From Planctomycetota bacterium (GTDB lineage Bacteria; Planctomycetota; B15-G4): 64,000 nucleotides of DNA. The notes below the pieces were generated by a model. The model had not been told where the DNA came from. It worked only from the letters and a program-made list of their open reading frames with translations, and ran no database searches. Made by a program: the position numbers and the translations under genes. Where the stretch lies: positions 160,001-224,000 of the forward strand of contig JBBQUR010000003.1 in assembly GCA_038212275.1 (NCBI GenBank). Reading direction: 5' to 3'. Below, piece after piece: positions 1-64,000 of this stretch; position 1 is the stretch's first letter; the number at the start of each line of letters is the position of its first letter.

Positions 1-2
1 GC

Positions 3-1001
3 TTCCGCTTCGACAACGACAGCGAGCGCCTGTGCAGCGACGCACTGACAGCAGTCCTCGGTCCGGCGCGCATCCCCGGCGCACCGCTGCGCCGCGCACC
101 GGGCGACTCCCGCGATGCAGACCTGGCGGCCTCGGTGCAGGCTGCGGTGGAGGACGCGCTGCTGGCTCTCGTCGCCGAACTGCACCGCCGCGCGCCGGGC
201 GAAAACCTCTGCCTGGCGGGCGACATGGCGCTCAACACCGCGGCCGTCGGACGCATCGTGCGCGAAGCTCCCTTCCGCCGCGTCTTCGTGCAGCCTGCGG
301 CCGGAGATGCCGGATGCGCGCTGGGCGCCGCGCTGCACGTGCATCACGCGGTACTCGGTGCGGAACGCGGGTGGCACCAGGAGCACGTCTTCCTCGGCGA
401 AAGCCTGCTCGCCGAGCCCGGCCCGGAAAGCGCGCCGCTGCGTGACGACGCCGCCGTACTGGACGCACTGCTCGCCGCGCTGCAGAGCGGCGGCCTCGTG
501 GGCTGGGTGCGCGGCCGCAACGAGTGGGGGCCGCGCAGCCTCGGGCATCGCAGCCTGCTGGCCGACCCGCGGCGCGCGGATGCGGGCGACCTCGTGAGTC
601 GCGCGGTCAAGCGTCGCGAGGACTTCCGGCCCTTCTCGCCCGCCGTGCCCGCCGAACGCGCCGCGGAATTCTTCGATCTCACGGGGGCCGACGCGAGTTG
701 GCCGCTGCGCTTCATGCAGCTTCAGGTGCCTGCTCGCGCGGCGATGATGGCCGCCGCGCCGGCGGCCGTGCATGCCGACGGCACGTGCCGTCCGCAACTC
801 GTCCATGCCGCCGAAGACCCGCTGTTCCACGCGCTGCTCACGCGCTTCGGGGAGGCCACCGGCGTGCCGCTGCTGCTGCACACCTCGCTGAACCTGCGCG
901 GCGAGCCGCCCGTGCGCGGCGAAGCGGACGCGCTGGCCCTCTTTGCGCGCAGTGAGCTGCCGGCGCTCGTCGTGGAAGACCGCCTCTACGCGCGACGCTG
1001 A
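3..1001 (+). CDS. Carbamoyltransferase (NodU/CmcH/TobZ family), 5'-truncated by the window edge
   Basis: Frame open from base 3. Motifs DLAASVQ, LCLAGDMALN, QPAAGDAG, GRNEWGPRSLGHRSLLADPR, KRREDFRPF, VHADGTCRPQ and TSLNLRGEP match the family, with several substitutions. Confidence 0.9.
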   Translation, partial: FRFDNDSERLCSDALTAVLGPARIPGAPLRRAPGDSRDADLAASVQAAVEDALLALVAELHRRAPGENLCLAGDMALNTAAVGRIVREAPFRRVFVQPAAGDAGCALGAALHVHHAVLGAERGWHQEHVFLGESLLAEPGPESAPLRDDAAVLDALLAALQSGGLVGWVRGRNEWGPRSLGHRSLLADPRRADAGDLVSRAVKRREDFRPFSPAVPAERAAEFFDLTGADASWPLRFMQLQVPARAAMMAAAPAAVHADGTCRPQLVHAAEDPLFHALLTRFGEATGVPLLLHTSLNLRGEPPVRGEADALALFARSELPALVVEDRLYARR

Positions 1002-1039
1002 GCCGGCACGCCGCGGTGCCCGCACCCCGCGGTGCCCGC

Positions 1040-1149
1040 GCGCGGCTCGTGACGGGCGCGCGGCTCGTGCCCGCACGCGGCTCGTGACGGGCGCGCGGCT
1101 CGCGACGGGCGCGCGGCTCGCGACGGGCGCGCGGCCCGTGACCGGCGCG
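1040..1149. repeat. ~6 tandem copies of an 18-bp unit (GCGCGGCTCGTGACGGGC) between convergent genes
   Basis: Read directly; units start at 1040, 1058, 1075, 1093, 1111 and 1129. Confidence 0.9.
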
Positions 1150-1154
1150 TCGGA

Positions 1155-2021
1155 TCAGGCGCGCGCCTGCGCGGGGCCGGCGCGGCGCCGCGCGAGCAGG
1201 CACACGAGGCCGGCATCCTCGTCGGTCATGCAGCGGACGGCCCAGCCCCAGCGGCGCCAGAGCAGCGCCAGCGAGCCGGGCTCCGGCGTCGCGGCGAAGA
1301 GGTCGCGGCCCGGCGTGGCGGGCGGCACGGACGAGAGCCAGGTGAAGCCGGCCGATTTCACCGTGGCCAGCGTCGCCGTGAACGACAGGCTGTGCTCCAG
1401 CGGGTGGCGGTACTGGTCCTCGATCCACGTGAGCTTCTTCTCGTCGTCGAGGTCGCGCCGGCGCAGCACGGGATCCAGCGCGGCGATCGGCCGCCGGCCG
1501 TTGAGCGAGAGCACGCGGCGCGCATGGTGCGGCAGGCGCGCGATGCTCTCGTAGATGCCCAGCAGCAGCACGCCGCCTGGGCGGACGTGGCTGCACACGG
1601 AGCGGATGGCGCGGTCCGGGTCGTGCGTGTGATGCACCACGCCGCGCGAGATCACGACATCGAAAGCGGCCTGCGGCAGCGGCAGCACGAAGATGTCGGC
1701 GCGCATGAGCGACAGGTTGCGGACGTGCGCGCGCCGGCGGAAGTCCTCTGCCGCGGCGAGCGAGGCGGCGCAGCGATCCGCTCCGAAGATGCGGCGTCGT
1801 GGCGCGGCCAGCGCGAGGAAGTTGCTGATCTGCCCGGTGCCGCAACCCGCGTCGAGGATGCGGGCATCCGGTGCAATGGCCTGATCGAGCGCCTGCAGAA
1901 ACGGCGAGCGCCGGCAGCGGTCCAGCAGCGAGGAGGCGTCATCACCGGGTGCATAGCCGGGGAAAGGGCGCGCCTCGTAGAAGGCAGCGACCTCGGGCGC
2001 GCGGGGCAGCGTCGTATTCAT
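1155..2021 (-). CDS. Class I SAM-dependent methyltransferase
   Basis: ILDAGCGTGQ SAM-binding motif I, FDVVISRGVVHHT, VRPGG. ATG at 2021 (alternative GTG 2027). Confidence 0.9.
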   Translation of the reverse strand: MNTTLPRAPEVAAFYEARPFPGYAPGDDASSLLDRCRRSPFLQALDQAIAPDARILDAGCGTGQISNFLALAAPRRRIFGADRCAASLAAAEDFRRRAHVRNLSLMRADIFVLPLPQAAFDVVISRGVVHHTHDPDRAIRSVCSHVRPGGVLLLGIYESIARLPHHARRVLSLNGRRPIAALDPVLRRRDLDDEKKLTWIEDQYRHPLEHSLSFTATLATVKSAGFTWLSSVPPATPGRDLFAATPEPGSLALLWRRWGWAVRCMTDEDAGLVCLLARRRAGPAQARA

Positions 2022-2170
2022 CGCCACGCGCCTGCATCGAGCCGACGCGCGTGCGCTGTCACGGCGCTCGACGCAGCGTGGACGTTGCGCGAATCGCGGG
2101 TTAGTCTTCGCCCCGCCATCAGGCTCGTGCTGGACTTCGACATCGAGGTCCTCATCCGGAGGTCGTGGAC

Positions 2171-2356
2171 GTGGTCGCTTTCACCCGCAAGCTGCGTGTC
2201 GGTGCCTCCACGGCCAGGGAGCTGATCGTCGGGCTGTGGCGCGGGCCGTACTGGTGGTTGGTGCCGGTGATGTGCGTGCTGCTTCCGGCCGCCATCGTGT
2301 TCGTCGTGCTGCAGACTGTGCCGGTCGTCGCACCCTTCGTCTACACGTTGTTCTGA
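2171..2356 (+). CDS. DUF5989/SxtK-like small membrane protein
   Basis: WWLVP, then a hydrophobic helix, then the APFVYTLF C-terminus typical of this family. GGAGG at 2158-2162 is 8 nt before GTG 2171. Confidence 0.85.
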   Translation: MVAFTRKLRVGASTARELIVGLWRGPYWWLVPVMCVLLPAAIVFVVLQTVPVVAPFVYTLF

Positions 2357-2373
2357 AGGCGTCCGCGGCACGT

Positions 2374-3960
2374 TCAGTCGCCGGCGCACGCGATGCGCAG
2401 CGGCCTGAACGAGGCCAGCTCGAAGGTGTTGCCGATGTTCTGGACCACCCAGCGCGGCGAAACGAGCTTCACCTCCAGCAAGGCCTTCGGGTCGCGCTGT
2501 GGCGGCAGGGGCAGCGAGGCGCGCACCGGGCCGTCCGCGGTCAGCGTGACGACGCCGAGACTCCGGCCGTCCAGCTCCACGGCCACGTCCAGCGGATACA
2601 GGTCGGGGCGCTTCTCGATGGGCGCCAGTTCGAGCTCGATGCGGGAGCCGCCGGGCGCAAGCAGCAGCAGCAGCCGTGCGCCGACGACGCCGTTCTCGCT
2701 GACGCCTCCGTAGACCTGCCCGACGGAGCGACCGGTCGTGAAGTCCACTTCGGATTTCAGCAGATGGCGATCGTGGTCGTGCTGCGGCTTGACGTAGGCC
2801 GTCAGCAGCTCATTGGTCAACGCCGGCGCCCGCAGCGCCTCGAACTCCTCGGGCACGGCTGGCAGCGGCGCGCCGGCGCCGCGGTCCACGAGCCCCTGAT
2901 TGAGGAGCGCCTGCGCCACCAGCGTCGCCGTGACCCGGGCCGTGCGTGCGTTGGGGTGCGGGTCGTAGCCCAGCGTCATGTCCGCCGGCAGAGACGTGAA
3001 CAGCGGAGCGGCTGGAAACTCCGGATACACGGCGCGCAGGCGCGACAGCAGGTAGTAGCCGAATGAGTGCTCGATGCAGGGCATGAGGATCATCGTCCGG
3101 TGCTGGGAGGCCTGCCATCGCGCGAGGCTCAGCAGGCACTCCGCACTCTCGTCGTAGCGCCTCGTGGACTCGGGCGAGAGGTCGGCGTTGAGCGCGTCCA
3201 GGCCGTAGTCCCCGGGGAGCACCGGCTTGCCGGCTGCCTCGGCCACGGAGTTCAGCCGCGCCACGAGCTTCTTGTTGTCGCCGGCGCACACGTGCAGCCA
3301 CGGGTCGGGTGAGGCGGGGTCCGGGGCGCATTCGCGGTGCCCGGACTCCGACACGAGGTCCGTGTCGGAGAGTTCGTTGGGGTAGCTCATGTACACCACG
3401 ATGTCGGGGTGTAGGTCCATGATGTGGTCCATCAGAAAGCTCACCGCGCTGCGCGTGCTCCAGCGCGTCATGGCCACCGTGCGGCACACGACGGGGCGGG
3501 CGTCCGGCCCGCGCGAGGCCGCCAGTTGCTCCTCCAGCTGATTCGCGATGGTGTCCTCGTCCGAGAGCCCGAACCCGAAGGGCACGGATGCCCCGGCGAT
3601 CGCGATGACGATCGGCCGTTCCGCGGGCATCGGTCGCGGACGGCTCCGCAGCCCGAGCGCGTCGCTCCGGATCTTTCCGCCGAGGATGTCCAGATCGGTG
3701 TTGCTGCGGAGCACGTAGCCGACGCGGGGGTCGGCGTGGAGCCGGAGCACGCCGGGATTGCTTGCCGCAGCGAGCTTGCGCTCGTCCTCGCTCCGCGAGC
3801 GCCAGTCGAGGTCGGCCCCGGGAACGGCGCTGTCCAGACCCAGCGGCAACTTCCGGAGCAGCGAGCCGCCGGCGAAAGTCGTGACGAAGCCCTCGAACGC
3901 GAACAGCGTCACGACGGCGATCAGGACGGCCCCGACGAGGCGACCCTTGGAGGAGGTCAT
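2374..3960 (-). CDS. Membrane-anchored SGNH/GDSL-hydrolase-like protein
   Basis: N-terminal TM helix; IAIAGASVPFG (block I-like), PDIVV and YDPHPN (block V-like); beta-rich C-terminal domain. Confidence 0.7.
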   Translation of the reverse strand: MTSSKGRLVGAVLIAVVTLFAFEGFVTTFAGGSLLRKLPLGLDSAVPGADLDWRSRSEDERKLAAASNPGVLRLHADPRVGYVLRSNTDLDILGGKIRSDALGLRSRPRPMPAERPIVIAIAGASVPFGFGLSDEDTIANQLEEQLAASRGPDARPVVCRTVAMTRWSTRSAVSFLMDHIMDLHPDIVVYMSYPNELSDTDLVSESGHRECAPDPASPDPWLHVCAGDNKKLVARLNSVAEAAGKPVLPGDYGLDALNADLSPESTRRYDESAECLLSLARWQASQHRTMILMPCIEHSFGYYLLSRLRAVYPEFPAAPLFTSLPADMTLGYDPHPNARTARVTATLVAQALLNQGLVDRGAGAPLPAVPEEFEALRAPALTNELLTAYVKPQHDHDRHLLKSEVDFTTGRSVGQVYGGVSENGVVGARLLLLLAPGGSRIELELAPIEKRPDLYPLDVAVELDGRSLGVVTLTADGPVRASLPLPPQRDPKALLEVKLVSPRWVVQNIGNTFELASFRPLRIACAGD

Positions 3961-4008
3961 GCAGGCAGCTCACCAATGAATATCTGCATTTTCATGAGGT
4001 CTCCGGTG

Positions 4009-4076
4009 CGCATCGCCGCATCGCCGCACGCCGCACGCCGCATCGCCGCACGCCGCATCGCCGCACGCCGCACGCC
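4009..4076. repeat. 7/8-bp microsatellite-like tract (CGCCGCA / CGCCGCAT)
   Basis: Read directly in the intergenic region between the SGNH gene and leuB. Confidence 0.8.
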
Positions 4077-4299
4077 TCCACGTCCCGTCCGCGCGGCGGG
4101 GGATCTTACCGGGAAACTTCCGTCGGCGGCTTCACCGCGGCGCCGCCGCCACGAGGCGGTGCCGCGCTGCAGGCAGCGAAAGAGCGCCTCGCCGATGGCG
4201 CGCGCCGGCCCGAAGTTTCTTAGGCTCTTGGCCCCTCGCCCGGGACCTCGGGCGCAGGCAGTCCCCTCGACGCCCCTCGCACAGCCTCCGGACCCGGAC

Positions 4300-5391
4300 A
4301 TGACCAGCACCACGCACAGCACCCGCACGCACCGCATCGCCGTCATCGGCGGGGACGGCATCGGCCCCGAGGTCGTCGCCGAGGGCCTCAAGGTCCTCGC
4401 GGTCGCCGCCGAGCGCTTCGGCATCAAATACGAGACGGTGATCTACCCCTTCGGCACCGACCGCTGGCTGGCGACGGGCGGCACGAACGGCGGCGAGACG
4501 CTGCCCGACTCTGCCTTCCGCGAGATCCAGCAGATGGACGCGGTGCTGCTCGGCGCCATCGGCGACCCGCGCGCGCCGGTCGGCCTCGTCGAGCACGGCG
4601 TCATCATGCGCCTGCGCGTCGGCCTCGACCTGTTCGTGAACCTGCGCCCGGTCAAGCTCTATGACGCCCGCCTCTGCCCGCTCAAGGACAAGACGCCCGC
4701 CGACGTGGACATGGTCATCGTGCGCGAGAACACCGAGGACGCGTACACCGCGTCGCCGGAGTTCACCGCCAAGGGAACGCCCGACGAGGTCGCGATCCAG
4801 CCGATGCGCTACACGCGCAAGGGCACCGAGCGCGTCATCCGCTATGCCTTCGAGCTGGCCCGCAAGCGCAACAAGCACAAGAAGCTGCTCATGATCGACA
4901 AGGCCAACGCGATCCGCGCGCAGGACCTGTGGACGCGCGTCTTCGCGGAGGTGGGCAAGGAGTATCCGGACATCACGCAGGAGCACGCCTACATCGACGC
5001 GGCCTGCATGTGGATGGTGAAGAACCCCGAATGGTTCGACGTGGCCGTCACCACCAACCTCTTCGGCGACATCATCACGGACGTCGGCGCGATGGTGCAG
5101 GGGGGCCTCGGCATCGCCGCCTCGGGCAACATCCATCCCGGACAGGTCTCGCTCTTCGAGCCCATCCACGGCAGCGCGCCCAAGTACAAGGGGCAGAACG
5201 TCGCCAACCCGGTCGCGTCCGTGATGGCCGTGGCGATGCTGCTCGACCACCTCGGCCACGGCGAGGCGGGGCGCGCCATCGAGGCGCAGGTCTCGCGCCT
5301 GCTCATCGAGAACCGCATCCGCTCGCTCTCGGCGGGCGTGCAGAAGACGTCCGAGATCGGCGACCTGCTCGCCGCAGCCGTGGCGGGCTGA
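4300..5391 (+). CDS. leuB: 3-isopropylmalate dehydrogenase (isocitrate/isopropylmalate/tartrate dehydrogenase family)
   Basis: IAVIGGDGIGPEV, NLRP, VRENTE, NLFGDIITD, FEPIHGSAP and ANP motifs. ATG at 4300; the upstream extension in the ORF track is unlikely to be coding. Confidence 0.88.
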   Translation: MTSTTHSTRTHRIAVIGGDGIGPEVVAEGLKVLAVAAERFGIKYETVIYPFGTDRWLATGGTNGGETLPDSAFREIQQMDAVLLGAIGDPRAPVGLVEHGVIMRLRVGLDLFVNLRPVKLYDARLCPLKDKTPADVDMVIVRENTEDAYTASPEFTAKGTPDEVAIQPMRYTRKGTERVIRYAFELARKRNKHKKLLMIDKANAIRAQDLWTRVFAEVGKEYPDITQEHAYIDAACMWMVKNPEWFDVAVTTNLFGDIITDVGAMVQGGLGIAASGNIHPGQVSLFEPIHGSAPKYKGQNVANPVASVMAVAMLLDHLGHGEAGRAIEAQVSRLLIENRIRSLSAGVQKTSEIGDLLAAAVAG

Positions 5392-5392
5392 G

Positions 5393-6787
5393 ATGGCCGA
5401 CCCGCGCACGGCTGCCGGGCCCGCCGCCGAGGGTGCCGGCGGTGCCGGCGGCGTCGGCGCGGCCGGTGAGGCGCCGCGTCCGGCGAGCCGTGTCGCCGCG
5501 GTGCTGGGCGCGCATGCCTTCATGCTGCGCGTCGGGCGCGAGCTGTCGGGGCCCGCGCCGGACATCGGCGGGGGGCCGGCCGCAGAGGGCCAGGCGCTCA
5601 CCGTGTCGCTCGACGCCGTGCTGCTCGACGGGCCGGGCGCCGCGGCCCTGCTTGCGGCCTCCGGCGCGGCCGGCGCGCGCACCATCGTCCCGAGCAATGC
5701 GCCGCCGCTCTCGCCGGGCCAGCTCGTCTTCGTGCCGGGTGCCGAGCAGCCGCGCGACGATCGCCGCCGCATCCGCGGCCATGCGCGTGAGCACGGCCTG
5801 CCGCTCGGCTTCGCCATCGGTCGCTCCGGCTGGCCCGCCGTGGTCGCCGCGGACGAAGGCCTGCTGGGCAGCCACGACCTGATCGGCGGCGGCACGCCGG
5901 ACGTCGGCTCGCTGGGGGGGCTGGGCTGCATTCCCCTGCGCTGCCAGGTCACGGAGCTCAACGGCCTGCTCGCACGCAATGCGCTGCCGGTCGTCGTCCC
6001 GCCGACGCGCTTTGTGCGCGTCACCGGGCGCATGCCGCGCTGGGTGGGGCCCTTCGACCTGGCGGTGGCGCTGCTCGGGCTGTGCGGCGGAGCGGCCGGG
6101 CTCCGCGGCGCGGTCCTGGAACTGCACGGGGACACGATCGCCGCGCTCGACATCCCCGAGCGCCTCAGCCTGTGCGGGACGCTGGCGGCCGCCGGCGTGG
6201 CCTCCGTCGTCCTGCCCGATGCGCGCACCGTCGCGTGGCTGGCGGCCCGACGACCCGAGCGCGATCGCCGCCCCGATCCGCCCTCCCGGCCCCCGGCGGA
6301 TGCCGCGTGGCTGGAACTCGACGCCCGCAAGCTGCGCCTCGTCGCCCTCGCACTCAGCGAGGGGCAGCCGTGGCCCGGCCGCCTGCTCTCGCCCGAAGCG
6401 CCCGGCGGCGGCTCGCCCACGCCCATCGACGAGGTCGTCATCGCCGGCCGGCTGGAGGATCTGCGCGTCGCGGCCGAGGTGCTGCGCGAGCGCAACGTCC
6501 ATCCGGGCGTGGACTTGTCCATCCTCCCGGCCAGTCAGCGCGTGCTCCTGCATGCCATCGACGAGGGGCTGATCGCGGACTTCCTCCGCACCGGTGCACG
6601 ACTGCTCGCGGCGGGCGGCCTGCCGAGCCACCTCGTGCGAGGCGACCGACGACTGGTCAGCGGACCCGCAACGAGCATGGATCTGGTGGCGGGTCCCGCG
6701 GTCGCCGCCGCGAGCGCCGCCGCCGGCCGACTCATCGATCCCGAAAGCATGCGCCAGAGCCAGCGTCGCAGCGCCCGCCTCGGCTGA
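5393..6787 (+). CDS. LeuC/aconitase large-subunit homologue lacking Fe-S ligands (probable pseudoenzyme)
   Basis: Colinear with LeuC (VLGAHA, VPPT..VRVTG, ELHGD, IDEVVI-GRLEDLRVAAEVL, PAS, EGL, PAVAAASAAAGRLIDP), but GSCTN, CxxC, DSHT and TNRNF are absent. Starts 1 nt after the leuB stop. Confidence 0.8.
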   Translation: MADPRTAAGPAAEGAGGAGGVGAAGEAPRPASRVAAVLGAHAFMLRVGRELSGPAPDIGGGPAAEGQALTVSLDAVLLDGPGAAALLAASGAAGARTIVPSNAPPLSPGQLVFVPGAEQPRDDRRRIRGHAREHGLPLGFAIGRSGWPAVVAADEGLLGSHDLIGGGTPDVGSLGGLGCIPLRCQVTELNGLLARNALPVVVPPTRFVRVTGRMPRWVGPFDLAVALLGLCGGAAGLRGAVLELHGDTIAALDIPERLSLCGTLAAAGVASVVLPDARTVAWLAARRPERDRRPDPPSRPPADAAWLELDARKLRLVALALSEGQPWPGRLLSPEAPGGGSPTPIDEVVIAGRLEDLRVAAEVLRERNVHPGVDLSILPASQRVLLHAIDEGLIADFLRTGARLLAAGGLPSHLVRGDRRLVSGPATSMDLVAGPAVAAASAAAGRLIDPESMRQSQRRSARLG

Positions 6788-6880
6788 GCGCCGAGCGCCC
6801 AGCACCGAGCGCCCAGCACCGAGCGCCCAGCACCCAGCGCCGAGCACCCAGCGCCGAGCAGCGAGCAGCGAGCAGCGCGC
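6787..6880. repeat. Heptamer-period tandem repeat (GAGCGCC/CAGCACC/GAGCAGC)
   Basis: Read directly downstream of the LeuC-like stop codon. Confidence 0.85.
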
Positions 6881-7080
6881 GCCGAGCGCGTCGCGCGTGA
6901 GTCCCGCGCGACGCGCGGCGCACGGACATCGCTTGCGTCGCGCGCGGCTTGCGTGCTACCCCCCTCCCCGCATTCGGGCGCGAAGGTCTATCATTGTCCG
7001 TGCAGGTGGTGGCGTGTGGTGCTCGTGCGGCGTGCAGCGGGTGCGGCGTCGACGGCAGGTGTGGCGGAGCGGGAGGTCTC

Positions 7081-10000
7081 ATGGCAAAGCGGTTCACGGC
7101 GTGCCCTCAGTGCGGGCGTTCCTTCCAGGTGGATGAGGCGAACGCGGGTCGCCGCGCGCGCTGCGGCGCGTGCGCTCACGCCTTCGTGATCCGCTTCGAC
7201 GAGGCCGCGCCCTCTGCCTCCTCCGCGCCCTCCGCGCCGGACGATGCCGCAGCCCTCGCCGCCGCGCAGGCCGAAGCCGCGCAGCAGCGTGAACTGCTCG
7301 ATCAGGCACAGGTCGTGGCACAGCAGGCCATCGACGAGGCGCATGCCGAGGCCGATCGCCTGCGCGCCGAGCAAGACACCGAAGAACGCGCGCCAGGACG
7401 CGCGCCAGGACGCGCGCCAGGACGAGCGCCGGCGCGGGCCGTAGTCGGCTCGGAGCAGCGCGATGAGCTGGCGGCGCATGAACGTCAGGCCGCGACGCAG
7501 CTCGCTGCGATGGAGGCTGCGCAGCGCGCCGCTGCGGAGCGCGCGACGGCCGCCGAGGAGCGCGCCGCGGCCGCCGAGCATCGTGCGAGCGAGCTGGAAG
7601 ACGAGATTCACGACGCCGAGCATCAGCACGCCGAAATCGGCGTGGAGATCCGCCGGCTCGAGGAGCGCGCGCGCCAGCTGGCGGCACGCAGCGCCGAGGC
7701 CGAGCAGGAGCTCGAGCGCGGCGTCGAGCAGGCGCGCGGCACGATCGCCAAGTACACGTCCGCGAAGACGGCGCTCGCCGAGGTGGAGGCCGCGCGTGCG
7801 CGCAGCGAGCGCGCGCGGCACGATGCCGACGAGGCGCTGGCGGCGGCGCAGGCGGCACTGGAGTTGCTCGCGACGCGTCGCGCCGCGGAGGAGCAGCAGC
7901 TGGCCACGTTGCACGCGCAGCGACAGGCGGCGATCGAACAGTCGCAGGCGGCGAGCGCGACGGTCGCCGAAGCGGAGTCCACGGTCGAGGCGACGCGCGC
8001 GCAGGCCGCCGCGCTGGCGGGTCGCGTGCGCGCCGCCGAGGCGCGGCTCGCGGACGTCGAAGCGGCCGCGCAGCTTCGCGAGGCGCAGCTCGAAACCTCC
8101 GTGCACCAGCGCACCGAAGCGCTGGAAGGCGAAGCGCGCCAGCGCACCGAAGCGCTGGAAAGCCACGCGAGCCAGCGCGTCGAAGCGCTCGAGAGCGAAG
8201 CGCGCGAGCGCGCCGAATCCCTGCAGAATGAGGCGCAACGGCGCGTGGATCTGCTGGAGAGCGAGGCGAAGGAGCGGCGCGAGCACGCCACCGTGCTGCA
8301 GCAGCAGGTGCGGCTGTGGAAGGACCAGCTTGCGGAGTTGCAGCACGCGGTGCAGAGCCAGCGCAGCGCTGCCGACGCGCGCCTCGCGAAAACGTCCGCC
8401 GACGCCGACACCGCCGAGCAGCGCCGTGCGCAGCTCGAACAGGCCTGCGCCGCACTGAGCGCGCAGTCCGCGACCGCGAGCGAGGCGCTCGCCGCCCTGC
8501 AGGCCGGCGCCGCGGAGGCGGAGGCCGCTTGGGAGGCGGCCAAGCAGGCGCGCGCCGCCGCGGAGCACCGGACGCAGCTGGCCGAGCAGCGCGCCGCCGA
8601 GCTGGCGCAGCAGGAGCGCGAACGCCTCGCCGCGCTGCAGGGCCAGGAGCACGCCGCCGAAGAGCGCCTCGCCGCACGTCGCGCCGAGGCCGAGTCCCTC
8701 GAGGCAGCCGCCGATGCGGCACGGGTCGCGCTGGCGGAGCTCGAGCAGCAGGGCCAGCAGCAGCGCGCCAGCACGCAGGCCTCCGTCGCCGCGTGGAACG
8801 AGGAGCAGCAGTCGCTCGCGCAGCGTCGCGCGCAGGAGAGCCAGGCCGCCGCGCAGCGCCTGTCGGCCGTGGAATCGGCGCACGCCGAGCGTCTCGCCGC
8901 GCTGCAAGCGGCGCACGAGCAGCATCGCGACGTGCAGGCGCGCGTTCACGAGGCGGAGCAGCGTGTCGCGGACCTGGCCGAGCGCGCGCGCGTCGGCGAC
9001 GAACAGTGCCTCGCCACGCAGGCGCGCGCCGACGAGCACGCCGTGCGCGTGCAGCGCCTGACGGAGCAGGCCGAGACGCTGACGCTCCAGTCGCGCGAGA
9101 TGATCGAGCGCTATCGCTCCGCGAAGGCCTCGCTGGCGGAGGCCCAGGCCAGCCAGCAGGCGGTGGAGGATCGGCGCGCGCGCACCGAGGCCGAGGCGGC
9201 GGCGCAGGCCGAGCGCGTCGCGGCCCTGATCACCGAGGCGCAGGGCGCCGAGACGGCTCGCACGGAGGCCGAGCGCGTGGCGCTCACGTGGAAGCACGAG
9301 GCCGACACGTGGCAGCAGCGCGCGCAGTCTTTGTCGGGCCAGGTCGAGCAGCTCTCGCAGCAGGCGACGGCGCAGCGCGCGGCGCAGGAGGCGGCGGCGG
9401 CGCGGTTCGCGCAGCAGGAGCGCGAGGCGCAGCAGCGCGTCGCGGCGCTGGCGGGCCGCGCGGCATCTACCGAGCAGAGCCTGACGGAGCATCGCGACCA
9501 GCTGGACCTGGCGCGTGCGGCGCTGGCCGCCGTCGAGGCGCGCGCGGCCGAGTCGCAGGCGCGCGCGGAGGATCTCGCTGCCGAGATCGAAGCGGCCGAG
9601 CAGCATGCCGGCGAGTTGACCTCCGCGGTGGCCGAGCAGCAGGCGCGGCTTGCGGAGCTGGACGCGTCGGTGAACACCGCGAGCGGTCGGCTCGAGGAAC
9701 GGCGTCGCGGCATTCACGAGGCGACGGCGTCGGCTGCCGCGCTGGCGCAGCGGCTGGCCCAGGCCGAGGCGCAGCTCTCGGCCGCGGAAGCCCTGCGCGC
9801 GGAGCAGGAGCGCGCCGCCGAGGAGGCCTCGGCGGCCTCACGCAGCGCGAGCGCGCACGCCCGCGCCGCGCAGGCCGAGGCGCTGGAGGCCACGGCGCGC
9901 ACCGCGGCCGCCCGCGAGGAGACGGGGGCGCTGACGGCGCGTTCCTACGAGTTGCGCGATCAGCTCACGGCGCTGGCGGCGCAGGCCGAGGCCGCGGCAG

Positions 10001-11850
10001 GTTCGGCGCGCGAGGCCGAGGTGCGCGCGGACGAAGCTCGTCAGCGGCAGTCGGAGGCCGAGGCCCGCATCGAGGCGGCCGACCAGCGCGTCTCCACCAA
10101 GCTGGCCGAAGCGCGCGGCGTCATCGAGGCGCGGCGCGCCGAGCTGGCCGAGATGCAGGCGCAGCGCCAGGAGCTCGAACAGACCAACGCGTCGCTGCGC
10201 TCCGAGGGCGACAGCCTCTCGCATGACGTGGCCTCCGTGCGCGACGCGCTGGCGACGCTGGACCGCCAGCTCTCGGCGCTCTCCACGGAGCGCGCCAATG
10301 CCGAGTCGGGTCGCGCGCGGCTGGTCCAGGAAGTGGCCGAGCTGCACGCGCAACGACAGGCGGCGCAGGAGGCGCTCGCGCAGGCCGTCACGCAGGCGCA
10401 GGCGGGGGACAACCAGTTGCGCGAACTGCGCGTCGCGCTGGCCACCATGGCCGCCGGGCGCGAAGCGGCCGCACGCGACGCGGAAGCGGAGCAGGAGGCG
10501 CGCGGCCTGGTCGCCGCGCAGGAGCGCGCCGCGCACGAGGATGCGATCGCCGCGCTGGACCGCCGCGCCGCCGAGGCGCGCACGCTGCTCGGCCAGCTCA
10601 ACGTGCAGAAGCGGGACGTCGAGGCCGAACTCGTGCGCACGTCGGAGCTGCTCTCGGCCACGCGCCACACGCACGAGGAGGCGCTGGGAAGCCTGGAGCG
10701 CACGCGCCACGAGCAGGCCGAGCTCGTGGGCCGCGCTCGGCAGGACACGGAGCGACTGCTCGCGCAGCGCCAGGAGCAGGAGAGCCGGCTCGCGCAGATC
10801 GCGCAGGAGCAGGCCGGGCGCGTGGAGGCCGTCGCGGCGCTGGAGCTGCAGCGCACGCGCATGGAGCAGCAGGTCGCGGTGCTGGCCGCGCGCGAGGGCG
10901 AGGTTCGCGGCGAACTGGAAGCGCGGCGTGGCCGGCTCGAAGCGCTGCGCGCCGAAGTGGCCAGGGTGGAGGACCACCTCGTCGTCGCGACGGGGCAGCT
11001 TGCGGAGACCGAGGCGCGGCAGGCCGAGGTCGGCGCGCTGGTGGAGCACACGCGGCGCGGGCACGAGCAGCTTGTCGCGCGCGCGGCGGATGAAGGTCGC
11101 CGCATGAAGGACGAGAAGGAGCGCCTCGAGCAGCAGCTGGCCGAGCTGCGCACGCGCACGGCCGAGCAGGCCGACGAATCGGCGGGCCGCATCAAGCGCC
11201 TCGCCGAGCAGCAGGGCGGGCTCGAGGCGCGCTGCGGCGAACTGCGGCACGAGCTGGACGCGCTCATCGCGCGCGGCCAGGAGGCGCGCACGGAGCTGGC
11301 CGAGCTGGACGCGCAGACGGTGGAGGCGCGCGAGGCCTCCGAGCAGAACATGGCGCAGGCGCGCAAGGCACGCGAGGCGCTCGTCGCCATCCGGCAGGAG
11401 CTGGCCGACCATGAGCTGGTGGCGCGCGAGACGATGCGCCGGCTGGCGGCCGCGGAAGAGAAGCGCCGGCAGGCCATCGAGGAGCGGCTGGAGCTGGAAG
11501 GACGCACGCGCGCCCAGCGGCTCGAGGCCGAAGATGCGCTGCGCGTCGCGAAGGAGCGCCAGGCCGCCGCTCAGAAGGCCCAGGCGCAGTTCCTGCAGAA
11601 GATCAACGAGGATCGCGAGGAGGCCCAGGCGCGGGTCAAGGCCGCGGGCGATGCGATGGCCGCGGCGCTGGCCGCACAGCGCCAGGCCAGCGACCGCTCC
11701 ATCGAGGAGCGCCGCCGCGTGCAGGCCGAGCTGGACGAGGCCACGCGCAAACTGGAGGAGTCCGAGCGCGTGGCCCGCGAGATCTACGAGGGTATCCGCA
11801 AGGTCCAGAAGGAGCGCGCGACGGAGCTGGAGATTCCCGACAGCATGTAG
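7081..11850 (+). CDS. 1589-aa protein: N-terminal MJ0042-type zinc ribbon plus very long coiled coil
   Basis: GGAGG precedes ATG 7081. CPQC...CGAC zinc ribbon, then ~1500 aa rich in A/E/Q/R/L and almost Pro-free. No TM segment or Walker A seen. Confidence 0.85.
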   Translation: MAKRFTACPQCGRSFQVDEANAGRRARCGACAHAFVIRFDEAAPSASSAPSAPDDAAALAAAQAEAAQQRELLDQAQVVAQQAIDEAHAEADRLRAEQDTEERAPGRAPGRAPGRAPARAVVGSEQRDELAAHERQAATQLAAMEAAQRAAAERATAAEERAAAAEHRASELEDEIHDAEHQHAEIGVEIRRLEERARQLAARSAEAEQELERGVEQARGTIAKYTSAKTALAEVEAARARSERARHDADEALAAAQAALELLATRRAAEEQQLATLHAQRQAAIEQSQAASATVAEAESTVEATRAQAAALAGRVRAAEARLADVEAAAQLREAQLETSVHQRTEALEGEARQRTEALESHASQRVEALESEARERAESLQNEAQRRVDLLESEAKERREHATVLQQQVRLWKDQLAELQHAVQSQRSAADARLAKTSADADTAEQRRAQLEQACAALSAQSATASEALAALQAGAAEAEAAWEAAKQARAAAEHRTQLAEQRAAELAQQERERLAALQGQEHAAEERLAARRAEAESLEAAADAARVALAELEQQGQQQRASTQASVAAWNEEQQSLAQRRAQESQAAAQRLSAVESAHAERLAALQAAHEQHRDVQARVHEAEQRVADLAERARVGDEQCLATQARADEHAVRVQRLTEQAETLTLQSREMIERYRSAKASLAEAQASQQAVEDRRARTEAEAAAQAERVAALITEAQGAETARTEAERVALTWKHEADTWQQRAQSLSGQVEQLSQQATAQRAAQEAAAARFAQQEREAQQRVAALAGRAASTEQSLTEHRDQLDLARAALAAVEARAAESQARAEDLAAEIEAAEQHAGELTSAVAEQQARLAELDASVNTASGRLEERRRGIHEATASAAALAQRLAQAEAQLSAAEALRAEQERAAEEASAASRSASAHARAAQAEALEATARTAAAREETGALTARSYELRDQLTALAAQAEAAAGSAREAEVRADEARQRQSEAEARIEAADQRVSTKLAEARGVIEARRAELAEMQAQRQELEQTNASLRSEGDSLSHDVASVRDALATLDRQLSALSTERANAESGRARLVQEVAELHAQRQAAQEALAQAVTQAQAGDNQLRELRVALATMAAGREAAARDAEAEQEARGLVAAQERAAHEDAIAALDRRAAEARTLLGQLNVQKRDVEAELVRTSELLSATRHTHEEALGSLERTRHEQAELVGRARQDTERLLAQRQEQESRLAQIAQEQAGRVEAVAALELQRTRMEQQVAVLAAREGEVRGELEARRGRLEALRAEVARVEDHLVVATGQLAETEARQAEVGALVEHTRRGHEQLVARAADEGRRMKDEKERLEQQLAELRTRTAEQADESAGRIKRLAEQQGGLEARCGELRHELDALIARGQEARTELAELDAQTVEAREASEQNMAQARKAREALVAIRQELADHELVARETMRRLAAAEEKRRQAIEERLELEGRTRAQRLEAEDALRVAKERQAAAQKAQAQFLQKINEDREEAQARVKAAGDAMAAALAAQRQASDRSIEERRRVQAELDEATRKLEESERVAREIYEGIRKVQKERATELEIPDSM

Positions 11851-11914
11851 GCTGGCGGAGGCTGCACCGGATCGCGTCTCGCCGCGGGCTCGGCCGGCGG
11901 CCATCCGACCGCCC

Positions 11915-11943
11915 TTGATCGGTCGGCCCATTTCCCCCACACT
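11915..11943 (+). promoter_or_regulatory. Putative sigma70-type promoter of tRNA-Phe
   Basis: TTGATC-17 nt-CACACT, about 30 nt upstream of the tRNA. Confidence 0.45.
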
Positions 11944-11974
11944 TCCAGCCCCTTCCGGTCGATCGGCAGGGCGC

Positions 11975-12050
11975 GGGCAGATAGCTCAGCTGGTAGAGCA
12001 CTGCACTGAAAATGCAGGTGTCCCCGGTTCGATTCCGGGTCTGCCCACCA
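11975..12050 (+). tRNA. tRNA-Phe (GAA)
   Basis: GGGCAGA/TCTGCCC acceptor stem, CTGCA-CTGAAAA-TGCAG anticodon arm, GGTTCGATT T-loop, encoded CCA; 76 nt. Confidence 0.98.
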
Positions 12051-12059
12051 CCGCATCAC

Positions 12060-12096
12060 GCGAGGCCACGTGTCGCTCGTCGACGCGTGGCCTCGC
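12060..12096 (+). terminator. GC-rich hairpin after tRNA-Phe (terminator or processing stem)
   Basis: GCGAGGCCACGTGTCG / CGACGCGTGGCCTCGC 16-bp stem with one G-U pair; weak U tract. Confidence 0.55.
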
Positions 12097-12184
12097 TCCT
12101 TGGTGGCGTGGCATGATGCGCCGCCTCGACCCAGCCGCGACGCTCCCGGAAGGCACCTCCGGAACCCACCCCCGGAATCCACCA

Positions 12185-12832
12185 GTGAATGGCCAGCTCC
12201 CCAACGCCGATTCCGCGCCCGAGAACGAGGCGCACGACACCGACCTGAACGAGGCCGCGCTCGCGGAGTCGTCGGAGCCGTCTGCAGGCGACGGCACCGA
12301 AGACGGCGGCGCCGACGACGACGGAGGCCATGCCGGTGATGCGGCCCACGCGGCCGACGCATCCGATGTGGCCGTCGAGAGCAGCGAGGTCGTCGAGAAC
12401 GGCGAGACAGCGGGCGAGACGGCGACGGGCGATGGCGGCGCCCTCGGCGGCGACGCGTCGTCGGCCGGCGACGCTGCCGGCGGCGGCGAGCACCCCGAGC
12501 GTCCGCGCAAGCCGCGGCGGGAGAGACCCAAGCGCGATCCCTACGAGACGCCGTTCGGCGGCATCTTCCTCGACACGCTGCAGCGGCTCGCCGGCCTGCG
12601 CGGGCAGTTCGCGTACGGCGTGCCCGAGAAGCTGTGGCGCGCCAACCGCGAGCAGACCATCCGCATCCTCCGCGAGGAGGTGCCGATGCCCACGTTCAAG
12701 AACCAGATCCACTGCATCCTCAACTCGGATCCCGAGTGGCTCGCCTACGACGTCCACTACGAGATGCTGAGCTCCGCGACGCCGCCCGAAGACAGCTTCC
12801 GCTGGCTGTGGCTCTACATGATGCTGCGCTGA
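12185..12832 (+). CDS. Hypothetical protein: acidic disordered N-terminus, basic patch, ~95-aa folded C-terminal domain
   Basis: Coding-like codon usage from GTG 12185; start uncertain; no recognised motif. Confidence 0.7.
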   Translation: MNGQLPNADSAPENEAHDTDLNEAALAESSEPSAGDGTEDGGADDDGGHAGDAAHAADASDVAVESSEVVENGETAGETATGDGGALGGDASSAGDAAGGGEHPERPRKPRRERPKRDPYETPFGGIFLDTLQRLAGLRGQFAYGVPEKLWRANREQTIRILREEVPMPTFKNQIHCILNSDPEWLAYDVHYEMLSSATPPEDSFRWLWLYMMLR

Positions 12833-13076
12833 CGGCCGCTGCGGCGCGCCGTGCTTGGCTCAAGACTCGCGCGCTGTCGCTCATGTCGCTCGTCGTCGGC
12901 GGTGGGATCGGGCTGCTGCTCCGCCTGCAGGGAGCCCGGAATCACCGAGCAGATTTGCCTCCTCGGACAGCGGCGAGAGCGACTGGCGCGGCGGCATGGT
13001 CGACGCAGCGGACCGGCCCGCGGCGTTGCTTGCGGCATCCGGGCGCCTCTGGTCAGCGGGTCAGCGGGTCAGCTGG

Positions 13077-15629
13077 TCAGCGGGCCGTCAGCTTCAGGCC
13101 GTTGCTCGCGGCCAGTCCGACCGGACCGTGGGCATCGACGAGCCAGGCCTGTGTCCAGATCGGCGTGCCCGCCGGCACGCCGGCCGGCCAGGTCGCCGGG
13201 AACACGGCGTGGCCGCCGGGCGCTGTCTCGAACGTGATGAGCAGCTGCGGCACGGGAACCATGACGCCGCCGCGGAAGGCCGTGAAGGCAGGCGTCGCGC
13301 CGATCACGAGCGCCGCCGCCGCCGGGAACGCGGCGCTGGACAGCGCGAGCTGCACGGGCGTGGCCGGCAGGAGCAGTCCGGCGCCCTGCAGTCCGGGTAC
13401 GCCATGGATGCCGGCGAGGCCGAACCCGACGTCGAGGAATGGTTGCTCCGGCGAGCGACTCCGGAATGCAGTGACCGACCGTGCGTTGTGTTGCGAGTTG
13501 GTGACCGCGAGGTCGGGGTGCCCGTCGCCGTCCAGGTTGCCGACGGCGATGCCGAAGGTCTGCAGCTGCGCCGCGAAGAACTCGTGTGTCGTCCAGTGCA
13601 TCGCGCCGTCGTTCACGAGCAGCTCGGCGGAACTGTGGCCGACATCGGGCACCGCGAGGTCGCCGTAACCGTCGCCGTCGAAGTCGGCGATGGCGATCGA
13701 TGATGCGATGCTCGACGTGGGCCAGCTCGTCGGCGTGTTGAGGCCGCCAGTGCCGGTGGCGAGGAACACGTGCACCAGTGCCAAGGCGCTGTCCGCGATC
13801 GCGACGTCCGCCACGCCGTCGGCATTGATGTCGGCGGCGGCAATCGCGCCGGCACTGCCGGGAACCGTGGCGAGGATCGGCAACCCGAACGAGCCGTCGG
13901 CGTTCCCCGGGTACACCGCGATCGACGGCGGGACCGCGAGGCTCACGACGGCGTCGGGCACGCCGTCGCCGGTCACGTCGGCGACGGCCACGCCGGCGGG
14001 CGTGCCCGCGAGCGGGCTCGTCTGCTCGGGCAGAAACGCGCCGGTGCCGCCGGTCGTCGTGGCGCGGCGGACCGACAGCAGGCCGGACGCCTTGCTCACC
14101 GTGAGCAGGTCGGCATGCCCGTCGAAGTTCAGGTCGGCCACCTCGAAGGCGGTCGGCGACCCCGACATCGGCCAGTTCGTCGCTGCGAGGAGCGCACCTG
14201 TGCCGACACCGGGATGGATCGTGATGCCGGTCGCGATGCCGATGGACGCAACGTCCGCATGCGCGTCGCCGGTGAGTTCGGCGATCCGCACGTCGCGCGT
14301 GCCGATGCCCAGTTTGGTGGTCAGCGTCGAGGTGAGGACACCTGTGCCGTCGTTGCGCACCACGGTGAGACCGCCGTAGTCGTAGATGTCCTCGCCCGCA
14401 CAGGCCACGACCAGCTCGTCGCGTCCGTCACCGGTGAGGTCGCCGAACGCGACGCCCAATGGCTTCACCAGTACGGAGGCGCGTTGCGCCGCGGTGAAGG
14501 ACCGGACGCCGACCTGCCGCAGGACGTTCACGCCCGTCGAGTAGCTGGCGACCAGCAGGTCGACGAGGCCGTCGCCGTTCACGTCGCCCGTGGACATGCC
14601 GTAGGCGCCGGCGCCCACGACCAGCCCGAGCGGTGCGGTGAACGCGCCGTTGCCGGTGCCGAAGGCGACGTGAGCCGTCGCCGAGAAAAGGGACACGCCT
14701 GCATCGGTGGCGGCGAGGTCGAGGAGGCCATCGCCGTCGAGGTCGGCGACCTCGATCTCGAACGGCGAACTGCCGGTGCCGATCAGAGTGATGGCGCCGA
14801 AACCTCCGGCGCCGTCGCCGAGCATCACGCCGAGGGAGTTACTTGAGAGGACGGCGAGCGCGAGGTCGACCTTGCCGTCCTGATTGAGGTCCGCAGCTGC
14901 AGCCGTGAGCGGGCCGTAGCCTGCCGGATGCGTGACCGGCGCGAGGAACACGCCGCCGCTGTTGAGCGCGACGGAGATCTGGTGCGAGAACTGGTCCACC
15001 GAGACGAGGTCGAGGTCGAGATCGCCATCCAGGTCGCACAGCACGACATCGGAGGGGTGCTGCCCGACCGCCCAGGCCTGCGCCGTGACGAAGTTGCCGG
15101 CACCGTCGCCGTGCAGCACCGAGACCGTGTCGCCGTAGTAGTTGGCCACCGCGACATCGACGAAACCGTCACCATTCATGTCGCCGCTGGCGAGTTCCCG
15201 AGGTCCCGTGCCCACTGGAAACGAAGTCTTTCCCAGCAATCCGCCAGTTCCGTCACCGAGGCGCACCGTGATCGTGTCGGCGTTCGCGTCGGCGCTGATC
15301 ACGTCGGGGCGGCCGTCGCCGTTGACGTCCACGACATCGATGTCACTCGCACCGGCGCCCATCGGATAGTCCGCGCCGCCAGCGAATCCGCCCACGCCAT
15401 TGCCGAACCGGATCGAGACCGTCCCGGCGCCAGCGCTCGCCGAGACGAGATCGAGGCGCCGATCGCCGTTCAGGTCGATGGCCACGACATCACTCGCACC
15501 GCCCGTCAGCTGGATGGTCGAGCCATCGAGCAGAGGCACCGCCGTGATCTGCGCCATGACCGGCGACGGGCAGGCGAAGGCGGCAACGATGCAGAGGAGG
15601 GACATGTCGAGCGTGTGAATGTGTGCCAT
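13077..15629 (-). CDS. Secreted FG-GAP/VCBS-repeat beta-propeller protein with conserved C-terminal domain
   Basis: Signal-peptide-like N-terminus; about 13 DxNGDGxxD-type repeats; ends QAWLVDAHGPVGLAASNGLKLTAR. Confidence 0.92.
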   Translation of the reverse strand: MAHIHTLDMSLLCIVAAFACPSPVMAQITAVPLLDGSTIQLTGGASDVVAIDLNGDRRLDLVSASAGAGTVSIRFGNGVGGFAGGADYPMGAGASDIDVVDVNGDGRPDVISADANADTITVRLGDGTGGLLGKTSFPVGTGPRELASGDMNGDGFVDVAVANYYGDTVSVLHGDGAGNFVTAQAWAVGQHPSDVVLCDLDGDLDLDLVSVDQFSHQISVALNSGGVFLAPVTHPAGYGPLTAAAADLNQDGKVDLALAVLSSNSLGVMLGDGAGGFGAITLIGTGSSPFEIEVADLDGDGLLDLAATDAGVSLFSATAHVAFGTGNGAFTAPLGLVVGAGAYGMSTGDVNGDGLVDLLVASYSTGVNVLRQVGVRSFTAAQRASVLVKPLGVAFGDLTGDGRDELVVACAGEDIYDYGGLTVVRNDGTGVLTSTLTTKLGIGTRDVRIAELTGDAHADVASIGIATGITIHPGVGTGALLAATNWPMSGSPTAFEVADLNFDGHADLLTVSKASGLLSVRRATTTGGTGAFLPEQTSPLAGTPAGVAVADVTGDGVPDAVVSLAVPPSIAVYPGNADGSFGLPILATVPGSAGAIAAADINADGVADVAIADSALALVHVFLATGTGGLNTPTSWPTSSIASSIAIADFDGDGYGDLAVPDVGHSSAELLVNDGAMHWTTHEFFAAQLQTFGIAVGNLDGDGHPDLAVTNSQHNARSVTAFRSRSPEQPFLDVGFGLAGIHGVPGLQGAGLLLPATPVQLALSSAAFPAAAALVIGATPAFTAFRGGVMVPVPQLLITFETAPGGHAVFPATWPAGVPAGTPIWTQAWLVDAHGPVGLAASNGLKLTAR

Positions 15630-15844
15630 GCGCCTGGGATCCTTCGAGGGAATGCAGTGAGTGCCCCATCGAGAGTTCGCAAATTCAGGACCGATGCGGA
15701 GCGGCCTGAACGAACAGCCGTATCGCGCTCATGGCCATGCGGGAATTCGCTTCCGATGTGAACTCACTGACATGCGACGCGCGCCCGCACGGGTGTTACT
15801 TCCTCTGGTTCACACACGAGTTCATTCCCCGAGGCCAGACTTCC

Positions 15845-16975
15845 ATGCGTCCCATTCTCGCCCTCCTCCTGTTGTTCGCATCCGTTCCCGTCGTGTCCGC
15901 GCAGACGGCCTTCACTGCGCAGCTGACTGGCAACGCCAACGTTCCTCCGGTCACGACGGCCGCCAAGGGTGTCGCGCTCGCCGTGCTCGATCCCGCGACG
16001 TCGACCGTGGACTACCAGGCCGACTTCACCGGGCTGGCGGGCAGCGTGATCGCGGCCGAGGTGCGCCTCGGGGCGGTCGGAACGAGCGGGCAAGTCATCT
16101 TCGCCCTGGCCGGCGTCGCTCCGCATTTCGAAGGCAAATCGCCCGCACTCACCGCGAGCCAGGTCGCGGAGCTGCAGGCAAATCACGCCTACCTCACCGT
16201 CCGCACCACGACCTGGCCGGGCGGGCAGGTCCGCGGCCAGCTCACGCTGGGAGCGAACCAGTTCTATGCGTTGCTGACCGGCGGGAAGGCCGTCCCGCCG
16301 TCACCGACGACGATCGTCGGGTACGCCAACTTCGGGCTGCTCAGCAACGGGGTGCAGCTCACCTGCATGATCCACGCGTTCTCTGGCGGCGGAACCGCGG
16401 TGCTCAGGCTGGGCGGGCCGGGCAGCACCGGCACGACGATCGCGGCGATTCCCTTCGACTTCGCGGGCGTGTGGCACGCCGTCGTTGCGCTCGATCCTGT
16501 CCGCATCGAGATGCTGAAGTCGGGACTCGTCTACGTCGAGGTCACGTCCACGTCGGGGACCGAGGTCGTCCGCGGGCAGTTGAACAGCACCTTCGCGCAG
16601 TTCGGCGCCGGCTCCGGCAAGTCGCAACCACCAGTCTTCACGGCGGCCGGCACTCCATCCCCGAACTCCTACGTCTCGCTGACGCTCAAGGGCGGCGCGC
16701 CGTTCTCCTTCGCGCTCCTGCTCGTCTCCCCGAATGCCGGGCTCGTGAACGCGGCGGGCTGCCCGCTCTACGTGTCGTTGCCCGCGGCGCTCACGCTTGT
16801 CGTCCCGCTCGATACCTACGGATCCGGGTATTTGTCGGTCGCCCAGCTCCCGGCGACGACCCCGACGCCGCTGTTCATCGAGTGCCAGGCGCTGTGTGCC
16901 GATGCCGCCGCAGCCAACGGGAAGTTCACGTCGAGCAACGGAGTGACCATCGGCATCTCGACCTTCCCCGACTGA
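15845..16975 (+). CDS. Secreted protein with two CHRD-like domains and a conserved C-terminal domain
   Basis: Signal peptide MRPILALLLLFASVPVVSA. Repeats FTAQLTG..VPPV...GQVRGQL and FYALLTG..VPP...VVRGQL. Confidence 0.8.
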   Translation: MRPILALLLLFASVPVVSAQTAFTAQLTGNANVPPVTTAAKGVALAVLDPATSTVDYQADFTGLAGSVIAAEVRLGAVGTSGQVIFALAGVAPHFEGKSPALTASQVAELQANHAYLTVRTTTWPGGQVRGQLTLGANQFYALLTGGKAVPPSPTTIVGYANFGLLSNGVQLTCMIHAFSGGGTAVLRLGGPGSTGTTIAAIPFDFAGVWHAVVALDPVRIEMLKSGLVYVEVTSTSGTEVVRGQLNSTFAQFGAGSGKSQPPVFTAAGTPSPNSYVSLTLKGGAPFSFALLLVSPNAGLVNAAGCPLYVSLPAALTLVVPLDTYGSGYLSVAQLPATTPTPLFIECQALCADAAAANGKFTSSNGVTIGISTFPD

Positions 16976-17026
16976 TCGCCGGCAGGGCGTCGCCGTCGGG
17001 CGCAGTTCACACAAGCGCCCGCTTCG

Positions 17027-17968
17027 CTATCCCGGCAACCGCAGCACCGCCCGCGCGGCCTCGCAGTCCCTCGCGATCTGCGCCTTCAGCGCTTCCACGC
17101 TTTCGAAGCGCTGCTCGCGGCGCAGCGACTGGTGCAGGACGACCTCCACCTGCTCGCCGTAGAGCGCGAGGTCGTGCGTGTCCAGCACGTGAATCTCGAA
17201 CACGCCGCGCGCCGCGTCCTGATGAAAGGTCGGACGCAGGCCGTAGTTCATGACGCCGGGGAGGTCGCCCTGGCGCGTGCGCGCGGTGACGGCGTAGACA
17301 CCGAGCGGCGGGAAGGCCTCGCTGCGCACCTCGAGGTTGGCGGTGGGGAAGCCCAGGGTCGCGCCGCGGCCGTCGCCGTGCACCACGGTGCCCAGCAGCG
17401 ACATCGGGCGCCCGAGCAGGCGCGCGACACGCGGCAGGTCGCCGGCGGCGATGGCCGCGCGCACCGCGGTGGAGGAGACGACCTCGCCGTCGACAATGAC
17501 GCCGCCGACGGCCACGACGTGGAAGCCGTAGTGCTTCCCGGACTCCGCGAGGAAGGCCGCGTTGCCGCGCCGGTCGCGGCCGATGGCCGTGTCGTGCCCG
17601 ATGACCAGCGTGGCCACGCCCAGCCTTCGCACGAGCAGCTCTTCGACGAAGGACTCCGGTGGCAGCGCCGCGAACTCCGGCGAGAACTCGATGACCACGA
17701 CATCGTCCACGCCGTGGCGGCCGAGCAGCTCCAGCCGGTGCTCCAGCGAGAGCAGCGCGCGCGGCGCCTCGCCCTTGAGCACGGCCCGCGGATGCACGGA
17801 AAACGTGACGGCCACCGCGGGCAGCGAGGCCTCGCGCGCCGCTCCGGTGAGCCTCTGCAGAATGGAGACATGCCCGAGATGCAGCCCGTCGAACACGCCG
17901 ATGCTGACCACCGAGCGCGCGTGCAGCCGCGGCAGCTCGGTCAGGGAGCGGATGCGGTGGTCACGCAT
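17027..17968 (-). CDS. ribF: Bifunctional riboflavin kinase/FAD synthetase
   Basis: IGVFDGLHLGH, VSST, GDGRGATLGFPTANL, GVY, RPTF, EIH motifs. Confidence 0.97.
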   Translation of the reverse strand: MRDHRIRSLTELPRLHARSVVSIGVFDGLHLGHVSILQRLTGAAREASLPAVAVTFSVHPRAVLKGEAPRALLSLEHRLELLGRHGVDDVVVIEFSPEFAALPPESFVEELLVRRLGVATLVIGHDTAIGRDRRGNAAFLAESGKHYGFHVVAVGGVIVDGEVVSSTAVRAAIAAGDLPRVARLLGRPMSLLGTVVHGDGRGATLGFPTANLEVRSEAFPPLGVYAVTARTRQGDLPGVMNYGLRPTFHQDAARGVFEIHVLDTHDLALYGEQVEVVLHQSLRREQRFESVEALKAQIARDCEAARAVLRLPG

Positions 17969-18048
17969 GGAATGGTTTGCCGGGAACAGGTGAGTCAGAG
18001 GGCACGGCGCGCGAACAGACTGAAAACGGGGCCGCAGGCACGGCCGCG

Positions 18049-18588
18049 TTACGAGGCGACCTCGTCAGCTTCGTCCGCCTCGTCCAGCTCGGCCACCAGG
18101 TCTTCCAGCTCGCGGCGCCAGCGGATGCGGTCCACGGGGCTCATGCGGTGCCAGAGCAGCACGCCCTCGAGGTGATCCAGCTCGTGCTGCACGATGCGGG
18201 CGGGAAAGTCCTTGATGTCCTCCTCGTGCAGCTCGCCCTTCACGTCATGCCACTGGAGGCGCACGCCGGCGGGGCGGTCGACCTCCACGAAGATCTCGGG
18301 AAACGACAGGCAGCCTTCCTCGGCGCGGCTCTTGCCCCAGCGCTTCACGATCCGGGGGTTGATGACGGCCAGCTCCTGCGCGGCGTCGCGCTTGTGGCCG
18401 CTGGGATTCAGCACCAGCACGCGCGACGACCAGCCCACCTGCGGCGCGGCCAGCCCCACCCCGTGCTCCTCGTACATGATCTCGAACATGCGGGCCACGC
18501 GGTCGGCCAGCTCCTGGTCGAAGGCGGTGACGGGTGGCGCCACCTTGAGCAGCGTCGGGTGCGGGTAGAGGCGCAGTGTCAGCTCCAT
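18049..18588 (-). CDS. def: Peptide deformylase
   Basis: GVGLAAPQVG, EGCLS and QHELDHL motifs; ATG at 18588. Confidence 0.97.
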   Translation of the reverse strand: MELTLRLYPHPTLLKVAPPVTAFDQELADRVARMFEIMYEEHGVGLAAPQVGWSSRVLVLNPSGHKRDAAQELAVINPRIVKRWGKSRAEEGCLSFPEIFVEVDRPAGVRLQWHDVKGELHEEDIKDFPARIVQHELDHLEGVLLWHRMSPVDRIRWRRELEDLVAELDEADEADEVAS

Positions 18589-18660
18589 GTGCCGGATTAT
18601 GGCACGGCCCAAGGGTCGAGGCACGCCCGGCGGCCGCCGGGCCACGCCGCTCCGGCCGCG

Positions 18661-18695
18661 TGTGTGATGGAGAGGCGGTGCCTGCACATCACACA
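18661..18695. repeat. 35-bp imperfect palindrome, copy A of a dispersed family
   Basis: TGTGTGATG-GAGAGGCGGTGCCTGCA-CATCACACA; 3 mismatches to the reverse complement of 46224-46258. Confidence 0.85.
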
Positions 18696-18783
18696 TCCTC
18701 GCGGCTGCCCGACAGCAGCGGAGCGCTCCGCGGGGGCGCGCCCCCGGGACCGGCGGGGGGGCGCTGTGCTAGCGTGCGTCGCC

Positions 18784-20130
18784 ATGGACCTCAGCAAGTT
18801 CCTTGAGCGCGCCGAGGCTGCGCTGCGCAAGCGCATGCCCGAGCAGGCCATCACGCTCTACCGGCAGATGCTGGTCGCCTCGCCGGGCCACGGCGGGGCG
18901 CGCGCGGGTCTCATGACGGCGTATCGCAAGCGCGCCGAGCTGAAGGGCGGCCCGTCCATCATCGACAAGGCGGCGGCGCGCTCGATGTATGCGGCGGCGC
19001 TCGGACTGCGCAGTTCGGGGCGACACCTGGCCGTCGTGCGGAGCTGCGACCTCGGCCTGGAGCGCGACCCCAACGACACCAACCTGGCCTCGCTGCTCGG
19101 CGACGCCCTGGAGGCGCTCGGCCACAAGGAAGAGGCGCTGGCCGCGTGGCTCTCCATGCTCGAGGCCGATCCGAAGTGCCTGCCGGCGCTGAAGGCTGCC
19201 GCGCGCCTGCACTACGCGGTCAAGCAGATCCCGCAGGCGATGGAGTGCCTGGACCGCGCCCACGCGCTCGACCGCAACGACCCGGAGGTGGAGCGCCTGC
19301 GCAAGAACCTGGCCGCGGAGGGCACGCTCGCGGCCAGCAACTACACGACGGCCACGTCCTCGCGCGACGTCATCCGCGACAAGGACTCGCTGCGCCGCAA
19401 CGAGCAGAGCCAGCGCCTGCAACGCAGCGCCGACACGCTGGACCAGGACATCGATGCGCTGACGGCCCGGCACGCCGAAGACCCGGCCAACTCCGACCTG
19501 CGCCGCCAGCTCGTGAAGTCGCTGCAGGAGGCGGGACGCGCCGACGAGGCCGAGAGCCTGCTCGTCGCGGCGCTGGAGCGCGCCCCCGGCGACGAGGCCG
19601 TGCAGGACGCGCTGGGCGACTGCCGGCTGGCCCGCAACGAGGCCGCGCTGAAGGCCGCCCACGCGGCCGGCGACAGCGCCGCCGAGCAGCGCCTCCGCGA
19701 GGAGCGCACGGCGCTGGAGATCACCGAGTTCGAGCGGCGCGTGCGCTTCGCCCCGGGGGACGGCGCGCTGCGCCTGCGCCTCGCCCGGGCCCAGTACCGG
19801 GCCGGCGGCCCGGCTGCCACGGACCGGGCCATCGAACACTTCCAGGCCATCGTCGCGGACCCGCGCTACCTGCTCGATGCGCGGCAGGGGCTCGGCGCCT
19901 GCTTCTTCCGCAAGGGTCTGTACCCGCTGGCGGCCCGGCAGTTCGAGGGGGCGCTGGCCGCGAGCGGCGGCCTCGGCAGCGACCGCGGCAAGGAGATCTG
20001 CTACCATCTCGGGCTTGTCTGCGAGCGGCAGAATGACCGCTCGGGAGCCGCGGCCCGGTACCTGCAGATCTACGAAGTGGATATCAGCTACCGGGACGTC
20101 GCTGCCAAGATCGAAGCACTGAAGACCTGA
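18784..20130 (+). CDS. Tetratricopeptide-repeat protein
   Basis: Repeated TPR-like helical pairs (e.g. LGDALEALGHKEEAL, LGACFFRKGLYPLAARQF, YHLGLVCE); ATG at 18784. Confidence 0.88.
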   Translation: MDLSKFLERAEAALRKRMPEQAITLYRQMLVASPGHGGARAGLMTAYRKRAELKGGPSIIDKAAARSMYAAALGLRSSGRHLAVVRSCDLGLERDPNDTNLASLLGDALEALGHKEEALAAWLSMLEADPKCLPALKAAARLHYAVKQIPQAMECLDRAHALDRNDPEVERLRKNLAAEGTLAASNYTTATSSRDVIRDKDSLRRNEQSQRLQRSADTLDQDIDALTARHAEDPANSDLRRQLVKSLQEAGRADEAESLLVAALERAPGDEAVQDALGDCRLARNEAALKAAHAAGDSAAEQRLREERTALEITEFERRVRFAPGDGALRLRLARAQYRAGGPAATDRAIEHFQAIVADPRYLLDARQGLGACFFRKGLYPLAARQFEGALAASGGLGSDRGKEICYHLGLVCERQNDRSGAAARYLQIYEVDISYRDVAAKIEALKT

Positions 20131-20187
20131 CCACACTGCGCCCACGGCTCTGCGACAGCGAGCCGCGCGGCCCCTCCGAGGAAGCGA

Positions 20188-20451
20188 ATGCCCACCAGCC
20201 TCTCTGCATCCAAGCGCGTGCGCCAGAACGAGAAGAAGCGCCTCGCCAACCGCAACAAGACGTCGGCCCTGAAGACCGCCATCAAGCGCCTCGACAAGGC
20301 CGTGGCTGCGGGCAACAAGGACGAGGTCAAGAAGGCCGTCGCGGTCGCCTACAAGAAGATCGACAAGGCTGCCGAGGCGCACGTGATGCACAAGAACACG
20401 GCCGCGCGGCGCAAGTCGCTCGTGGCGCGCAAGGCCGCCGCCCTCAAGTAA
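20188..20451 (+). CDS. rpsT: 30S ribosomal protein S20
   Basis: SASKRVRQNEKKRLAN, IDKAA and HKNTAARRKS motifs; 87 aa. Confidence 0.97.
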   Translation: MPTSLSASKRVRQNEKKRLANRNKTSALKTAIKRLDKAVAAGNKDEVKKAVAVAYKKIDKAAEAHVMHKNTAARRKSLVARKAAALK

Positions 20452-20479
20452 GGCGTCCCGGCGCGGCGCGGCCCGCACC

Positions 20480-20513
20480 GACACGACCGCCTCGAGGACG
20501 ACGGCGGTCTGTC
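20480..20513. terminator. Hairpin between convergent rpsT and prenyltransferase-like gene
   Basis: GACCGCC (20485-91) pairs with GGCGGTC (20503-09), extended by GACA/TGTC. Confidence 0.35.
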
Positions 20514-22101
20514 AGTGCGCGCCCATCACGGTGGCGTAGCGGGAGTAGACCTCCAGCGTCAGTGCCAGGATTGCGGTCGAGTAGACCCGTCCCCCGGTGC
20601 TGCCCCACGGGTCGGGCTGAGGGTCCCAGCTGCCGCGCCGCTCGCCTTCCTTGTGCTGATGCCCGGCGATGGCCGGCAGGAGCGCCCGCTCCCAGGTCTT
20701 CCACGCGTCGCCGCCGACCTGGAAGAGCGCATAGCTGCCGTAGTACCAGAAGTAGAAGTCGCGCCGGCCCGGGAGCTCGTCGCTCCACAGCGGCGGCAGC
20801 GCGGCGATGGCGGCCGCGCCGCGCTTGACCATCTCCTGGTCGCCGGGCGCCTTCAGGTCCGGGTCCGCGAAGATGCGGCACAGCACGCCCACGGCCGTCA
20901 TCGACTGGCTCTGCGCGGCGGGCCACAGCGCCTCGCTGCCGGCCTCGCGCGCGGGGCGGCCTCCGCGGCTGGTGTAGCCGGTGATGCCGGTGTCCGGGTC
21001 CGTCATCTCGTCCAGGAAGGCCAGCGCGTCGCCAAGCGCGCGCTCGTCGATGCGCAGGCCGTACTTCTTCGCCACGGTCAGTGTCAGGATGGCCCAGCCC
21101 GTGACCGACATGTCGTTGGGCGTCGTGCTCATCTCGGGATGGAAGGGCCGGTAGCGCCACGCACCGCCCGGATTGCGGAGCGACGCGAGGTGCGCGAGGC
21201 CCCGTTCAGCCGGCGCGCGGAAGCGGAGGTCGCGGCCGGAGAGTTCCCAGACCTCCACCAGCGCGAGCGTCGCCAGCACGTGGTCGTAGGTGGATTGCGC
21301 CGAGGTCGGTGAGCCGAAGTTTCCGTCGGGCTGCTGCACGTTGACGAGGAAGCGCAAGCCATCGCGCACGGTGCGTGCGTGCTCGCCGTGGCGGTCCGTC
21401 TGACCGGCGCCCAGGAAGGCCAGCAGCGCGAGGCTGCTCACGCCGACGTCGAAGGCCGGACTGCCGGCGCCGTCGCAGAGCGTGTCGGCGCCGCGGTGGC
21501 CGCACTGCTCGTCGAAGGCGGCGCACGACCAGTGGCCGTCCGGCGACTGATGAGCCGCCAGCCACGCGAGCGCATCGGCGACCGGGCCGGCCACACGCGC
21601 GTCCGGCGCACCGCGACGGTGCGGGCCGCCGCCGCCGCCGTCGCCCTGGTTCAATCCACCGTCACCGGCGCCCAGCACGGAGTTGAGCCCGGCGCTGTCC
21701 CCGCCGCCGCCGGGAGGGGAATCGTCGGCCGCGTCACTGGCCGACTCGGTGTCGGGGGACGGCTGCTCGGTCAGCGTCGGGTCCTCGATCCGCGTGAGGT
21801 TCTCCTCGATGAGGCGCGGCTCGACGAGCGGCTCGAGCTGCGGCAGCAACTCGACATCGGGCAGCCGCTCGGCCACGAGCACGCGCGCGACCTGCAGCGA
21901 GGGCGCGGGCGCCGAGGTGGCGAAGGCCAGCAGCAACACCGCGTGCACGATGAGCGAGACGACGAGATACGGCGACTCGCGCAGCAGCTCGCGCAGCGCG
22001 TCCTCCAGGCTGCGCGGCGTCTGTTCCGCCGCGTGCAGGCCGTGCGCCTGCGTCTGTGCCGAGTCTCGACGGAGGACGTGCGAGCCGTGTTCGTGTGCCA
22101 T
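20512..22101 (-). CDS. Membrane-anchored prenyltransferase/squalene-oxidase-repeat (alpha/alpha barrel) protein, paralog 2
   Basis: TM helix SPYLVVSLIVHAVLL, acidic/Gly linker, QW-like repeats (WLAAHQSPDGHW, LVNVQQPDGNF, GAWRY, GSWDP). Confidence 0.88.
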   Translation of the reverse strand: MAHEHGSHVLRRDSAQTQAHGLHAAEQTPRSLEDALRELLRESPYLVVSLIVHAVLLLAFATSAPAPSLQVARVLVAERLPDVELLPQLEPLVEPRLIEENLTRIEDPTLTEQPSPDTESASDAADDSPPGGGGDSAGLNSVLGAGDGGLNQGDGGGGGPHRRGAPDARVAGPVADALAWLAAHQSPDGHWSCAAFDEQCGHRGADTLCDGAGSPAFDVGVSSLALLAFLGAGQTDRHGEHARTVRDGLRFLVNVQQPDGNFGSPTSAQSTYDHVLATLALVEVWELSGRDLRFRAPAERGLAHLASLRNPGGAWRYRPFHPEMSTTPNDMSVTGWAILTLTVAKKYGLRIDERALGDALAFLDEMTDPDTGITGYTSRGGRPAREAGSEALWPAAQSQSMTAVGVLCRIFADPDLKAPGDQEMVKRGAAAIAALPPLWSDELPGRRDFYFWYYGSYALFQVGGDAWKTWERALLPAIAGHQHKEGERRGSWDPQPDPWGSTGGRVYSTAILALTLEVYSRYATVMGAH

Positions 22102-22187
22102 GCCACGGCTCTAGGCACACATGCGGCGCAGGCAACGCAAACGGGCGCGCTGTCACGCGGAACGGGACGCCGCCGCGCGGCGCGAAC

Positions 22188-23753
22188 TCAGTGCGCGCCG
22201 ATGACCGACTCGTAGCGGTAGAAGACCTCTAGGGTCAGGCAGAGGATCGCCGTCGAGTAGACGCGCCCGCCTTCGCTGCCCCACGGATCGACCTGCGGAT
22301 CCCAGCTTCCCTGCAGCTCGCCTTCCTTGTGCTGATGGTCCGCGATGGCGGGCAGCAGGGTCTTCTCCCACTCCTTCCACGGCTGCTTGCCGTACTGGTA
22401 CATGGCGTAGGTGCCGTAGTACCAGAAGTAGAAGTCACGCCGGCCGGGCAGGTTGTCGTTCCACACCGGGGGCAGCGCGGAGATCGCCTTGATGCCCAGC
22501 TCGATCATCTCCTTGTTGCCGGGACGCTCGAGCTTCGGGTCCGCAAAGATGCGGCAGAGCACGGCGACGGACGTCATGGACTGGGTGTCCGCGAGCGGCC
22601 ATTGCACATCCTTGCCGAAGCCGCGTGCGGCGCCGCCGCCCCGCGCGTAGTAGCCCGTGATGCCGCTGGTCGGGTCGGTCATCTCCTCGACGAAGAGCAA
22701 CGCGTCCTCGAGCGCGGCAGGTTCGAAAGGCAGGCCGTACTCGTGGGCCAGCGTCATCGCCAGGATGGCCCAGCCGGTCACCGACACGTCGTTCGGGTGC
22801 GCGGCCATCTCCGGGTGCGTGGCGGCGTAGCGCCACGCGGCACCCTTGTTGCGCAATCTGTACATGAAATTGAGCGCGTTCTTGGCCGGCGTCTCGAACA
22901 GGTGGTTCTTGGTGAGCGCGTAGGCCTCGACCATCGCCAGCGTGGCAATGATGTGGTCGTAGGTGTACTGGCCGAACTGCGCGTTGCCGAAGTTGCCGTC
23001 GGCCTGCTGGACCTCCACGAGGTAACGAAGCCCTGCCTTCACGGTCTTGGCGTACTTGCCTGTCTTGTCGGTGTTGTCGGCGCCGAGGAAGGCGAGCAGC
23101 GAGAGGCCGGTGCAGCCGACGTCGAACTGCGGGATGCCCGTGCCGTCGCAGATCGTGTCGTCGCCCTGCTTGCCGCACTCCTCGTCGAAGGCGGCGCACG
23201 ACCAGTGGCCGTCGTCGCTCTGGTGGTTCTTCAGCCACTTGAGCGCGTCGTCCACGGCCTTGTTCAGCGGCTCGCCGCCCGCCTTGCCGCCGCCCTTGCG
23301 GCGGCCACTCAGCTTGCCGAAGCCCGCGCCGCCGCCGCCGCCGACGCCGATCACGTCATTCAGGCCCGAGTTCTCGAACTCGCCCTTGCCCTGGTAGATG
23401 TCTTCCGAAGGGTCGACCTCGTCGTTGGTCTCGGTGGCGTCCGTCTCCGAAATCGTCGGCTCCTCGACGATCACCTTCTCCTTCTCTTCGGGTGGCGGCG
23501 GGGGTGGCGGCGGAGGCGGCAGCGCCTCGGTCGGGACCTCGTTGCTCGCCTTGATGATCTGCGTCGGGGCCTTCTTCGGGCCGTCGCTTCCGGAGGCGAA
23601 AGCGATCAGCAGCACCGCGTGGATGAGGATGGAGATGACGAGATACGGCGAGTCCCGCAGCAGTTGCCGCAGCGTGTCCTCGAAGGTCGCGGCCTCGGGA
23701 TGACCCGGGTTGTGGCTGTGCTGGGAGACCAGCTCGGGAATCGCATTGGCCAC
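22188..23753 (-). CDS. Membrane-anchored prenyltransferase/squalene-oxidase-repeat protein, paralog 1
   Basis: Same architecture; poly-Pro linker; WLKNHQSDDGHW, YFWYYGT, GGRVYSTA motifs; GGAG before GTG start. Confidence 0.88.
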   Translation of the reverse strand: MANAIPELVSQHSHNPGHPEAATFEDTLRQLLRDSPYLVISILIHAVLLIAFASGSDGPKKAPTQIIKASNEVPTEALPPPPPPPPPPEEKEKVIVEEPTISETDATETNDEVDPSEDIYQGKGEFENSGLNDVIGVGGGGGAGFGKLSGRRKGGGKAGGEPLNKAVDDALKWLKNHQSDDGHWSCAAFDEECGKQGDDTICDGTGIPQFDVGCTGLSLLAFLGADNTDKTGKYAKTVKAGLRYLVEVQQADGNFGNAQFGQYTYDHIIATLAMVEAYALTKNHLFETPAKNALNFMYRLRNKGAAWRYAATHPEMAAHPNDVSVTGWAILAMTLAHEYGLPFEPAALEDALLFVEEMTDPTSGITGYYARGGGAARGFGKDVQWPLADTQSMTSVAVLCRIFADPKLERPGNKEMIELGIKAISALPPVWNDNLPGRRDFYFWYYGTYAMYQYGKQPWKEWEKTLLPAIADHQHKEGELQGSWDPQVDPWGSEGGRVYSTAILCLTLEVFYRYESVIGAH

Positions 23754-23863
23754 GACACATCTCCGGGGACGGCGCCGGTTTCGGGAGTCCCGGCGGGGAC
23801 CGAACTCGGAAGTCTAGGCAGACTCGGGAGACTTGGCAACACCGCCGCCACCCGGCGAGTCGT

Positions 23864-24889
23864 TCAGGGGAGATCTTCGGACAGGGGTGGAGGCGTCACG
23901 TCGGCCGGCACCTTCAGGGGCGACGGGGGCGCCGGGGGCTCGCCTGCGAAGAGGTCCGTCGGCCAGAAGGTCGCGTGCTGCGCAAGGTCGACGATGAGGT
24001 TGCGGCGCGCTTCGGCGAGCAGCTCGTTCTGGAGCAGGCGGCGCAGCCGCTCCTGGCTCTCGGCGAAGGTCGTGGGCCGGCCGGACTGGCGCCCCGTCAC
24101 CTGGACGACGAGCGTGCCCTCCGTGGCTTCGATGATGCGCGTGGTGCCGGACGGCGCGTCGGTGAGAAAGGTCGCCACGTCCTCGGGGAAGAGGCCGCGC
24201 AGGGACGGCATCGCGTAGCTGCGGTGCAGGGGCACGATGAGCGAGGGCGGCCCGCCCGGCTCCAGCGACGCCAGCACCGTCCGGGCGCCGGCCTGGTCGG
24301 TGCAGGTGTACACGTCGCAATCCACGGTGTCGGGCATGTCGAAGTAGGCGCGATTGGCCGCAAAGGCCTCGCGCAGCTGCGACGGCGTGACGGTCACCAG
24401 GCGCACCATGAGCGGGTCCGGCGCGATGAGGCGTACGTATTCGGTGCGCATGCCCACGCGATGCATCAGGTAGAGCTCGGCCAGCGCCGCGCGGCGGGCC
24501 AGGGTGCGTTGCCGCTCCGCCGAGGTGCCCGTCTGCGTGGCCAGGGCGTCGTAGTCGGGCTTGCTGCCGCGGCGTCGCTCCCAGTACTCGTCGACGACGC
24601 GTTCGTCGAGCTTGACGCCCAGGCGTTCCAGTTCGGTGGCGAGCAGGATTTCCTCGGCGATGGAGCGCCGGGCGAGCTGCCGGGCCATCGCCGGGTCCAC
24701 CTCCGGGCGCTCATCCATGAGCAGGCGCGCGTAGCCGGCCACGTCCTCCGCAGTGATGGCCTCGCCGTTCACGATGGCGGGACGCTCGACCTTCGTGCCG
24801 CCGCCGCCCTGCGCGCGGGCGACCTCCGCCACGCAGAACAGGAGCGCGAGCGTCGAGAGCACGGCGGCGGAGTGGTGAGCGCGGAACAT
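23864..24889 (-). CDS. Exported SurA/PrsA-like chaperone (degenerate parvulin domain)
   Basis: Signal peptide; AIVNGEAITAEDV SurA-N-like start; VTPSQLREAF and TFAESQERLRRLL resemble the flanks of rotamase domains. Confidence 0.65.
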   Translation of the reverse strand: MFRAHHSAAVLSTLALLFCVAEVARAQGGGGTKVERPAIVNGEAITAEDVAGYARLLMDERPEVDPAMARQLARRSIAEEILLATELERLGVKLDERVVDEYWERRRGSKPDYDALATQTGTSAERQRTLARRAALAELYLMHRVGMRTEYVRLIAPDPLMVRLVTVTPSQLREAFAANRAYFDMPDTVDCDVYTCTDQAGARTVLASLEPGGPPSLIVPLHRSYAMPSLRGLFPEDVATFLTDAPSGTTRIIEATEGTLVVQVTGRQSGRPTTFAESQERLRRLLQNELLAEARRNLIVDLAQHATFWPTDLFAGEPPAPPSPLKVPADVTPPPLSEDLP

Positions 24890-24945
24890 CGGGATCCTCG
24901 ATCGATGGCGAGAAGGTACCGGAGACGGTGGGGCGCTGTCGCGTC

Positions 24946-26595
24946 TCAGTAGAACTCGATCCAGTCCACTTCGATGTGGAAGGGGCCGTAGGCGGGCGGA
25001 GAAAACGGGCTGTTGCGCGCCTCGAGGTTCAGTCCCGTGATGTCCGCGCCGGTCCAGGTCACGGGCTTGCCGTAGCCGATCTGCTGCAAGGCCTGGAAAG
25101 GCACCTCCGCGACGGCCCATTCCTCGGTCACGCTCAGCGGTGCGGCGAAGACGTTGAGGTCCTTCACGGCGGCGCACTGCACGCTGAGATTCCCGTCGCG
25201 CGGGGTGCCGCGCAGGCGGAGGCGCAGGCCGGTGGAGGCCGACGCATCCGCGAGCAGCTTGCGCTCGCCGTCCCACAGCACGGCGACCCCCGCGAACGCG
25301 CCCCACGCGAAGCCCTGCTCCAGCGAGCCCTGCACACGCAACCGGCCCCCCTCGGCGTCGTCGAGCCACGCCACGGAACAGGACGACTTGCCGCCGGGCG
25401 CCATGGAATCGGCATACGCCTCCCACGCACCGCTCCATCGTCCGAGGACTCCGGGCGCACCGGACGCACCGGGCGCACCGGGCGCACCGGACGCACCGGG
25501 CGCGTCGGACGCACCGGGCGCAGCGGGCGCACCGGGCGCACCGGACGCGTCGGGCGCGCCGGGGGCCGCGGCGGTCAGCGCCTGCGCCGGCGACAGTCCC
25601 GCCTCCACGTAGAGCTGCAGCTCGAAGAGGGCGGACGGCCCGTGCGGCGTGAACGGGTTGCCCGCGTCCGTGCCGAGGCCGATGGGGATGCCGGCGTCCG
25701 CGAGCCGCTTGAGGTTGGAGAGGCAGCGCGCTTCGCCGCCGTCCTTCAGCACGTCGACCATCGGGCTGGCGGCGAGCGATGCGATCTGCGCCGTGTCGTT
25801 CAGTGCCTCCACGATGGCCGGGTGCAGCACCTGCGCGACGAGCGCGCCTCCGTACGGCCGCGCGCCGGCCACGCTGCGTGCGCCGCCGAACACGACCGCG
25901 AGTGTCGGCACGTAGGCCGTGCCCTCGCGCTTCATCGCGTCGATGAGCGCGTCGTCCACCTCGCCGAGGAAGACGCCGTGCGCCAGCGCGCGCGCGTGCG
26001 CTGCCACAGCCGTCTTCGCCTCGTCCAGCGTCCACACGTGACAGAGGAGCGGGAGCTTCGCCTCGCGGGCCTGCGCGCCGACGGCGGAGAGCAGCTCCAG
26101 GTCGAGCGTCGGCATCGCGGGCAGGCCGCCCCAGTGGCCGTGTTCGACGACGGCCTTGATCGCGTCGGGCTGCAGGGGGAGCAGCGCGGCGAAGCGTGCC
26201 CCGACCTCCTCCTCGGAGGTCACGGTGTTGCTGATGTCGCCGCCGAACTGCGTGGGGTGGCCGCCGGGCGCGGTGAAGGCGGCGCCAGCGGCATGCAGCG
26301 TGGCGAGGTCGTCGTCGCTGCGCGAGGCCTCGCGCAGCGCGAAGATCGTTGCGGGGTCGGCGTGCAGGTCGAGCACGCGCGTCACGCCTCAGTCGAGCTG
26401 GCTGGTCAGGTTGTCGGACGGACTCACCGCCGCAGCGAGCTGGTAGCTGCCGCCCGGCACGCTGACGTGCGTGTGCAGATCGATGAGGCCGGGCAGCACG
26501 GTGCACCCCGTCGCATCGATGAGCATCGCGCCGGCCGGCGCCGCGCTTCCGGGAGGAAGCCGCTGCGCGATGCGCCCGTCGCGCAGCACGATGAA
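24946..26595 (-). pseudogene. Disrupted amidohydrolase fused to a CIA30/CBM11-like domain
   Basis: IVLRDGRI...TVLPGLIDLHTH...QLD*GVTRVLDL with in-frame TGA at 26389-26391. N-terminal strands missing. The usual C-terminal GxxADL segment is replaced by 9-bp repeats before WEAYADSMAPGGKS. Confidence 0.75.
25452..25563. repeat. ~12 copies of a 9-bp unit (GCACCGGGC variants) encoding (GAP/DAS)n
   Basis: Read directly. Confidence 0.9.
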
Positions 26596-26712
26596 CGGGA
26601 TGCCGAAGGCCGCATCGAAGTCTCCTGGGTAGGGATGCAGACTTTGCCATGCTGTCGTCACGTCGCGCGAGTGGCGAGAACGAGAGCATGCTGCACCAGC
26701 CGAGGAGCCCGC

Positions 26713-27936
26713 ATGGCACGCAGGACGATTCCCCCGATCTACGGCACGCTTCGCGACGAGGCGGAGCGGACCGCCTACGCGGATCTCATCGCGCAGTGCT
26801 TCGGCATGAGCGTGGACGAGGGCCGGAAGTGGCGCGCACGCACCGAGCCCGAGCGACTGCGCGGATGGCGTGACGCGCGCGGTCGCCTGCTCGGCGGCCT
26901 CAACCTGCTGCAGCTCGGGCAGTGGTATGGCGGGCGCTGCGTGCCGATGGGCGGCATTTCCGCGGTGGGCGTGCTGCCCGAAGCGCGCGGTCGCGGCGTC
27001 GCGCGCGCGCTCATGGACGCCGCCGTGCGGGAGCTGGCCGCCGCGGGCACGCCATTGTCCACGCTCTATCCGGCGACGACGGCGCTGTACCGGCAGTCCG
27101 GCTACGAGCTGGCCGGCAGCCGCTACGAGGTCAGTCTGGATCTGCCGCGGCTCAGGCTGCACGAGCGGCGCGCGCGTCTGCGGCCCGCCACGGCGGCCGA
27201 TGCGCCGGCCATCGAGGCGCTCGCCGCGCGCTACGCCGCGCTGCGCAACGGCCAGGCGCGGCGCGATGCCTATCTGTGGAAGCGCGTGCGTTCGCCCCGA
27301 GTCGGCGAGGCGACCGGCTACGTCGTGGAGGAGCGCGGCGCGATCACGGGCCACGTCTACGTGCAGCGGATGCCGCTGACGGGCGGCCACTACGATCTGA
27401 GCCTCACCGACGTCTGTGCGCTGGATGCGCCGGCCGCCCGCGCGATCCTCTCGTTCCTCGCCGGGCACGCGACGCTGGCCGACCACGCGCTCTTCGCCGG
27501 CTCGCCCGCCGACGCGCTGCTCGCCCTGCTGCCCGAGCGCCACTACGCCCTGCGCCTGCAGGACCCGTGGATGACCCGCATCGTGGACGTGCGCGGCGCG
27601 CTCCTCGCCCGCGGCTGGCCCACCGGCGTGCGCGCGGAACTGCTGCTGTCGGTCAGCGACGAACTGCTGACGGCAAACCACGGCCGCTTCCGCCTGGCCG
27701 TCTCGGGCGGCGAGGCCCGCGTCACGCGCCTGCCCGGCGCGAGAGCCGGCGGACCGAAGAGCGCGCGGGACGCCGCGCTCCACATGCACATCCGCGGTCT
27801 CGCGCCGCTCTACACCGGCCACATGTCGCCGCACGAGCTGGAACTCGCCGGCCTGCTCACTGGCCCGCCCGCGGCGCTGGACCTCGCCGCGACGCTCTTC
27901 GCCGGCCCCGCCCCGACCATGTCCGACATGTTCTGA
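26713..27936 (+). CDS. Eis-like GNAT acetyltransferase with C-terminal SCP2-like domain
   Basis: GAGGAG RBS; ISAVGVLPEARGRGVARALM, LYP...LYRQSGYE, WMTRIVDV..AL.ARGW; C-terminal SDMF. Confidence 0.9.
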   Translation: MARRTIPPIYGTLRDEAERTAYADLIAQCFGMSVDEGRKWRARTEPERLRGWRDARGRLLGGLNLLQLGQWYGGRCVPMGGISAVGVLPEARGRGVARALMDAAVRELAAAGTPLSTLYPATTALYRQSGYELAGSRYEVSLDLPRLRLHERRARLRPATAADAPAIEALAARYAALRNGQARRDAYLWKRVRSPRVGEATGYVVEERGAITGHVYVQRMPLTGGHYDLSLTDVCALDAPAARAILSFLAGHATLADHALFAGSPADALLALLPERHYALRLQDPWMTRIVDVRGALLARGWPTGVRAELLLSVSDELLTANHGRFRLAVSGGEARVTRLPGARAGGPKSARDAALHMHIRGLAPLYTGHMSPHELELAGLLTGPPAALDLAATLFAGPAPTMSDMF

Positions 27937-27986
27937 CCCCACGCGCCGGGGCAAGAAGCCTCACGGCGAGGTAGCGCGGCGCACTC

Positions 27987-28090
27987 GTGTGATGTTGAGG
28001 CACTGCCTGCACAAGACGCGGGCGGGCCGGTGGCTGGGCGTCGATGCGGGGAGTGCGGCGATTTGTAGAGGCACTGCCTCAACATCACAT
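27987..28090. repeat. 104-bp REPIN/MITE-like unit: two inverted partial copies (B, C) of the 35-bp palindrome family
   Basis: GTGTGATGTTGAGGCACTGCCTGCACAA (27987-28014) and TTGTAGAGGCACTGCCTCAACATCACAT (28063-28090) are near reverse complements; located between convergent genes. Confidence 0.8.
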
Positions 28091-28220
28091 GGCGGGCCGC
28101 GGGACCGTCGTCGTGTGGTCGGGGAAGGCCGGACTGTCGCGGCGGCAGGGGCGTGCGAGCGGGCGCGGGGCTTCGCGGCTCGCGGCTCTCGGCGCGTGGC
28201 TCGCGGCGCGTGGCGCGTGA

Positions 28221-31200
28221 CTAGCGCCGCGCTTCGCTTGGCTTGCGCGGCGGCGGCGTCGCCGTCTCGGTGAAGCGCGCGAGCAGCCACGCCACGCGCT
28301 GGCTCGGGGTCTTTACGTCGCGCGGCCACGATGCGCGGCAGCGCCCGGGCGAGACGGGCATCGTTTCTCCGGGGCGGAACGGGCCGCGGCGCGCGTAGAG
28401 CTGGTCGTCGCCGATGGTGAGGACCACGCCGCCGAAACCGTCGGCGAGCACGGAGGACAGGCCCGCGAGGCGCACGAGGCGCCGCAGGCGGAACAGCTCG
28501 AGCAGTTCGCTCGCGGGGGCGGGCAGTTTGCCGAAGCGATCGACCATCTCGGTCTCGAGCGCTTCGGACGCTTTGCGGTCCGCGCTGGCGAGGCGCCGCA
28601 GCAGGCTCATGCGCACGGCGGCGTCGGGCACGTACTCGGCGGGCAGGTAGGCGGTCTGGCCGAGGTCGACCTCGATCTCGCCCGGCTCCTCCGGCACGCG
28701 CTGGCCCTTGGCGCGCGACACGGCGGCGCGCAGCAGGCGGCAATACATGTCGTAGCCGACGGTCATGATGTGGCCGCTCTGCTCCGCGCCAAGCAGGTTG
28801 CCCGCGCCGCGCAGCTCGAGGTCGCGCAGCGCGATGGGCAGGCCGCTGCCGAGGCTGCTGTATTCCTCGATGGCCTTCAGGCGTCGCTCGGCATCGCCGG
28901 CGAGGCGCTCCTTCGGCACCAGGAAGTGCGCGTAGGCCTGCACGTTCTCGCGCCCGACGCGGCCGCGCAGCTGGTGCAGATCCGCCAGCCCGAAGTGCTG
29001 GCTGTCCGTGACGATGATCGTGTTGGCGCGCGGGATGTCGATGCCCGACTCGATGATCGCGGTGCACACGAGCACGTCGAGGTCGCCGCGTCCGAAGGCC
29101 TCGATGACGTCGCGCAGCTGCTCCGGCGGCATCTGGCCGTGCGCGACGCCGGCGCGCGCGGTCGGCACCAGGCCGTGCACGCGGTCGGCCAGGCCCTCGA
29201 TGCTCTGCACGCGGTTGTGCAGCACGAAGACCTGCCCGCCGCGCGCGATTTCGTGCATGAGCGCGCGGCGCAGCATGCCGTCCTCGTCGTAGCCCACCTT
29301 GGTGATGACGGCGCGGCGCCCCGGCGGCGGCGTGTGGATGGATGCGATGTCGCGCAGGCCGGACATGGCCATGTGCAGCGTGCGCGGGATGGGCGTGGCC
29401 GAGAGCGTGAGCACGTCCACCGTGGAGCGCAGCTGCTTGAGGCGCTCCTTGTGCGCGACGCCGAAGCGCTGCTCCTCGTCCACGATGACCAGCCCCAGGT
29501 CCGGCAGCTTCACGTTCCTGCCCAGGATGCGGTGCGTGCCGATTAGGATGTCCACCTTGCCCGCGGCCGCGTCCTTCTCGACCTCCTTCAGCTCCTTGGC
29601 GCTGCGGAAGCGCGAGAGCACCTCGATGCGCACCGGCTCCTCGGCCATGCGCCGGCTGAAGGTCTCGTGGTGCTGCTCGGCGAGGATCGTCGTCGGCACG
29701 AGCACCGCCACCTGCTTGCCGCCCAGCACCGCCTTGTAGGCGGCGCGCACCGCGACCTCCGTCTTGCCGAAGCCGACGTCGCCGACGAGCAGCCGGTCCA
29801 TCGGCTGCGCGGACTCCATGTCACCGCGGATGGCGTGCCAGGAGCTGCGCTGGTCGGGCGTGTCCTCGTAGGGAAAGCTGGCCTCGAAGCGCTGCATGAG
29901 CGCGTCGTCCGGCGGGAAGGCGAAGCCCTCGCCGCCGCTGCGCGAGGCCTGCAGCGCGAGCAGCTCGCTGGCGAGGTCCGCCACGGCGCGCGCCACCTTG
30001 TCCTTGCGGTTCTTCCACGTCTTGCCGCCGATGCGGTCCAGCTTCGGGCCGCTGCCGCTCGCGCCGACGAAGCGCTCCACCAGATCGATGCGGCTGGCGG
30101 GCACGTAGAGCTTCGTGTCCTCCGCGAACTCCAGCACGAGGAAGTCCTCCTCGCCTTGCTCGCGCGGCCGGCGCTCCATGCCGGCGTAGCGCGCCACGCC
30201 GTGCGTGAGGTGCACCACGTAATCGCCCGGCTGCAACTCCGCGAGCGAGGACAGCGCCCGCGTGGCGACGACGCGCCGCGCCCGCGCGCGCCGCACCGGC
30301 CGCCGCCCGAGCAGCTCGTGGTGGTGCACGAGCACCGGCCCCGGCGCCGGAAAAGCGAAACCGCTCGCAAGCCGCCCGACGAGAAGCACCGGTGCGCGAC
30401 GTGCCGCGCCGGGGCGAGCAGAGCTTGCCGGCGTGCCCGCTTCGCTGTCCGAACCCAAGCCCGCCGCGGCGAGGCGTTCCGCGAGGCGCTCATTCTCGGC
30501 CTCGCTATCGGAGAGGATGAAGACGGCGCGGCCCTGGTCGCGCCAGTCGGCGAGGCGCTCGGACTCGGGGCGGCGGTCTTCGGCCACGCCGCGCAGTGAG
30601 CAATCGCTCTGTTCGTCGCCGAGGTCCAGAACGAAGAGATCGGCGCCGGGGCGCGTGGCGAGATCCGCGAGTGCGGCGGCCGACTCGCGCGGCGCGATGC
30701 CATGCTCGAAGGCCACTTCCGCGAGGCGGTCCTTCAGCGCCGGCGGATCCAGCAGCACGACGGCCGTGCCCTTCGGCAGTCGCGCGAGCAGGCGTCGCGA
30801 CGGGTCGCGCGGGATGTCGCCGCTGGCGTCGGGCGCGCGCGGCGCACCGCCCAGCGGCAGCTCCACGCGCGAGAGCTGCTCGACGGAGACCTGGCTGTCC
30901 ACGGCGAAGCGCCGCAGTTCCTCGAGCTCCTCGTCGTTGAACTCGAGGCGCACCGGGTGCTGCGCCGCCCACGGATAGACGTCGAGGATGTCGCCGCGCA
31001 GCGAGACCTCGCCCGGCGCGGCGACGAGCGTCACGCGCACGAGGCCCGCGGCCAGCAGCTTGTCGAGCAGAGCCTGCCGGTCGAGGCGCTCGCCGCGGCG
31101 CAGCACGAGCAGCGCGCCGTCGGTGTCGGGCAGCGTCTCGAGCAGCACCGGGCCGGGCACGACGAGCAGGCCGTCCCCGCGCGCGCCGAGCGAGGCCAGC

Positions 31201-31562
31201 GCGACGAGGCGCTCGCTGCGATTGGCCGCCAGCTCGGGGCCCTCGGGCAGGCCTTCTTCCTCGATGGGCAGCAGCGCGCAGGGCGTGCCCGGCAACCATT
31301 GCGAGAGGTCGAGCAGCAGCGACTCGGCGGCCTCTGCGGTCGGCGCGATGATCACGCCGCGCCCGCGCCCGGCGAGCAGTCGCGCGGCGGCCAGCGCGGC
31401 GGCGCTGCCGAAGAGTCCGCCGAGGCGCGCGCGCGCCTCGGGCCGAGCCAGCGCGGCGCGCAGCGGCGGCAGCGCGGCCAGCGTGTCGGACAGCAGCGCG
31501 AAGGCGGCGGTGCGCGCGGCGGCGAGCGCCGGCTCGTGAGCGGGCTCAGTCGGTCGCGTCAT
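28221..31562 (-). CDS. mfd: Transcription-repair coupling factor
   Basis: RGDILDVYP, CarD-like YVVHLTHG, GDVGFGKTEVA, DEEQRFG, SATPIPRT, QLRGRVGR, DLELRGAGNLLG, TRCF domain. Confidence 0.97.
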   Translation of the reverse strand: MTRPTEPAHEPALAAARTAAFALLSDTLAALPPLRAALARPEARARLGGLFGSAAALAAARLLAGRGRGVIIAPTAEAAESLLLDLSQWLPGTPCALLPIEEEGLPEGPELAANRSERLVALASLGARGDGLLVVPGPVLLETLPDTDGALLVLRRGERLDRQALLDKLLAAGLVRVTLVAAPGEVSLRGDILDVYPWAAQHPVRLEFNDEELEELRRFAVDSQVSVEQLSRVELPLGGAPRAPDASGDIPRDPSRRLLARLPKGTAVVLLDPPALKDRLAEVAFEHGIAPRESAAALADLATRPGADLFVLDLGDEQSDCSLRGVAEDRRPESERLADWRDQGRAVFILSDSEAENERLAERLAAAGLGSDSEAGTPASSARPGAARRAPVLLVGRLASGFAFPAPGPVLVHHHELLGRRPVRRARARRVVATRALSSLAELQPGDYVVHLTHGVARYAGMERRPREQGEEDFLVLEFAEDTKLYVPASRIDLVERFVGASGSGPKLDRIGGKTWKNRKDKVARAVADLASELLALQASRSGGEGFAFPPDDALMQRFEASFPYEDTPDQRSSWHAIRGDMESAQPMDRLLVGDVGFGKTEVAVRAAYKAVLGGKQVAVLVPTTILAEQHHETFSRRMAEEPVRIEVLSRFRSAKELKEVEKDAAAGKVDILIGTHRILGRNVKLPDLGLVIVDEEQRFGVAHKERLKQLRSTVDVLTLSATPIPRTLHMAMSGLRDIASIHTPPPGRRAVITKVGYDEDGMLRRALMHEIARGGQVFVLHNRVQSIEGLADRVHGLVPTARAGVAHGQMPPEQLRDVIEAFGRGDLDVLVCTAIIESGIDIPRANTIIVTDSQHFGLADLHQLRGRVGRENVQAYAHFLVPKERLAGDAERRLKAIEEYSSLGSGLPIALRDLELRGAGNLLGAEQSGHIMTVGYDMYCRLLRAAVSRAKGQRVPEEPGEIEVDLGQTAYLPAEYVPDAAVRMSLLRRLASADRKASEALETEMVDRFGKLPAPASELLELFRLRRLVRLAGLSSVLADGFGGVVLTIGDDQLYARRGPFRPGETMPVSPGRCRASWPRDVKTPSQRVAWLLARFTETATPPPRKPSEARR

Positions 31563-33615
31563 CGTCTTCCGGCGCGGCTTCGCTGGCGTTGCTCGCGTCG
31601 CTCGCGTCGCTGGCGTCGCTGGCGTCGCTCGCGTCGCCGAGGTCGCCGAGGTCCCCGCGGTCGCCGGCCTCGGCGGCATCGGCGGCCTCGGCGGCATCGG
31701 GCGCCGTGACGGCCTCGGGCAGCGCGCCTCTCGAAGCGCGCAGGCGGCGCAGGGCCTGCTGCGCCGCGCGCTGCTCGGCCTGGCGTTTGTTGCGACCGGT
31801 GGCCACGGCGAGCGAGACGCCGTTGAGCATCGCGGCCACGGTGAAGACCTTCTCGTGATCGGGGCCGGCCTCGCTCAGCACCTGGTATTGCGGAGCTGCG
31901 CCGAGCGATCCCTGCGTGAAGTGCTGCAGGTCCGATTTGTGATTGCTGCTGCGATGTCGGTCCGAGGCCGCCTCGATGAGCGGCGCGAAGTCCGCGCTGA
32001 TGATGCGGCGCACGGGCGACAGGTCGCCGTCGACGAAGACCGCGCCGAGCACGGCCTCCACGGCATCGGCGACGACGGACGCGGGCGTCCTGCCCGAGGT
32101 GCGGATGCCGGGCCCGAGCGTCAGCAGCGCATCGAGGTCCCAGTGCTCCGCGACCTTGCTGAGCGCATGCCGCGAGACCACGGCGCTCTTGATGCGCGAC
32201 AGCTCGCCCTCCTCGCGCTCCGGGAAGCGGTGGTAGAGATCCTGCGCGATGCACAGGCCCAGTACGGAATCACCCAGGAATTCCAGGCGTTCATTGGGGA
32301 GCTGCGCCTCGCTGCGCGCCGAAGCGTGGGTCAGCGCCATCGCGGCGAGGCACTTGTCGTGGAAGACGTAGCCGAGCACGCGCTCCAGCGCGGCGATGCG
32401 TTCCTCGTCGGCGGGCGTCGGCTCGGGAGCCGGCACCGCGTTGCGCGCGGCGGCGAGCCGGCGCCACTCGTCCATCGCGAAGCGGTCGGTCATGCCGGCG
32501 ACGTAATCACACACGCTTCGGCCGAGGCCGTCGCGCTCGATGCGCCTGCGATAGTCCGCGGGGAGCTGGCCCGGGTGGCCCTGGTAGTGCGTGACGATGA
32601 CGGCGATGGCCTCGCGCGCCGTGGCCGCCGAGCGCAGCACGCGCGGGTGCCGGTAGAAACGCTCCAGCAGGAAGCCCGCGAGCTGCCGATGCTGGGCGCC
32701 GCGCGCCGGCGAGAAGCGCACGAGGCGCCCCGGCTGCGCGGCGACGTCCTCGGCGTTGCGCGCGCCGCACGCCGCGAGGTGCTTGCTGGACTGCGCGACG
32801 ATGTCGTGCAGCGAGGTGCGCACGATGCGCGAGAGCACGGTCTTGCGCGCCGGCGGCACGCTGGCCGACGCGCCGCCCTCGCCGGCCGCGCGCGCCTCCT
32901 CGTCGGCCTGGCGCCAGATGTCCAGGCCCTGCAGATCCTCCTCGCGCAGGATGCCGGCGCGCAGGCCGTCCTCCAGGTCGTGGTGCTGATACGCGGTGCT
33001 GTCCGCGAGGTCCACGCACTGCGCCTCGAGCAGCAGGCCCGCGGAGACCGGCGCGCCGAGGCCCGCATCGCCGCCGTGCTTCAGGATGGAGCGTCGCAGC
33101 GCGTGCGTGAGGTTGAGGCCCTCGCGGTCCGGGTAGGGGCTCTCCAGCACATCGATGATGCGCAGCGCCTGGCGATTGTGATCGAAGGGCACGCCGCAGC
33201 GCTCGTCCAGGATGCGCTCGCCCTCGTGCCCGAACGGCGGGTGGCCGATGTCGTGCACCAGCGCGAGCGCCTCGCCGAGGCCCTCGTTGAGGCGCAGCGC
33301 GAGGCACAGGTAGCGCGCCATCTGCGCGACCTCCAGCGTGTGCGTCAGCCGCGTGCGGTAGAAGTCGCCCTCGTCGATGACGAAGACCTGCGTCTTGTCC
33401 TTCAGCCGCCGGAACGCCCCGCAGTGCACGATGCGATCGCGGTCGCGCACGAAGGCCGGGCGGAATGGGTCAGGCTCTTCCGCGACGGGCCGGGCGTCGT
33501 TGGCGTCGGAGAAGCAGGCGAGCGGCGAGAGCCACTCGTGCTCGCGGCGCTCGGCGTCGGTGCGGACGGAGATCTCGGGCGCTGCGAGATCGCTCCCGGG
33601 ATGGGGCGTGAGCAT
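31546..33615 (-). CDS. Fusion of dGTP triphosphohydrolase (HD family, Dgt) and ribonuclease III (catalytic domain plus dsRBD)
   Basis: N-half: RDRDRIVH..FRRLKDKTQVF, RTRLTHTLEV, HDIGHPPFGH, ADSTAY..HDLED, DYVAGMTD. C-half: ALTHAS, NERLEFLGDSVL, ADAVEAVLGA, KSDLQ, GPDHEKVF, KRQAEQRAA. No stop between them. Confidence 0.92.
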   Translation of the reverse strand: MLTPHPGSDLAAPEISVRTDAERREHEWLSPLACFSDANDARPVAEEPDPFRPAFVRDRDRIVHCGAFRRLKDKTQVFVIDEGDFYRTRLTHTLEVAQMARYLCLALRLNEGLGEALALVHDIGHPPFGHEGERILDERCGVPFDHNRQALRIIDVLESPYPDREGLNLTHALRRSILKHGGDAGLGAPVSAGLLLEAQCVDLADSTAYQHHDLEDGLRAGILREEDLQGLDIWRQADEEARAAGEGGASASVPPARKTVLSRIVRTSLHDIVAQSSKHLAACGARNAEDVAAQPGRLVRFSPARGAQHRQLAGFLLERFYRHPRVLRSAATAREAIAVIVTHYQGHPGQLPADYRRRIERDGLGRSVCDYVAGMTDRFAMDEWRRLAAARNAVPAPEPTPADEERIAALERVLGYVFHDKCLAAMALTHASARSEAQLPNERLEFLGDSVLGLCIAQDLYHRFPEREEGELSRIKSAVVSRHALSKVAEHWDLDALLTLGPGIRTSGRTPASVVADAVEAVLGAVFVDGDLSPVRRIISADFAPLIEAASDRHRSSNHKSDLQHFTQGSLGAAPQYQVLSEAGPDHEKVFTVAAMLNGVSLAVATGRNKRQAEQRAAQQALRRLRASRGALPEAVTAPDAAEAADAAEAGDRGDLGDLGDASDASDASDASDASNASEAAPEDDDATD

Positions 33616-34077
33616 GGGACAGCCTCGTGGGGCTGCCCGCGGCGGGAAGCGGCCCGACATCGCCAGGTCTCGCGCCGCCGCGCCGCATGCGCGTGCCGAG
33701 CGTCAGGAGTCCGGAAGGGTCGCTTGCCGTCATGGGCAGGGCGGACAGGATAGCGCGATCGACGGGGCAGTCGGTGGTCCGGAAAGCCGCGGCAGTCCGG
33801 CCATCGGCAGGCGCAGGTGGCGGATCGCCGCTCGTCAGGTCACCTTCCGGGATGCAGGCATCCTCGATCCAGGGTCGGTGGGTGACGCACGTAGGCGGCA
33901 TCCCGGAGGTGCCCATCATGCGGCGCACCGGCCCTGACTGTGTGGCTGACGACGGCTTGCGCCTGCATGCCGGTGTCTGCGCGCCGGGTGGGCCGCGCGA
34001 GAGGATCCAGGCGCTCGTGCCCGTGCGCTGTCACGCCGGCTTCGGCTCACGCCGGGCGTGCGCTGCCTGCAGCCAGG

Positions 34078-34310
34078 TCCGCGTCTGCGCGTTTCCAGCA
34101 GGTTGGTGCACGTGTTGTAGCCGGCGCGGCTGATCGAGAGTTGTGCGCGCGCGAGGCACGGCAGGAAGTCGGGGCCGAAGGGCCGCAGCACGAACGGGCC
34201 GGTCGGTGGCGCCGAAGTGTTCCCCGAGGCGGGCAAATGCCGGATCGGCGTGCACGAGCACCGCGTCGAAGCCGTCGCGCGGGCTTGCCAGCACGCGCTC
34301 GTCGTCTGCG
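34078..34310 (-). pseudogene. Remnant of a GT28-C-terminal-like predicted glycosyltransferase
   Basis: FDAVLVHADPAFARLGEHF in one frame abuts PFGPDFLPCLARAQLSISRAGYNT in another; these motifs are normally far apart in the protein. Confidence 0.6.
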
Positions 34311-34382
34311 CAGGCCTCCTCCTGCCGCGTCCGCGGAGCGGCTGTCAATGCGATCGGTCGGCCGGTAGGCTCCGCGATCGCC

Positions 34383-35549
34383 GTGGCGCACCGATCCTTT
34401 CGCTACCTCGACAGCCGACTCCGCGTCCACGCGGATGACGAGACTCTGCGCTGGCTGGAAGAGTTCCTGACTCCGTCGTTCGTGGTGGGTGACGACGCAG
34501 GTGACGGTGACGACGCAGGTGACGGTGACGACGCAGGTGACACCGACGGGCCAGCGCGCGCGCACTGGGTCGTTCGACTGCAGCGCGATGCGGCTCGCTA
34601 CGCGGCACTCTCGGCGACCGCGCTTCACGAGGAGCGCCGGCCGCTTCCTGCCTTCGCGCTCGACACCGAGGTGCGCTGCTACCCGGGACACGTGCACGAA
34701 GGCCAGTCGGTGCTCTTCGATGAACAGGACGAATGCCTGATCCGGCTGCACGAGGACGGCGCCGACATCGTCGCGCCCCCGCACTCGGCGGGCTGTCGCC
34801 TGGCGCTGCTGCGCGTCGTGCGCGAGCTCGCCGTGCAGGCGCACCGGCGCGTGAGCGGCGGGCTGTCGCTGCACGCAGCCGCGTTCGCCGTCGGCGAGGA
34901 GGCCGTGATCGTCGCCGGCCCGAAGAACGCCGGCAAGACGACGCTGCTGGTGGACGCGCTGCGCGGCGGTGAGGCTCGCTTCATCGCGAACGACCGGGCC
35001 TTCGTCACGCTCGGCTCTCGCACGACCTCGGTTTCCGGAGTGCCCACGGTGGTGAGCGTCAGACCGGGGACGCTGGAAAAATGCCCGGAGCTGCTGCGCG
35101 GCATCGCGCGCGTGCCGCGCACGTCGCTTCACTCGCTGGAGGAGATGCGGGCTGCGCTTGCGCGGCACGAAGGCCAGGGCGGCGCGGAGCCGCTGCGGAT
35201 CTCTCCCGCGCAGTTTCTCGCGTCGCTGAAGGCGAGCGCCGTGCGCGGCGGCCGTCTCTCCGCGATTCTCGCGTGCGAGATCAGCCAGGACATCCGGGGA
35301 CACCGCCTCGATCGGCTCGCGATCGCCGACGCGACCGCCGCGCTGGAGCGCTGCCGCTACGGCAGCGGCGCGCAGCGCACCGTGTTCTCCGATCTCGCTG
35401 GTCGCGGCGAGCTGCCCGACGACACCCGCCTTGCCGGCAAGCTGGCCGGCCGGATTCCCGTCTTCCGCTGCCGCCTCGGGCGCGGCGCCTGCGCTCCGCC
35501 GGAGGGCGCTTCGGCGCTGCTGCGCGAGGTGCTGCAAGGCGTGTCGTGA
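34383..35549 (+). CDS. HPr-kinase-related P-loop kinase
   Basis: LHAAA, GPKNAGKTT (Walker A) and IANDRAF motifs. Start uncertain. Contains three copies of an 18-bp repeat (GDDAGD) at 34488-34541. Confidence 0.78.
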   Translation: MAHRSFRYLDSRLRVHADDETLRWLEEFLTPSFVVGDDAGDGDDAGDGDDAGDTDGPARAHWVVRLQRDAARYAALSATALHEERRPLPAFALDTEVRCYPGHVHEGQSVLFDEQDECLIRLHEDGADIVAPPHSAGCRLALLRVVRELAVQAHRRVSGGLSLHAAAFAVGEEAVIVAGPKNAGKTTLLVDALRGGEARFIANDRAFVTLGSRTTSVSGVPTVVSVRPGTLEKCPELLRGIARVPRTSLHSLEEMRAALARHEGQGGAEPLRISPAQFLASLKASAVRGGRLSAILACEISQDIRGHRLDRLAIADATAALERCRYGSGAQRTVFSDLAGRGELPDDTRLAGKLAGRIPVFRCRLGRGACAPPEGASALLREVLQGVS

Positions 35550-36286
35550 CGCGGCACGCGCTCGAGTCGGCGCTCGGCCGCTCGCTGGATCCCGTGCGCG
35601 CCGCATTGGGAAGCGAGGTGGTGACATGGACGCCTAACTCCCCGCTTCCGGCGGGCGGCTCGGCGCGGGCGGCGTACCGCGTGGGGCTGGCCGACGGCCG
35701 TAGCGTCAAGCTCAGGCGTCTGCGCGAGCCGAGCCAAGGGCGCCTGATCGCCGGCTGGCTCGCCGAGCTGAACGATGCGCATTTCGCGCGGATTCTGCTG
35801 CACCACGAGGACCTCCTCGTCGAGGAGTGGATCGACGGTGTGCCGCTCATTGCGGATGCCAGTCTGGCGCGCGAGCTGGCCGGGGCGCTCGATCCGGGCG
35901 CGACGGTCGCGGGTCTGTGTCACGGCGACTTCTGCGCGGAAAACATGCTGCTCGCCACGGACGGCCGGTTGCGCGTGATCGACAACGAATCCCTCGCCGT
36001 CGCGCCGATCGATCGCGACGTGGCACGCACCTTCGTGCGCTGGCCGATGAGCGCCGCCGTGCGGGAGGCCTTCCTGGACGGCTATGCGGCCCGGCGCGAT
36101 CCGGCCACGGCGTTGCGGCACGAGCGTTTCTGGCGGCTGTGCGTCTCGGTGCGGAGCGCTCACCTCCGCGCCGTTCGCAAGCGTATGGACGCGACGGCGG
36201 CGCTCGCCGAGATCGCCGCACTGCTGGAGCCGACAGGCCGACCCGCGAACCGCTTTCCGGAGGATGCAGGCGCGTCGTCGGTGTGA
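35546..36286 (+). CDS. Aminoglycoside-phosphotransferase/choline-kinase-fold kinase
   Basis: GTGA overlap with the upstream gene; GGSA, VKLR, EEWIDG, CHGDFCAEN and IDNE motifs. Confidence 0.8.
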   Translation: MTRHALESALGRSLDPVRAALGSEVVTWTPNSPLPAGGSARAAYRVGLADGRSVKLRRLREPSQGRLIAGWLAELNDAHFARILLHHEDLLVEEWIDGVPLIADASLARELAGALDPGATVAGLCHGDFCAENMLLATDGRLRVIDNESLAVAPIDRDVARTFVRWPMSAAVREAFLDGYAARRDPATALRHERFWRLCVSVRSAHLRAVRKRMDATAALAEIAALLEPTGRPANRFPEDAGASSV

Positions 36287-36407
36287 CGATCTCCGCGCGG
36301 CAGCCCGCGTTGCGGATGGCCAGGTGGTGGCTGCAGGGTTTTCCTCTGCGCCTCGCGCCGGCCGAACGCTCGGGCAACCCGGCCGCCTCGACGTCGCAGC
36401 GGTCCAG

Positions 36408-38336
36408 CTATGGTGCCGGTACCGGGGTCGGGGTCGGGGTCGGAGCCGAGCCGAGCGTCGAGCGGAAGGTCTCGAGGGCAAGCTTGCGCGCCTCTGGCGT
36501 GGCCGTGTTGCCCATGTGTCCGCCGGCTGGCCAGATCTGGATCCGGTTCCCGAAGACCGACCGCTGCCAGGCGCGGTCCTCCTCGGTCTGCAGCCAGTCC
36601 TTCTCGTTGGTGAAGACGTGGATCCTGTCGTTGGCGCGCAGGCCGGCTTCGACGGAGTGCAGGCTGCAGTTCTCGAACATCACGGTGTCGCTCGAGATCG
36701 CCGGATCGCGGCTGCGGAAGTAGGGCAGCGCGAAGGCATAGAAATACTCCATGAACGAGTAGTCGGCGATCTCCGCATAGGCGGGGCCGCGCTCGTCCGC
36801 CACCAGCGGCGTCTTCAACACGCCCATGTCGTGCCGGAACTGCGTGTCCCAGAGGATGTTCATCAGCGTGAGCCGGAAGCTCAGGCCGATCAGATACTCG
36901 GCCATCCGCTCGCCGATGGGAATCGGCTTGCCCGGCTCGAGGTCGCCCGACTCGCCGACCTTCAGCGCCATCTGCACCGTGCTCATCATCGCTTCCTCGC
37001 GCTCGTCCGGCGGCAGCACGAGGGCTGCGTTGTAGAAGCGGTCGAGCTGCTTCGCCGCGTACTCGAGGCGGACCGGTGACGCGACGGAGTAGTACTCGTC
37101 GAAGCGCAGCAGGTCGTTGCCTGGATCCCGCTCCTTCGCGGCCATGAAGAGCGTGTGCATGGCTCCGAGCGAGAGGCCGATGACGCCCTTCTTTCCCATG
37201 CTTCCCGGATGTCTCGCAGCGATGTCCTTCGCGATCAGGTCGAGCGCGACGTGCGTGTCGTGCGCATCCACCGGTTCGTAGCCGGGCAGGTCGACGGACA
37301 GCGCGTTCTGATAGAACTCGAAGTTCATCGAGTTGCTGATGGTCACAGCCGAGCAGCCGGCCGCCCAGGCCCACTCGGCCGTCGCCGTCGCGTGATTGGA
37401 GAGCCGGTGGCTGCCCGTGCCCGGCACCACGAAGACGATCGGCGCCGGCTTCGGCTGCAGCCAGAGCGTGTAGGGCAGCTCGCGGCCGGTCGACGGGATC
37501 GTCACCGTCTCGGTCACTCCTTCGCCCACGAAATCCGGGTCCGTCGGCGCGAAGAAGACAGCCTCCAGCGTCTCGACCTCCCCGCTCTCGGGCGCCGGAC
37601 GGTACTGAAAACGCACCAGGTCGGCGGACCGCTGCACGCTGTAGAGCACGTGCAGCAGCAGGTACACCGTGTCGTTGGTTTCGGCAAGTTTCTCGTACTT
37701 CGGCGTGAGGTCGCTGGACTTGTTGAGGTAGACGAGCGGCGCGACGAAAGGGATCCAGGTGCCGATGTTGAGCAGCGTGTCGGGCACGAGGCCGACGGTG
37801 TCGCGCGTGTCGTCGGGACCGAGGACCGGCACCACGAGATAGTTCGGGTCTTTCCAGCCGGCGGCCTCGAGGGACAGGCCCGTGTCCTCGGGCGGCGGCG
37901 CATGGATGCCCCACGAGTCGGCCGGATCGAAGAAGCCGAGCAGGCCGACGATCGTGTTGATCAGGAAGCGTCCGGTCTCCGTGCCCGCAGTCCCGAATTC
38001 TCCCTGCACGAGGTTGTTCACGCCGCGCACGGGGAAGGCCAGGTTGTCGCCGAACTGGGCGATGTGCTTGCGCACGGGCTCGCCGAAAATGAAGCGCCAG
38101 CCCTTGCCGATCGGCTCGAGCACGTAGCGCCACGTCCCGTCGTTGAATGTGGCCGTGCCGCGGTTCGTCGGCTCGAGAGGGTCCGGCATGAGCGGGAGGA
38201 ACGGTACCTCCTCCTGCTGGAAATAGCGGGCCCCGGGCCCGTCGTACGCCGACCAGTCGCGGCGCTCGGTCACGACCGTTGTGGTGCAGCCGGCAAAGAC
38301 GAGAACGGTGCCGAAGAGCAGGAGGCAGCGGATCAT
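36408..38336 (-). CDS. Lipoprotein: MlaA/VacJ domain fused to an alpha/beta-hydrolase (lipase-like)
   Basis: Lipobox FAGC. MlaA motifs DPLEPTNR..FND, RFLINTIVGLLGFFDPA, EDTG, YLVVPVLGP..RD. Hydrolase motifs VVPGTGS, GLSLG, NEKD, GGHMGN. Confidence 0.88.
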   Translation of the reverse strand: MIRCLLLFGTVLVFAGCTTTVVTERRDWSAYDGPGARYFQQEEVPFLPLMPDPLEPTNRGTATFNDGTWRYVLEPIGKGWRFIFGEPVRKHIAQFGDNLAFPVRGVNNLVQGEFGTAGTETGRFLINTIVGLLGFFDPADSWGIHAPPPEDTGLSLEAAGWKDPNYLVVPVLGPDDTRDTVGLVPDTLLNIGTWIPFVAPLVYLNKSSDLTPKYEKLAETNDTVYLLLHVLYSVQRSADLVRFQYRPAPESGEVETLEAVFFAPTDPDFVGEGVTETVTIPSTGRELPYTLWLQPKPAPIVFVVPGTGSHRLSNHATATAEWAWAAGCSAVTISNSMNFEFYQNALSVDLPGYEPVDAHDTHVALDLIAKDIAARHPGSMGKKGVIGLSLGAMHTLFMAAKERDPGNDLLRFDEYYSVASPVRLEYAAKQLDRFYNAALVLPPDEREEAMMSTVQMALKVGESGDLEPGKPIPIGERMAEYLIGLSFRLTLMNILWDTQFRHDMGVLKTPLVADERGPAYAEIADYSFMEYFYAFALPYFRSRDPAISSDTVMFENCSLHSVEAGLRANDRIHVFTNEKDWLQTEEDRAWQRSVFGNRIQIWPAGGHMGNTATPEARKLALETFRSTLGSAPTPTPTPVPAP

Positions 38337-38520
38337 GGAACACTCACTTCTGCACGGTGGCGGACGATGGATGGGGCGCATGAGCGGCAGGCGCTCCCAC
38401 CCTAACCGGCGCCCGCAGCGTTTCTCCACCCGTGACCGGGCCGCCGCTTCGTCCTCCACACCGGACACGCGCGCCACGCGGTGGAAGATCGCCTGTGGTG
38501 CACCAGGAGGGCGTCCGCCG

Positions 38521-38664
38521 GACACGATCGCTTCGCAGTCGATCCCGGTTCCCGACGATGCCGTGCTGCTCCGATGCACGGTGCATCTCCAGGCGCTCGT
38601 GCTGGACGGGTTCGGCCCGAAGGGCGGCCGGCTCACGACCAACGTCGCGGTCGAGCTGCCGCAG
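38521..38664 (+). pseudogene. Orphan fragment of the C-terminal domain seen on the FG-GAP and CHRD proteins
   Basis: Translates SIPVPDDAVLLRCTVHLQALVLDGFGPKGGRLTTNVAVEL; no credible start or nearby stop. Confidence 0.5.
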
Positions 38665-38785
38665 GCACGGCCCGCGGCCGCCGCCGCCCTGAATTCGCGA
38701 CCTGCAGATGGAAGGTGTGCGAAGCTTCCGACACGCAAGGCGCACGCGCTGATGAGTGGCTGCCGCCACGGGAGAATCCTTCGTC

Positions 38786-39958
38786 ATGAAGACCATCGAA
38801 CGTCTCTTCACCTTGCTGGCTGTCGGCATGCTGCAGGTCACGGTGTGCGCGGGCGACGTCCTGCAGCGTGCTGCGGTCGCGCCGCAGCCGGATGCCTTGC
38901 GCGAACGCATCGAGAAGCTCGGCTGGGAACTCTGCGAGCAGCATCAGGTGCCGGGCGTGGCCGTGGCGGTGGTGCGGGAGGGAAAACTCGCGTGGGTGCA
39001 GTGCTGCGGCTGGGCGGACATCGAGCAGGAGCAGGAAGTCACCGCCGAGACGGTCTTCAACATCGGCTCGATCTCGAAGACGGTCGCGGCGTGGGGCGTG
39101 ATGAAGCTGGTCGAGGACGGCAAGCTGTCACTCGACACTCCGGTCGTGCCGAAGCGCTGGCAGCTGCCGACGTCGGAGTTCGACGCGCGCGGCGTGACCC
39201 TGCGCCGCCTGCTCTCGCACACGGCGGGGCTCTCGCTTCACGGCTACCCGGGCTTCTGGCCGCCCGCCGAACTGCCGTCGCTGGAGGCCTCCCTCGGCGG
39301 CGACACGCATGGCGCGGGCGCCGTGCACATCGAGCTCGAGCCCGGCACGACGTGGCAGTACTCGGGTGGTGGATACACGATCGCGCAACTCCTCGTGGAA
39401 GAGGCGAGCGGTCTCCCCTTCGCGCCCTTCATGCAGGCCACCGTGCTCGGGCCGCTCGGCATGACCCATTCGGCTTATGGCTGGACGCCCGAGGTCCTCG
39501 CGCACTCCGCCACGCCCTACGACGAGGACGGCAAGCCTCTGCCGCGCGGTGGACCCTGCTTTCCCGAGCTGGCGGCCGCAGGCTTCCAGACCACGGCGGC
39601 CGACCTCGCGCAGTTCGCCTGCGCCGGCATGACGCACTTCCGTGCGAACGACGCCGCGCACGTGCTGAAGCCCGAGACCATCGAGTTGATGCAGTCCCCC
39701 TCGCCGCCTGCTGCCAACTGGGGCCTCGGCTACGACGTGCGCGACGAGCGCGGCCTGCGCCTCGTCGGCCACGGCGGCGCGAATCAAGGCTGGATGGCGC
39801 AGCTGACGCTCGCTCCCGCCAGCGGCGACGCCATCGTGATCCTGACGAACGGCTCCAACGGCAACGCGCTGATCGGTCCGCTCCTGAAGGAATGGATCGA
39901 TTCCGTGGCCGCAGCCGTCGCCGCACGCGCATCACAGGGCGCCGACACGCCGCGCTGA
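38786..39958 (+). CDS. Exported serine hydrolase, beta-lactamase class C/AmpC-like family
   Basis: Signal peptide; FNIGSISK (SxxK), LLSHTAG, YSGGGY, LGM, HGG motifs. Confidence 0.92.
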   Translation: MKTIERLFTLLAVGMLQVTVCAGDVLQRAAVAPQPDALRERIEKLGWELCEQHQVPGVAVAVVREGKLAWVQCCGWADIEQEQEVTAETVFNIGSISKTVAAWGVMKLVEDGKLSLDTPVVPKRWQLPTSEFDARGVTLRRLLSHTAGLSLHGYPGFWPPAELPSLEASLGGDTHGAGAVHIELEPGTTWQYSGGGYTIAQLLVEEASGLPFAPFMQATVLGPLGMTHSAYGWTPEVLAHSATPYDEDGKPLPRGGPCFPELAAAGFQTTAADLAQFACAGMTHFRANDAAHVLKPETIELMQSPSPPAANWGLGYDVRDERGLRLVGHGGANQGWMAQLTLAPASGDAIVILTNGSNGNALIGPLLKEWIDSVAAAVAARASQGADTPR

Positions 39959-40186
39959 GGACACGCGCGTTGCTGTTTGGAATGGACGCGATCGCCGTCC
40001 GCGGCTGCTGCCCGTCCTGCAGGAGCGAGGATCTCCCGGCGTTGGCCAGCGCGCGCTCAGAGTTCGCGGAGCGTCACGAGGACCTGCGAAAGGCGCTGTC
40101 TTTCCAGGAGGAGTCACTGCTCTTCGGCGGAGATGATCCCGAGGAGTTGAACGGGGCGCAGTCCGCGAGGAGCAGTGCCTTCCGCG

Positions 40187-42241
40187 TCAGTGGCCGCCGA
40201 CAGCGGGGGATGAGACTTCCCCGGACGGCGCCCGACCGGGGGAAGAAGCGTCGGTGAGCGCTGACTGAAGCACGTGTCCATCCATGCCGAGCGGGCCTTG
40301 ATTGCCTTTGTCGTGCTTGCCGGCGTCTCCCGCGCCGCCCGCCGGAATCAGCCCGACGAGCGACGCCAGCGTGGGCGCGATGTCCATCGGTGCAGCGGGG
40401 CCGGGGCGGATGCCCGGCGCGATGCCGGCGCCGTAGAAGATGAGCGGCACGTCGCGGTCTTCGGGATGGTGGGTGCCGTGGTCGGCGGCCACGTCGCGCG
40501 CCAGCAGCGTGCCGTGCGTCACCAGGAACAGCACGTCGCCGGAGCGCGTCGGATGGACGTCGGCGGCCAGCGCGCGCAGGTCGGGATTCGCGCCGTCATC
40601 GGCGAGCGCCGCGGCCAGTTCCGCGCGCGTCGCGGCCAGCTCGATGCCGGGCAGGGCCGACAACTCATAGGCGACGGCGTCCGCAAGCTCCGCCACGCTG
40701 TGCCCCGAGGCGAGGCAGGCGTCGCGATCGATCCACACCGACGGCTTGAGCAGCGCGGAGATCCAGTGGCGCGAGGGGGCGGCGGCATCGGCGCTGGCGC
40801 CAGCGGCATCGGCACCCGTCGCATCGGCGCCCGTGGCATCGGCGATGGTGCCGGCGGACTCGACGGGCGGCGCACCGCCGGCGTCGCCGGGCATCACCGC
40901 AGGCATGAGTGCGGGCGGCGCGCCGAGCACGAGCTGCAGCGCCGCTTCGAGCCGCGCGCGCAGCTCCTCCTGCGTCATGCGCAGGCTGCCGCTTTGTTCG
41001 GGCAGGTCGCCGACGCCGTGGTCGGACGTGAGCGCGAGCGTCCAGCGGCCGGCGCCCACGTCTTCGTCGAGCAGCGCCATGAGTTCCGCGAGGCGGCGGT
41101 CCAGCGCGAGGAACATCTCCAGCACTTCCTGGCTGCGCGGGCCGAAGTCGTGGCCGGTGTAGTCCAGCCCGGAGAAGCCGACGCAGAGCAGGTCGGGCGT
41201 GTCGTCGCGGCCGAGAGGCTCGTGCGCCAGCGCCTCGCGCACGGCGGCGAGCACCTCGAGGTCGGCGGCGGGCGTGCCGGCGAGCAGCCGGCACAGCGGC
41301 CGCAGCGAGCCGCCGCGCGACGCCGGCTCCGCGTGCGGCATCTGATGCGGGAAGACGGGGCGCGTGCCCGGATCGAAGGACTCGCCGGGCGCATCGTCGA
41401 TGCCCGAGAACTCCGTCGCCCGCTGCTCGTCGAGCGTGCGCTCCCACACGCTGTCGGAGGCCGAGGCGAGGTCGCCGCGCGCGTTGAGCGCGACGAGCCA
41501 GCGCGGCAGCGCGGGCCGCAGCGCGCTCGTCGTCACCCAGCTGCCGTTTTCGGACTCGATCCAGTAACTGCCGTCGCTGTCGTGGCCGCCCATGAGCAGC
41601 GCCGCGCGGTCCTTCCACGCGAAGCTGACGACGAGCGCCTCGCGGCCGAAGTGCGCTTTCAGCAGGTCGCCGAGCGTCGGGCGTTCGAGGCGGCGCGCGG
41701 AGACGCCGGCGGGGCGCAGGCCGGGCAGCGAGCCGACGAGCGTTGCGTCCGGATCGGCCACGCAGTAGGTGTGCACGCCGTCCTGCAGGAATTCGTTTTC
41801 CGGGATGCCGGCGCGCGCGGGCAAGCAGCCAGTGGCGATGGCCGCATGCCCCGGCGCCGTGGACGTGACGGTGTGCAGGTGCGCCGCGTCCGGAAACACC
41901 GCGCCCTCCGCGAGCAGGCGCCGGAAGCCGCCCTCGGGCAGCAGCGGCAGGAAGCGCTGCACGTATTCCGCGCGGCACTGGTCGATGCTCACGAGCACGA
42001 GCAGGCGCGGCCTCGGCGCGGCCTGCACCGGCGCGGCCTGCACCGGCGCGGCTTGCACCGGCGCGGACGTCGCCAACTCGGACGTCGCCGAGCTGACCCG
42101 CTCCGGAGCTCCGGCCTGCGTTGCGGGCGGCGTCTGGGCGCCGGCCGTCGCAGCCAGCAGCGCCATCAGCAGTGCCATGGAATGCGCCATGGAATACACC
42201 ATGCTCAGCACGATCGGTCGAAGGCGTCGTGGCAGCTGCAT
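40187..42241 (-). CDS. Exported alkaline phosphatase family protein (PafA/nucleotide pyrophosphatase type)
   Basis: SIDQ, TSTAPGHA (Thr nucleophile), KDRAA, DYTGHDFGP, TSDHG, DHG motifs; signal peptide. Confidence 0.9.
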   Translation of the reverse strand: MQLPRRLRPIVLSMVYSMAHSMALLMALLAATAGAQTPPATQAGAPERVSSATSELATSAPVQAAPVQAAPVQAAPRPRLLVLVSIDQCRAEYVQRFLPLLPEGGFRRLLAEGAVFPDAAHLHTVTSTAPGHAAIATGCLPARAGIPENEFLQDGVHTYCVADPDATLVGSLPGLRPAGVSARRLERPTLGDLLKAHFGREALVVSFAWKDRAALLMGGHDSDGSYWIESENGSWVTTSALRPALPRWLVALNARGDLASASDSVWERTLDEQRATEFSGIDDAPGESFDPGTRPVFPHQMPHAEPASRGGSLRPLCRLLAGTPAADLEVLAAVREALAHEPLGRDDTPDLLCVGFSGLDYTGHDFGPRSQEVLEMFLALDRRLAELMALLDEDVGAGRWTLALTSDHGVGDLPEQSGSLRMTQEELRARLEAALQLVLGAPPALMPAVMPGDAGGAPPVESAGTIADATGADATGADAAGASADAAAPSRHWISALLKPSVWIDRDACLASGHSVAELADAVAYELSALPGIELAATRAELAAALADDGANPDLRALAADVHPTRSGDVLFLVTHGTLLARDVAADHGTHHPEDRDVPLIFYGAGIAPGIRPGPAAPMDIAPTLASLVGLIPAGGAGDAGKHDKGNQGPLGMDGHVLQSALTDASSPGRAPSGEVSSPAVGGH

Positions 42242-42268
42242 GCGCCGCAGTGTACGCACGGCGACGCT

Positions 42269-42997
42269 CTACCGATGGATGAGCGCGTCCTGCGTGATGC
42301 CCGGCGGCGCGGAGAGGACGCGGCCGGCGCCGCTTCCGTCGAAGGCCAGCTCGACCACGCCGTGATAGGGGACGAAGCGCGACATGGAGGTCGGCGCGTC
42401 CCAGCCGAGGAGTCGGCGCATGATGACGCGCACGACGTGGGCGTGGGTCACGACGACGACGCGGCGGCCTGCGTCCGCCGCCAGCACGCGCTCGAGCGCT
42501 TCGTGAACGCGTGCGGTGAAGGCGCTCTCGCGCTCGCCCTCGGGAGCGGCGTGCTGCTCCGGATCGGCGATCGAGAGGGCGAGTGCGCCGGGCCAGCGCG
42601 CCTCGACTTCGGCCTTCGTGAGGTGCGTCCAGAGGCCGCGGTGCATTTCGCGGAAGGCGGGATCGAGGACCAGCGGCGCGCCGCTGTGTTCCGCAAGCGC
42701 CTGCGCCAGGAGCGCGGCGCGCGACAGCGGGCTGCTGTAGACGCGCTCCGGTGCGCCGCGCGCCAGCTCCGCCGCGAGCAGCAGGCTGGCCTGCACGCCG
42801 TGCTCCGAGAGCGGAACTTCCGTGCCGCCGTAGAGCCTGCCCTTGTGCGCGGCGGCCACTTCGCCGTGCCGCACGAGGCAGACATGCGTCAGTTTGGCTC
42901 CGGAATGGCCGCGCGCCGCCGCCCCCTGCAGGGACGGCGGCGCGCTCTCGGATCGCCCGGCGCCCGGGGCGCCGTCGTTCGAGGGGCCGTCGCTCAC
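42269..42997 (-). CDS. Histidine phosphatase (phosphoglycerate mutase/CobC family)
   Basis: [28 protein letters not shown] motifs; GTGA overlap with the peroxiredoxin stop. Confidence 0.9.
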
Positions 42998-43641
42998 AGC
43001 GCGCCCGCGTTTTCCTTGAGGTACGCCGCGACGCCTTCCTTGCTGGCCTTCATTCCCTTCTTGGACTTGTCCCAGCCGGCCGGGCAGACCTCGCCATGCT
43101 TGGTGTGGAAGTCCAGCGCGTCGACCATGCGCAGCATCTCGTCGATGTTGCGGCCCAGCGGCAGGTCGTTCACCACCTGGTGGCGCACGATGCCCTTGGT
43201 GTCGATGAGGAAACTGCCGCGCAGCGCGACGGCGCCGCCCAGCGCGTAGTGGCTCGTGCCGTCCGTGTCGGTCACGCAGGAGTTGCCGATGAGGACGTCG
43301 TACTTCGCGGCGATGGTCTTGTTCAGGTCCGCGACGAGCGGGTAGTCGAGCTTGCCGATGCCGCCGTTCTCGATCGCGGTGTTGCTCCACGCGAGGTGCG
43401 TGAAGTGGCTGTCCACGGAGCAGCCGATGACCTGCGTGTTGCGCGACTTGAACTCGCCCGCGCGATGGTGGAACGCGATGATCTCGGACGGGCACACGAA
43501 GGTGAAGTCGAGCGGGTAGAAGAAGAGCACGACGTTCTTGCCGCGGTAGTCGCTGAGCTTGAAGTCGGCCTTGAAGCTGCCGTCCGGCATGAGTGCGGTG
43601 GCGGTGAAATCGGGGGCTTCCTTGGTCACGAGCACGGCCAT
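42994..43641 (-). CDS. ahpC: 2-Cys peroxiredoxin (AhpC/TsaA)
   Basis: [14 protein letters not shown] and GEVCPAGW motifs, GRNIDE; GGAGA RBS. Confidence 0.95.
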
Positions 43642-43738
43642 GGTCTTCTCTCCTGAAGTTGTCGGTGATGAATCGGGAATGAAAGGGAACGGGATCGGTG
43701 CCTGGCGCCGCGGCGAGGCCCGCGGCGAGGTCGGGCGG

Positions 43739-44221
43739 TCAGCTCTTCTCGTCCTCGAACTGCTGGTGGGCAAGCCACTGCGGCAGGCCCAGCTCCTCGA
43801 TCTTGGCCAGCTGCGTCTCGAGCCAGTCGATGTGCTCCTCTTCGTCCACGAGGATGTGCTCGAAGAGTTCGCGCGTGCCGTGGTCGTTGTGCTGGAAGCA
43901 CGCGGCCAGCGACTCCTTGAGCACGTCGATGGCGCGGTATTCCAGCGCGAGGTCGGAGGCGAGCATCGCCTTCACGTCCTTGCCGACGGCGATCTTCTCG
44001 TACTTCGACATGTTCGGGGCGCCGTCGAAGAACAGGATGCGGTCGATGAGCTTGTCGGCGTGCCGCATCTCGTCCATCGACTCGTCCCACTCGAACTTTG
44101 CCACGCGCCCGTAGCCCCAGGCCTTCGCCATCTTGGAATGGAGGAAGTACTGGTTGATGCCGGTGAGCTCCATCGTGAGCACGTGCTGGAGCGCGGCGAG
44201 GATGTCGGGCGAGGTTTTCAT
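43739..44221 (-). CDS. bfr: Bacterioferritin
   Basis: [21 protein letters not shown] (heme Met), [16 protein letters not shown]; 160 aa. Confidence 0.96.
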
Positions 44222-44330
44222 GGCGCGGCGATCCAGGGGCGGATGGGGCTCTCCGCGGCGGTGAGCCACGAGTGCGCCCGGCCGGGCGCGTCTGCATAGC
44301 ACGAGCCGCGTGCCCGATGCCAGAACGAGG

Positions 44331-44366
44331 CAGGGGCGCGGACCCTGTGTCGGATCCGCGCCCCTG
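44331..44366. terminator. 12-bp perfect hairpin between the Cys-rich lipoprotein gene and bfr
   Basis: CAGGGGCGCGGA / TCCGCGCCCCTG. Confidence 0.55.
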
Positions 44367-44422
44367 TCGGTGGCGCCGGAGGTCAGGCCGCGGAGCGACC
44401 GACCAGCGGTTGGCCAGCAGGC

Positions 44423-44665
44423 TCAGTTCTTCGGAGCTTCCTTGTCGCAGCAGGAGCCGGCAGCCGGCTTCTCGCAGTTCGCGGCCTCGTCCTTGGTGCA
44501 GTGGGCGGCCTGTTCAGCCGTGCACTCGCCGGACTTCTCGCAGGCCTTGGCGGAGGCATCGAAGCCGACCGAGGACTCCTCTGCAGCGGACGTGCTGGAG
44601 CTGGTGCAGCTGGTCATGGTGAGGGCGAGCACGAGGCTGGCGCAGACGGCAAGCTTGCGAAGCAT
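44423..44665 (-). CDS. Small Cys-rich lipoprotein (80 aa)
   Basis: GGAG RBS; signal peptide with MTSC lipobox; mature region C-x5-C-x7-C-x7-C-x7-CC. Confidence 0.75.
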   Translation of the reverse strand: MLRKLAVCASLVLALTMTSCTSSSTSAAEESSVGFDASAKACEKSGECTAEQAAHCTKDEAANCEKPAAGSCCDKEAPKN

Positions 44666-44904
44666 GCGAGGGACTCCGATGAAGAAGAAGGAAGAAGGCA
44701 GGTGCGGACGATGGCCGGCACCCTGAGCGCCGACGAAGGCGGCAGCTTAGCACACTGGGGGGCAGGCGAGGGCTGGCGACGAGCTTGGAGGGGACGGCCG
44801 GACTCCATCCCGCGTGGAATCGCGCCGGCATTCCGGCAACACTCGGGACAGGTCAGGCGCCGGCTGCGGCCCCCGGGCTGCGAGCCTTTCTCCGAGGAAT
44901 CGCG

Positions 44905-46122
44905 ATGCCATCTGTCTCGTCCGCCCGCAGGGCCGCGCCCTCACCGCTCGCCGCGCACTGGGGTCTCGATCCGGACGTCACGTTCCTGAATCACGGATCC
45001 TACGGTGCGTGCCCGAAGGTGGTGCTTGCCGCGCAGCGCCGCTGGCAGGACCGACTCGAGTCGGAGCCGGTGCTCTTCATGGCGCGGGAGCTGGAGCCGT
45101 TGCTCGACGGCGTGCGCGCGGAGCTGGCGGCGTTCGTCGGGGCCGACCCCGAGGATCTCGTCCTCGTGAACAACGCCACGACCGGCGTGAACACCGTGCT
45201 GCGCTCGCTGCGGCTGGAGCCCGGCGATGAGCTGCTCACCACCAGCCAGGCCTACGGCGCGTGCCGCAATGCGCTCGAGGTGGTCGCGGCCGCCGCGGGG
45301 GCGCGCGTCGTCGTCGCTGCGGTGCCGTTTCCGATCGCGTCCGCCGAGCAGGCCGTGGCGGCCGTGCTGGCGGCGGTCACGCCGCGCACACGCCTGGCGC
45401 TGCTCGATCACGTCACCAGCCCGACCGGCCTGGTGCTCCCGATGGAGCGCCTCGTGCCCGAGCTTCAGGCTCGCGGCGTGGATTGCCTCGTCGATGGAGC
45501 GCACGCGCCCGGCATGCTGCCTCTGGACCTCCGCGCGCTGGGCGCCGCGTACTACACCGGCAACTGCCACAAGTGGATGTGCGCGCCGAAAGGCGTCGCG
45601 CTGCTGCACGTGCGGCGCGACCGGCAGGCCGGCGTGCGTCCGCTGGTCATCAGCCACGGCGCCACCGCGCCGCGCACCGATCGCAGCCGTTTTCAGCTTG
45701 AATTCGGCTGGACCGGCACCGACGACCCGTCCGCGCGCCTCGCGTTGCGCGACGTCATGACAGCCATGTCCGGGATGCTCCCCGGCGGCTGGCCCGCGGT
45801 GATGGCGGCCAATCACGCGCTGGTGCTCGCGGGCCGCGATGCGCTGTGCCGCGCGCTCGGCATCCCGGCGCCGGCGCCCGATGCGATGCTCGGCTCGCTG
45901 GCGAGCGTGCCCTTGCCCGACGCGCGGGGCTCCGCACCTGTCGGACCGCTCTTCCTGGACCCCGTGCAGCTCCGGCTGTGGGAACGGCACGGCATCGAGG
46001 TGCCTGTCTTCACCTGGCCACGCGCCGGCAAACGCCTGCTCCGCATCTCCGCGCAGCTCCACAACGCACCAGCCCAGTACGAGGCACTGGCCGCCGCCCT
46101 CCCGGAAGCCCTCCGAGCCTGA
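44905..46122 (+). CDS. PLP-dependent class V aminotransferase (isopenicillin-N-epimerase/EgtE-like)
   Basis: GAGGA RBS; FLNHGSYG, NATT, DHVTSPTG, DGAH, GNCHKW motifs. Confidence 0.92.
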   Translation: MPSVSSARRAAPSPLAAHWGLDPDVTFLNHGSYGACPKVVLAAQRRWQDRLESEPVLFMARELEPLLDGVRAELAAFVGADPEDLVLVNNATTGVNTVLRSLRLEPGDELLTTSQAYGACRNALEVVAAAAGARVVVAAVPFPIASAEQAVAAVLAAVTPRTRLALLDHVTSPTGLVLPMERLVPELQARGVDCLVDGAHAPGMLPLDLRALGAAYYTGNCHKWMCAPKGVALLHVRRDRQAGVRPLVISHGATAPRTDRSRFQLEFGWTGTDDPSARLALRDVMTAMSGMLPGGWPAVMAANHALVLAGRDALCRALGIPAPAPDAMLGSLASVPLPDARGSAPVGPLFLDPVQLRLWERHGIEVPVFTWPRAGKRLLRISAQLHNAPAQYEALAAALPEALRA

Positions 46123-46223
46123 CCCGGCTCGGCCGCACACCGGCGGACCCGCACACGGGCAATGTCACATTCCAACAGGGCCACATATTGGCAGACCCGC
46201 GGATGTCGGCGGATGTCGGCGGA

Positions 46224-46258
46224 TGTGTGATGTGCAGGCACTGCCTCAACATCACACA
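46224..46258. repeat. 35-bp imperfect palindrome, copy D of the dispersed family
   Basis: TGTGTGATG-TGCAGGCACTGCCTCAA-CATCACACA, preceded by a GGATGTCGGC tandem duplication. Confidence 0.85.
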
Positions 46259-46505
46259 CCCGTCGAGGCCGGGCGTGTCGAGCGTGGTCGGCTCATGAGG
46301 CAGGTGTCTCCGCACGACGCCGGGCCGCGCTCAGCGCCGGGGGCGCGGCGGGAAACTTGCCCGCTGTTCGCGCGGCAGAGGTATCGTGCGACCGCTCCGC
46401 CAGCCTCCGCCTCCTCGGCACCGGAGGACGGCCGGTCGAGCCAGCCGGCCGCACCCGACACCACCCGAACCCCAGCCCGCGGGGACGGCACCGGCGCATG
46501 GAGAC

Positions 46506-47243
46506 ATGAGCGTGGATCCCTCGCTCCTGGCACAGCGCGTGGCTTGCCTGCCCGGTTCCGAGGCATTGCCGTGCCTGCTCCATTTCGATCCGCGCGACGA
46601 CCTGCACCTCGATGAGGTGGCCTGCTTCCTGACCGAGCGCTTTCGCAGCGACAACGATGTGGAGGCGCTGGCGCTGCTCTTCGAGCTGGCCCATCGCCGC
46701 CTGCGCGAGATTGCCCGGCAGATCTGCCGGCAGCTCGCGGTGGCCGTCGATCCCGAAGACCTGGTCGCCGGATTCATGACCCACCTCTTCACCGACGTCC
46801 GCCGCCCGCAGCCCAGGGTGCGGCACTTTCTCGGGCTCGCGCACACCGCCATGCGCAACGACGCCCGCAACCAGCTGCGCCAGAGCGCGCGCGCCTGGCG
46901 CCGCAACCTCAGCTTCCACGCGACGCTGGCCCAGTCGGCCGACCCGTCGTGCGAGGCCGATGAGCGCGAGCAGGCGCGGGGCGTGGCGCGGCTCGGCATG
47001 TTCCTGCTCGTCGTCGTCGGCCAGAGCTTTCACAGGCTCTCGGCGCGCGACCGCCAGGCCCTGCTGCTGCGCGAGGTCGACGGGTTGAGCTACGAGGCGC
47101 TCGCGGAGGCGCTGTCGCTGCCGTCCAATCAGGTCGGCTGCGTGCTGCGCCGCGCGCGTGCGCGACTCATGCGGAGGATGGCCGCGACGCTGCTGATCGC
47201 CGATGACAGCGAACCCCGCGGGCGCCGATCGGAGGTGACATGA
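46506..47243 (+). CDS. ECF-type sigma-70 factor with short N-terminal extension
   Basis: Region 2-like DPEDLV...RNDARNQLR; region 4 LSARDRQALLLREVDGLSYEALAEAL...RARARL. Confidence 0.85.
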   Translation: MSVDPSLLAQRVACLPGSEALPCLLHFDPRDDLHLDEVACFLTERFRSDNDVEALALLFELAHRRLREIARQICRQLAVAVDPEDLVAGFMTHLFTDVRRPQPRVRHFLGLAHTAMRNDARNQLRQSARAWRRNLSFHATLAQSADPSCEADEREQARGVARLGMFLLVVVGQSFHRLSARDRQALLLREVDGLSYEALAEALSLPSNQVGCVLRRARARLMRRMAATLLIADDSEPRGRRSEVT

Positions 47244-48085
47244 GCGACGACGATGAAAAGGAACGGCCTCTTGTCCGCGAGGCCCTCGGCTACCTCACGG
47301 GCGAGGGCCGCCCGCAGTCCGCCGCCGACTTGCTCGACGGCCTGTACGCGCGCTTCCGCGCCGCGGGCCGCGAGAAGCTCGCCGACCTCGTGTACGAAAT
47401 GACCAAGGCCTGCCTCGCGGCACTGCCGGACTTCTCCGTGCGCACGCTGCTGCACGACGAGCCGCGCACGCCCGAAGCGATCTCCGGCGAGTTGACCACG
47501 ATGTCCGAGTGCCTCGCCGGTGTGGACGAGCCGCCGGATCTGGCCTCCGTGGCGCGCCGCCGCCCCGAGGCGCCCGCGGCGCTGGCCGATGCGGACAAGT
47601 GCCTCGCGATCCTCGCACGCCTCGAGGGCGATTCGGGCCGGCAGCAGCTCGCCCTCGCCCTGTACGCAATTCACGCGCGGCAGCCCGCGCGCGCCGAGGC
47701 CCTGCTGCGCGAGCTGCTCGCACGGAAGAGCGAGCGGCCCGACGTGCTGCACATGGCCGACGTGAACCTCGCCTTCGCCCTGCTGCGGCAGGGACGCTAC
47801 GCGGAGGTCGTGCCGCTGGCGCGCGCGGCCGCCGTCCGATCTCCCGACGACCCGGTGCCGTGGTTCAACCTGCTGGCTGCCAGCGCGGAGCTGAACGATC
47901 GCGCCGGCTTCGAGGAGGGCGTGTCCGCGCTGGCCGCGCTGCAGGCGCGCACCGGCAGCACGCTCATCGCGCGCTGGTTCGAGCGCGACCTGCCGATGCT
48001 TGGCCGGCTGGCCGGGGTGCCGGGCAGCCGCTTGAAGGAACTCGCATCGTCGCCGGCGCCGGGAGCTGCGTCCGACGGCGACTGA
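47240..48085 (+). CDS. Soluble TPR-containing protein coupled to the ECF sigma factor
   Basis: ATGA overlap, GGAGG RBS; TPR-like NLAFALLRQGRYAEVV and PDDPVPWFNL; no TM segment. Confidence 0.75.
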   Translation: MSDDDEKERPLVREALGYLTGEGRPQSAADLLDGLYARFRAAGREKLADLVYEMTKACLAALPDFSVRTLLHDEPRTPEAISGELTTMSECLAGVDEPPDLASVARRRPEAPAALADADKCLAILARLEGDSGRQQLALALYAIHARQPARAEALLRELLARKSERPDVLHMADVNLAFALLRQGRYAEVVPLARAAAVRSPDDPVPWFNLLAASAELNDRAGFEEGVSALAALQARTGSTLIARWFERDLPMLGRLAGVPGSRLKELASSPAPGAASDGD

Positions 48086-48157
48086 GCTGCCGACGGCAGA
48101 GGGGCGGCACGAACGGCTATTCTCGGGGCCCGAATCCTGCCGGCCGCGAGACTCGCC

Positions 48158-51100
48158 ATGACACGCAACCACCCGACCCCGGGCAGCACCGCTGCCGACT
48201 CTCCTCGTCGTGAAGACCGCGCGGGCGCCGGCGGCAGGCGTCGTCGCTGGCCGTTCGTGGTGGGTGGGCTCGTCGTGCTGCTGATCGTGATCGTGCTCAT
48301 CGCGCCGATCATCGCGGCGAGCGTCGCGCGGGGCCGGATCGAGTCCGCCGTGGCCGACTCGCTCCACGCGACGGCCTCCGTCGGCGACCTGTCGCTGAGT
48401 CTCGGCGGCCACGTGCAGATGCGCGACTTCGCGCTCGCCGACACGGAGGGCCAGCCCGTGCTGACGCTCGCCGACCTGGACGTGCAGGCCGACGTGCTGG
48501 GCGCGATCTCCGGGAAGTACCGAGCGGATGTCGCGCTGCGTGGCGTGGTGCTGCACGTGCGCCAGCTCGCGGACGGCCGGCTCAATCTGGCCGCGCTGCC
48601 GCGCACGGCGCCCGTCGGCGCCGCCGACCGCACGTCCGACGCACGCGGCGCCAGCCGCACGCGCACGGGCAGCGGCGCGGAGGACACCGCAGGCCATGCG
48701 GCGAGCGGCGACGGCGGCGACACCCTCGCCGGCCCGCTGCCCGATGTCGGTGCGCACGTGCTGGTCGAGAATGCGACCGTCATCGTGCACGCGCCCGATG
48801 GTCGGACGACGCAGCTGGACAAGCTGAACCTGAAGTTCGACCTTCCGGGTCTCGAGCAGCCCGCCACCTTCGCGCTCGGTGCACAGCTCACCGGGCCTGC
48901 CGGGCCTGCCGGGCCTTTCGGAGCGGCGGGGGCGCTGCGGGCGGACGGCAGCGTCACGCTCGCGCACGGCGGTCGCATCGATCCGCAGCAGATCGCGGCG
49001 ACCCTCGACTATGCGCTGGAAAACCTCGCGCTGGCGGCGCTGCAACCTGCACTCGACACGGCGGCGAGCGGCGCGGTGCGCGACCTGCGCGGCACGCTCG
49101 CCGGCAGCGGCCACTGGACCGTGCAGGGACTCGGCCTGGTCAACGGAAAGACCGAAATCCGCGCCGACGGGCTGCACCTGCAGGGCGGCGCCGCCGACAG
49201 CCCGCCGCTGGACCTGCCCTCGCTCGTGCTCGCCGCAACGGCCTCGGTGGATGGTGAAGGCAGCGGCGTTCAGCTGCTGGAGCTGCGCGCCGGCGACGTG
49301 CTCGCGGTGCGCTGGGACGGCACCACGCAGCGGCTCGCGACGCCGGGCGGTTCGCTGTCGGGCAAGCTGGCGGTGGACAGCCGGCTCGGCGCTCTGCTCG
49401 CGCTGCTGCGCGAGCCGCTGGGATTGAAGCCCGGACTCGATGTCGGCGCGACGCTCGCGATCAAGAGCACGGTGGAGGCGGGCTTCGGCGCGGCGTCGCT
49501 GTCGAGTCTCGCCCTCACGTCCGAACTCACGCTGAAGGATGTCGCGGCGCGTGACGAGCGCGGCCAGCCGCTGGATCTGGGCGAGCTGACCTCGCTCGCC
49601 GCGGCACTCGATGGCCGCATGGACCTCGCCGCGGGACGCTTCGAGTTGTCGCGGATGACGCTGAAGGCCGGCCCGGTGCAGGCCTCCGCGCACGGCTCCG
49701 TGTCGGGGTTGCCCGTCGACGGCGCGGCCTTCGATGCCGGCAAGCTCTCCGTCGCGGACAGCGAGTTGCTGCTCGACGCGGACCTCGACCGGCTCGCCGG
49801 CACGCTCGGACACTTCATGGATCCGGGCGCGACGTCCTTCGGCGGCACGGTGCACGTGAAGGCCAGCGCGTCCACGACCGGTCGCCTGGTGGATGTCGTG
49901 AGCTCCGTGGAATTGGCGGGCCTGCGCCTCAGCGTGCCGCGCTCCGCGGAGGAAGCGGCGGCGGGCGCGGTGGCGCGCAGCGTCGGGCCGCTGGACCTGC
50001 ACTTCACGCAGGCTGAGCGCATCGATCTCTCGCCCGGCGGCGCCTTCGAGTTGTCGAGCATGACGCTGCGCTCGACCTTCGCGGAGCTCGACGGAAGCGG
50101 GAAGATCACGGAGGCCTTCGATGAGGCGCGCCGCGCCGGCAGCATCAAGCTTGCGCTGCGCCTGAAGCCCGGCGTCGCAAGCAGCCAGTTCGCCGGCCTG
50201 CTCGACGGCGCCTTGCTGGACGGCCAGGACGTGAGCGTCGACACGACGCTGCAGGTGCAGGCCTCGCGGATGGACGTCGTCGCAACGGTGCGGGCTCCGG
50301 CGCTCACGCTGCGCGGCGGCGCCGCCGAGGCCGAGACCCTGTCGCTCAGCGGCATCGCGCTGGACAGCGACCTCTCCTTCGATGCGCTCGCGCAGACGCT
50401 CGAGCTCAAGTCGCTGAAGCTGCAGGCGGGGCCGTCACACGCGGCGGACAAGGAACTGCCGGGACTCACGCTGACGGCGCGCGGCGCGTGGGACGGCGTA
50501 CGCGGCACCTTCGACCTGCCCGAGCTCGCGCTGCAATCGGGCGTGGCCAGCGGCGGCGGGAGTCTGTCCGTCGCCAATCTTTCGCAGCCGGACAAGGGCC
50601 TCGCCGTGCAGGCGGACGTCCGCTTTGCCGGCGATGTCGAGCCGGCGCGCGCGCTGCTCGCGGCCTTCGTGCCGGAACTTGCCGCCGCACGCGCCGCGGG
50701 TAGCTGGGACCTCACGTTGAAGGCCGACACGAGCGGCACGCTCACGCACGCCACGCCGCAGCTCGGGCTGCACGGCGTCACGCTGGACGGTTACGTCAGC
50801 AACGGAAAGGCGCTGCCGCTGAAGGACGTGGAGCTCGTGCTCGCCGCGGACCTCTCCGCCGACACGAGCAGCACCGGCAAGGCGACGCTCACGTCGCTCT
50901 CGCTGAAGGCGCCGGGCCTCACGCTCAAGGCCGACGGTCACGCCTCGGGCTACGCACAGCCCGTGTCCCTCGCGGCCCTCGACGCCCATGCGGTGGTCAG
51001 CCCGATTCCAGCCGGACTGCAGGCCGGCGTGCAGGCGGATTTCACGCTGCAGCCGCGCGAGCTGAGCGAGCGACTCGCGGCCTTCCTCGGCGGCCTGTCG

Positions 51101-53221
51101 CTGGGAGGGGAGACGCTCACGGGGACGTTCCATGCGGACGTGGCGCAGAGCGCCCTGGTGGCGAAGGCCGGACTCGCCTGCCGCGAACTGCAGGTCACGC
51201 TGCCCGCCGACGAGGCCGCGGGACGGCCGGTCACGACGCTCGCGCAGCGCGATCTTGCCGTGGATCTCGATGCGACGGCCGACCTGTCGCCAGGGCGCGA
51301 GAGCGTGACGCTGCGCACCGCGCGCTTCGCGAGCCGCACCGCCGAGGCCTCCGTCACCGGCACTCTCGGCGGCGTGCTGGCGCCGGAGAGCGCATCGGCG
51401 GACGTGGCCATCACGCTGCGCTCGGAGCTCGAGCGCGTCTTCGCGGATCTGGGCGCCTTGCTGCCGGCCGGCTGGTCCGGAAGCGGCGCGCTCGCGCTGG
51501 ATGGCACGCTGAAGGGCAGTGCGGGGCAGCTCGTGCTCAAGAGCGCGACGACGATCGACACGCTGTCGCTCACCGTCCCGCGCCCGCCGGCCGACACGGC
51601 CTCGGCGACGCCCGGCGCCGGTTCGGCTGCTGTCGCCGGCGCGGCCTCCGGCGCCGCGGCAGCGGGCGCGCCCGACGCGCCGCTCGTCATCACCGATCCG
51701 CACGTCGCCATCGACGTCGACGCGTCCGTCGCGACCGGCGCGATGGATGTGGATCTTGCACGCGTGCAGATCGCATCCACGTTCCTGTCGGGCAAACTGA
51801 CCGGCAAGCTGTTCGCGCTGAATTCCCCGACGCCGCGCGCCGAACAGCTCAAGGGTGATTTCACCTGGGTGCCGGATCGCGTCGGCGCGCTGCTCGGACC
51901 GATGCTCCCGGGTCGGGTCACGGGCGACGCGCCGCAACCGCTGCAGTTCACGCTGGACGGCCCGCTGCCCTCCGGCGACATGCCCGCGCTGCTCGCGGCG
52001 CTGAACGCCGGCGCGACCATCGGCCTCGGGAACTTCTCGATGCCGGGCCTCACCGCATCCGGCACGACGACGATGGACATGACGGGCGGCCGCGCACACG
52101 TGCTCGGCAAGCTCGTGCTCAACGAAGGCAGTGCGGATCTCGACGGCCTCTTCGACCTGCGGCCGGAGGGCACGGCCGCCGCGCCGCTCGGCACGCACCT
52201 GGACCTCAGCCTCAAGGGCATCAGGATCTCGCAGGAAATGGCGGACATCCTGGCGCGCGTCCACCCGCTGCTCGCGATGGGCGAAGGGCAGTCGGCAGGC
52301 GTGGTGTCGGGCGCGATCAGTGGCTCGCTGCGGCTCGACTGGCCCGCCGTGCTGCCGCTGCCCGCGGTGACTCCGACAAGCGCGAGCGCCGCAGCAACCC
52401 CCGCGACGGCAGCCGGAGCAGGCGCCGGTGCCGGCGGCGCAGGCGGCGCAGGCGGCGCGCACGCTGCGCCGGGCGCAGACCTGTTCGCCTCGCTGCCGCT
52501 CGAGAAACTCTCGGGCAACGCGACGCTGGACTTCGGCACGCTCAACCTCGCGAGTTCGCCGCTGCTCGGCGAGATGCTCGGCAATCTCGGCGTGTCCGGC
52601 ACGCAGCAGTTCACGCTCGCGCCGGTGAAGCTCGTCGTGAAGAACGGTCGCGTCGGCTACGCGGAGCCGTGGGGCTGGAACATCAAGGACTTCGCCACGA
52701 GCTTCAGCGGCTCGGTCGGCCTCGACCAGTCGCTCGATCTGGACTGGAGCGTGCCGATCACCGACGCGCTCGTCGCCAAGCACGGCTTCCTCAAGGAGCT
52801 CAAGGGACAGTCGCTCTCCATTCCGCTGCGAGGCAGCGTCGCCAAGCCCGACCTGCAGTGGACGGCCGCGCTGCAAGGCCTCGCCGAGCAGGCGCTGCAG
52901 TCGCAGCTGCAGTCCAAGCTCGGCGACAAGCTGGGACCGCTCGGCGGGCTGCTCGGTGGCAGCAAGCCGGCCCCCGGCGGCACGCCCGGCACGGACACTC
53001 CCGCAGCCGGCGACAAGGCGGCGGGCGACGAAAAGCCCGGCGAGGCGGCGCCGCCCGTCACCGCGGCCGACCTGCTCGCGCAGGCCGACGCGCTCTGGGA
53101 CAAGGGCGACAAGGAAGCAGCCAAGCCGCTCTACAAGCAGCTGAAGTCGGACTTCAAGCTGTCGCTCGAGTTTCAGCTCAACAAGAAGCGCATTGAGGAC
53201 CGAGCGAAGTGGAAGCCTTGA
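48158..53221 (+). CDS. AsmA/TamB-like (repeating beta-groove) envelope protein, 1687 aa
   Basis: Basic patch plus single N-terminal TM; DGRLNL motif; long run of amphipathic beta strands; AsmA-type C-terminal GSVGLDQSLDL...IPLRGSVAKP. Confidence 0.8.
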   Translation: MTRNHPTPGSTAADSPRREDRAGAGGRRRRWPFVVGGLVVLLIVIVLIAPIIAASVARGRIESAVADSLHATASVGDLSLSLGGHVQMRDFALADTEGQPVLTLADLDVQADVLGAISGKYRADVALRGVVLHVRQLADGRLNLAALPRTAPVGAADRTSDARGASRTRTGSGAEDTAGHAASGDGGDTLAGPLPDVGAHVLVENATVIVHAPDGRTTQLDKLNLKFDLPGLEQPATFALGAQLTGPAGPAGPFGAAGALRADGSVTLAHGGRIDPQQIAATLDYALENLALAALQPALDTAASGAVRDLRGTLAGSGHWTVQGLGLVNGKTEIRADGLHLQGGAADSPPLDLPSLVLAATASVDGEGSGVQLLELRAGDVLAVRWDGTTQRLATPGGSLSGKLAVDSRLGALLALLREPLGLKPGLDVGATLAIKSTVEAGFGAASLSSLALTSELTLKDVAARDERGQPLDLGELTSLAAALDGRMDLAAGRFELSRMTLKAGPVQASAHGSVSGLPVDGAAFDAGKLSVADSELLLDADLDRLAGTLGHFMDPGATSFGGTVHVKASASTTGRLVDVVSSVELAGLRLSVPRSAEEAAAGAVARSVGPLDLHFTQAERIDLSPGGAFELSSMTLRSTFAELDGSGKITEAFDEARRAGSIKLALRLKPGVASSQFAGLLDGALLDGQDVSVDTTLQVQASRMDVVATVRAPALTLRGGAAEAETLSLSGIALDSDLSFDALAQTLELKSLKLQAGPSHAADKELPGLTLTARGAWDGVRGTFDLPELALQSGVASGGGSLSVANLSQPDKGLAVQADVRFAGDVEPARALLAAFVPELAAARAAGSWDLTLKADTSGTLTHATPQLGLHGVTLDGYVSNGKALPLKDVELVLAADLSADTSSTGKATLTSLSLKAPGLTLKADGHASGYAQPVSLAALDAHAVVSPIPAGLQAGVQADFTLQPRELSERLAAFLGGLSLGGETLTGTFHADVAQSALVAKAGLACRELQVTLPADEAAGRPVTTLAQRDLAVDLDATADLSPGRESVTLRTARFASRTAEASVTGTLGGVLAPESASADVAITLRSELERVFADLGALLPAGWSGSGALALDGTLKGSAGQLVLKSATTIDTLSLTVPRPPADTASATPGAGSAAVAGAASGAAAAGAPDAPLVITDPHVAIDVDASVATGAMDVDLARVQIASTFLSGKLTGKLFALNSPTPRAEQLKGDFTWVPDRVGALLGPMLPGRVTGDAPQPLQFTLDGPLPSGDMPALLAALNAGATIGLGNFSMPGLTASGTTTMDMTGGRAHVLGKLVLNEGSADLDGLFDLRPEGTAAAPLGTHLDLSLKGIRISQEMADILARVHPLLAMGEGQSAGVVSGAISGSLRLDWPAVLPLPAVTPTSASAAATPATAAGAGAGAGGAGGAGGAHAAPGADLFASLPLEKLSGNATLDFGTLNLASSPLLGEMLGNLGVSGTQQFTLAPVKLVVKNGRVGYAEPWGWNIKDFATSFSGSVGLDQSLDLDWSVPITDALVAKHGFLKELKGQSLSIPLRGSVAKPDLQWTAALQGLAEQALQSQLQSKLGDKLGPLGGLLGGSKPAPGGTPGTDTPAAGDKAAGDEKPGEAAPPVTAADLLAQADALWDKGDKEAAKPLYKQLKSDFKLSLEFQLNKKRIEDRAKWKP

Positions 53222-53302
53222 GGGGCGGCTTTGTTTCGCGGTCGCGCCGGGGGGGCTGACCGCGTTGGGGCCGAGGCAGGGGTGAGTCGCATGGGGCGGG
53301 GG

Positions 53303-54084
53303 GTGCGCGGGGCGGGAGGATTGTCCGGCGCTGCGCCCCTGGGGCGACAGGACGCGTCACGGTTCCGGGAGCGGCGCCCTTCGCGCCGGACAAACCTCCC
53401 GTCCCGCGCTCGCCGAGGCAGGCTTTTCCGTGCCGGGCGAGGCGGTCAGCACTCCCGGCGCTTGCGCTTCACGACGCCGACACGCGCCGGCAGGGGTTGA
53501 ACGTTCGGACGGCGAGCGCGCCCGGCCGGTGTCTCGGGCGGAGCGGTGGCCCAGACGAATGACGGCGGTCCGCCGGAGCGTGAGCACTGCGAAGTCGCGT
53601 GCTGCCCAACTTCGAGTCGTTTCAGCTGACGCGTTCCGTCTCCGCCACGGCGTGACGCGTTCTCTGTGCCTGCCGCCCGTCATGTTCATCCCGCGCTGAG
53701 CAGCACTTGCTGGGAAGTACGCGTTGAGAGGCACGCGCTCGGCATCTCGTGCTGAGCGTCACGCGCCGAGCCTTGAACGCTTGCACGCTTGCACAGCGCG
53801 CAGCCGTGCATCGCGCCTTCCCCATCCCCGCTCAGACGATGCTTGACCGCATGGCGAGTCCATCACCACCTCATGGCGGAGAATGCGTTCCCCCAAAAGC
53901 CCACGCGTGAGGCGCAGCGAAGCGCCCGCCGGAAGCTGCCCCCCTCGCATGGCACGGAACCCCGTGCCTCGGCGTGTGCGCGGGACGGGAGGTTTGTCCG
54001 GCGCGAAGGGCGCCGCTCCCGGAACCGTGACGCGTCCCGTTGCCTCAGGGGCGCAGCGCCGGACAATCCTCCCGCCCCGCGCAC
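53303..54084. mobile_element. ~780-bp non-coding element bounded by 107-bp inverted repeats (MITE/REPIN-like)
   Basis: 53303-53409 and 53978-54084 are reverse complements with 3 mismatches; each is itself a long hairpin; no credible ORF inside. Mobility is inferred. Confidence 0.65.
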
Positions 54085-54170
54085 TCAACGTCCCACGCGA
54101 CTGACGACCCCCTCGACTCGAAGGGGCAGCTCCCGGCCCAGCGAAGCCGCGCCCCGCTCGCGATCGCGCC

Positions 54171-55412
54171 TCAGCCTTTTGCCGCCACCCCGCGAGCCAG
54201 GGCGTCAACCAGCCGCGGCACGTCTCGCGCGGGCGTGCTGCACAGCGCGATGCGCACGGCGCCTGCGACCGGCACCACGAAGACGCCCAGGTCGCGCATC
54301 GTTGCCGCGGTGCGCTCGGGATCGGCAGCGAAGACCGTGACGAAGAAGCCGCCTTCGTAGCGCGGGTAGCGCAGGCCGGCGGCGCGCGCTGCGCTGTTGA
54401 AGGCGGAGACTCGTTCGTCGAGCAGAGTCCGCAGGCGGTCGCGCTCGATGTCGGCGACGGCGCACAGGGAGGGGGTCTCGAGCAGGTCGGTGATGGCGAG
54501 CATGCCGAGGTGATTGCAGTTGGACCAGGTGCCGCGGCACGAGAACGAGAGCGCGTTGAAGATCCGCGTGCGTGCGTCGACCTCCGGGTGCGCCGCGATG
54601 AGCGCCCCGACGCGCGCGCCGTACTGCGTGAAGGCCTTGGAGGCCGTCCATGCCACGAGCACCAGCGCCTCGCCGGCAAGCGACTGCACGTGCGCGATCC
54701 AGCCGTCCGAGCCGGCCGCGCCGAACTTCGCGTAGGCCAGGTCGATCAGCAGGCTGACGGGGCCGAGCTGCGCGGCGCGACGCACGGCGGCGGTGACGCC
54801 GGCCCAGTCGTGGTCGTCCAGCGTGTAGCCCGTCGGGTTGTTGCAGGGCGTGTTGAGCACCACGAGCGCGCGGCCCTGATGGCTCATGTGCCGCAGCAGC
54901 GCCTCCTCGAAGGAGACCGTGTCGAACTGCCCGGCCGCGTTGAACATCGGAAAGGTGTCGACGCGCCGACGCGTGTGCTGGGCAAGCGTCTTGTACGGGC
55001 CCCAGAAATAGCTGGCGGTGAGCAGCGCCTCCCCGGGCTCCAGGAAGTTGACGATGGCGTGGTGCAGCGCGCCGGTGCCGCCCGGCGTGGCGACGGCGAC
55101 GGATTGCGCGACGAGCGGCGAGGCGCCGAAGGTGTCGCGAATGACGGCCGCCAGGAAGCGCGCTTCGCCGGCGATGGGTGCATAGGCGGCACTGCGCTTG
55201 AACGGCACGCGCGTCAGCACGTCCTGCACGACGGGCATCACGGCCAGCGAGCCGTCGTCTTCCATGAGCGCGCCCAGCGTCGCGTTCAGCACGGACTCGC
55301 CGGCCGCGGCGCGCTTCATCGCCTCGGCGTTCAGCGAAAAGATGGGGTCGTCGCCCGGGCGCGCGGCGCAGTCGGGGATCAGGTGGCTCTTGCTGTCCGT
55401 GGTGGGTATCAC
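54171..55412 (-). CDS. PLP-dependent aminotransferase class I/II
   Basis: NATLG, YAPIAG, TPGGTGAL, NNPTG, DLAY, SKAFTQYGARVG motifs. Confidence 0.92.
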   Translation of the reverse strand: MIPTTDSKSHLIPDCAARPGDDPIFSLNAEAMKRAAAGESVLNATLGALMEDDGSLAVMPVVQDVLTRVPFKRSAAYAPIAGEARFLAAVIRDTFGASPLVAQSVAVATPGGTGALHHAIVNFLEPGEALLTASYFWGPYKTLAQHTRRRVDTFPMFNAAGQFDTVSFEEALLRHMSHQGRALVVLNTPCNNPTGYTLDDHDWAGVTAAVRRAAQLGPVSLLIDLAYAKFGAAGSDGWIAHVQSLAGEALVLVAWTASKAFTQYGARVGALIAAHPEVDARTRIFNALSFSCRGTWSNCNHLGMLAITDLLETPSLCAVADIERDRLRTLLDERVSAFNSAARAAGLRYPRYEGGFFVTVFAADPERTAATMRDLGVFVVPVAGAVRIALCSTPARDVPRLVDALARGVAAKG

Positions 55413-55614
55413 GCGTGGCGGTCCTGAGCGAGGGGCGGGGATTGTACGGGCTGTCAGCCGGCGGCGCGCGGGTCATTGCCGGCATCATGCGGCGCGGCGC
55501 CGGCCGGTCGCCGGCGGGAGCGCACGAGCGTGACGCCCGCGGCCAGGCCTGCCAGCAGCGAAATCAGCGCGCCGGCGATGAACGAGTCGGGCTGGTAGCG
55601 GGCGTCGCGCTCGC

Positions 55615-58600
55615 TCAACGGCGCGTGGCGACCAGGGCAAGCAGCAGCAGCACGAGGGCGCCCGCCGCGCTGGCCGCTGCACCGAGCCGGAACCACAGCG
55701 GTTCGTAGCGGAAGACCACCGTGCGGTCGCCCGGCTCCAGCGCGACGCCGCGGAAGGCGACGTTGACGCGGGAGATGGGGCGTTCGGCGCCGTCCACGAA
55801 GGCCTTCCAGCCGGGAAAGAAGGTGTCGGCCAGCACGAGCGTGCAGGGGACGGCCGGCTGCACCGCGATGCTCACGCTGTCGGCGTGATCCGCGGTGATC
55901 ACGGCCGCGCCGGCCGTGCCGGCCGCGGCCGCGCACGGCACCCCGTCGGCCGCCACGATGGTGGTGGCGTGCGGAAAGTCCGGCGTGGCCAGCGCGTCCA
56001 GCGCGCGCTCGTCGTCGGCTTCGACCACGCGACCGGTCGTCAAGCGTGCGCGGGACAGGAAGTCCGGGTTCTGCACGAGCTCGAACGGCGCCCAGGCGGG
56101 AAGTTGGCGCGAGTCGCGGAAGGGGATGCGGGGCAGCTCGCCGGGCGCGTCGCTCCAGTTGGCGATGCAACGCACGCCCATGACGCCGAGCAGGCGCAGG
56201 TCGATGTCCGCGCGCGTCGGCAGGGCCTCGAGCGAGGAGACCCACGGCGCATGATCCGTGGCGCGCCGCAGCAGTTGTGCGGTGTGGAGCGGATGCAGGG
56301 CGTCGTAGCCGCGCACGTCACGCAGGCCGTACGCGACCGGGACTTCGGCCGGCATGTCGCCGGGCTGCATCGCGAAGAGTCGCGCATCGTCGCCGAGGCG
56401 GGACAGCGCCTCGAGCGCACCGGAGCGCGGATAGAAGGCCCACGCGGGCAGCAGCGGCAGCATGCCGGCGGTGAACAGCAGCAGGCTTGCGCCGCACGCG
56501 ACCATGAGCAGCGCGCGCGCGCCGAGGCGCACCGAGCCGCGCGCGTCGAGCAGCACCAGCAGCACGAGTGTCGACAGCACGAGCAGCGCAAGCTGTGCGT
56601 GCGCAGGCCCCGGCGCAGGCTGGGCCGGGAAGGGCAGGCTCCTTGCACCGGGGTCGTCGGGCGAGCGCAACGGCGTCGAGCGCAACGAGCGTCCGTCGCT
56701 CAGCGAGAGGCGCAGGCGCACGGCCGAGATCTCCGGTGGAAACGCGTCCGCGGGGACCACCGAGAGGAAGACGTGCAACGGCGTGCCATCGGCGGTGAGC
56801 CACGGAGTCGCCGGGTTGCCGTCGCGCAGCGCCGGCACGGTGAGCGCCTCGACGGAACGGTTGGCGCGCGAATAAAGCAGGCGCGCGCCGGTGATGCGGG
56901 CGGCGTCCGCGGTGCCGGCGGGTCCCGTCGGCGCCACGAACCACCCGGCGAAGGACTTCTGCGGACCCGGCAGTTGCTCGAGCGCCGCCGAGATCGGGCC
57001 GAGCAAGGCGTCGGGCAGCAGCGTGCGGACTTCGGCCGCGGGCAACGCGTGGACGATGAAGTCGTTGTCGCCGTCGGGAATGTTGGTGTTGTCGATGCGG
57101 CCGTCCGCCACGCCCCAGGCGAGTGCGCCCCACGCGCCGAGCAGGAGCGCGCCGAGCAGCAAGGCAAGGCGCAGGCGCAGGCGCAGCCTGGCCTTGCCGA
57201 GCGCATCGAGGCCGAAGCCCGCGAGCACGGCAGTGGCCAGCAGCGCCAGCAGCGAAAGGCGCGTGTTCTCGGCGAGGCGCAGTCCGGGCAGCAGGGAGAG
57301 CAGCTCCGTCAGGCCCGGAGCGCGAAAGAGCGCGAGCAGGCCCACGAGCAGCACGATGCCGGCCGCGCGCGTGACGCCGCGGCGGACATCCGTCGCAGCG
57401 CAAGCAGGAGTGGTCGCGCGGCAGCCGGCGAGCAGCCCGAAAAGGGCGAGCGGCAGCGCGGTTCCTGCGAAGGCTCCGTTGAGTTCCACGTAATTCACGG
57501 GGCCGAGCGCATTGTCCACGGGGCCGTACCAGTCGGGGCACAGCACCGCGATCCACGTGGGAGTCAGGCCGCTGCGCAACCCGGCGAGCAGGCCGACGAG
57601 CGTGGCGAGCAGCAGCCCCGTGGCGGAGAGCCACAGCCGGTGACTGCCGCGCGCGACGTGCCAGGCGCAGCTCAGCGCTACCGCGACCGCTGCCACGAAG
57701 CCCAGCGTCGAGGTGATGTCCATGGGGCGTCCGGCGTCGGCGCGCAGGTCGCGGAGGCGCAGGCCGTCGCTGTGCGCGATGTACTCGAGCAGCGGCAGGT
57801 TCTGGATCGCGCCGAGCAGCACGCCCAGTGCGAGCGCGCCGAGGAGCATGGCGATGCGTCGGCCGGCAGCGGGATGGCTCGACGCACTTCGCAGCGACCA
57901 GACGCGCGCGAGGCCGAGCGCAACGGCCGCGAGCTGACACTGGACGGTGGTCTCGGGATGACCGCCGAGGTGCTGCAGCCCCGCGACGAGGGCCAGTGCG
58001 GCCACGCGGCCTGCGCAGGGCGCGAACACCAGCCGGTCCACGCACAGCAGCAACCACGGCAGCAGCAGCGAGACAAGCGTGTGCGGGTGCTGCAGGAACA
58101 CGACCTGGAAGCCGCCGAAGCCGAAGACCAGTCCCGCGAGCAGCGCAGCAGGAAAGGTCAGTCGCAGATGGCGGGCGAGCAGGAAGGCCCCGAGTGCGCC
58201 CACGACCAGCGTGAACAGCGATTGCGCCGTGCCGAACCACGCCGGCGCGCCGAGCAGCACGCCGAGCAGGTGCGTCGGGAAGAAGAGTGCGGACTGTCCG
58301 TTGCCCACGAACGGCGCGCCGCACAGCGCGAGGCTCTTCCACAACGGAAGGCTTCCGTCCCGCGCGAGACTGTCGGCCGCGTAGCGCAACCACGGCGTGA
58401 ACTGGCTCACGTTGTCGGAGAGCAGGTTGATGCCGGGCGGCACGCGCGTGCGCAGCACCGTCGGGAAGGGGCCGTTCTGTGCCCAGAAGGCCGCCGGGGA
58501 CACGACGTCCTCTCCAAAAAGCGTTGACGGCACGAGCGACGCGCCGAGCACCAGATAAATGAGTGCGGCAACGGCCGCGAGGGCGAGGCCCGGTTGGCGC

Positions 58601-58671
58601 GAGGGGCGGGCCTTGCTGTCACCGGGCGGCTGCATGCCCACATCACACCCTGAAGCGAGGCCGGTCTCCAT
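55615..58671 (-). CDS. YfhO-family polytopic membrane protein (GT-C-like glycosyltransferase)
   Basis: LPLW...GAPF, FFP, GHPE, many TM helices, GYD, LADTFFPGWKAFVDG and VVFRYEP motifs. Start uncertain (58671 or 58635). Confidence 0.88.
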   Translation of the reverse strand: METGLASGCDVGMQPPGDSKARPSRQPGLALAAVAALIYLVLGASLVPSTLFGEDVVSPAAFWAQNGPFPTVLRTRVPPGINLLSDNVSQFTPWLRYAADSLARDGSLPLWKSLALCGAPFVGNGQSALFFPTHLLGVLLGAPAWFGTAQSLFTLVVGALGAFLLARHLRLTFPAALLAGLVFGFGGFQVVFLQHPHTLVSLLLPWLLLCVDRLVFAPCAGRVAALALVAGLQHLGGHPETTVQCQLAAVALGLARVWSLRSASSHPAAGRRIAMLLGALALGVLLGAIQNLPLLEYIAHSDGLRLRDLRADAGRPMDITSTLGFVAAVAVALSCAWHVARGSHRLWLSATGLLLATLVGLLAGLRSGLTPTWIAVLCPDWYGPVDNALGPVNYVELNGAFAGTALPLALFGLLAGCRATTPACAATDVRRGVTRAAGIVLLVGLLALFRAPGLTELLSLLPGLRLAENTRLSLLALLATAVLAGFGLDALGKARLRLRLRLALLLGALLLGAWGALAWGVADGRIDNTNIPDGDNDFIVHALPAAEVRTLLPDALLGPISAALEQLPGPQKSFAGWFVAPTGPAGTADAARITGARLLYSRANRSVEALTVPALRDGNPATPWLTADGTPLHVFLSVVPADAFPPEISAVRLRLSLSDGRSLRSTPLRSPDDPGARSLPFPAQPAPGPAHAQLALLVLSTLVLLVLLDARGSVRLGARALLMVACGASLLLFTAGMLPLLPAWAFYPRSGALEALSRLGDDARLFAMQPGDMPAEVPVAYGLRDVRGYDALHPLHTAQLLRRATDHAPWVSSLEALPTRADIDLRLLGVMGVRCIANWSDAPGELPRIPFRDSRQLPAWAPFELVQNPDFLSRARLTTGRVVEADDERALDALATPDFPHATTIVAADGVPCAAAAGTAGAAVITADHADSVSIAVQPAVPCTLVLADTFFPGWKAFVDGAERPISRVNVAFRGVALEPGDRTVVFRYEPLWFRLGAAASAAGALVLLLLALVATRR

Positions 58672-58794
58672 GAGAGAACCCTCGCCCAGGACGCGGCGCG
58701 GCGCGGCCGGCGGCCGGTGGGCTCGCTCGGCCGGCGGGCGGCGGGCGCTCGGCCTGTGCGGTGGGCATGGCCGGCGCGGTGGGCATGGCCGGCA

Positions 58795-58870
58795 TGGAGC
58801 GGGCGACCGGGTTCGAACCGGCGACATTCAGCTTGGGAAGCTGACACTCTGCCAACTGAGTTACGCCCGC
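58795..58870 (-). tRNA. tRNA-Gly (CCC)
   Basis: GCGGGCG/CGCCCGC acceptor stem, TCAGC-TTCCCAA-GCTGA anticodon arm, GGTTCGAAC T-loop, encoded CCA; 76 nt. Confidence 0.98.
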
Positions 58871-58931
58871 TGCGTGTCGCGAAACCCGGGCCCTGGAAGG
58901 GCCGGGCGCCGCGTTCGTGGCACGGGGCGAC

Positions 58932-58960
58932 ACCATAGGCAGCGGCGCGGGGTGCGGCAA
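58932..58960 (-). promoter_or_regulatory. Putative sigma70-type promoter of tRNA-Gly
   Basis: TTGCCG-17 nt-TATGGT on the minus strand, about 60 nt upstream of the tRNA. Confidence 0.5.
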
Positions 58961-59295
58961 GTGGTCGCCGCGCTGCAGGCATTCCGGTGACCGGCGCGGT
59001 GCGACATTCTCCAGCGGCGGCCGGGAAAAACCGGTCGCCGGGTGACGCGCTCGAGTGGCGGGAGAAGCCGGCGCCTCCCCGGAGCGGCTCGCGCCCGGCC
59101 CGGAATCTGCACGTGCGCAGGCTGGAATCGGCACGGGAGCGCGCGACCCGGTTGACCGGCGGCTCGGTCGGGAGCAGTCGGCAGGAGTCGGCTGCGGCCG
59201 GCTGCGCTCGCGGCACGGGTCTTGCATCGGGGGGTGGTCTCCGGCGCGTCGGCGGGTGGGTCTGCGACGTGGCCCGACGGTCAGGGAGTCTGAAC

Positions 59296-60339
59296 ATGAG
59301 GGTCCAGGCGCAGGGCGAGCGCGTGTCACTTGTCTCCCGTTCGTGCGACCGCGAGGCGCCGCTGCCGCCAACATCTCCCTGCGCGCCGGGTGGGCTCTGG
59401 GTCGTCGTACTCGCCGCGGGTGAGGGCACGCGGCTCGCCTCGATCACCGCGGGAGCGGACGGCGTCGCAATTCCCAAGCAGTTCTGCTCCGTGGACGGCC
59501 GCCGCTCGCTGCTGCGCACCACGCTCGATCGCGCCGAGGGGCTTACGACGGACTCGCGCATCATGTCCGTCGTCGCGGCTCGGCACGCACGCTGGTGGCG
59601 CGACGAACTGGCGCACCTGCCTCCATCCAACGTGCTCGTGCAGCCGGCGTCGCGCGGCACCGCGGCGGGCGTGCTGCTGCCGGTGCTCTCCATCCTGCGC
59701 CGCGATCCGCGGGGGATGGTTGTCGTGCTGCCATCCGACCACCACGTGGCCGACGAAGCGGTGCTGCAGCACGAGCTGCTCGCGGCCGTGCGCAACAGCC
59801 GCGCGCACGACGGGCGCCCCGTGCTGCTTGGCATCGAGGCCGATGCTGCGGAGACCGGCTACGGCTGGATCGTCCCGGCGCGAGGAGCGCAGGGGCGCTG
59901 CGCACCTGTCGTGTCCTTCGTGGAGAAGCCGGGGCCGGAAGTCGCCGGCCGGCTGTGGCGCGAGGGGGCGCTCTGGAGCAGCTTCATGTTCACGGCCTCG
60001 GCCGAGTCGCTGGTGCACATGGTCGAGCGCACGCTGCCCGGCCTGCTGCGCGACTTCCGGCGCGCGATGGACAGGTCCGTGCGCCCTCACCGCTCCGACT
60101 GGCTGACCGATTTCTATGCGGATCTCCCGAGCCACGATTTCTCGCGTGATGTGCTGCAAGCCTGCGGCGGGGCGCATGTGCTCTCCGTGCCGCCCTGCGG
60201 CTGGTCGGACCTCGGAACGCCTGAGCGACTTGCGGCGGTGCCGGGCCTGCGCGGACCGCTCGTGGAACGCGCGCGTGCGTGGACGCGGCAATGCGCAAGT
60301 CATCCCGCGACGGTGGCCGCTCGACGTGACACACGCTAA
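59296..60339 (+). CDS. Mannose-1-phosphate guanylyltransferase-like sugar-phosphate nucleotidyltransferase (no cupin domain)
   Basis: VVLAAGEGTRL, PKQF, PSDH, YGWI, FVEKP and WSDLGTP motifs; GGGAG RBS. Confidence 0.88.
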   Translation: MRVQAQGERVSLVSRSCDREAPLPPTSPCAPGGLWVVVLAAGEGTRLASITAGADGVAIPKQFCSVDGRRSLLRTTLDRAEGLTTDSRIMSVVAARHARWWRDELAHLPPSNVLVQPASRGTAAGVLLPVLSILRRDPRGMVVVLPSDHHVADEAVLQHELLAAVRNSRAHDGRPVLLGIEADAAETGYGWIVPARGAQGRCAPVVSFVEKPGPEVAGRLWREGALWSSFMFTASAESLVHMVERTLPGLLRDFRRAMDRSVRPHRSDWLTDFYADLPSHDFSRDVLQACGGAHVLSVPPCGWSDLGTPERLAAVPGLRGPLVERARAWTRQCASHPATVAARRDTR

Positions 60340-60369
60340 AGTGCGCGCCCGACTCGAGGGCGGCACGCC

Positions 60370-61563
60370 GTGCGGATCCTGCATCTCTTCGCCAATTGGA
60401 AGTGGACCGGTCCCGCCGAGCCCGCGCTGAACGTGGCGTGGAAGCAGGCCGCGGAGCACGAGGTGCTCTTCGTCAGCGGCAACTCGCCCGACGGGCAGCC
60501 GTCGCGCATCCTGCCGCATGTGCGCGACCGAGGCCTGGCCACGCGCGAGGGCTTCGTGCTCAGCAAGCACGCGCGGCTGCGCAGCAATCGCGCCGACATC
60601 GCGCGCTTGTCGGCGCTGCTTCAGGAGTTCCGGCCGGACATCGTGCACGCGCATCTCGACAACGACCATCGCATCGCGTCGCACGCGGTGAGTCGCACGA
60701 ACATCGGCCGCCTGGTGCGCACCGCCTATGACCCGGAAGGGCTGCCCTGCACGCTGCGCCTGCGCCAGGTGGCCCGCCGCAGGCTCGACGGAGTCATCGT
60801 CACCACGCGCAGCGGTTTCGATCGCACGCTCGCCGGCTATGGCGGCAGCGCGCGCAGCATCTCGGTGGACGGTCACCCGCGGCCGCTCGTACTCATCGAA
60901 GGCGGCATCGACCTGGAGCGCTTCGATCCCTCGCGCGTGGACCGCCCGGCGGCGCGCGCGAAGCTGGGACTGGGACCGGAGGACGTCGCGGTGGGCATCG
61001 TGGCGCGCGTGCAGGCGCACCGCCGTTTCGAGCTGCTCATCGAGGCCCACGCACGCGTCGTTGCCGAGTATCCGCAGTTGCGGCTCGTCGTCATCGGGCG
61101 CGGCACGCAGATCCGGCAGCTGCTGCTCGATCCGGTGGAACAGCGCGGGCTGGGGGGCAGCGTCCTGACGACGGGCTACCTGGCCGGCGAGGACTATCCG
61201 GCGGCTCTGTGCGCCCTCGACGCGTGCCTCTTCCTCGTGCCGGGAAGCGACGGCACCTGCCGCGCGCTGCGCGAGCAGACCGCGATGGGCCTGCCGGCTC
61301 TGGTCTCGCCCCGCCCGCCACTCCCCGACATGGTGGAGGAGGGCTGCTCGGGCTTCGTGGTGCAGGAGTCGGTCGAGGGACTTGCCGGCGGCTTGCGCCG
61401 GCTGGTTGCCGACAGTGAACTGCGCGCACGACTGCGGGCCGGCGCCATCGATGCAGCGCGCCGCCGCTTCGACCTGAAGCGCCAGGCCGCCGCCGTCACG
61501 GCCTTCTACGAGCAGGTGCTCGGCGAACGGGTTGCGCGGCCCGCTGACGGCGCGGCCCGCTGA
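60370..61563 (+). CDS. Glycosyltransferase family 4
   Basis: MRILH..WTGPAE, PDIVHAH, GIDLERF, VAR, and DGTCRALREQTAMGLP (variant of the EX7E motif). Confidence 0.9.
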   Translation: MRILHLFANWKWTGPAEPALNVAWKQAAEHEVLFVSGNSPDGQPSRILPHVRDRGLATREGFVLSKHARLRSNRADIARLSALLQEFRPDIVHAHLDNDHRIASHAVSRTNIGRLVRTAYDPEGLPCTLRLRQVARRRLDGVIVTTRSGFDRTLAGYGGSARSISVDGHPRPLVLIEGGIDLERFDPSRVDRPAARAKLGLGPEDVAVGIVARVQAHRRFELLIEAHARVVAEYPQLRLVVIGRGTQIRQLLLDPVEQRGLGGSVLTTGYLAGEDYPAALCALDACLFLVPGSDGTCRALREQTAMGLPALVSPRPPLPDMVEEGCSGFVVQESVEGLAGGLRRLVADSELRARLRAGAIDAARRRFDLKRQAAAVTAFYEQVLGERVARPADGAAR

Positions 61564-61614
61564 CGGCGCGGCGCAGGATCGCGCGCGCCGGCAGGCCGGC
61601 GCCGGCACGCACGC

Positions 61615-62118
61615 TCAGCGCGTGAAGGTGTAGCCGCGCTCGACGAGCGCGACGGCGCGCGCCTCGATGCCTTCCGCCCGGCCGATCGGGCCCATCTTCT
61701 CGAAGGTCTTGCCCTTCACGTTGACCTGCCGCACCTCGATGTCGAGCGCGGCCGCAATGGACTCGCGCATCTGGGCGCGGAGCGGCGAGATCCTGGGCTC
61801 CTCCGCCATGATCACCGCGTCGATGCTGAGGATGCGCGTGCCGGCGATGCGCACGCGCCGGGCGACCTCGCGGGTCATGTCCACGCTGGAACGGCCGCGG
61901 TTGCGGTCGTCGGAGTCGGGAAAGAGCGTGCCGAGATCGGGCAGGTCCGCGGCCGAAAGCACGGCGTCCATGATGGCGTGCAGCAGCACGTCACCGTCGG
62001 AGTGCCCATCCATGCCCCGATCGAACGGGACGTGGATGCCGCCGAGCATGAGCGGGATGCCTGCCTTGAATCGGTGCACGTCGCAACTGGTCCCCACGGC
62101 GAGGTCCGAGATGGCCAT
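61615..62118 (-). CDS. ispF: 2-C-methyl-D-erythritol 2,4-cyclodiphosphate synthase
   Basis: DVH, LGG, GHSDGDVLLHA, DLG.LFPD, NVKGKT.E motifs. Confidence 0.96.
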   Translation of the reverse strand: MAISDLAVGTSCDVHRFKAGIPLMLGGIHVPFDRGMDGHSDGDVLLHAIMDAVLSAADLPDLGTLFPDSDDRNRGRSSVDMTREVARRVRIAGTRILSIDAVIMAEEPRISPLRAQMRESIAAALDIEVRQVNVKGKTFEKMGPIGRAEGIEARAVALVERGYTFTR

Positions 62119-62828
62119 CAGTCACTCCTTTCGCTGAGCTGACCGAGCAAGGCCTGCGCCATGGCCAGGTCTTCCCCCGTCGTGATCTTGAAGTTGAGGC
62201 GCGATCCTTCCACGAATGCGACCTCCAGTCCAGCCGCTTCGAAGAGTGAGGCTTCATCCGTCACGTTGAGGGCGCGCGCTGCGGCGTCGGCGAGCAGCCG
62301 TTCGAGCACGGCGAAGGCGAAGGCCTGCGGCGTCTGCGCAGCCCAGAGGCGGTCGCGCGGAAGCGTCCGTTCGACGAGCGGAGCGTCGCCGCCAGGCCGT
62401 GCCTCCTTGATGGTGTCGGCGACGCGCACCGCGAGCAGTGCAGCTCCCGTGCGCTGCGCGCTCGCGATGAGGGCCTCGATCCTGTCGACGGGCACGAAGG
62501 GCCGGGCCGCGTCGTGAACGAGCACGAGACGCGTCGTGTGCGGCAGAGCGGCGAGGCCGGCGGCGACCGAGTCCTGTCGTCGCGCACCGCCATCCACCAG
62601 CGTGACGGGGCGTGGAAGCCGCGCGATGACCGCGGCAAGCGCCGCGCGATCGTCGCGGTGGCCCACGAGAATCACCGGATCCAGCTCAGGCAGCGCCAGC
62701 AGCGTCCGAAGGCAGTGTTCGACGAGCGGCCGCCCGGCCAACGGCACGAGGGCCTTGTGCCGGTCCGCGCCGAGTCGGTGGCCCGTGCCTCCGGCCACCA
62801 CGATGAGGGCCGCCCGCTCAGCCTTCAT
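62118..62828 (-). CDS. ispD: 2-C-methyl-D-erythritol 4-phosphate cytidylyltransferase
   Basis: VAGGTGHRLG..K, GGARRQDSV, VHDAARP, QTPQAF, TDEA, NFKITT..DL motifs. Confidence 0.96.
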   Translation of the reverse strand: MKAERAALIVVAGGTGHRLGADRHKALVPLAGRPLVEHCLRTLLALPELDPVILVGHRDDRAALAAVIARLPRPVTLVDGGARRQDSVAAGLAALPHTTRLVLVHDAARPFVPVDRIEALIASAQRTGAALLAVRVADTIKEARPGGDAPLVERTLPRDRLWAAQTPQAFAFAVLERLLADAAARALNVTDEASLFEAAGLEVAFVEGSRLNFKITTGEDLAMAQALLGQLSERSD

Positions 62829-62876
62829 TCGCTGTTCCGCGCTGTTCCGCGCCGTGCCGTGCCGTAGCATGCGGGC

Positions 62877-63398
62877 ATGATCGTCCTCGGCATCGATCCC
62901 GGCAGCCGTCGCACGGGCTGGGGACTCATCGAGGAGCGCGGGACGGCGCTGGTGATGCGCGACATGGGGGTGATCCGTCCCGGCGATGGTCTGCCGCTGG
63001 AGAGGCGCCTCGCCGCGATCCACGGCGCCGTCGCGGAACTGCTCCGATCGTACGGGCCGGAGTGCGTCGGGATCGAGTGCGTGTTTCACGGCGTCAACAC
63101 GCGGTCTCTGGTCGTCCTCGGTCAGGCGCGCGGGGCCGTGATGGCTGCCGTGGGAGCGGCGAGCCGCACGCTCATCGAATTGTCGCCCGCCGAGATTAAG
63201 AAGGCGGTCACGGGCAACGGTCAGGCCACCAAGGAGCAGGTTGCGCACATGGTCGGGGTGCTGCTCGGCCCCGAGGTGCGCGAGAGAACGGCTGCGGCCC
63301 GCAAGGTCTCGGCGGCAGCGGACGCCACGGATGCGCTGGCCATCGCGATCGCCTCGTTGCACCGTCGCGCTGCACCACTCGGGCGCGCGAGAGAGTGA
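62877..63398 (+). CDS. ruvC: Holliday junction resolvase
   Basis: LGIDPG..TGWG, IE..F, LGQARG, KKAVTGNGQATKEQV, DATDALAIA motifs. Confidence 0.96.
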   Translation: MIVLGIDPGSRRTGWGLIEERGTALVMRDMGVIRPGDGLPLERRLAAIHGAVAELLRSYGPECVGIECVFHGVNTRSLVVLGQARGAVMAAVGAASRTLIELSPAEIKKAVTGNGQATKEQVAHMVGVLLGPEVRERTAAARKVSAAADATDALAIAIASLHRRAAPLGRARE

Positions 63399-64000
63399 AA
63401 ATCATTCAGCCGAGGATTCTTCGGGAAAAGGGGGAGGAGGTTTTATGCGCGGAATCCACGCAACCTCGGCTGAATGAATATTCACGACTTATCGACCGTG
63501 TTGATGGAAGAGCCAGCGTTCGGTTCGTCGGGCAGTTCGAATCCGAGGCCATCACTTCCCAGTCGACGGCGCCTAGACTAGCCGAAGCTGTGGTGTCTTG
63601 CACGACGGGGAGAAGAAAGCCTGCGCGTGCGAGCCAGGAATGTTTCCGGTTGCGGGGCGCGGCGAACTTGACGCCTCCGTAAAGGACTTCCGGCTCAGGC
63701 CTCCTTGAGCAGGAGGCCGGCTCCAAACAGTGATTCTGAGCCTGCCGAGGTGGTGATCCGGGTGTCCGAGGGGCCTGGCCGGGGCCAGTTGCCAGTCCTG
63801 CTGCCGGACCCGGCGCCCTCGTTTTCCGGCAGCGCCGCTGGCCTGCCGGGGGGAGGCCGTCAGGTCGCCATGACCAGTCTCCGCTTGCTGCGTCGTGGAC
63901 CGGAGTGCCGGCCTGGCGCCATCGGGCCAGCGGGCAGGGACGGGTGACCGGACGGCGCTGGACGCCAGTCCCTCCGCGTGACCTCGCCCGATGGCGCGGG

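Follow-up and report, generated by a model that had tools for sequence, protein, structure and literature searches.

Can one bacterial gene encode both a dNTP triphosphohydrolase (Dgt) and a ribonuclease III (RNase III, the product of rnc) and, if so, how did two such enzymes come to share a polypeptide, and what does sharing it mean for them? The locus that raises this question lies in a stretch of 64,000 nucleotides from the genome of a member of the Planctomycetota (the window). The first-pass annotation, made from the letters of the DNA alone, described the gene as a single-polypeptide fusion of Dgt and RNase III, and this description stands: the frame of 689 amino acids is uninterrupted, and both sets of domains score above curated cut-offs. 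The protein is probably a genuine, vertically inherited, bifunctional housekeeping protein, which arose when loss of a stop codon joined, on one occasion, two neighbours of a conserved dgt–rnc–mfd cluster. The features of the locus are given below, with their basis in brackets.

31546..33615, minus strand: fused gene, 689 amino acids plus stop (list of open reading frames, sequence)
32455..33615, minus strand: Dgt/dNTP triphosphohydrolase module, residues 1–387 (Pfam and NCBIfam profiles, structure match)
32992..33351, minus strand: HD domain, residues 89–208 (Pfam PF01966, 52.2 bits against a cut-off of 22)
32458..32721, minus strand: HD_assoc, residues 299–386 (Pfam PF13286, 74.9 bits against a cut-off of 22.2)
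32401..32454, minus strand: linker AAARNAVPAPEPTPADEE, residues 388–405 (sequence; between the Dgt and RNase III modules)
31993..32358, minus strand: RNase III catalytic domain, residues 420–541 (Ribonucleas_3_3; Pfam, NCBIfam, structure match)
31741..31938, minus strand: dsRNA-binding domain (dsrm), residues 560–625 (PF00035, 56.6 bits against a cut-off of 23, E 4e-15)
31549..31725, minus strand: acidic, low-complexity C-terminal tail, (DAS)n, residues 631–689 (repeats, AF2 model)
28221..31562, minus strand: mfd, transcription-repair coupling factor, the next gene downstream (Pfam UvrB_inter, CarD_TRCF_RID, DEAD, Helicase_C, TRCF)

The fused gene, whose location on the minus strand was not stated at first pass, begins with the ATG at 33615 and ends with the stop codon at 31546–31548. 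The longest version of this reading frame starts from an ATG at 33660 and has 704 amino acids; 33615 is the more plausible start, because the relatives begin near query residue 10–18. The order of the parts in the 689-residue protein is a TT1383-type dNTP triphosphohydrolase, a short, probably flexible linker of 18 residues, a class-1 RNase III with its dsRNA-binding domain (dsRBD), and a disordered acidic tail.

Two complete enzymes in one polypeptide

The Dgt module scores 245.6 bits with the NCBIfam model of the dGTPase subfamily, TIGR01353 (cut-off 152.35). None of the equivalog-level dGTPase models of NCBIfam (the PRK01286 series) is reached, the best being NF002326 (338.7 bits; cut-off 390), and membership in Dgt is therefore assigned at the level of the subfamily only. 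The closest solved structure is that of the Thermus thermophilus dNTPase TT1383 (PDB 2dqb, six chains in the entry; E 1.5e-76): query residues 37–388 match residues 22–375 of the 376-residue chain end to end, and the Pfam layout of HD plus HD_assoc is common to both proteins. The HD metal ligands H92, H121, D122 and D202 align with those of TT1383 and are invariant in 26 fused proteins. The two proteins differ in that TT1383 stands alone with 376 amino acids, whereas the C-terminus of the Dgt module described here runs on into RNase III. TT1383 is reported to hydrolyse all four dNTPs and to require activation by dNTPs with Mg2+ (PMC11071499). By analogy with its relatives, the Dgt part of the fused protein is predicted to hydrolyse dNTPs and to assemble as a hexamer.

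The first-pass annotation had also called the RNase III catalytic domain complete, with the signature ERLEFLGD. Indeed, the sequence reads NERLEFLGDS and is followed by a second acidic pair, D517 and E520; in the 26 fused proteins E445, D449 and E520 are invariant, and E442 and D517 are kept in at least 90%. The Pfam family Ribonuclease_3 spans residues 442–530, and the RNase III equivalog model TIGR02191 is matched over positions 2–219 of its 219, with 200.2 bits against a cut-off of 166.25. The catalytic signature, the second acidic pair and the dsRBD are shared with class-1 RNases III of solved structure (PDB 7r97, 2a11, 1o0w, 1yyw), the match to 7r97 covering query residues 408–626 and residues 7–224 of 226 (E 3.2e-41). 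The proposed dsRBD passes the PF00035 cut-off and has the α–β–β–β–α fold in the AF2 model. By analogy with these enzymes, the RNase III part would form a homodimeric composite active site and cleave dsRNA. Unlike a stand-alone Rnc, it forms the C-terminal half of a protein of 689 amino acids, to which an acidic, disordered tail has been added. This tail, recognised at first pass as (DAS)n, comprises 59 residues with a pLDDT of about 30, i.e., predicted disorder, and is encoded by tandem repeats of 9 nucleotides at 31580–31718. Among relatives the tail cannot be aligned, yet it is often acidic. The pattern of conservation over the 26 fused proteins is thus one in which the HD ligands and the acidic residues of RNase III are invariant or nearly so, and the linker and the tail vary freely.

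In the AF2 model of the fused protein, both domains have a pLDDT mostly of 80–95, confidence is lower in the linker, and there is no confident packing between the domains, with a pTM of only 0.57. This pattern agrees with two bodies whose relative orientation is not fixed. A complex prediction for the Dgt part (residues 1–392) with the RNase III part (residues 404–632), made from 26-row alignments and without controls, gave a score of 0.00 against a mark of 0.32, a result which bears neither way on contact between the two.

Authenticity of the junction

An error of sequencing or assembly, in which a missed stop codon or a frameshift joined two separate genes, would produce the same open frame, and the assembly that holds the window consists of 40 contigs and is 91% complete. 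The first-pass annotation had advised a check of the junction in raw reads. In an independent re-assembly of run X1, neither a stop codon nor a frameshift was seen: a Logan contig of 4763 nucleotides spans 31400–33700 with 0 differences and 0 gaps. As the window itself was probably derived from run X1, this agreement does not come from a separate sample. A contig of 312 nucleotides from the unrelated run X3 bridges 32381–32692 with 26 differences and 2 gaps. Runs X2–X13 contain only 5–17% of the sampled words and, at 90% likeness, yield short pieces derived from relatives, together with numerous 21-letter joints of the kind that GC-rich repeats produce; they support no statement on habitat or expression. 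The sole RNA run, X13, with pieces of at most 151 letters and 90–99% likeness, gives no evidence that the fused gene is transcribed. The open junction recurs, at 56–72% identity, in 13 further genomes of the window's family and is spanned by 49 protein clusters (90% identity) from several sources, on contigs of up to 5.29 Mb. Because the open frame is kept in all 14 genomes of the family that have both halves assembled, an artefact is refuted for practical purposes, and its probability can be regarded as negligible.

Distribution and origin of the fusion

The 14 genomes are those of the window's GTDB family, the window included, in which both halves are assembled; they represent 13 genera, and the Dgt-to-RNase III frame contains 0 stops in each of them. 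Two genomes were left out of the count: G006, in which a contig end cuts the gene, and G010, which is 84% complete and lacks both genes in its assembly; no stand-alone rnc was found in either. At the 27 loci examined outside the family dgt lies directly upstream of rnc, and none is fused. In an exhaustive search of 1.84 billion representatives, one of the best 150 of 36,055 matches spans both halves, and the next among these 150 (311 bits) covers Dgt only. Within the window's own genome there is one match to RNase III and one to Dgt, both being the fused gene, so that a check for a second rnc or dgt, suggested at first pass, found none.

Four candidates for further or larger fusions were rejected. 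Open frames of 736 and 727 amino acids in G043 and G106 have stops after dgt on translation. Triple fusions of Dgt, Rnc and Mfd had been suspected in G015 (1810 amino acids) and G004 (2059 amino acids); translation of loci L031 and L025, which stand for L009 (G015) and L005 (G004) on the basis of identical match statistics, shows in both that a stop follows the tail of RNase III.

The unfused state is seen in the sister families. There, dgt–rnc(–mfd) pairs have the same order and orientation as the fused gene, at 37–49% identity, but a TGA ends dgt and rnc has a start of its own. The class includes four further families; among 26 genomes from these, 19 have dgt and rnc side by side in the same orientation. 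Beyond the class, rnc follows dgt in 11 or more of the 143 Planctomycetota genomes compared by eye; among 68 RNase III loci taken from other phyla there are 0 such cases. Such a distribution of neighbouring genes is classically read as the mark of a functional connection. At 5 of the 27 loci outside the family, dgt and rnc share a reading frame and are separated by one or two stops: these are the sister-family genomes G025 and G028 and three genomes from outside the class. The pairs of G025 and G028 have not only the frame but also the spacing of the fused gene, with an in-frame distance from dgt to rnc of 18–19 codons including the stop, the linker of the fused protein having 18 residues.

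In phylogenetic trees of each half, the fused sequences form one group (support 100/100 for Dgt; SH-aLRT 100 for RNase III, in a quick tree), i.e., the fusion has a single origin. The fused clade also has the longest stem branch of each tree, with 0.88 and 0.66 changes per site, which could reflect adaptation after fusion.

Loss of a stop codon between adjacent genes is the most likely mechanism. A single event would have taken place, in the common ancestor of one family belonging to an uncultured class of Planctomycetota, when the stop was lost between adjacent, co-oriented and probably translationally coupled dgt and rnc genes, the former spacer becoming the linker. Read in this way, the linker would consist of the former stop codon, the intergenic spacer and the first codons of rnc. 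The surroundings of the gene are those of a core locus: the neighbouring genes are housekeeping genes (mfd, MlaA-like and beta-lactamase-fold genes), and the position upstream of mfd is syntenic throughout the class. The frame of mfd is open from 31874. Its start was placed by aligning stop-to-stop N-termini, tblastn with the low-complexity N-terminus of Mfd being too noisy. The start at 31562 is best supported, because similarity to Mfd in 11 relatives begins just after that ATG and, in one relative, an MTR start aligns with it. The overlap of 17 nucleotides with mfd that was reported at first pass follows from this start and shares its standing as best supported but inferred.

One chain or two products

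Does the fused gene necessarily give a fused protein? Initiation within the linker, or proteolysis there, could release Dgt and RNase III as separate enzymes, so that the fusion would exist at the level of the gene only. In favour of this, the linker probably descends from an intergenic spacer, and several fused relatives have a Val 2–3 residues ahead of the conserved N-terminal helix of RNase III, an observation made on residues and not on codons. In the window, however, the codon at that site is ATC (Ile), and the linker contains no ATG, GTG or TTG. Furthermore, that column holds no conserved Met or Val in the 26 fused proteins, and the open junction persists in all members of the family examined. 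Separate products are thus improbable. The linker itself, described at first pass as rich in Pro and Ala and free of stops, is indeed read through without one. In the 26 fused proteins it varies in sequence and in length, from about 18 to about 80 amino acids. In the AF2 model of the window's protein, residues 392–400 are coil, within a block of 10 residues (391–400) with a mean pLDDT of 64. Because the linker is so short, with about nine coil residues in the model, dimerisation of the RNase III part would probably be geometrically constrained by the Dgt oligomer.

For the preferred reading, a housekeeping protein made by stop loss, it may be supposed that both modules keep their usual jobs, i.e., trimming of the dNTP pool by Dgt and processing of rRNA precursors and other dsRNA by RNase III. 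The main effect of the fusion would then be fixed co-expression and a 1:1 stoichiometry. The Dgt part would oligomerise like its hexameric relatives, and the RNase III dimers would form between neighbouring chains.

Are the two activities coupled?

Two alternatives had been offered at first pass: either binding of dsRNA is coupled to depletion of dNTPs, or two housekeeping neighbours fused. The comparative data bear out the second, and no direct support was found for a coupling of dsRNA to dNTPs or for an anti-phage role. Coupling could take the form of allosteric control of dNTP hydrolysis by the binding or cleavage of dsRNA at the RNase III and dsRBD, or the reverse, and perhaps existed earlier as a non-covalent complex of the unfused neighbours. 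The analogy is with Escherichia coli Dgt and SAMHD1, distant relatives which share the HD-domain dNTPase chemistry and are precedents for the modulation of a dNTPase by nucleic acid: ssDNA bound at the dimer interface is reported to activate the hexameric E. coli dGTPase (PMC9257424). The resemblance is partial, as the match to E. coli Dgt (4x9e, E 5e-16) is confined to query residues 54–138, and that enzyme has neither an RNase III nor a dsRBD module; SAMHD1 is likewise not known to carry either. The retention of the fusion across the family, the long stem branches of both halves, the short linker and an adjacency of dgt and rnc kept in Planctomycetota and absent from the sampled loci of other phyla all point towards coupling. 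On the other side, both modules look canonical and no feature of the sequence is specific to coupling, the linker is unconserved, the model lacks confident packing between the domains, and TT1383, the closest characterised relative, is reported to be regulated by dNTPs (PMC11071499). Coupling is thus rather doubtful. Still more speculative, and doubtful to a similar degree or slightly beyond, is the proposal that the fusion fixes an older Dgt–RNase III partnership specific to Planctomycetota, in which three dimers of RNase III would be attached to a Dgt hexamer, and either the binding of dsRNA would adjust the hydrolysis of dNTPs or dNTP levels would gate the processing of RNA. If this were true, the separate Dgt and RNase III of sister lineages would be expected to associate non-covalently already, and the fused protein would be the housekeeping equivalent, in bacteria, of SAMHD1 and other dNTPases that sense nucleic acids.

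A further alternative is a role in anti-phage defence, in which the RNase III and dsRBD sense phage dsRNA and switch on a dGTPase that depletes nucleotides. The anti-phage dGTPases share the homologous HD dNTPase fold, and the PADLOC dGTPase model is matched with 266.7 bits, in a library without cut-offs. The matches to the NCBIfam anti-phage models are weak and miss the curated cut-offs (NF041026, 186.7 against 400; NF003701, 145.9 against 383), whereas housekeeping models of the PRK01286 type and TT1383 match better. The gene is core and single-copy, providing the only Dgt and the only RNase III of its genome, and its place beside mfd is syntenic across the class rather than part of a variable island. 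A defence role for the fused protein is unlikely, and the particular scheme of sensing and switching is very improbable indeed.

Significance and annotation

Both parts are textbook enzymes, from which novel chemistry is not to be expected. The unusual feature is their combination: in this family the sole RNase III is permanently joined, through a very short linker, to a dNTPase with hexameric relatives. This raises the structural question of how a nuclease that works as a dimer is accommodated on a scaffold of six subunits, and provides a testable hint of a link between control of the dNTP pool and RNA processing. If the modules should prove independent, the locus would still be a tidy example of evolution from operon to fusion and a point for annotators to note, because present names cover only one half of these proteins. 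It is a clean "Rosetta-stone" case, in which the steps can still be seen: neighbours, then neighbours in frame with one stop between them, then the fusion.

The first-pass annotation knew of no described Dgt–Rnc fusion, and no description was found in the literature covered, from which subscription-only papers are excluded. Public databases, however, already contain the fused proteins, automatically named, for example, "ribonuclease III" or "dGTPase".

Structure of the Fused Protein

The fused gene lies on the minus strand of the window, the G+C content of which is 72%, and encodes a Dgt-type dNTP triphosphohydrolase and an RNase III on one chain, as follows.

Features of the fused gene and its product
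33615 (ATG) to 31546–31548 (stop), minus strand: fused gene, single frame, 689 amino acids
Residues 89–208: HD domain (Pfam)
Residues 299–386: HD_assoc domain (Pfam)
Residues 388–405, nucleotides 32401–32454, minus strand: linker AAARNAVPAPEPTPADEE, joining the Dgt and RNase III halves
Residues 420–541: RNase III catalytic domain (Pfam)
Residues 560–625: dsRBD (Pfam)

The first-pass annotation had described this open reading frame correctly in every structural detail, to which the minus strand is added here. An alternative ATG upstream, at 33660, would lengthen the protein by 15 residues. The final 59 residues form an acidic tail, which is coded by 9-nt tandem repeats. An acidic, disordered C-terminal tail rich in Ser, Asp and Gly is also present on the unfused RNase III of a genome from another class of Planctomycetota (G106, locus L105; alignment A1); thus, the tail does not result from the fusion.

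The N-terminal half belongs to the Dgt dNTPase family at the level of the dGTPase subfamily (NCBIfam TIGR01353, 245.6 bits, cut-off 152.35), with no equivalog cut-off reached, and the C-terminal half is a full, equivalog-level member of bacterial RNase III (NCBIfam TIGR02191, 200.2 bits, cut-off 166.25). Residues 37–388 align end-to-end with 2dqb, the dNTP triphosphohydrolase of Thermus thermophilus (E 1.5e-76), and residues 408–626 align with a bacterial RNase III (7r97; E 3.2e-41). Their combination gives both families a new domain architecture. Fused proteins are already present in public databases, named for one half only, and the titles and abstracts of the literature searched describe no Dgt–Rnc fusion, as the first reading had held.

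Authenticity and Copy Number

An independent re-assembly of sequencing run X1, which is probably the window's own sample, covers positions 31400–33700 with no difference, and the junction is also bridged by a short contig of the unrelated run X3; the chance that the fusion is an artefact is considered negligible. In the window's genome (4.65 Mb, 40 contigs, 91% complete), RNase III and Dgt each have a single match, and both matches are the fused gene; the suggested check for a second rnc or dgt thus found none in this assembly. Full-length matches with 56–72% identity are present in 13 further genomes (12 other genera) of f1, the GTDB family of the window's genome. It had been considered that the relatives might all encode two separate genes; instead, a script found the stretch from Dgt to RNase III in one frame, with 0 stops, in 14/14 f1 genomes including that of the window. 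The remainder of f1 consists of G006, in which the gene is cut by a contig end, and G010, which is 84% complete and has neither gene; no stand-alone rnc was found in either.

In a collection of 5.8 billion proteins, 49 clusters (P0001–P0049) have HD_assoc and RNase III on one chain, 45 of them with all five Pfam entries; they are 54–81% identical to the query, and some are from contigs of up to 1.88 and 5.29 Mb. Of the clusters with a named source organism, seven are given as Planctomycetota and one as “Pseudohongiellaceae”. The latter (P0045), labelled “Pseudohongiellaceae bacterium” (Gammaproteobacteria), lies inside the fused clade with 55% identity, and its name more probably stems from a mismatch in binning or labelling than from a second lineage. 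Twelve fused loci from assembled contigs had match statistics identical to those of the f1 genomes and were left out as additional evidence.

Evolutionary Origin of the Fusion

The GTDB class is represented by 42 species genomes, divided among five families of a single order, and within it the fusion is restricted to f1. According to match coordinates, 19 of the 26 class genomes outside f1 have dgt as the immediate upstream neighbour of rnc, on the same strand: 12/12 in f2, 1/1 in f3, 5/5 in f5 and 1/8 in f4. Six other f4 genomes have the two genes 1.5–4.9 kb apart, and one has them on different contigs. An insert between dgt and rnc, found in five of six f4 genomes examined by script, disrupts an adjacency that is otherwise class-wide; it measures 1.5–3.7 kb at loci L126–L130 (G033, G021, G024, G018 and G030). 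The gene mfd follows rnc in the window, in the f1 relatives and in the five unfused class loci inspected.

Outside the class, Dgt and RNase III coordinates were compared by eye in 143 Planctomycetota genomes of 85% or more completeness, and at least 11 of them, from seven families, have dgt directly upstream of rnc (G043, G106, G081, G131, G127, G148, G164, G111, G051, G179 and G129). The majority of the remaining genomes have the two genes far apart or on different contigs. By comparison, the flanks (up to 6 kb) of 68 RNase III genes from other phyla contained no Dgt; thus, the dgt–rnc pairing is a recurrent trait of Planctomycetota. In one of the 11 Planctomycetota genomes, G081 (locus L109, G081:C545), the rnc beside dgt is split over two frames (tblastn pieces in frames −3 and −1), owing either to a frameshift in the gene or to misassembly, the genome being in 1010 contigs. 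Some of the sampled genomes have no TT1383-type Dgt match, e.g. G044, G082, G107, G128, G145, G161 and G176 of family f8, which are 99–100% complete and have an RNase III match only: the TT1383-type dNTPase is not found in every Planctomycetota lineage with this query.

Frames were checked by script in 19 of the 26 non-f1 class genomes and in eight genomes outside the class, and none of these 27 has a fusion. In two f5 genomes (G025 and G028), dgt and rnc share a frame with one TGA between them, and the end of Dgt is separated from the conserved N-terminal helix of RNase III by 18–19 in-frame codons, which matches the 18 residues of the linker in the window. The pair shares a frame, with one or two stops between, in three genomes of other classes as well (G131, G043 and G106). 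As all other families and classes have the split state, the fusion is derived, rather than the separate genes being products of fission. The simplest history would be the loss of a single stop codon in an f1 ancestor that had the in-frame arrangement. The earlier suggestion that housekeeping neighbours had fused thereby gains a concrete path: adjacent genes, then genes in frame behind a stop, then the f1 fusion.

The 14 fused sequences make up a single group in trees of 41 sequences, supported at 100/100 for Dgt and, in a quick tree, at SH-aLRT 100 for RNase III. The stem branches of this clade are the longest among the families, at 0.88 (Dgt) and 0.66 (RNase III) changes per site, compared with 0.33–0.62 and 0.20–0.43, respectively, in the remaining families of the class. 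The cause could be adaptation after the fusion, or simply sparse sampling.

An exhaustive phmmer search of 1.84 billion cluster representatives gave 36,055 matches. Among the best 150 of these, only P0047 (694 bits) covers both halves, and the second match is a plain Dgt with 311 bits; an independent fusion elsewhere would be expected at about 400 bits, in second place. Four longer or multi-stretch matches were rejected as Dgt–RNase III fusions: P0257 and P0258 have repeated RNase III domains, and in P0188 and P0210 a plain Dgt has an extended N-terminus.

State of the Two Modules and Proposed Mechanism

In an alignment of 26 fused proteins (mean column identity 57%), the HD ligands H92, H121, D122 and D202 are invariant, as are E445, D449 and E520 of RNase III, and at least 90% of the proteins have E442 and D517. 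The linker has between about 18 and about 80 residues; one relative has a Gly/Ser-rich insert, and the sole recurring pattern is a loose RxxV. The tails, although often acidic, cannot be aligned. An AlphaFold2 model built from the 26-row alignment has a mean pLDDT of 77.8, with both domains mostly at 80–95, a coil at 392–400 (mean pLDDT of the block 391–400, 64) and a disordered tail (631–689, about 30); its pTM of only 0.57 is in line with two well-folded bodies whose mutual orientation is not confidently fixed. Judging from the conserved active-site residues and the well-modelled domains, both halves appear to be working enzymes under purifying selection, tethered to each other. Internal initiation or processing of the fused product, as another explanation, is improbable.

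The fused gene is one polypeptide-coding frame, with intact active sites, and is the sole copy. RNase III requires dimerization in order to cut dsRNA. By family membership, the Dgt half would convert dNTPs to deoxynucleosides and triphosphate. For TT1383, the closest characterized relative, all four dNTPs serve as substrates, and dNTPs together with Mg2+ activate the enzyme (PMC11071499). The Leeuwenhoekiella and E. coli homologues are described in PMC9257424 as hexamers built from three parallel dimers. A Dgt oligomer decorated with RNase III dimers, with the fusion fixing co-expression and stoichiometry, would be the most economical picture and is probably the right one.

The main rival is cross-talk between dsRNA binding and dNTP hydrolysis, which the first-pass annotation had offered as SAMHD1-like logic beside the fusion of neighbours. 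In keeping with it are the conserved dgt–rnc adjacency, the short linker, the long stems on which both halves of the fused clade sit and, as a precedent, the activation of E. coli Dgt by ssDNA (PMC9257424), but the sequences give no direct sign of it. The fusion of neighbours is supported, and cross-talk is a minority reading, rather unlikely. An anti-phage role is very improbable: a PADLOC match was seen for the fused protein, with a model that carries no cut-off, but the cut-offs of curated anti-phage dGTPases are missed by a wide margin, and the context of the gene is core and syntenic. The protein, made of ordinary parts with an ordinary evolutionary explanation, is a clean, lineage-wide Rosetta-stone fusion, in which the cell's only RNase III has been placed on a dNTPase scaffold.

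Other Features of the Window

20512–22110, minus strand: open reading frame of 532 codons (stop to stop)
22188–23813, minus strand: adjacent paralogue, 541 codons (stop to stop)
24946–26388, minus strand: open reading frame of 480 codons, CIA30 domain (29.5 bits)
34143–35549, plus strand: open reading frame of 468 amino acids, GC3 0.83, no Pfam match

The two paralogues have weak matches to the squalene-hopene cyclase C-terminal domain (terpenoid-cyclase repeat), with 23.4 bits (below the cut-off of 26.1) and 32.8 bits, respectively. In the third frame, a collagen-like Gly-X-Y stretch, scoring below its cut-off, precedes CIA30. The fourth has a short tandem peptide repeat, GDDAGD, three times near 34490–34560, with periodicity also in the opposite strand and other frames.
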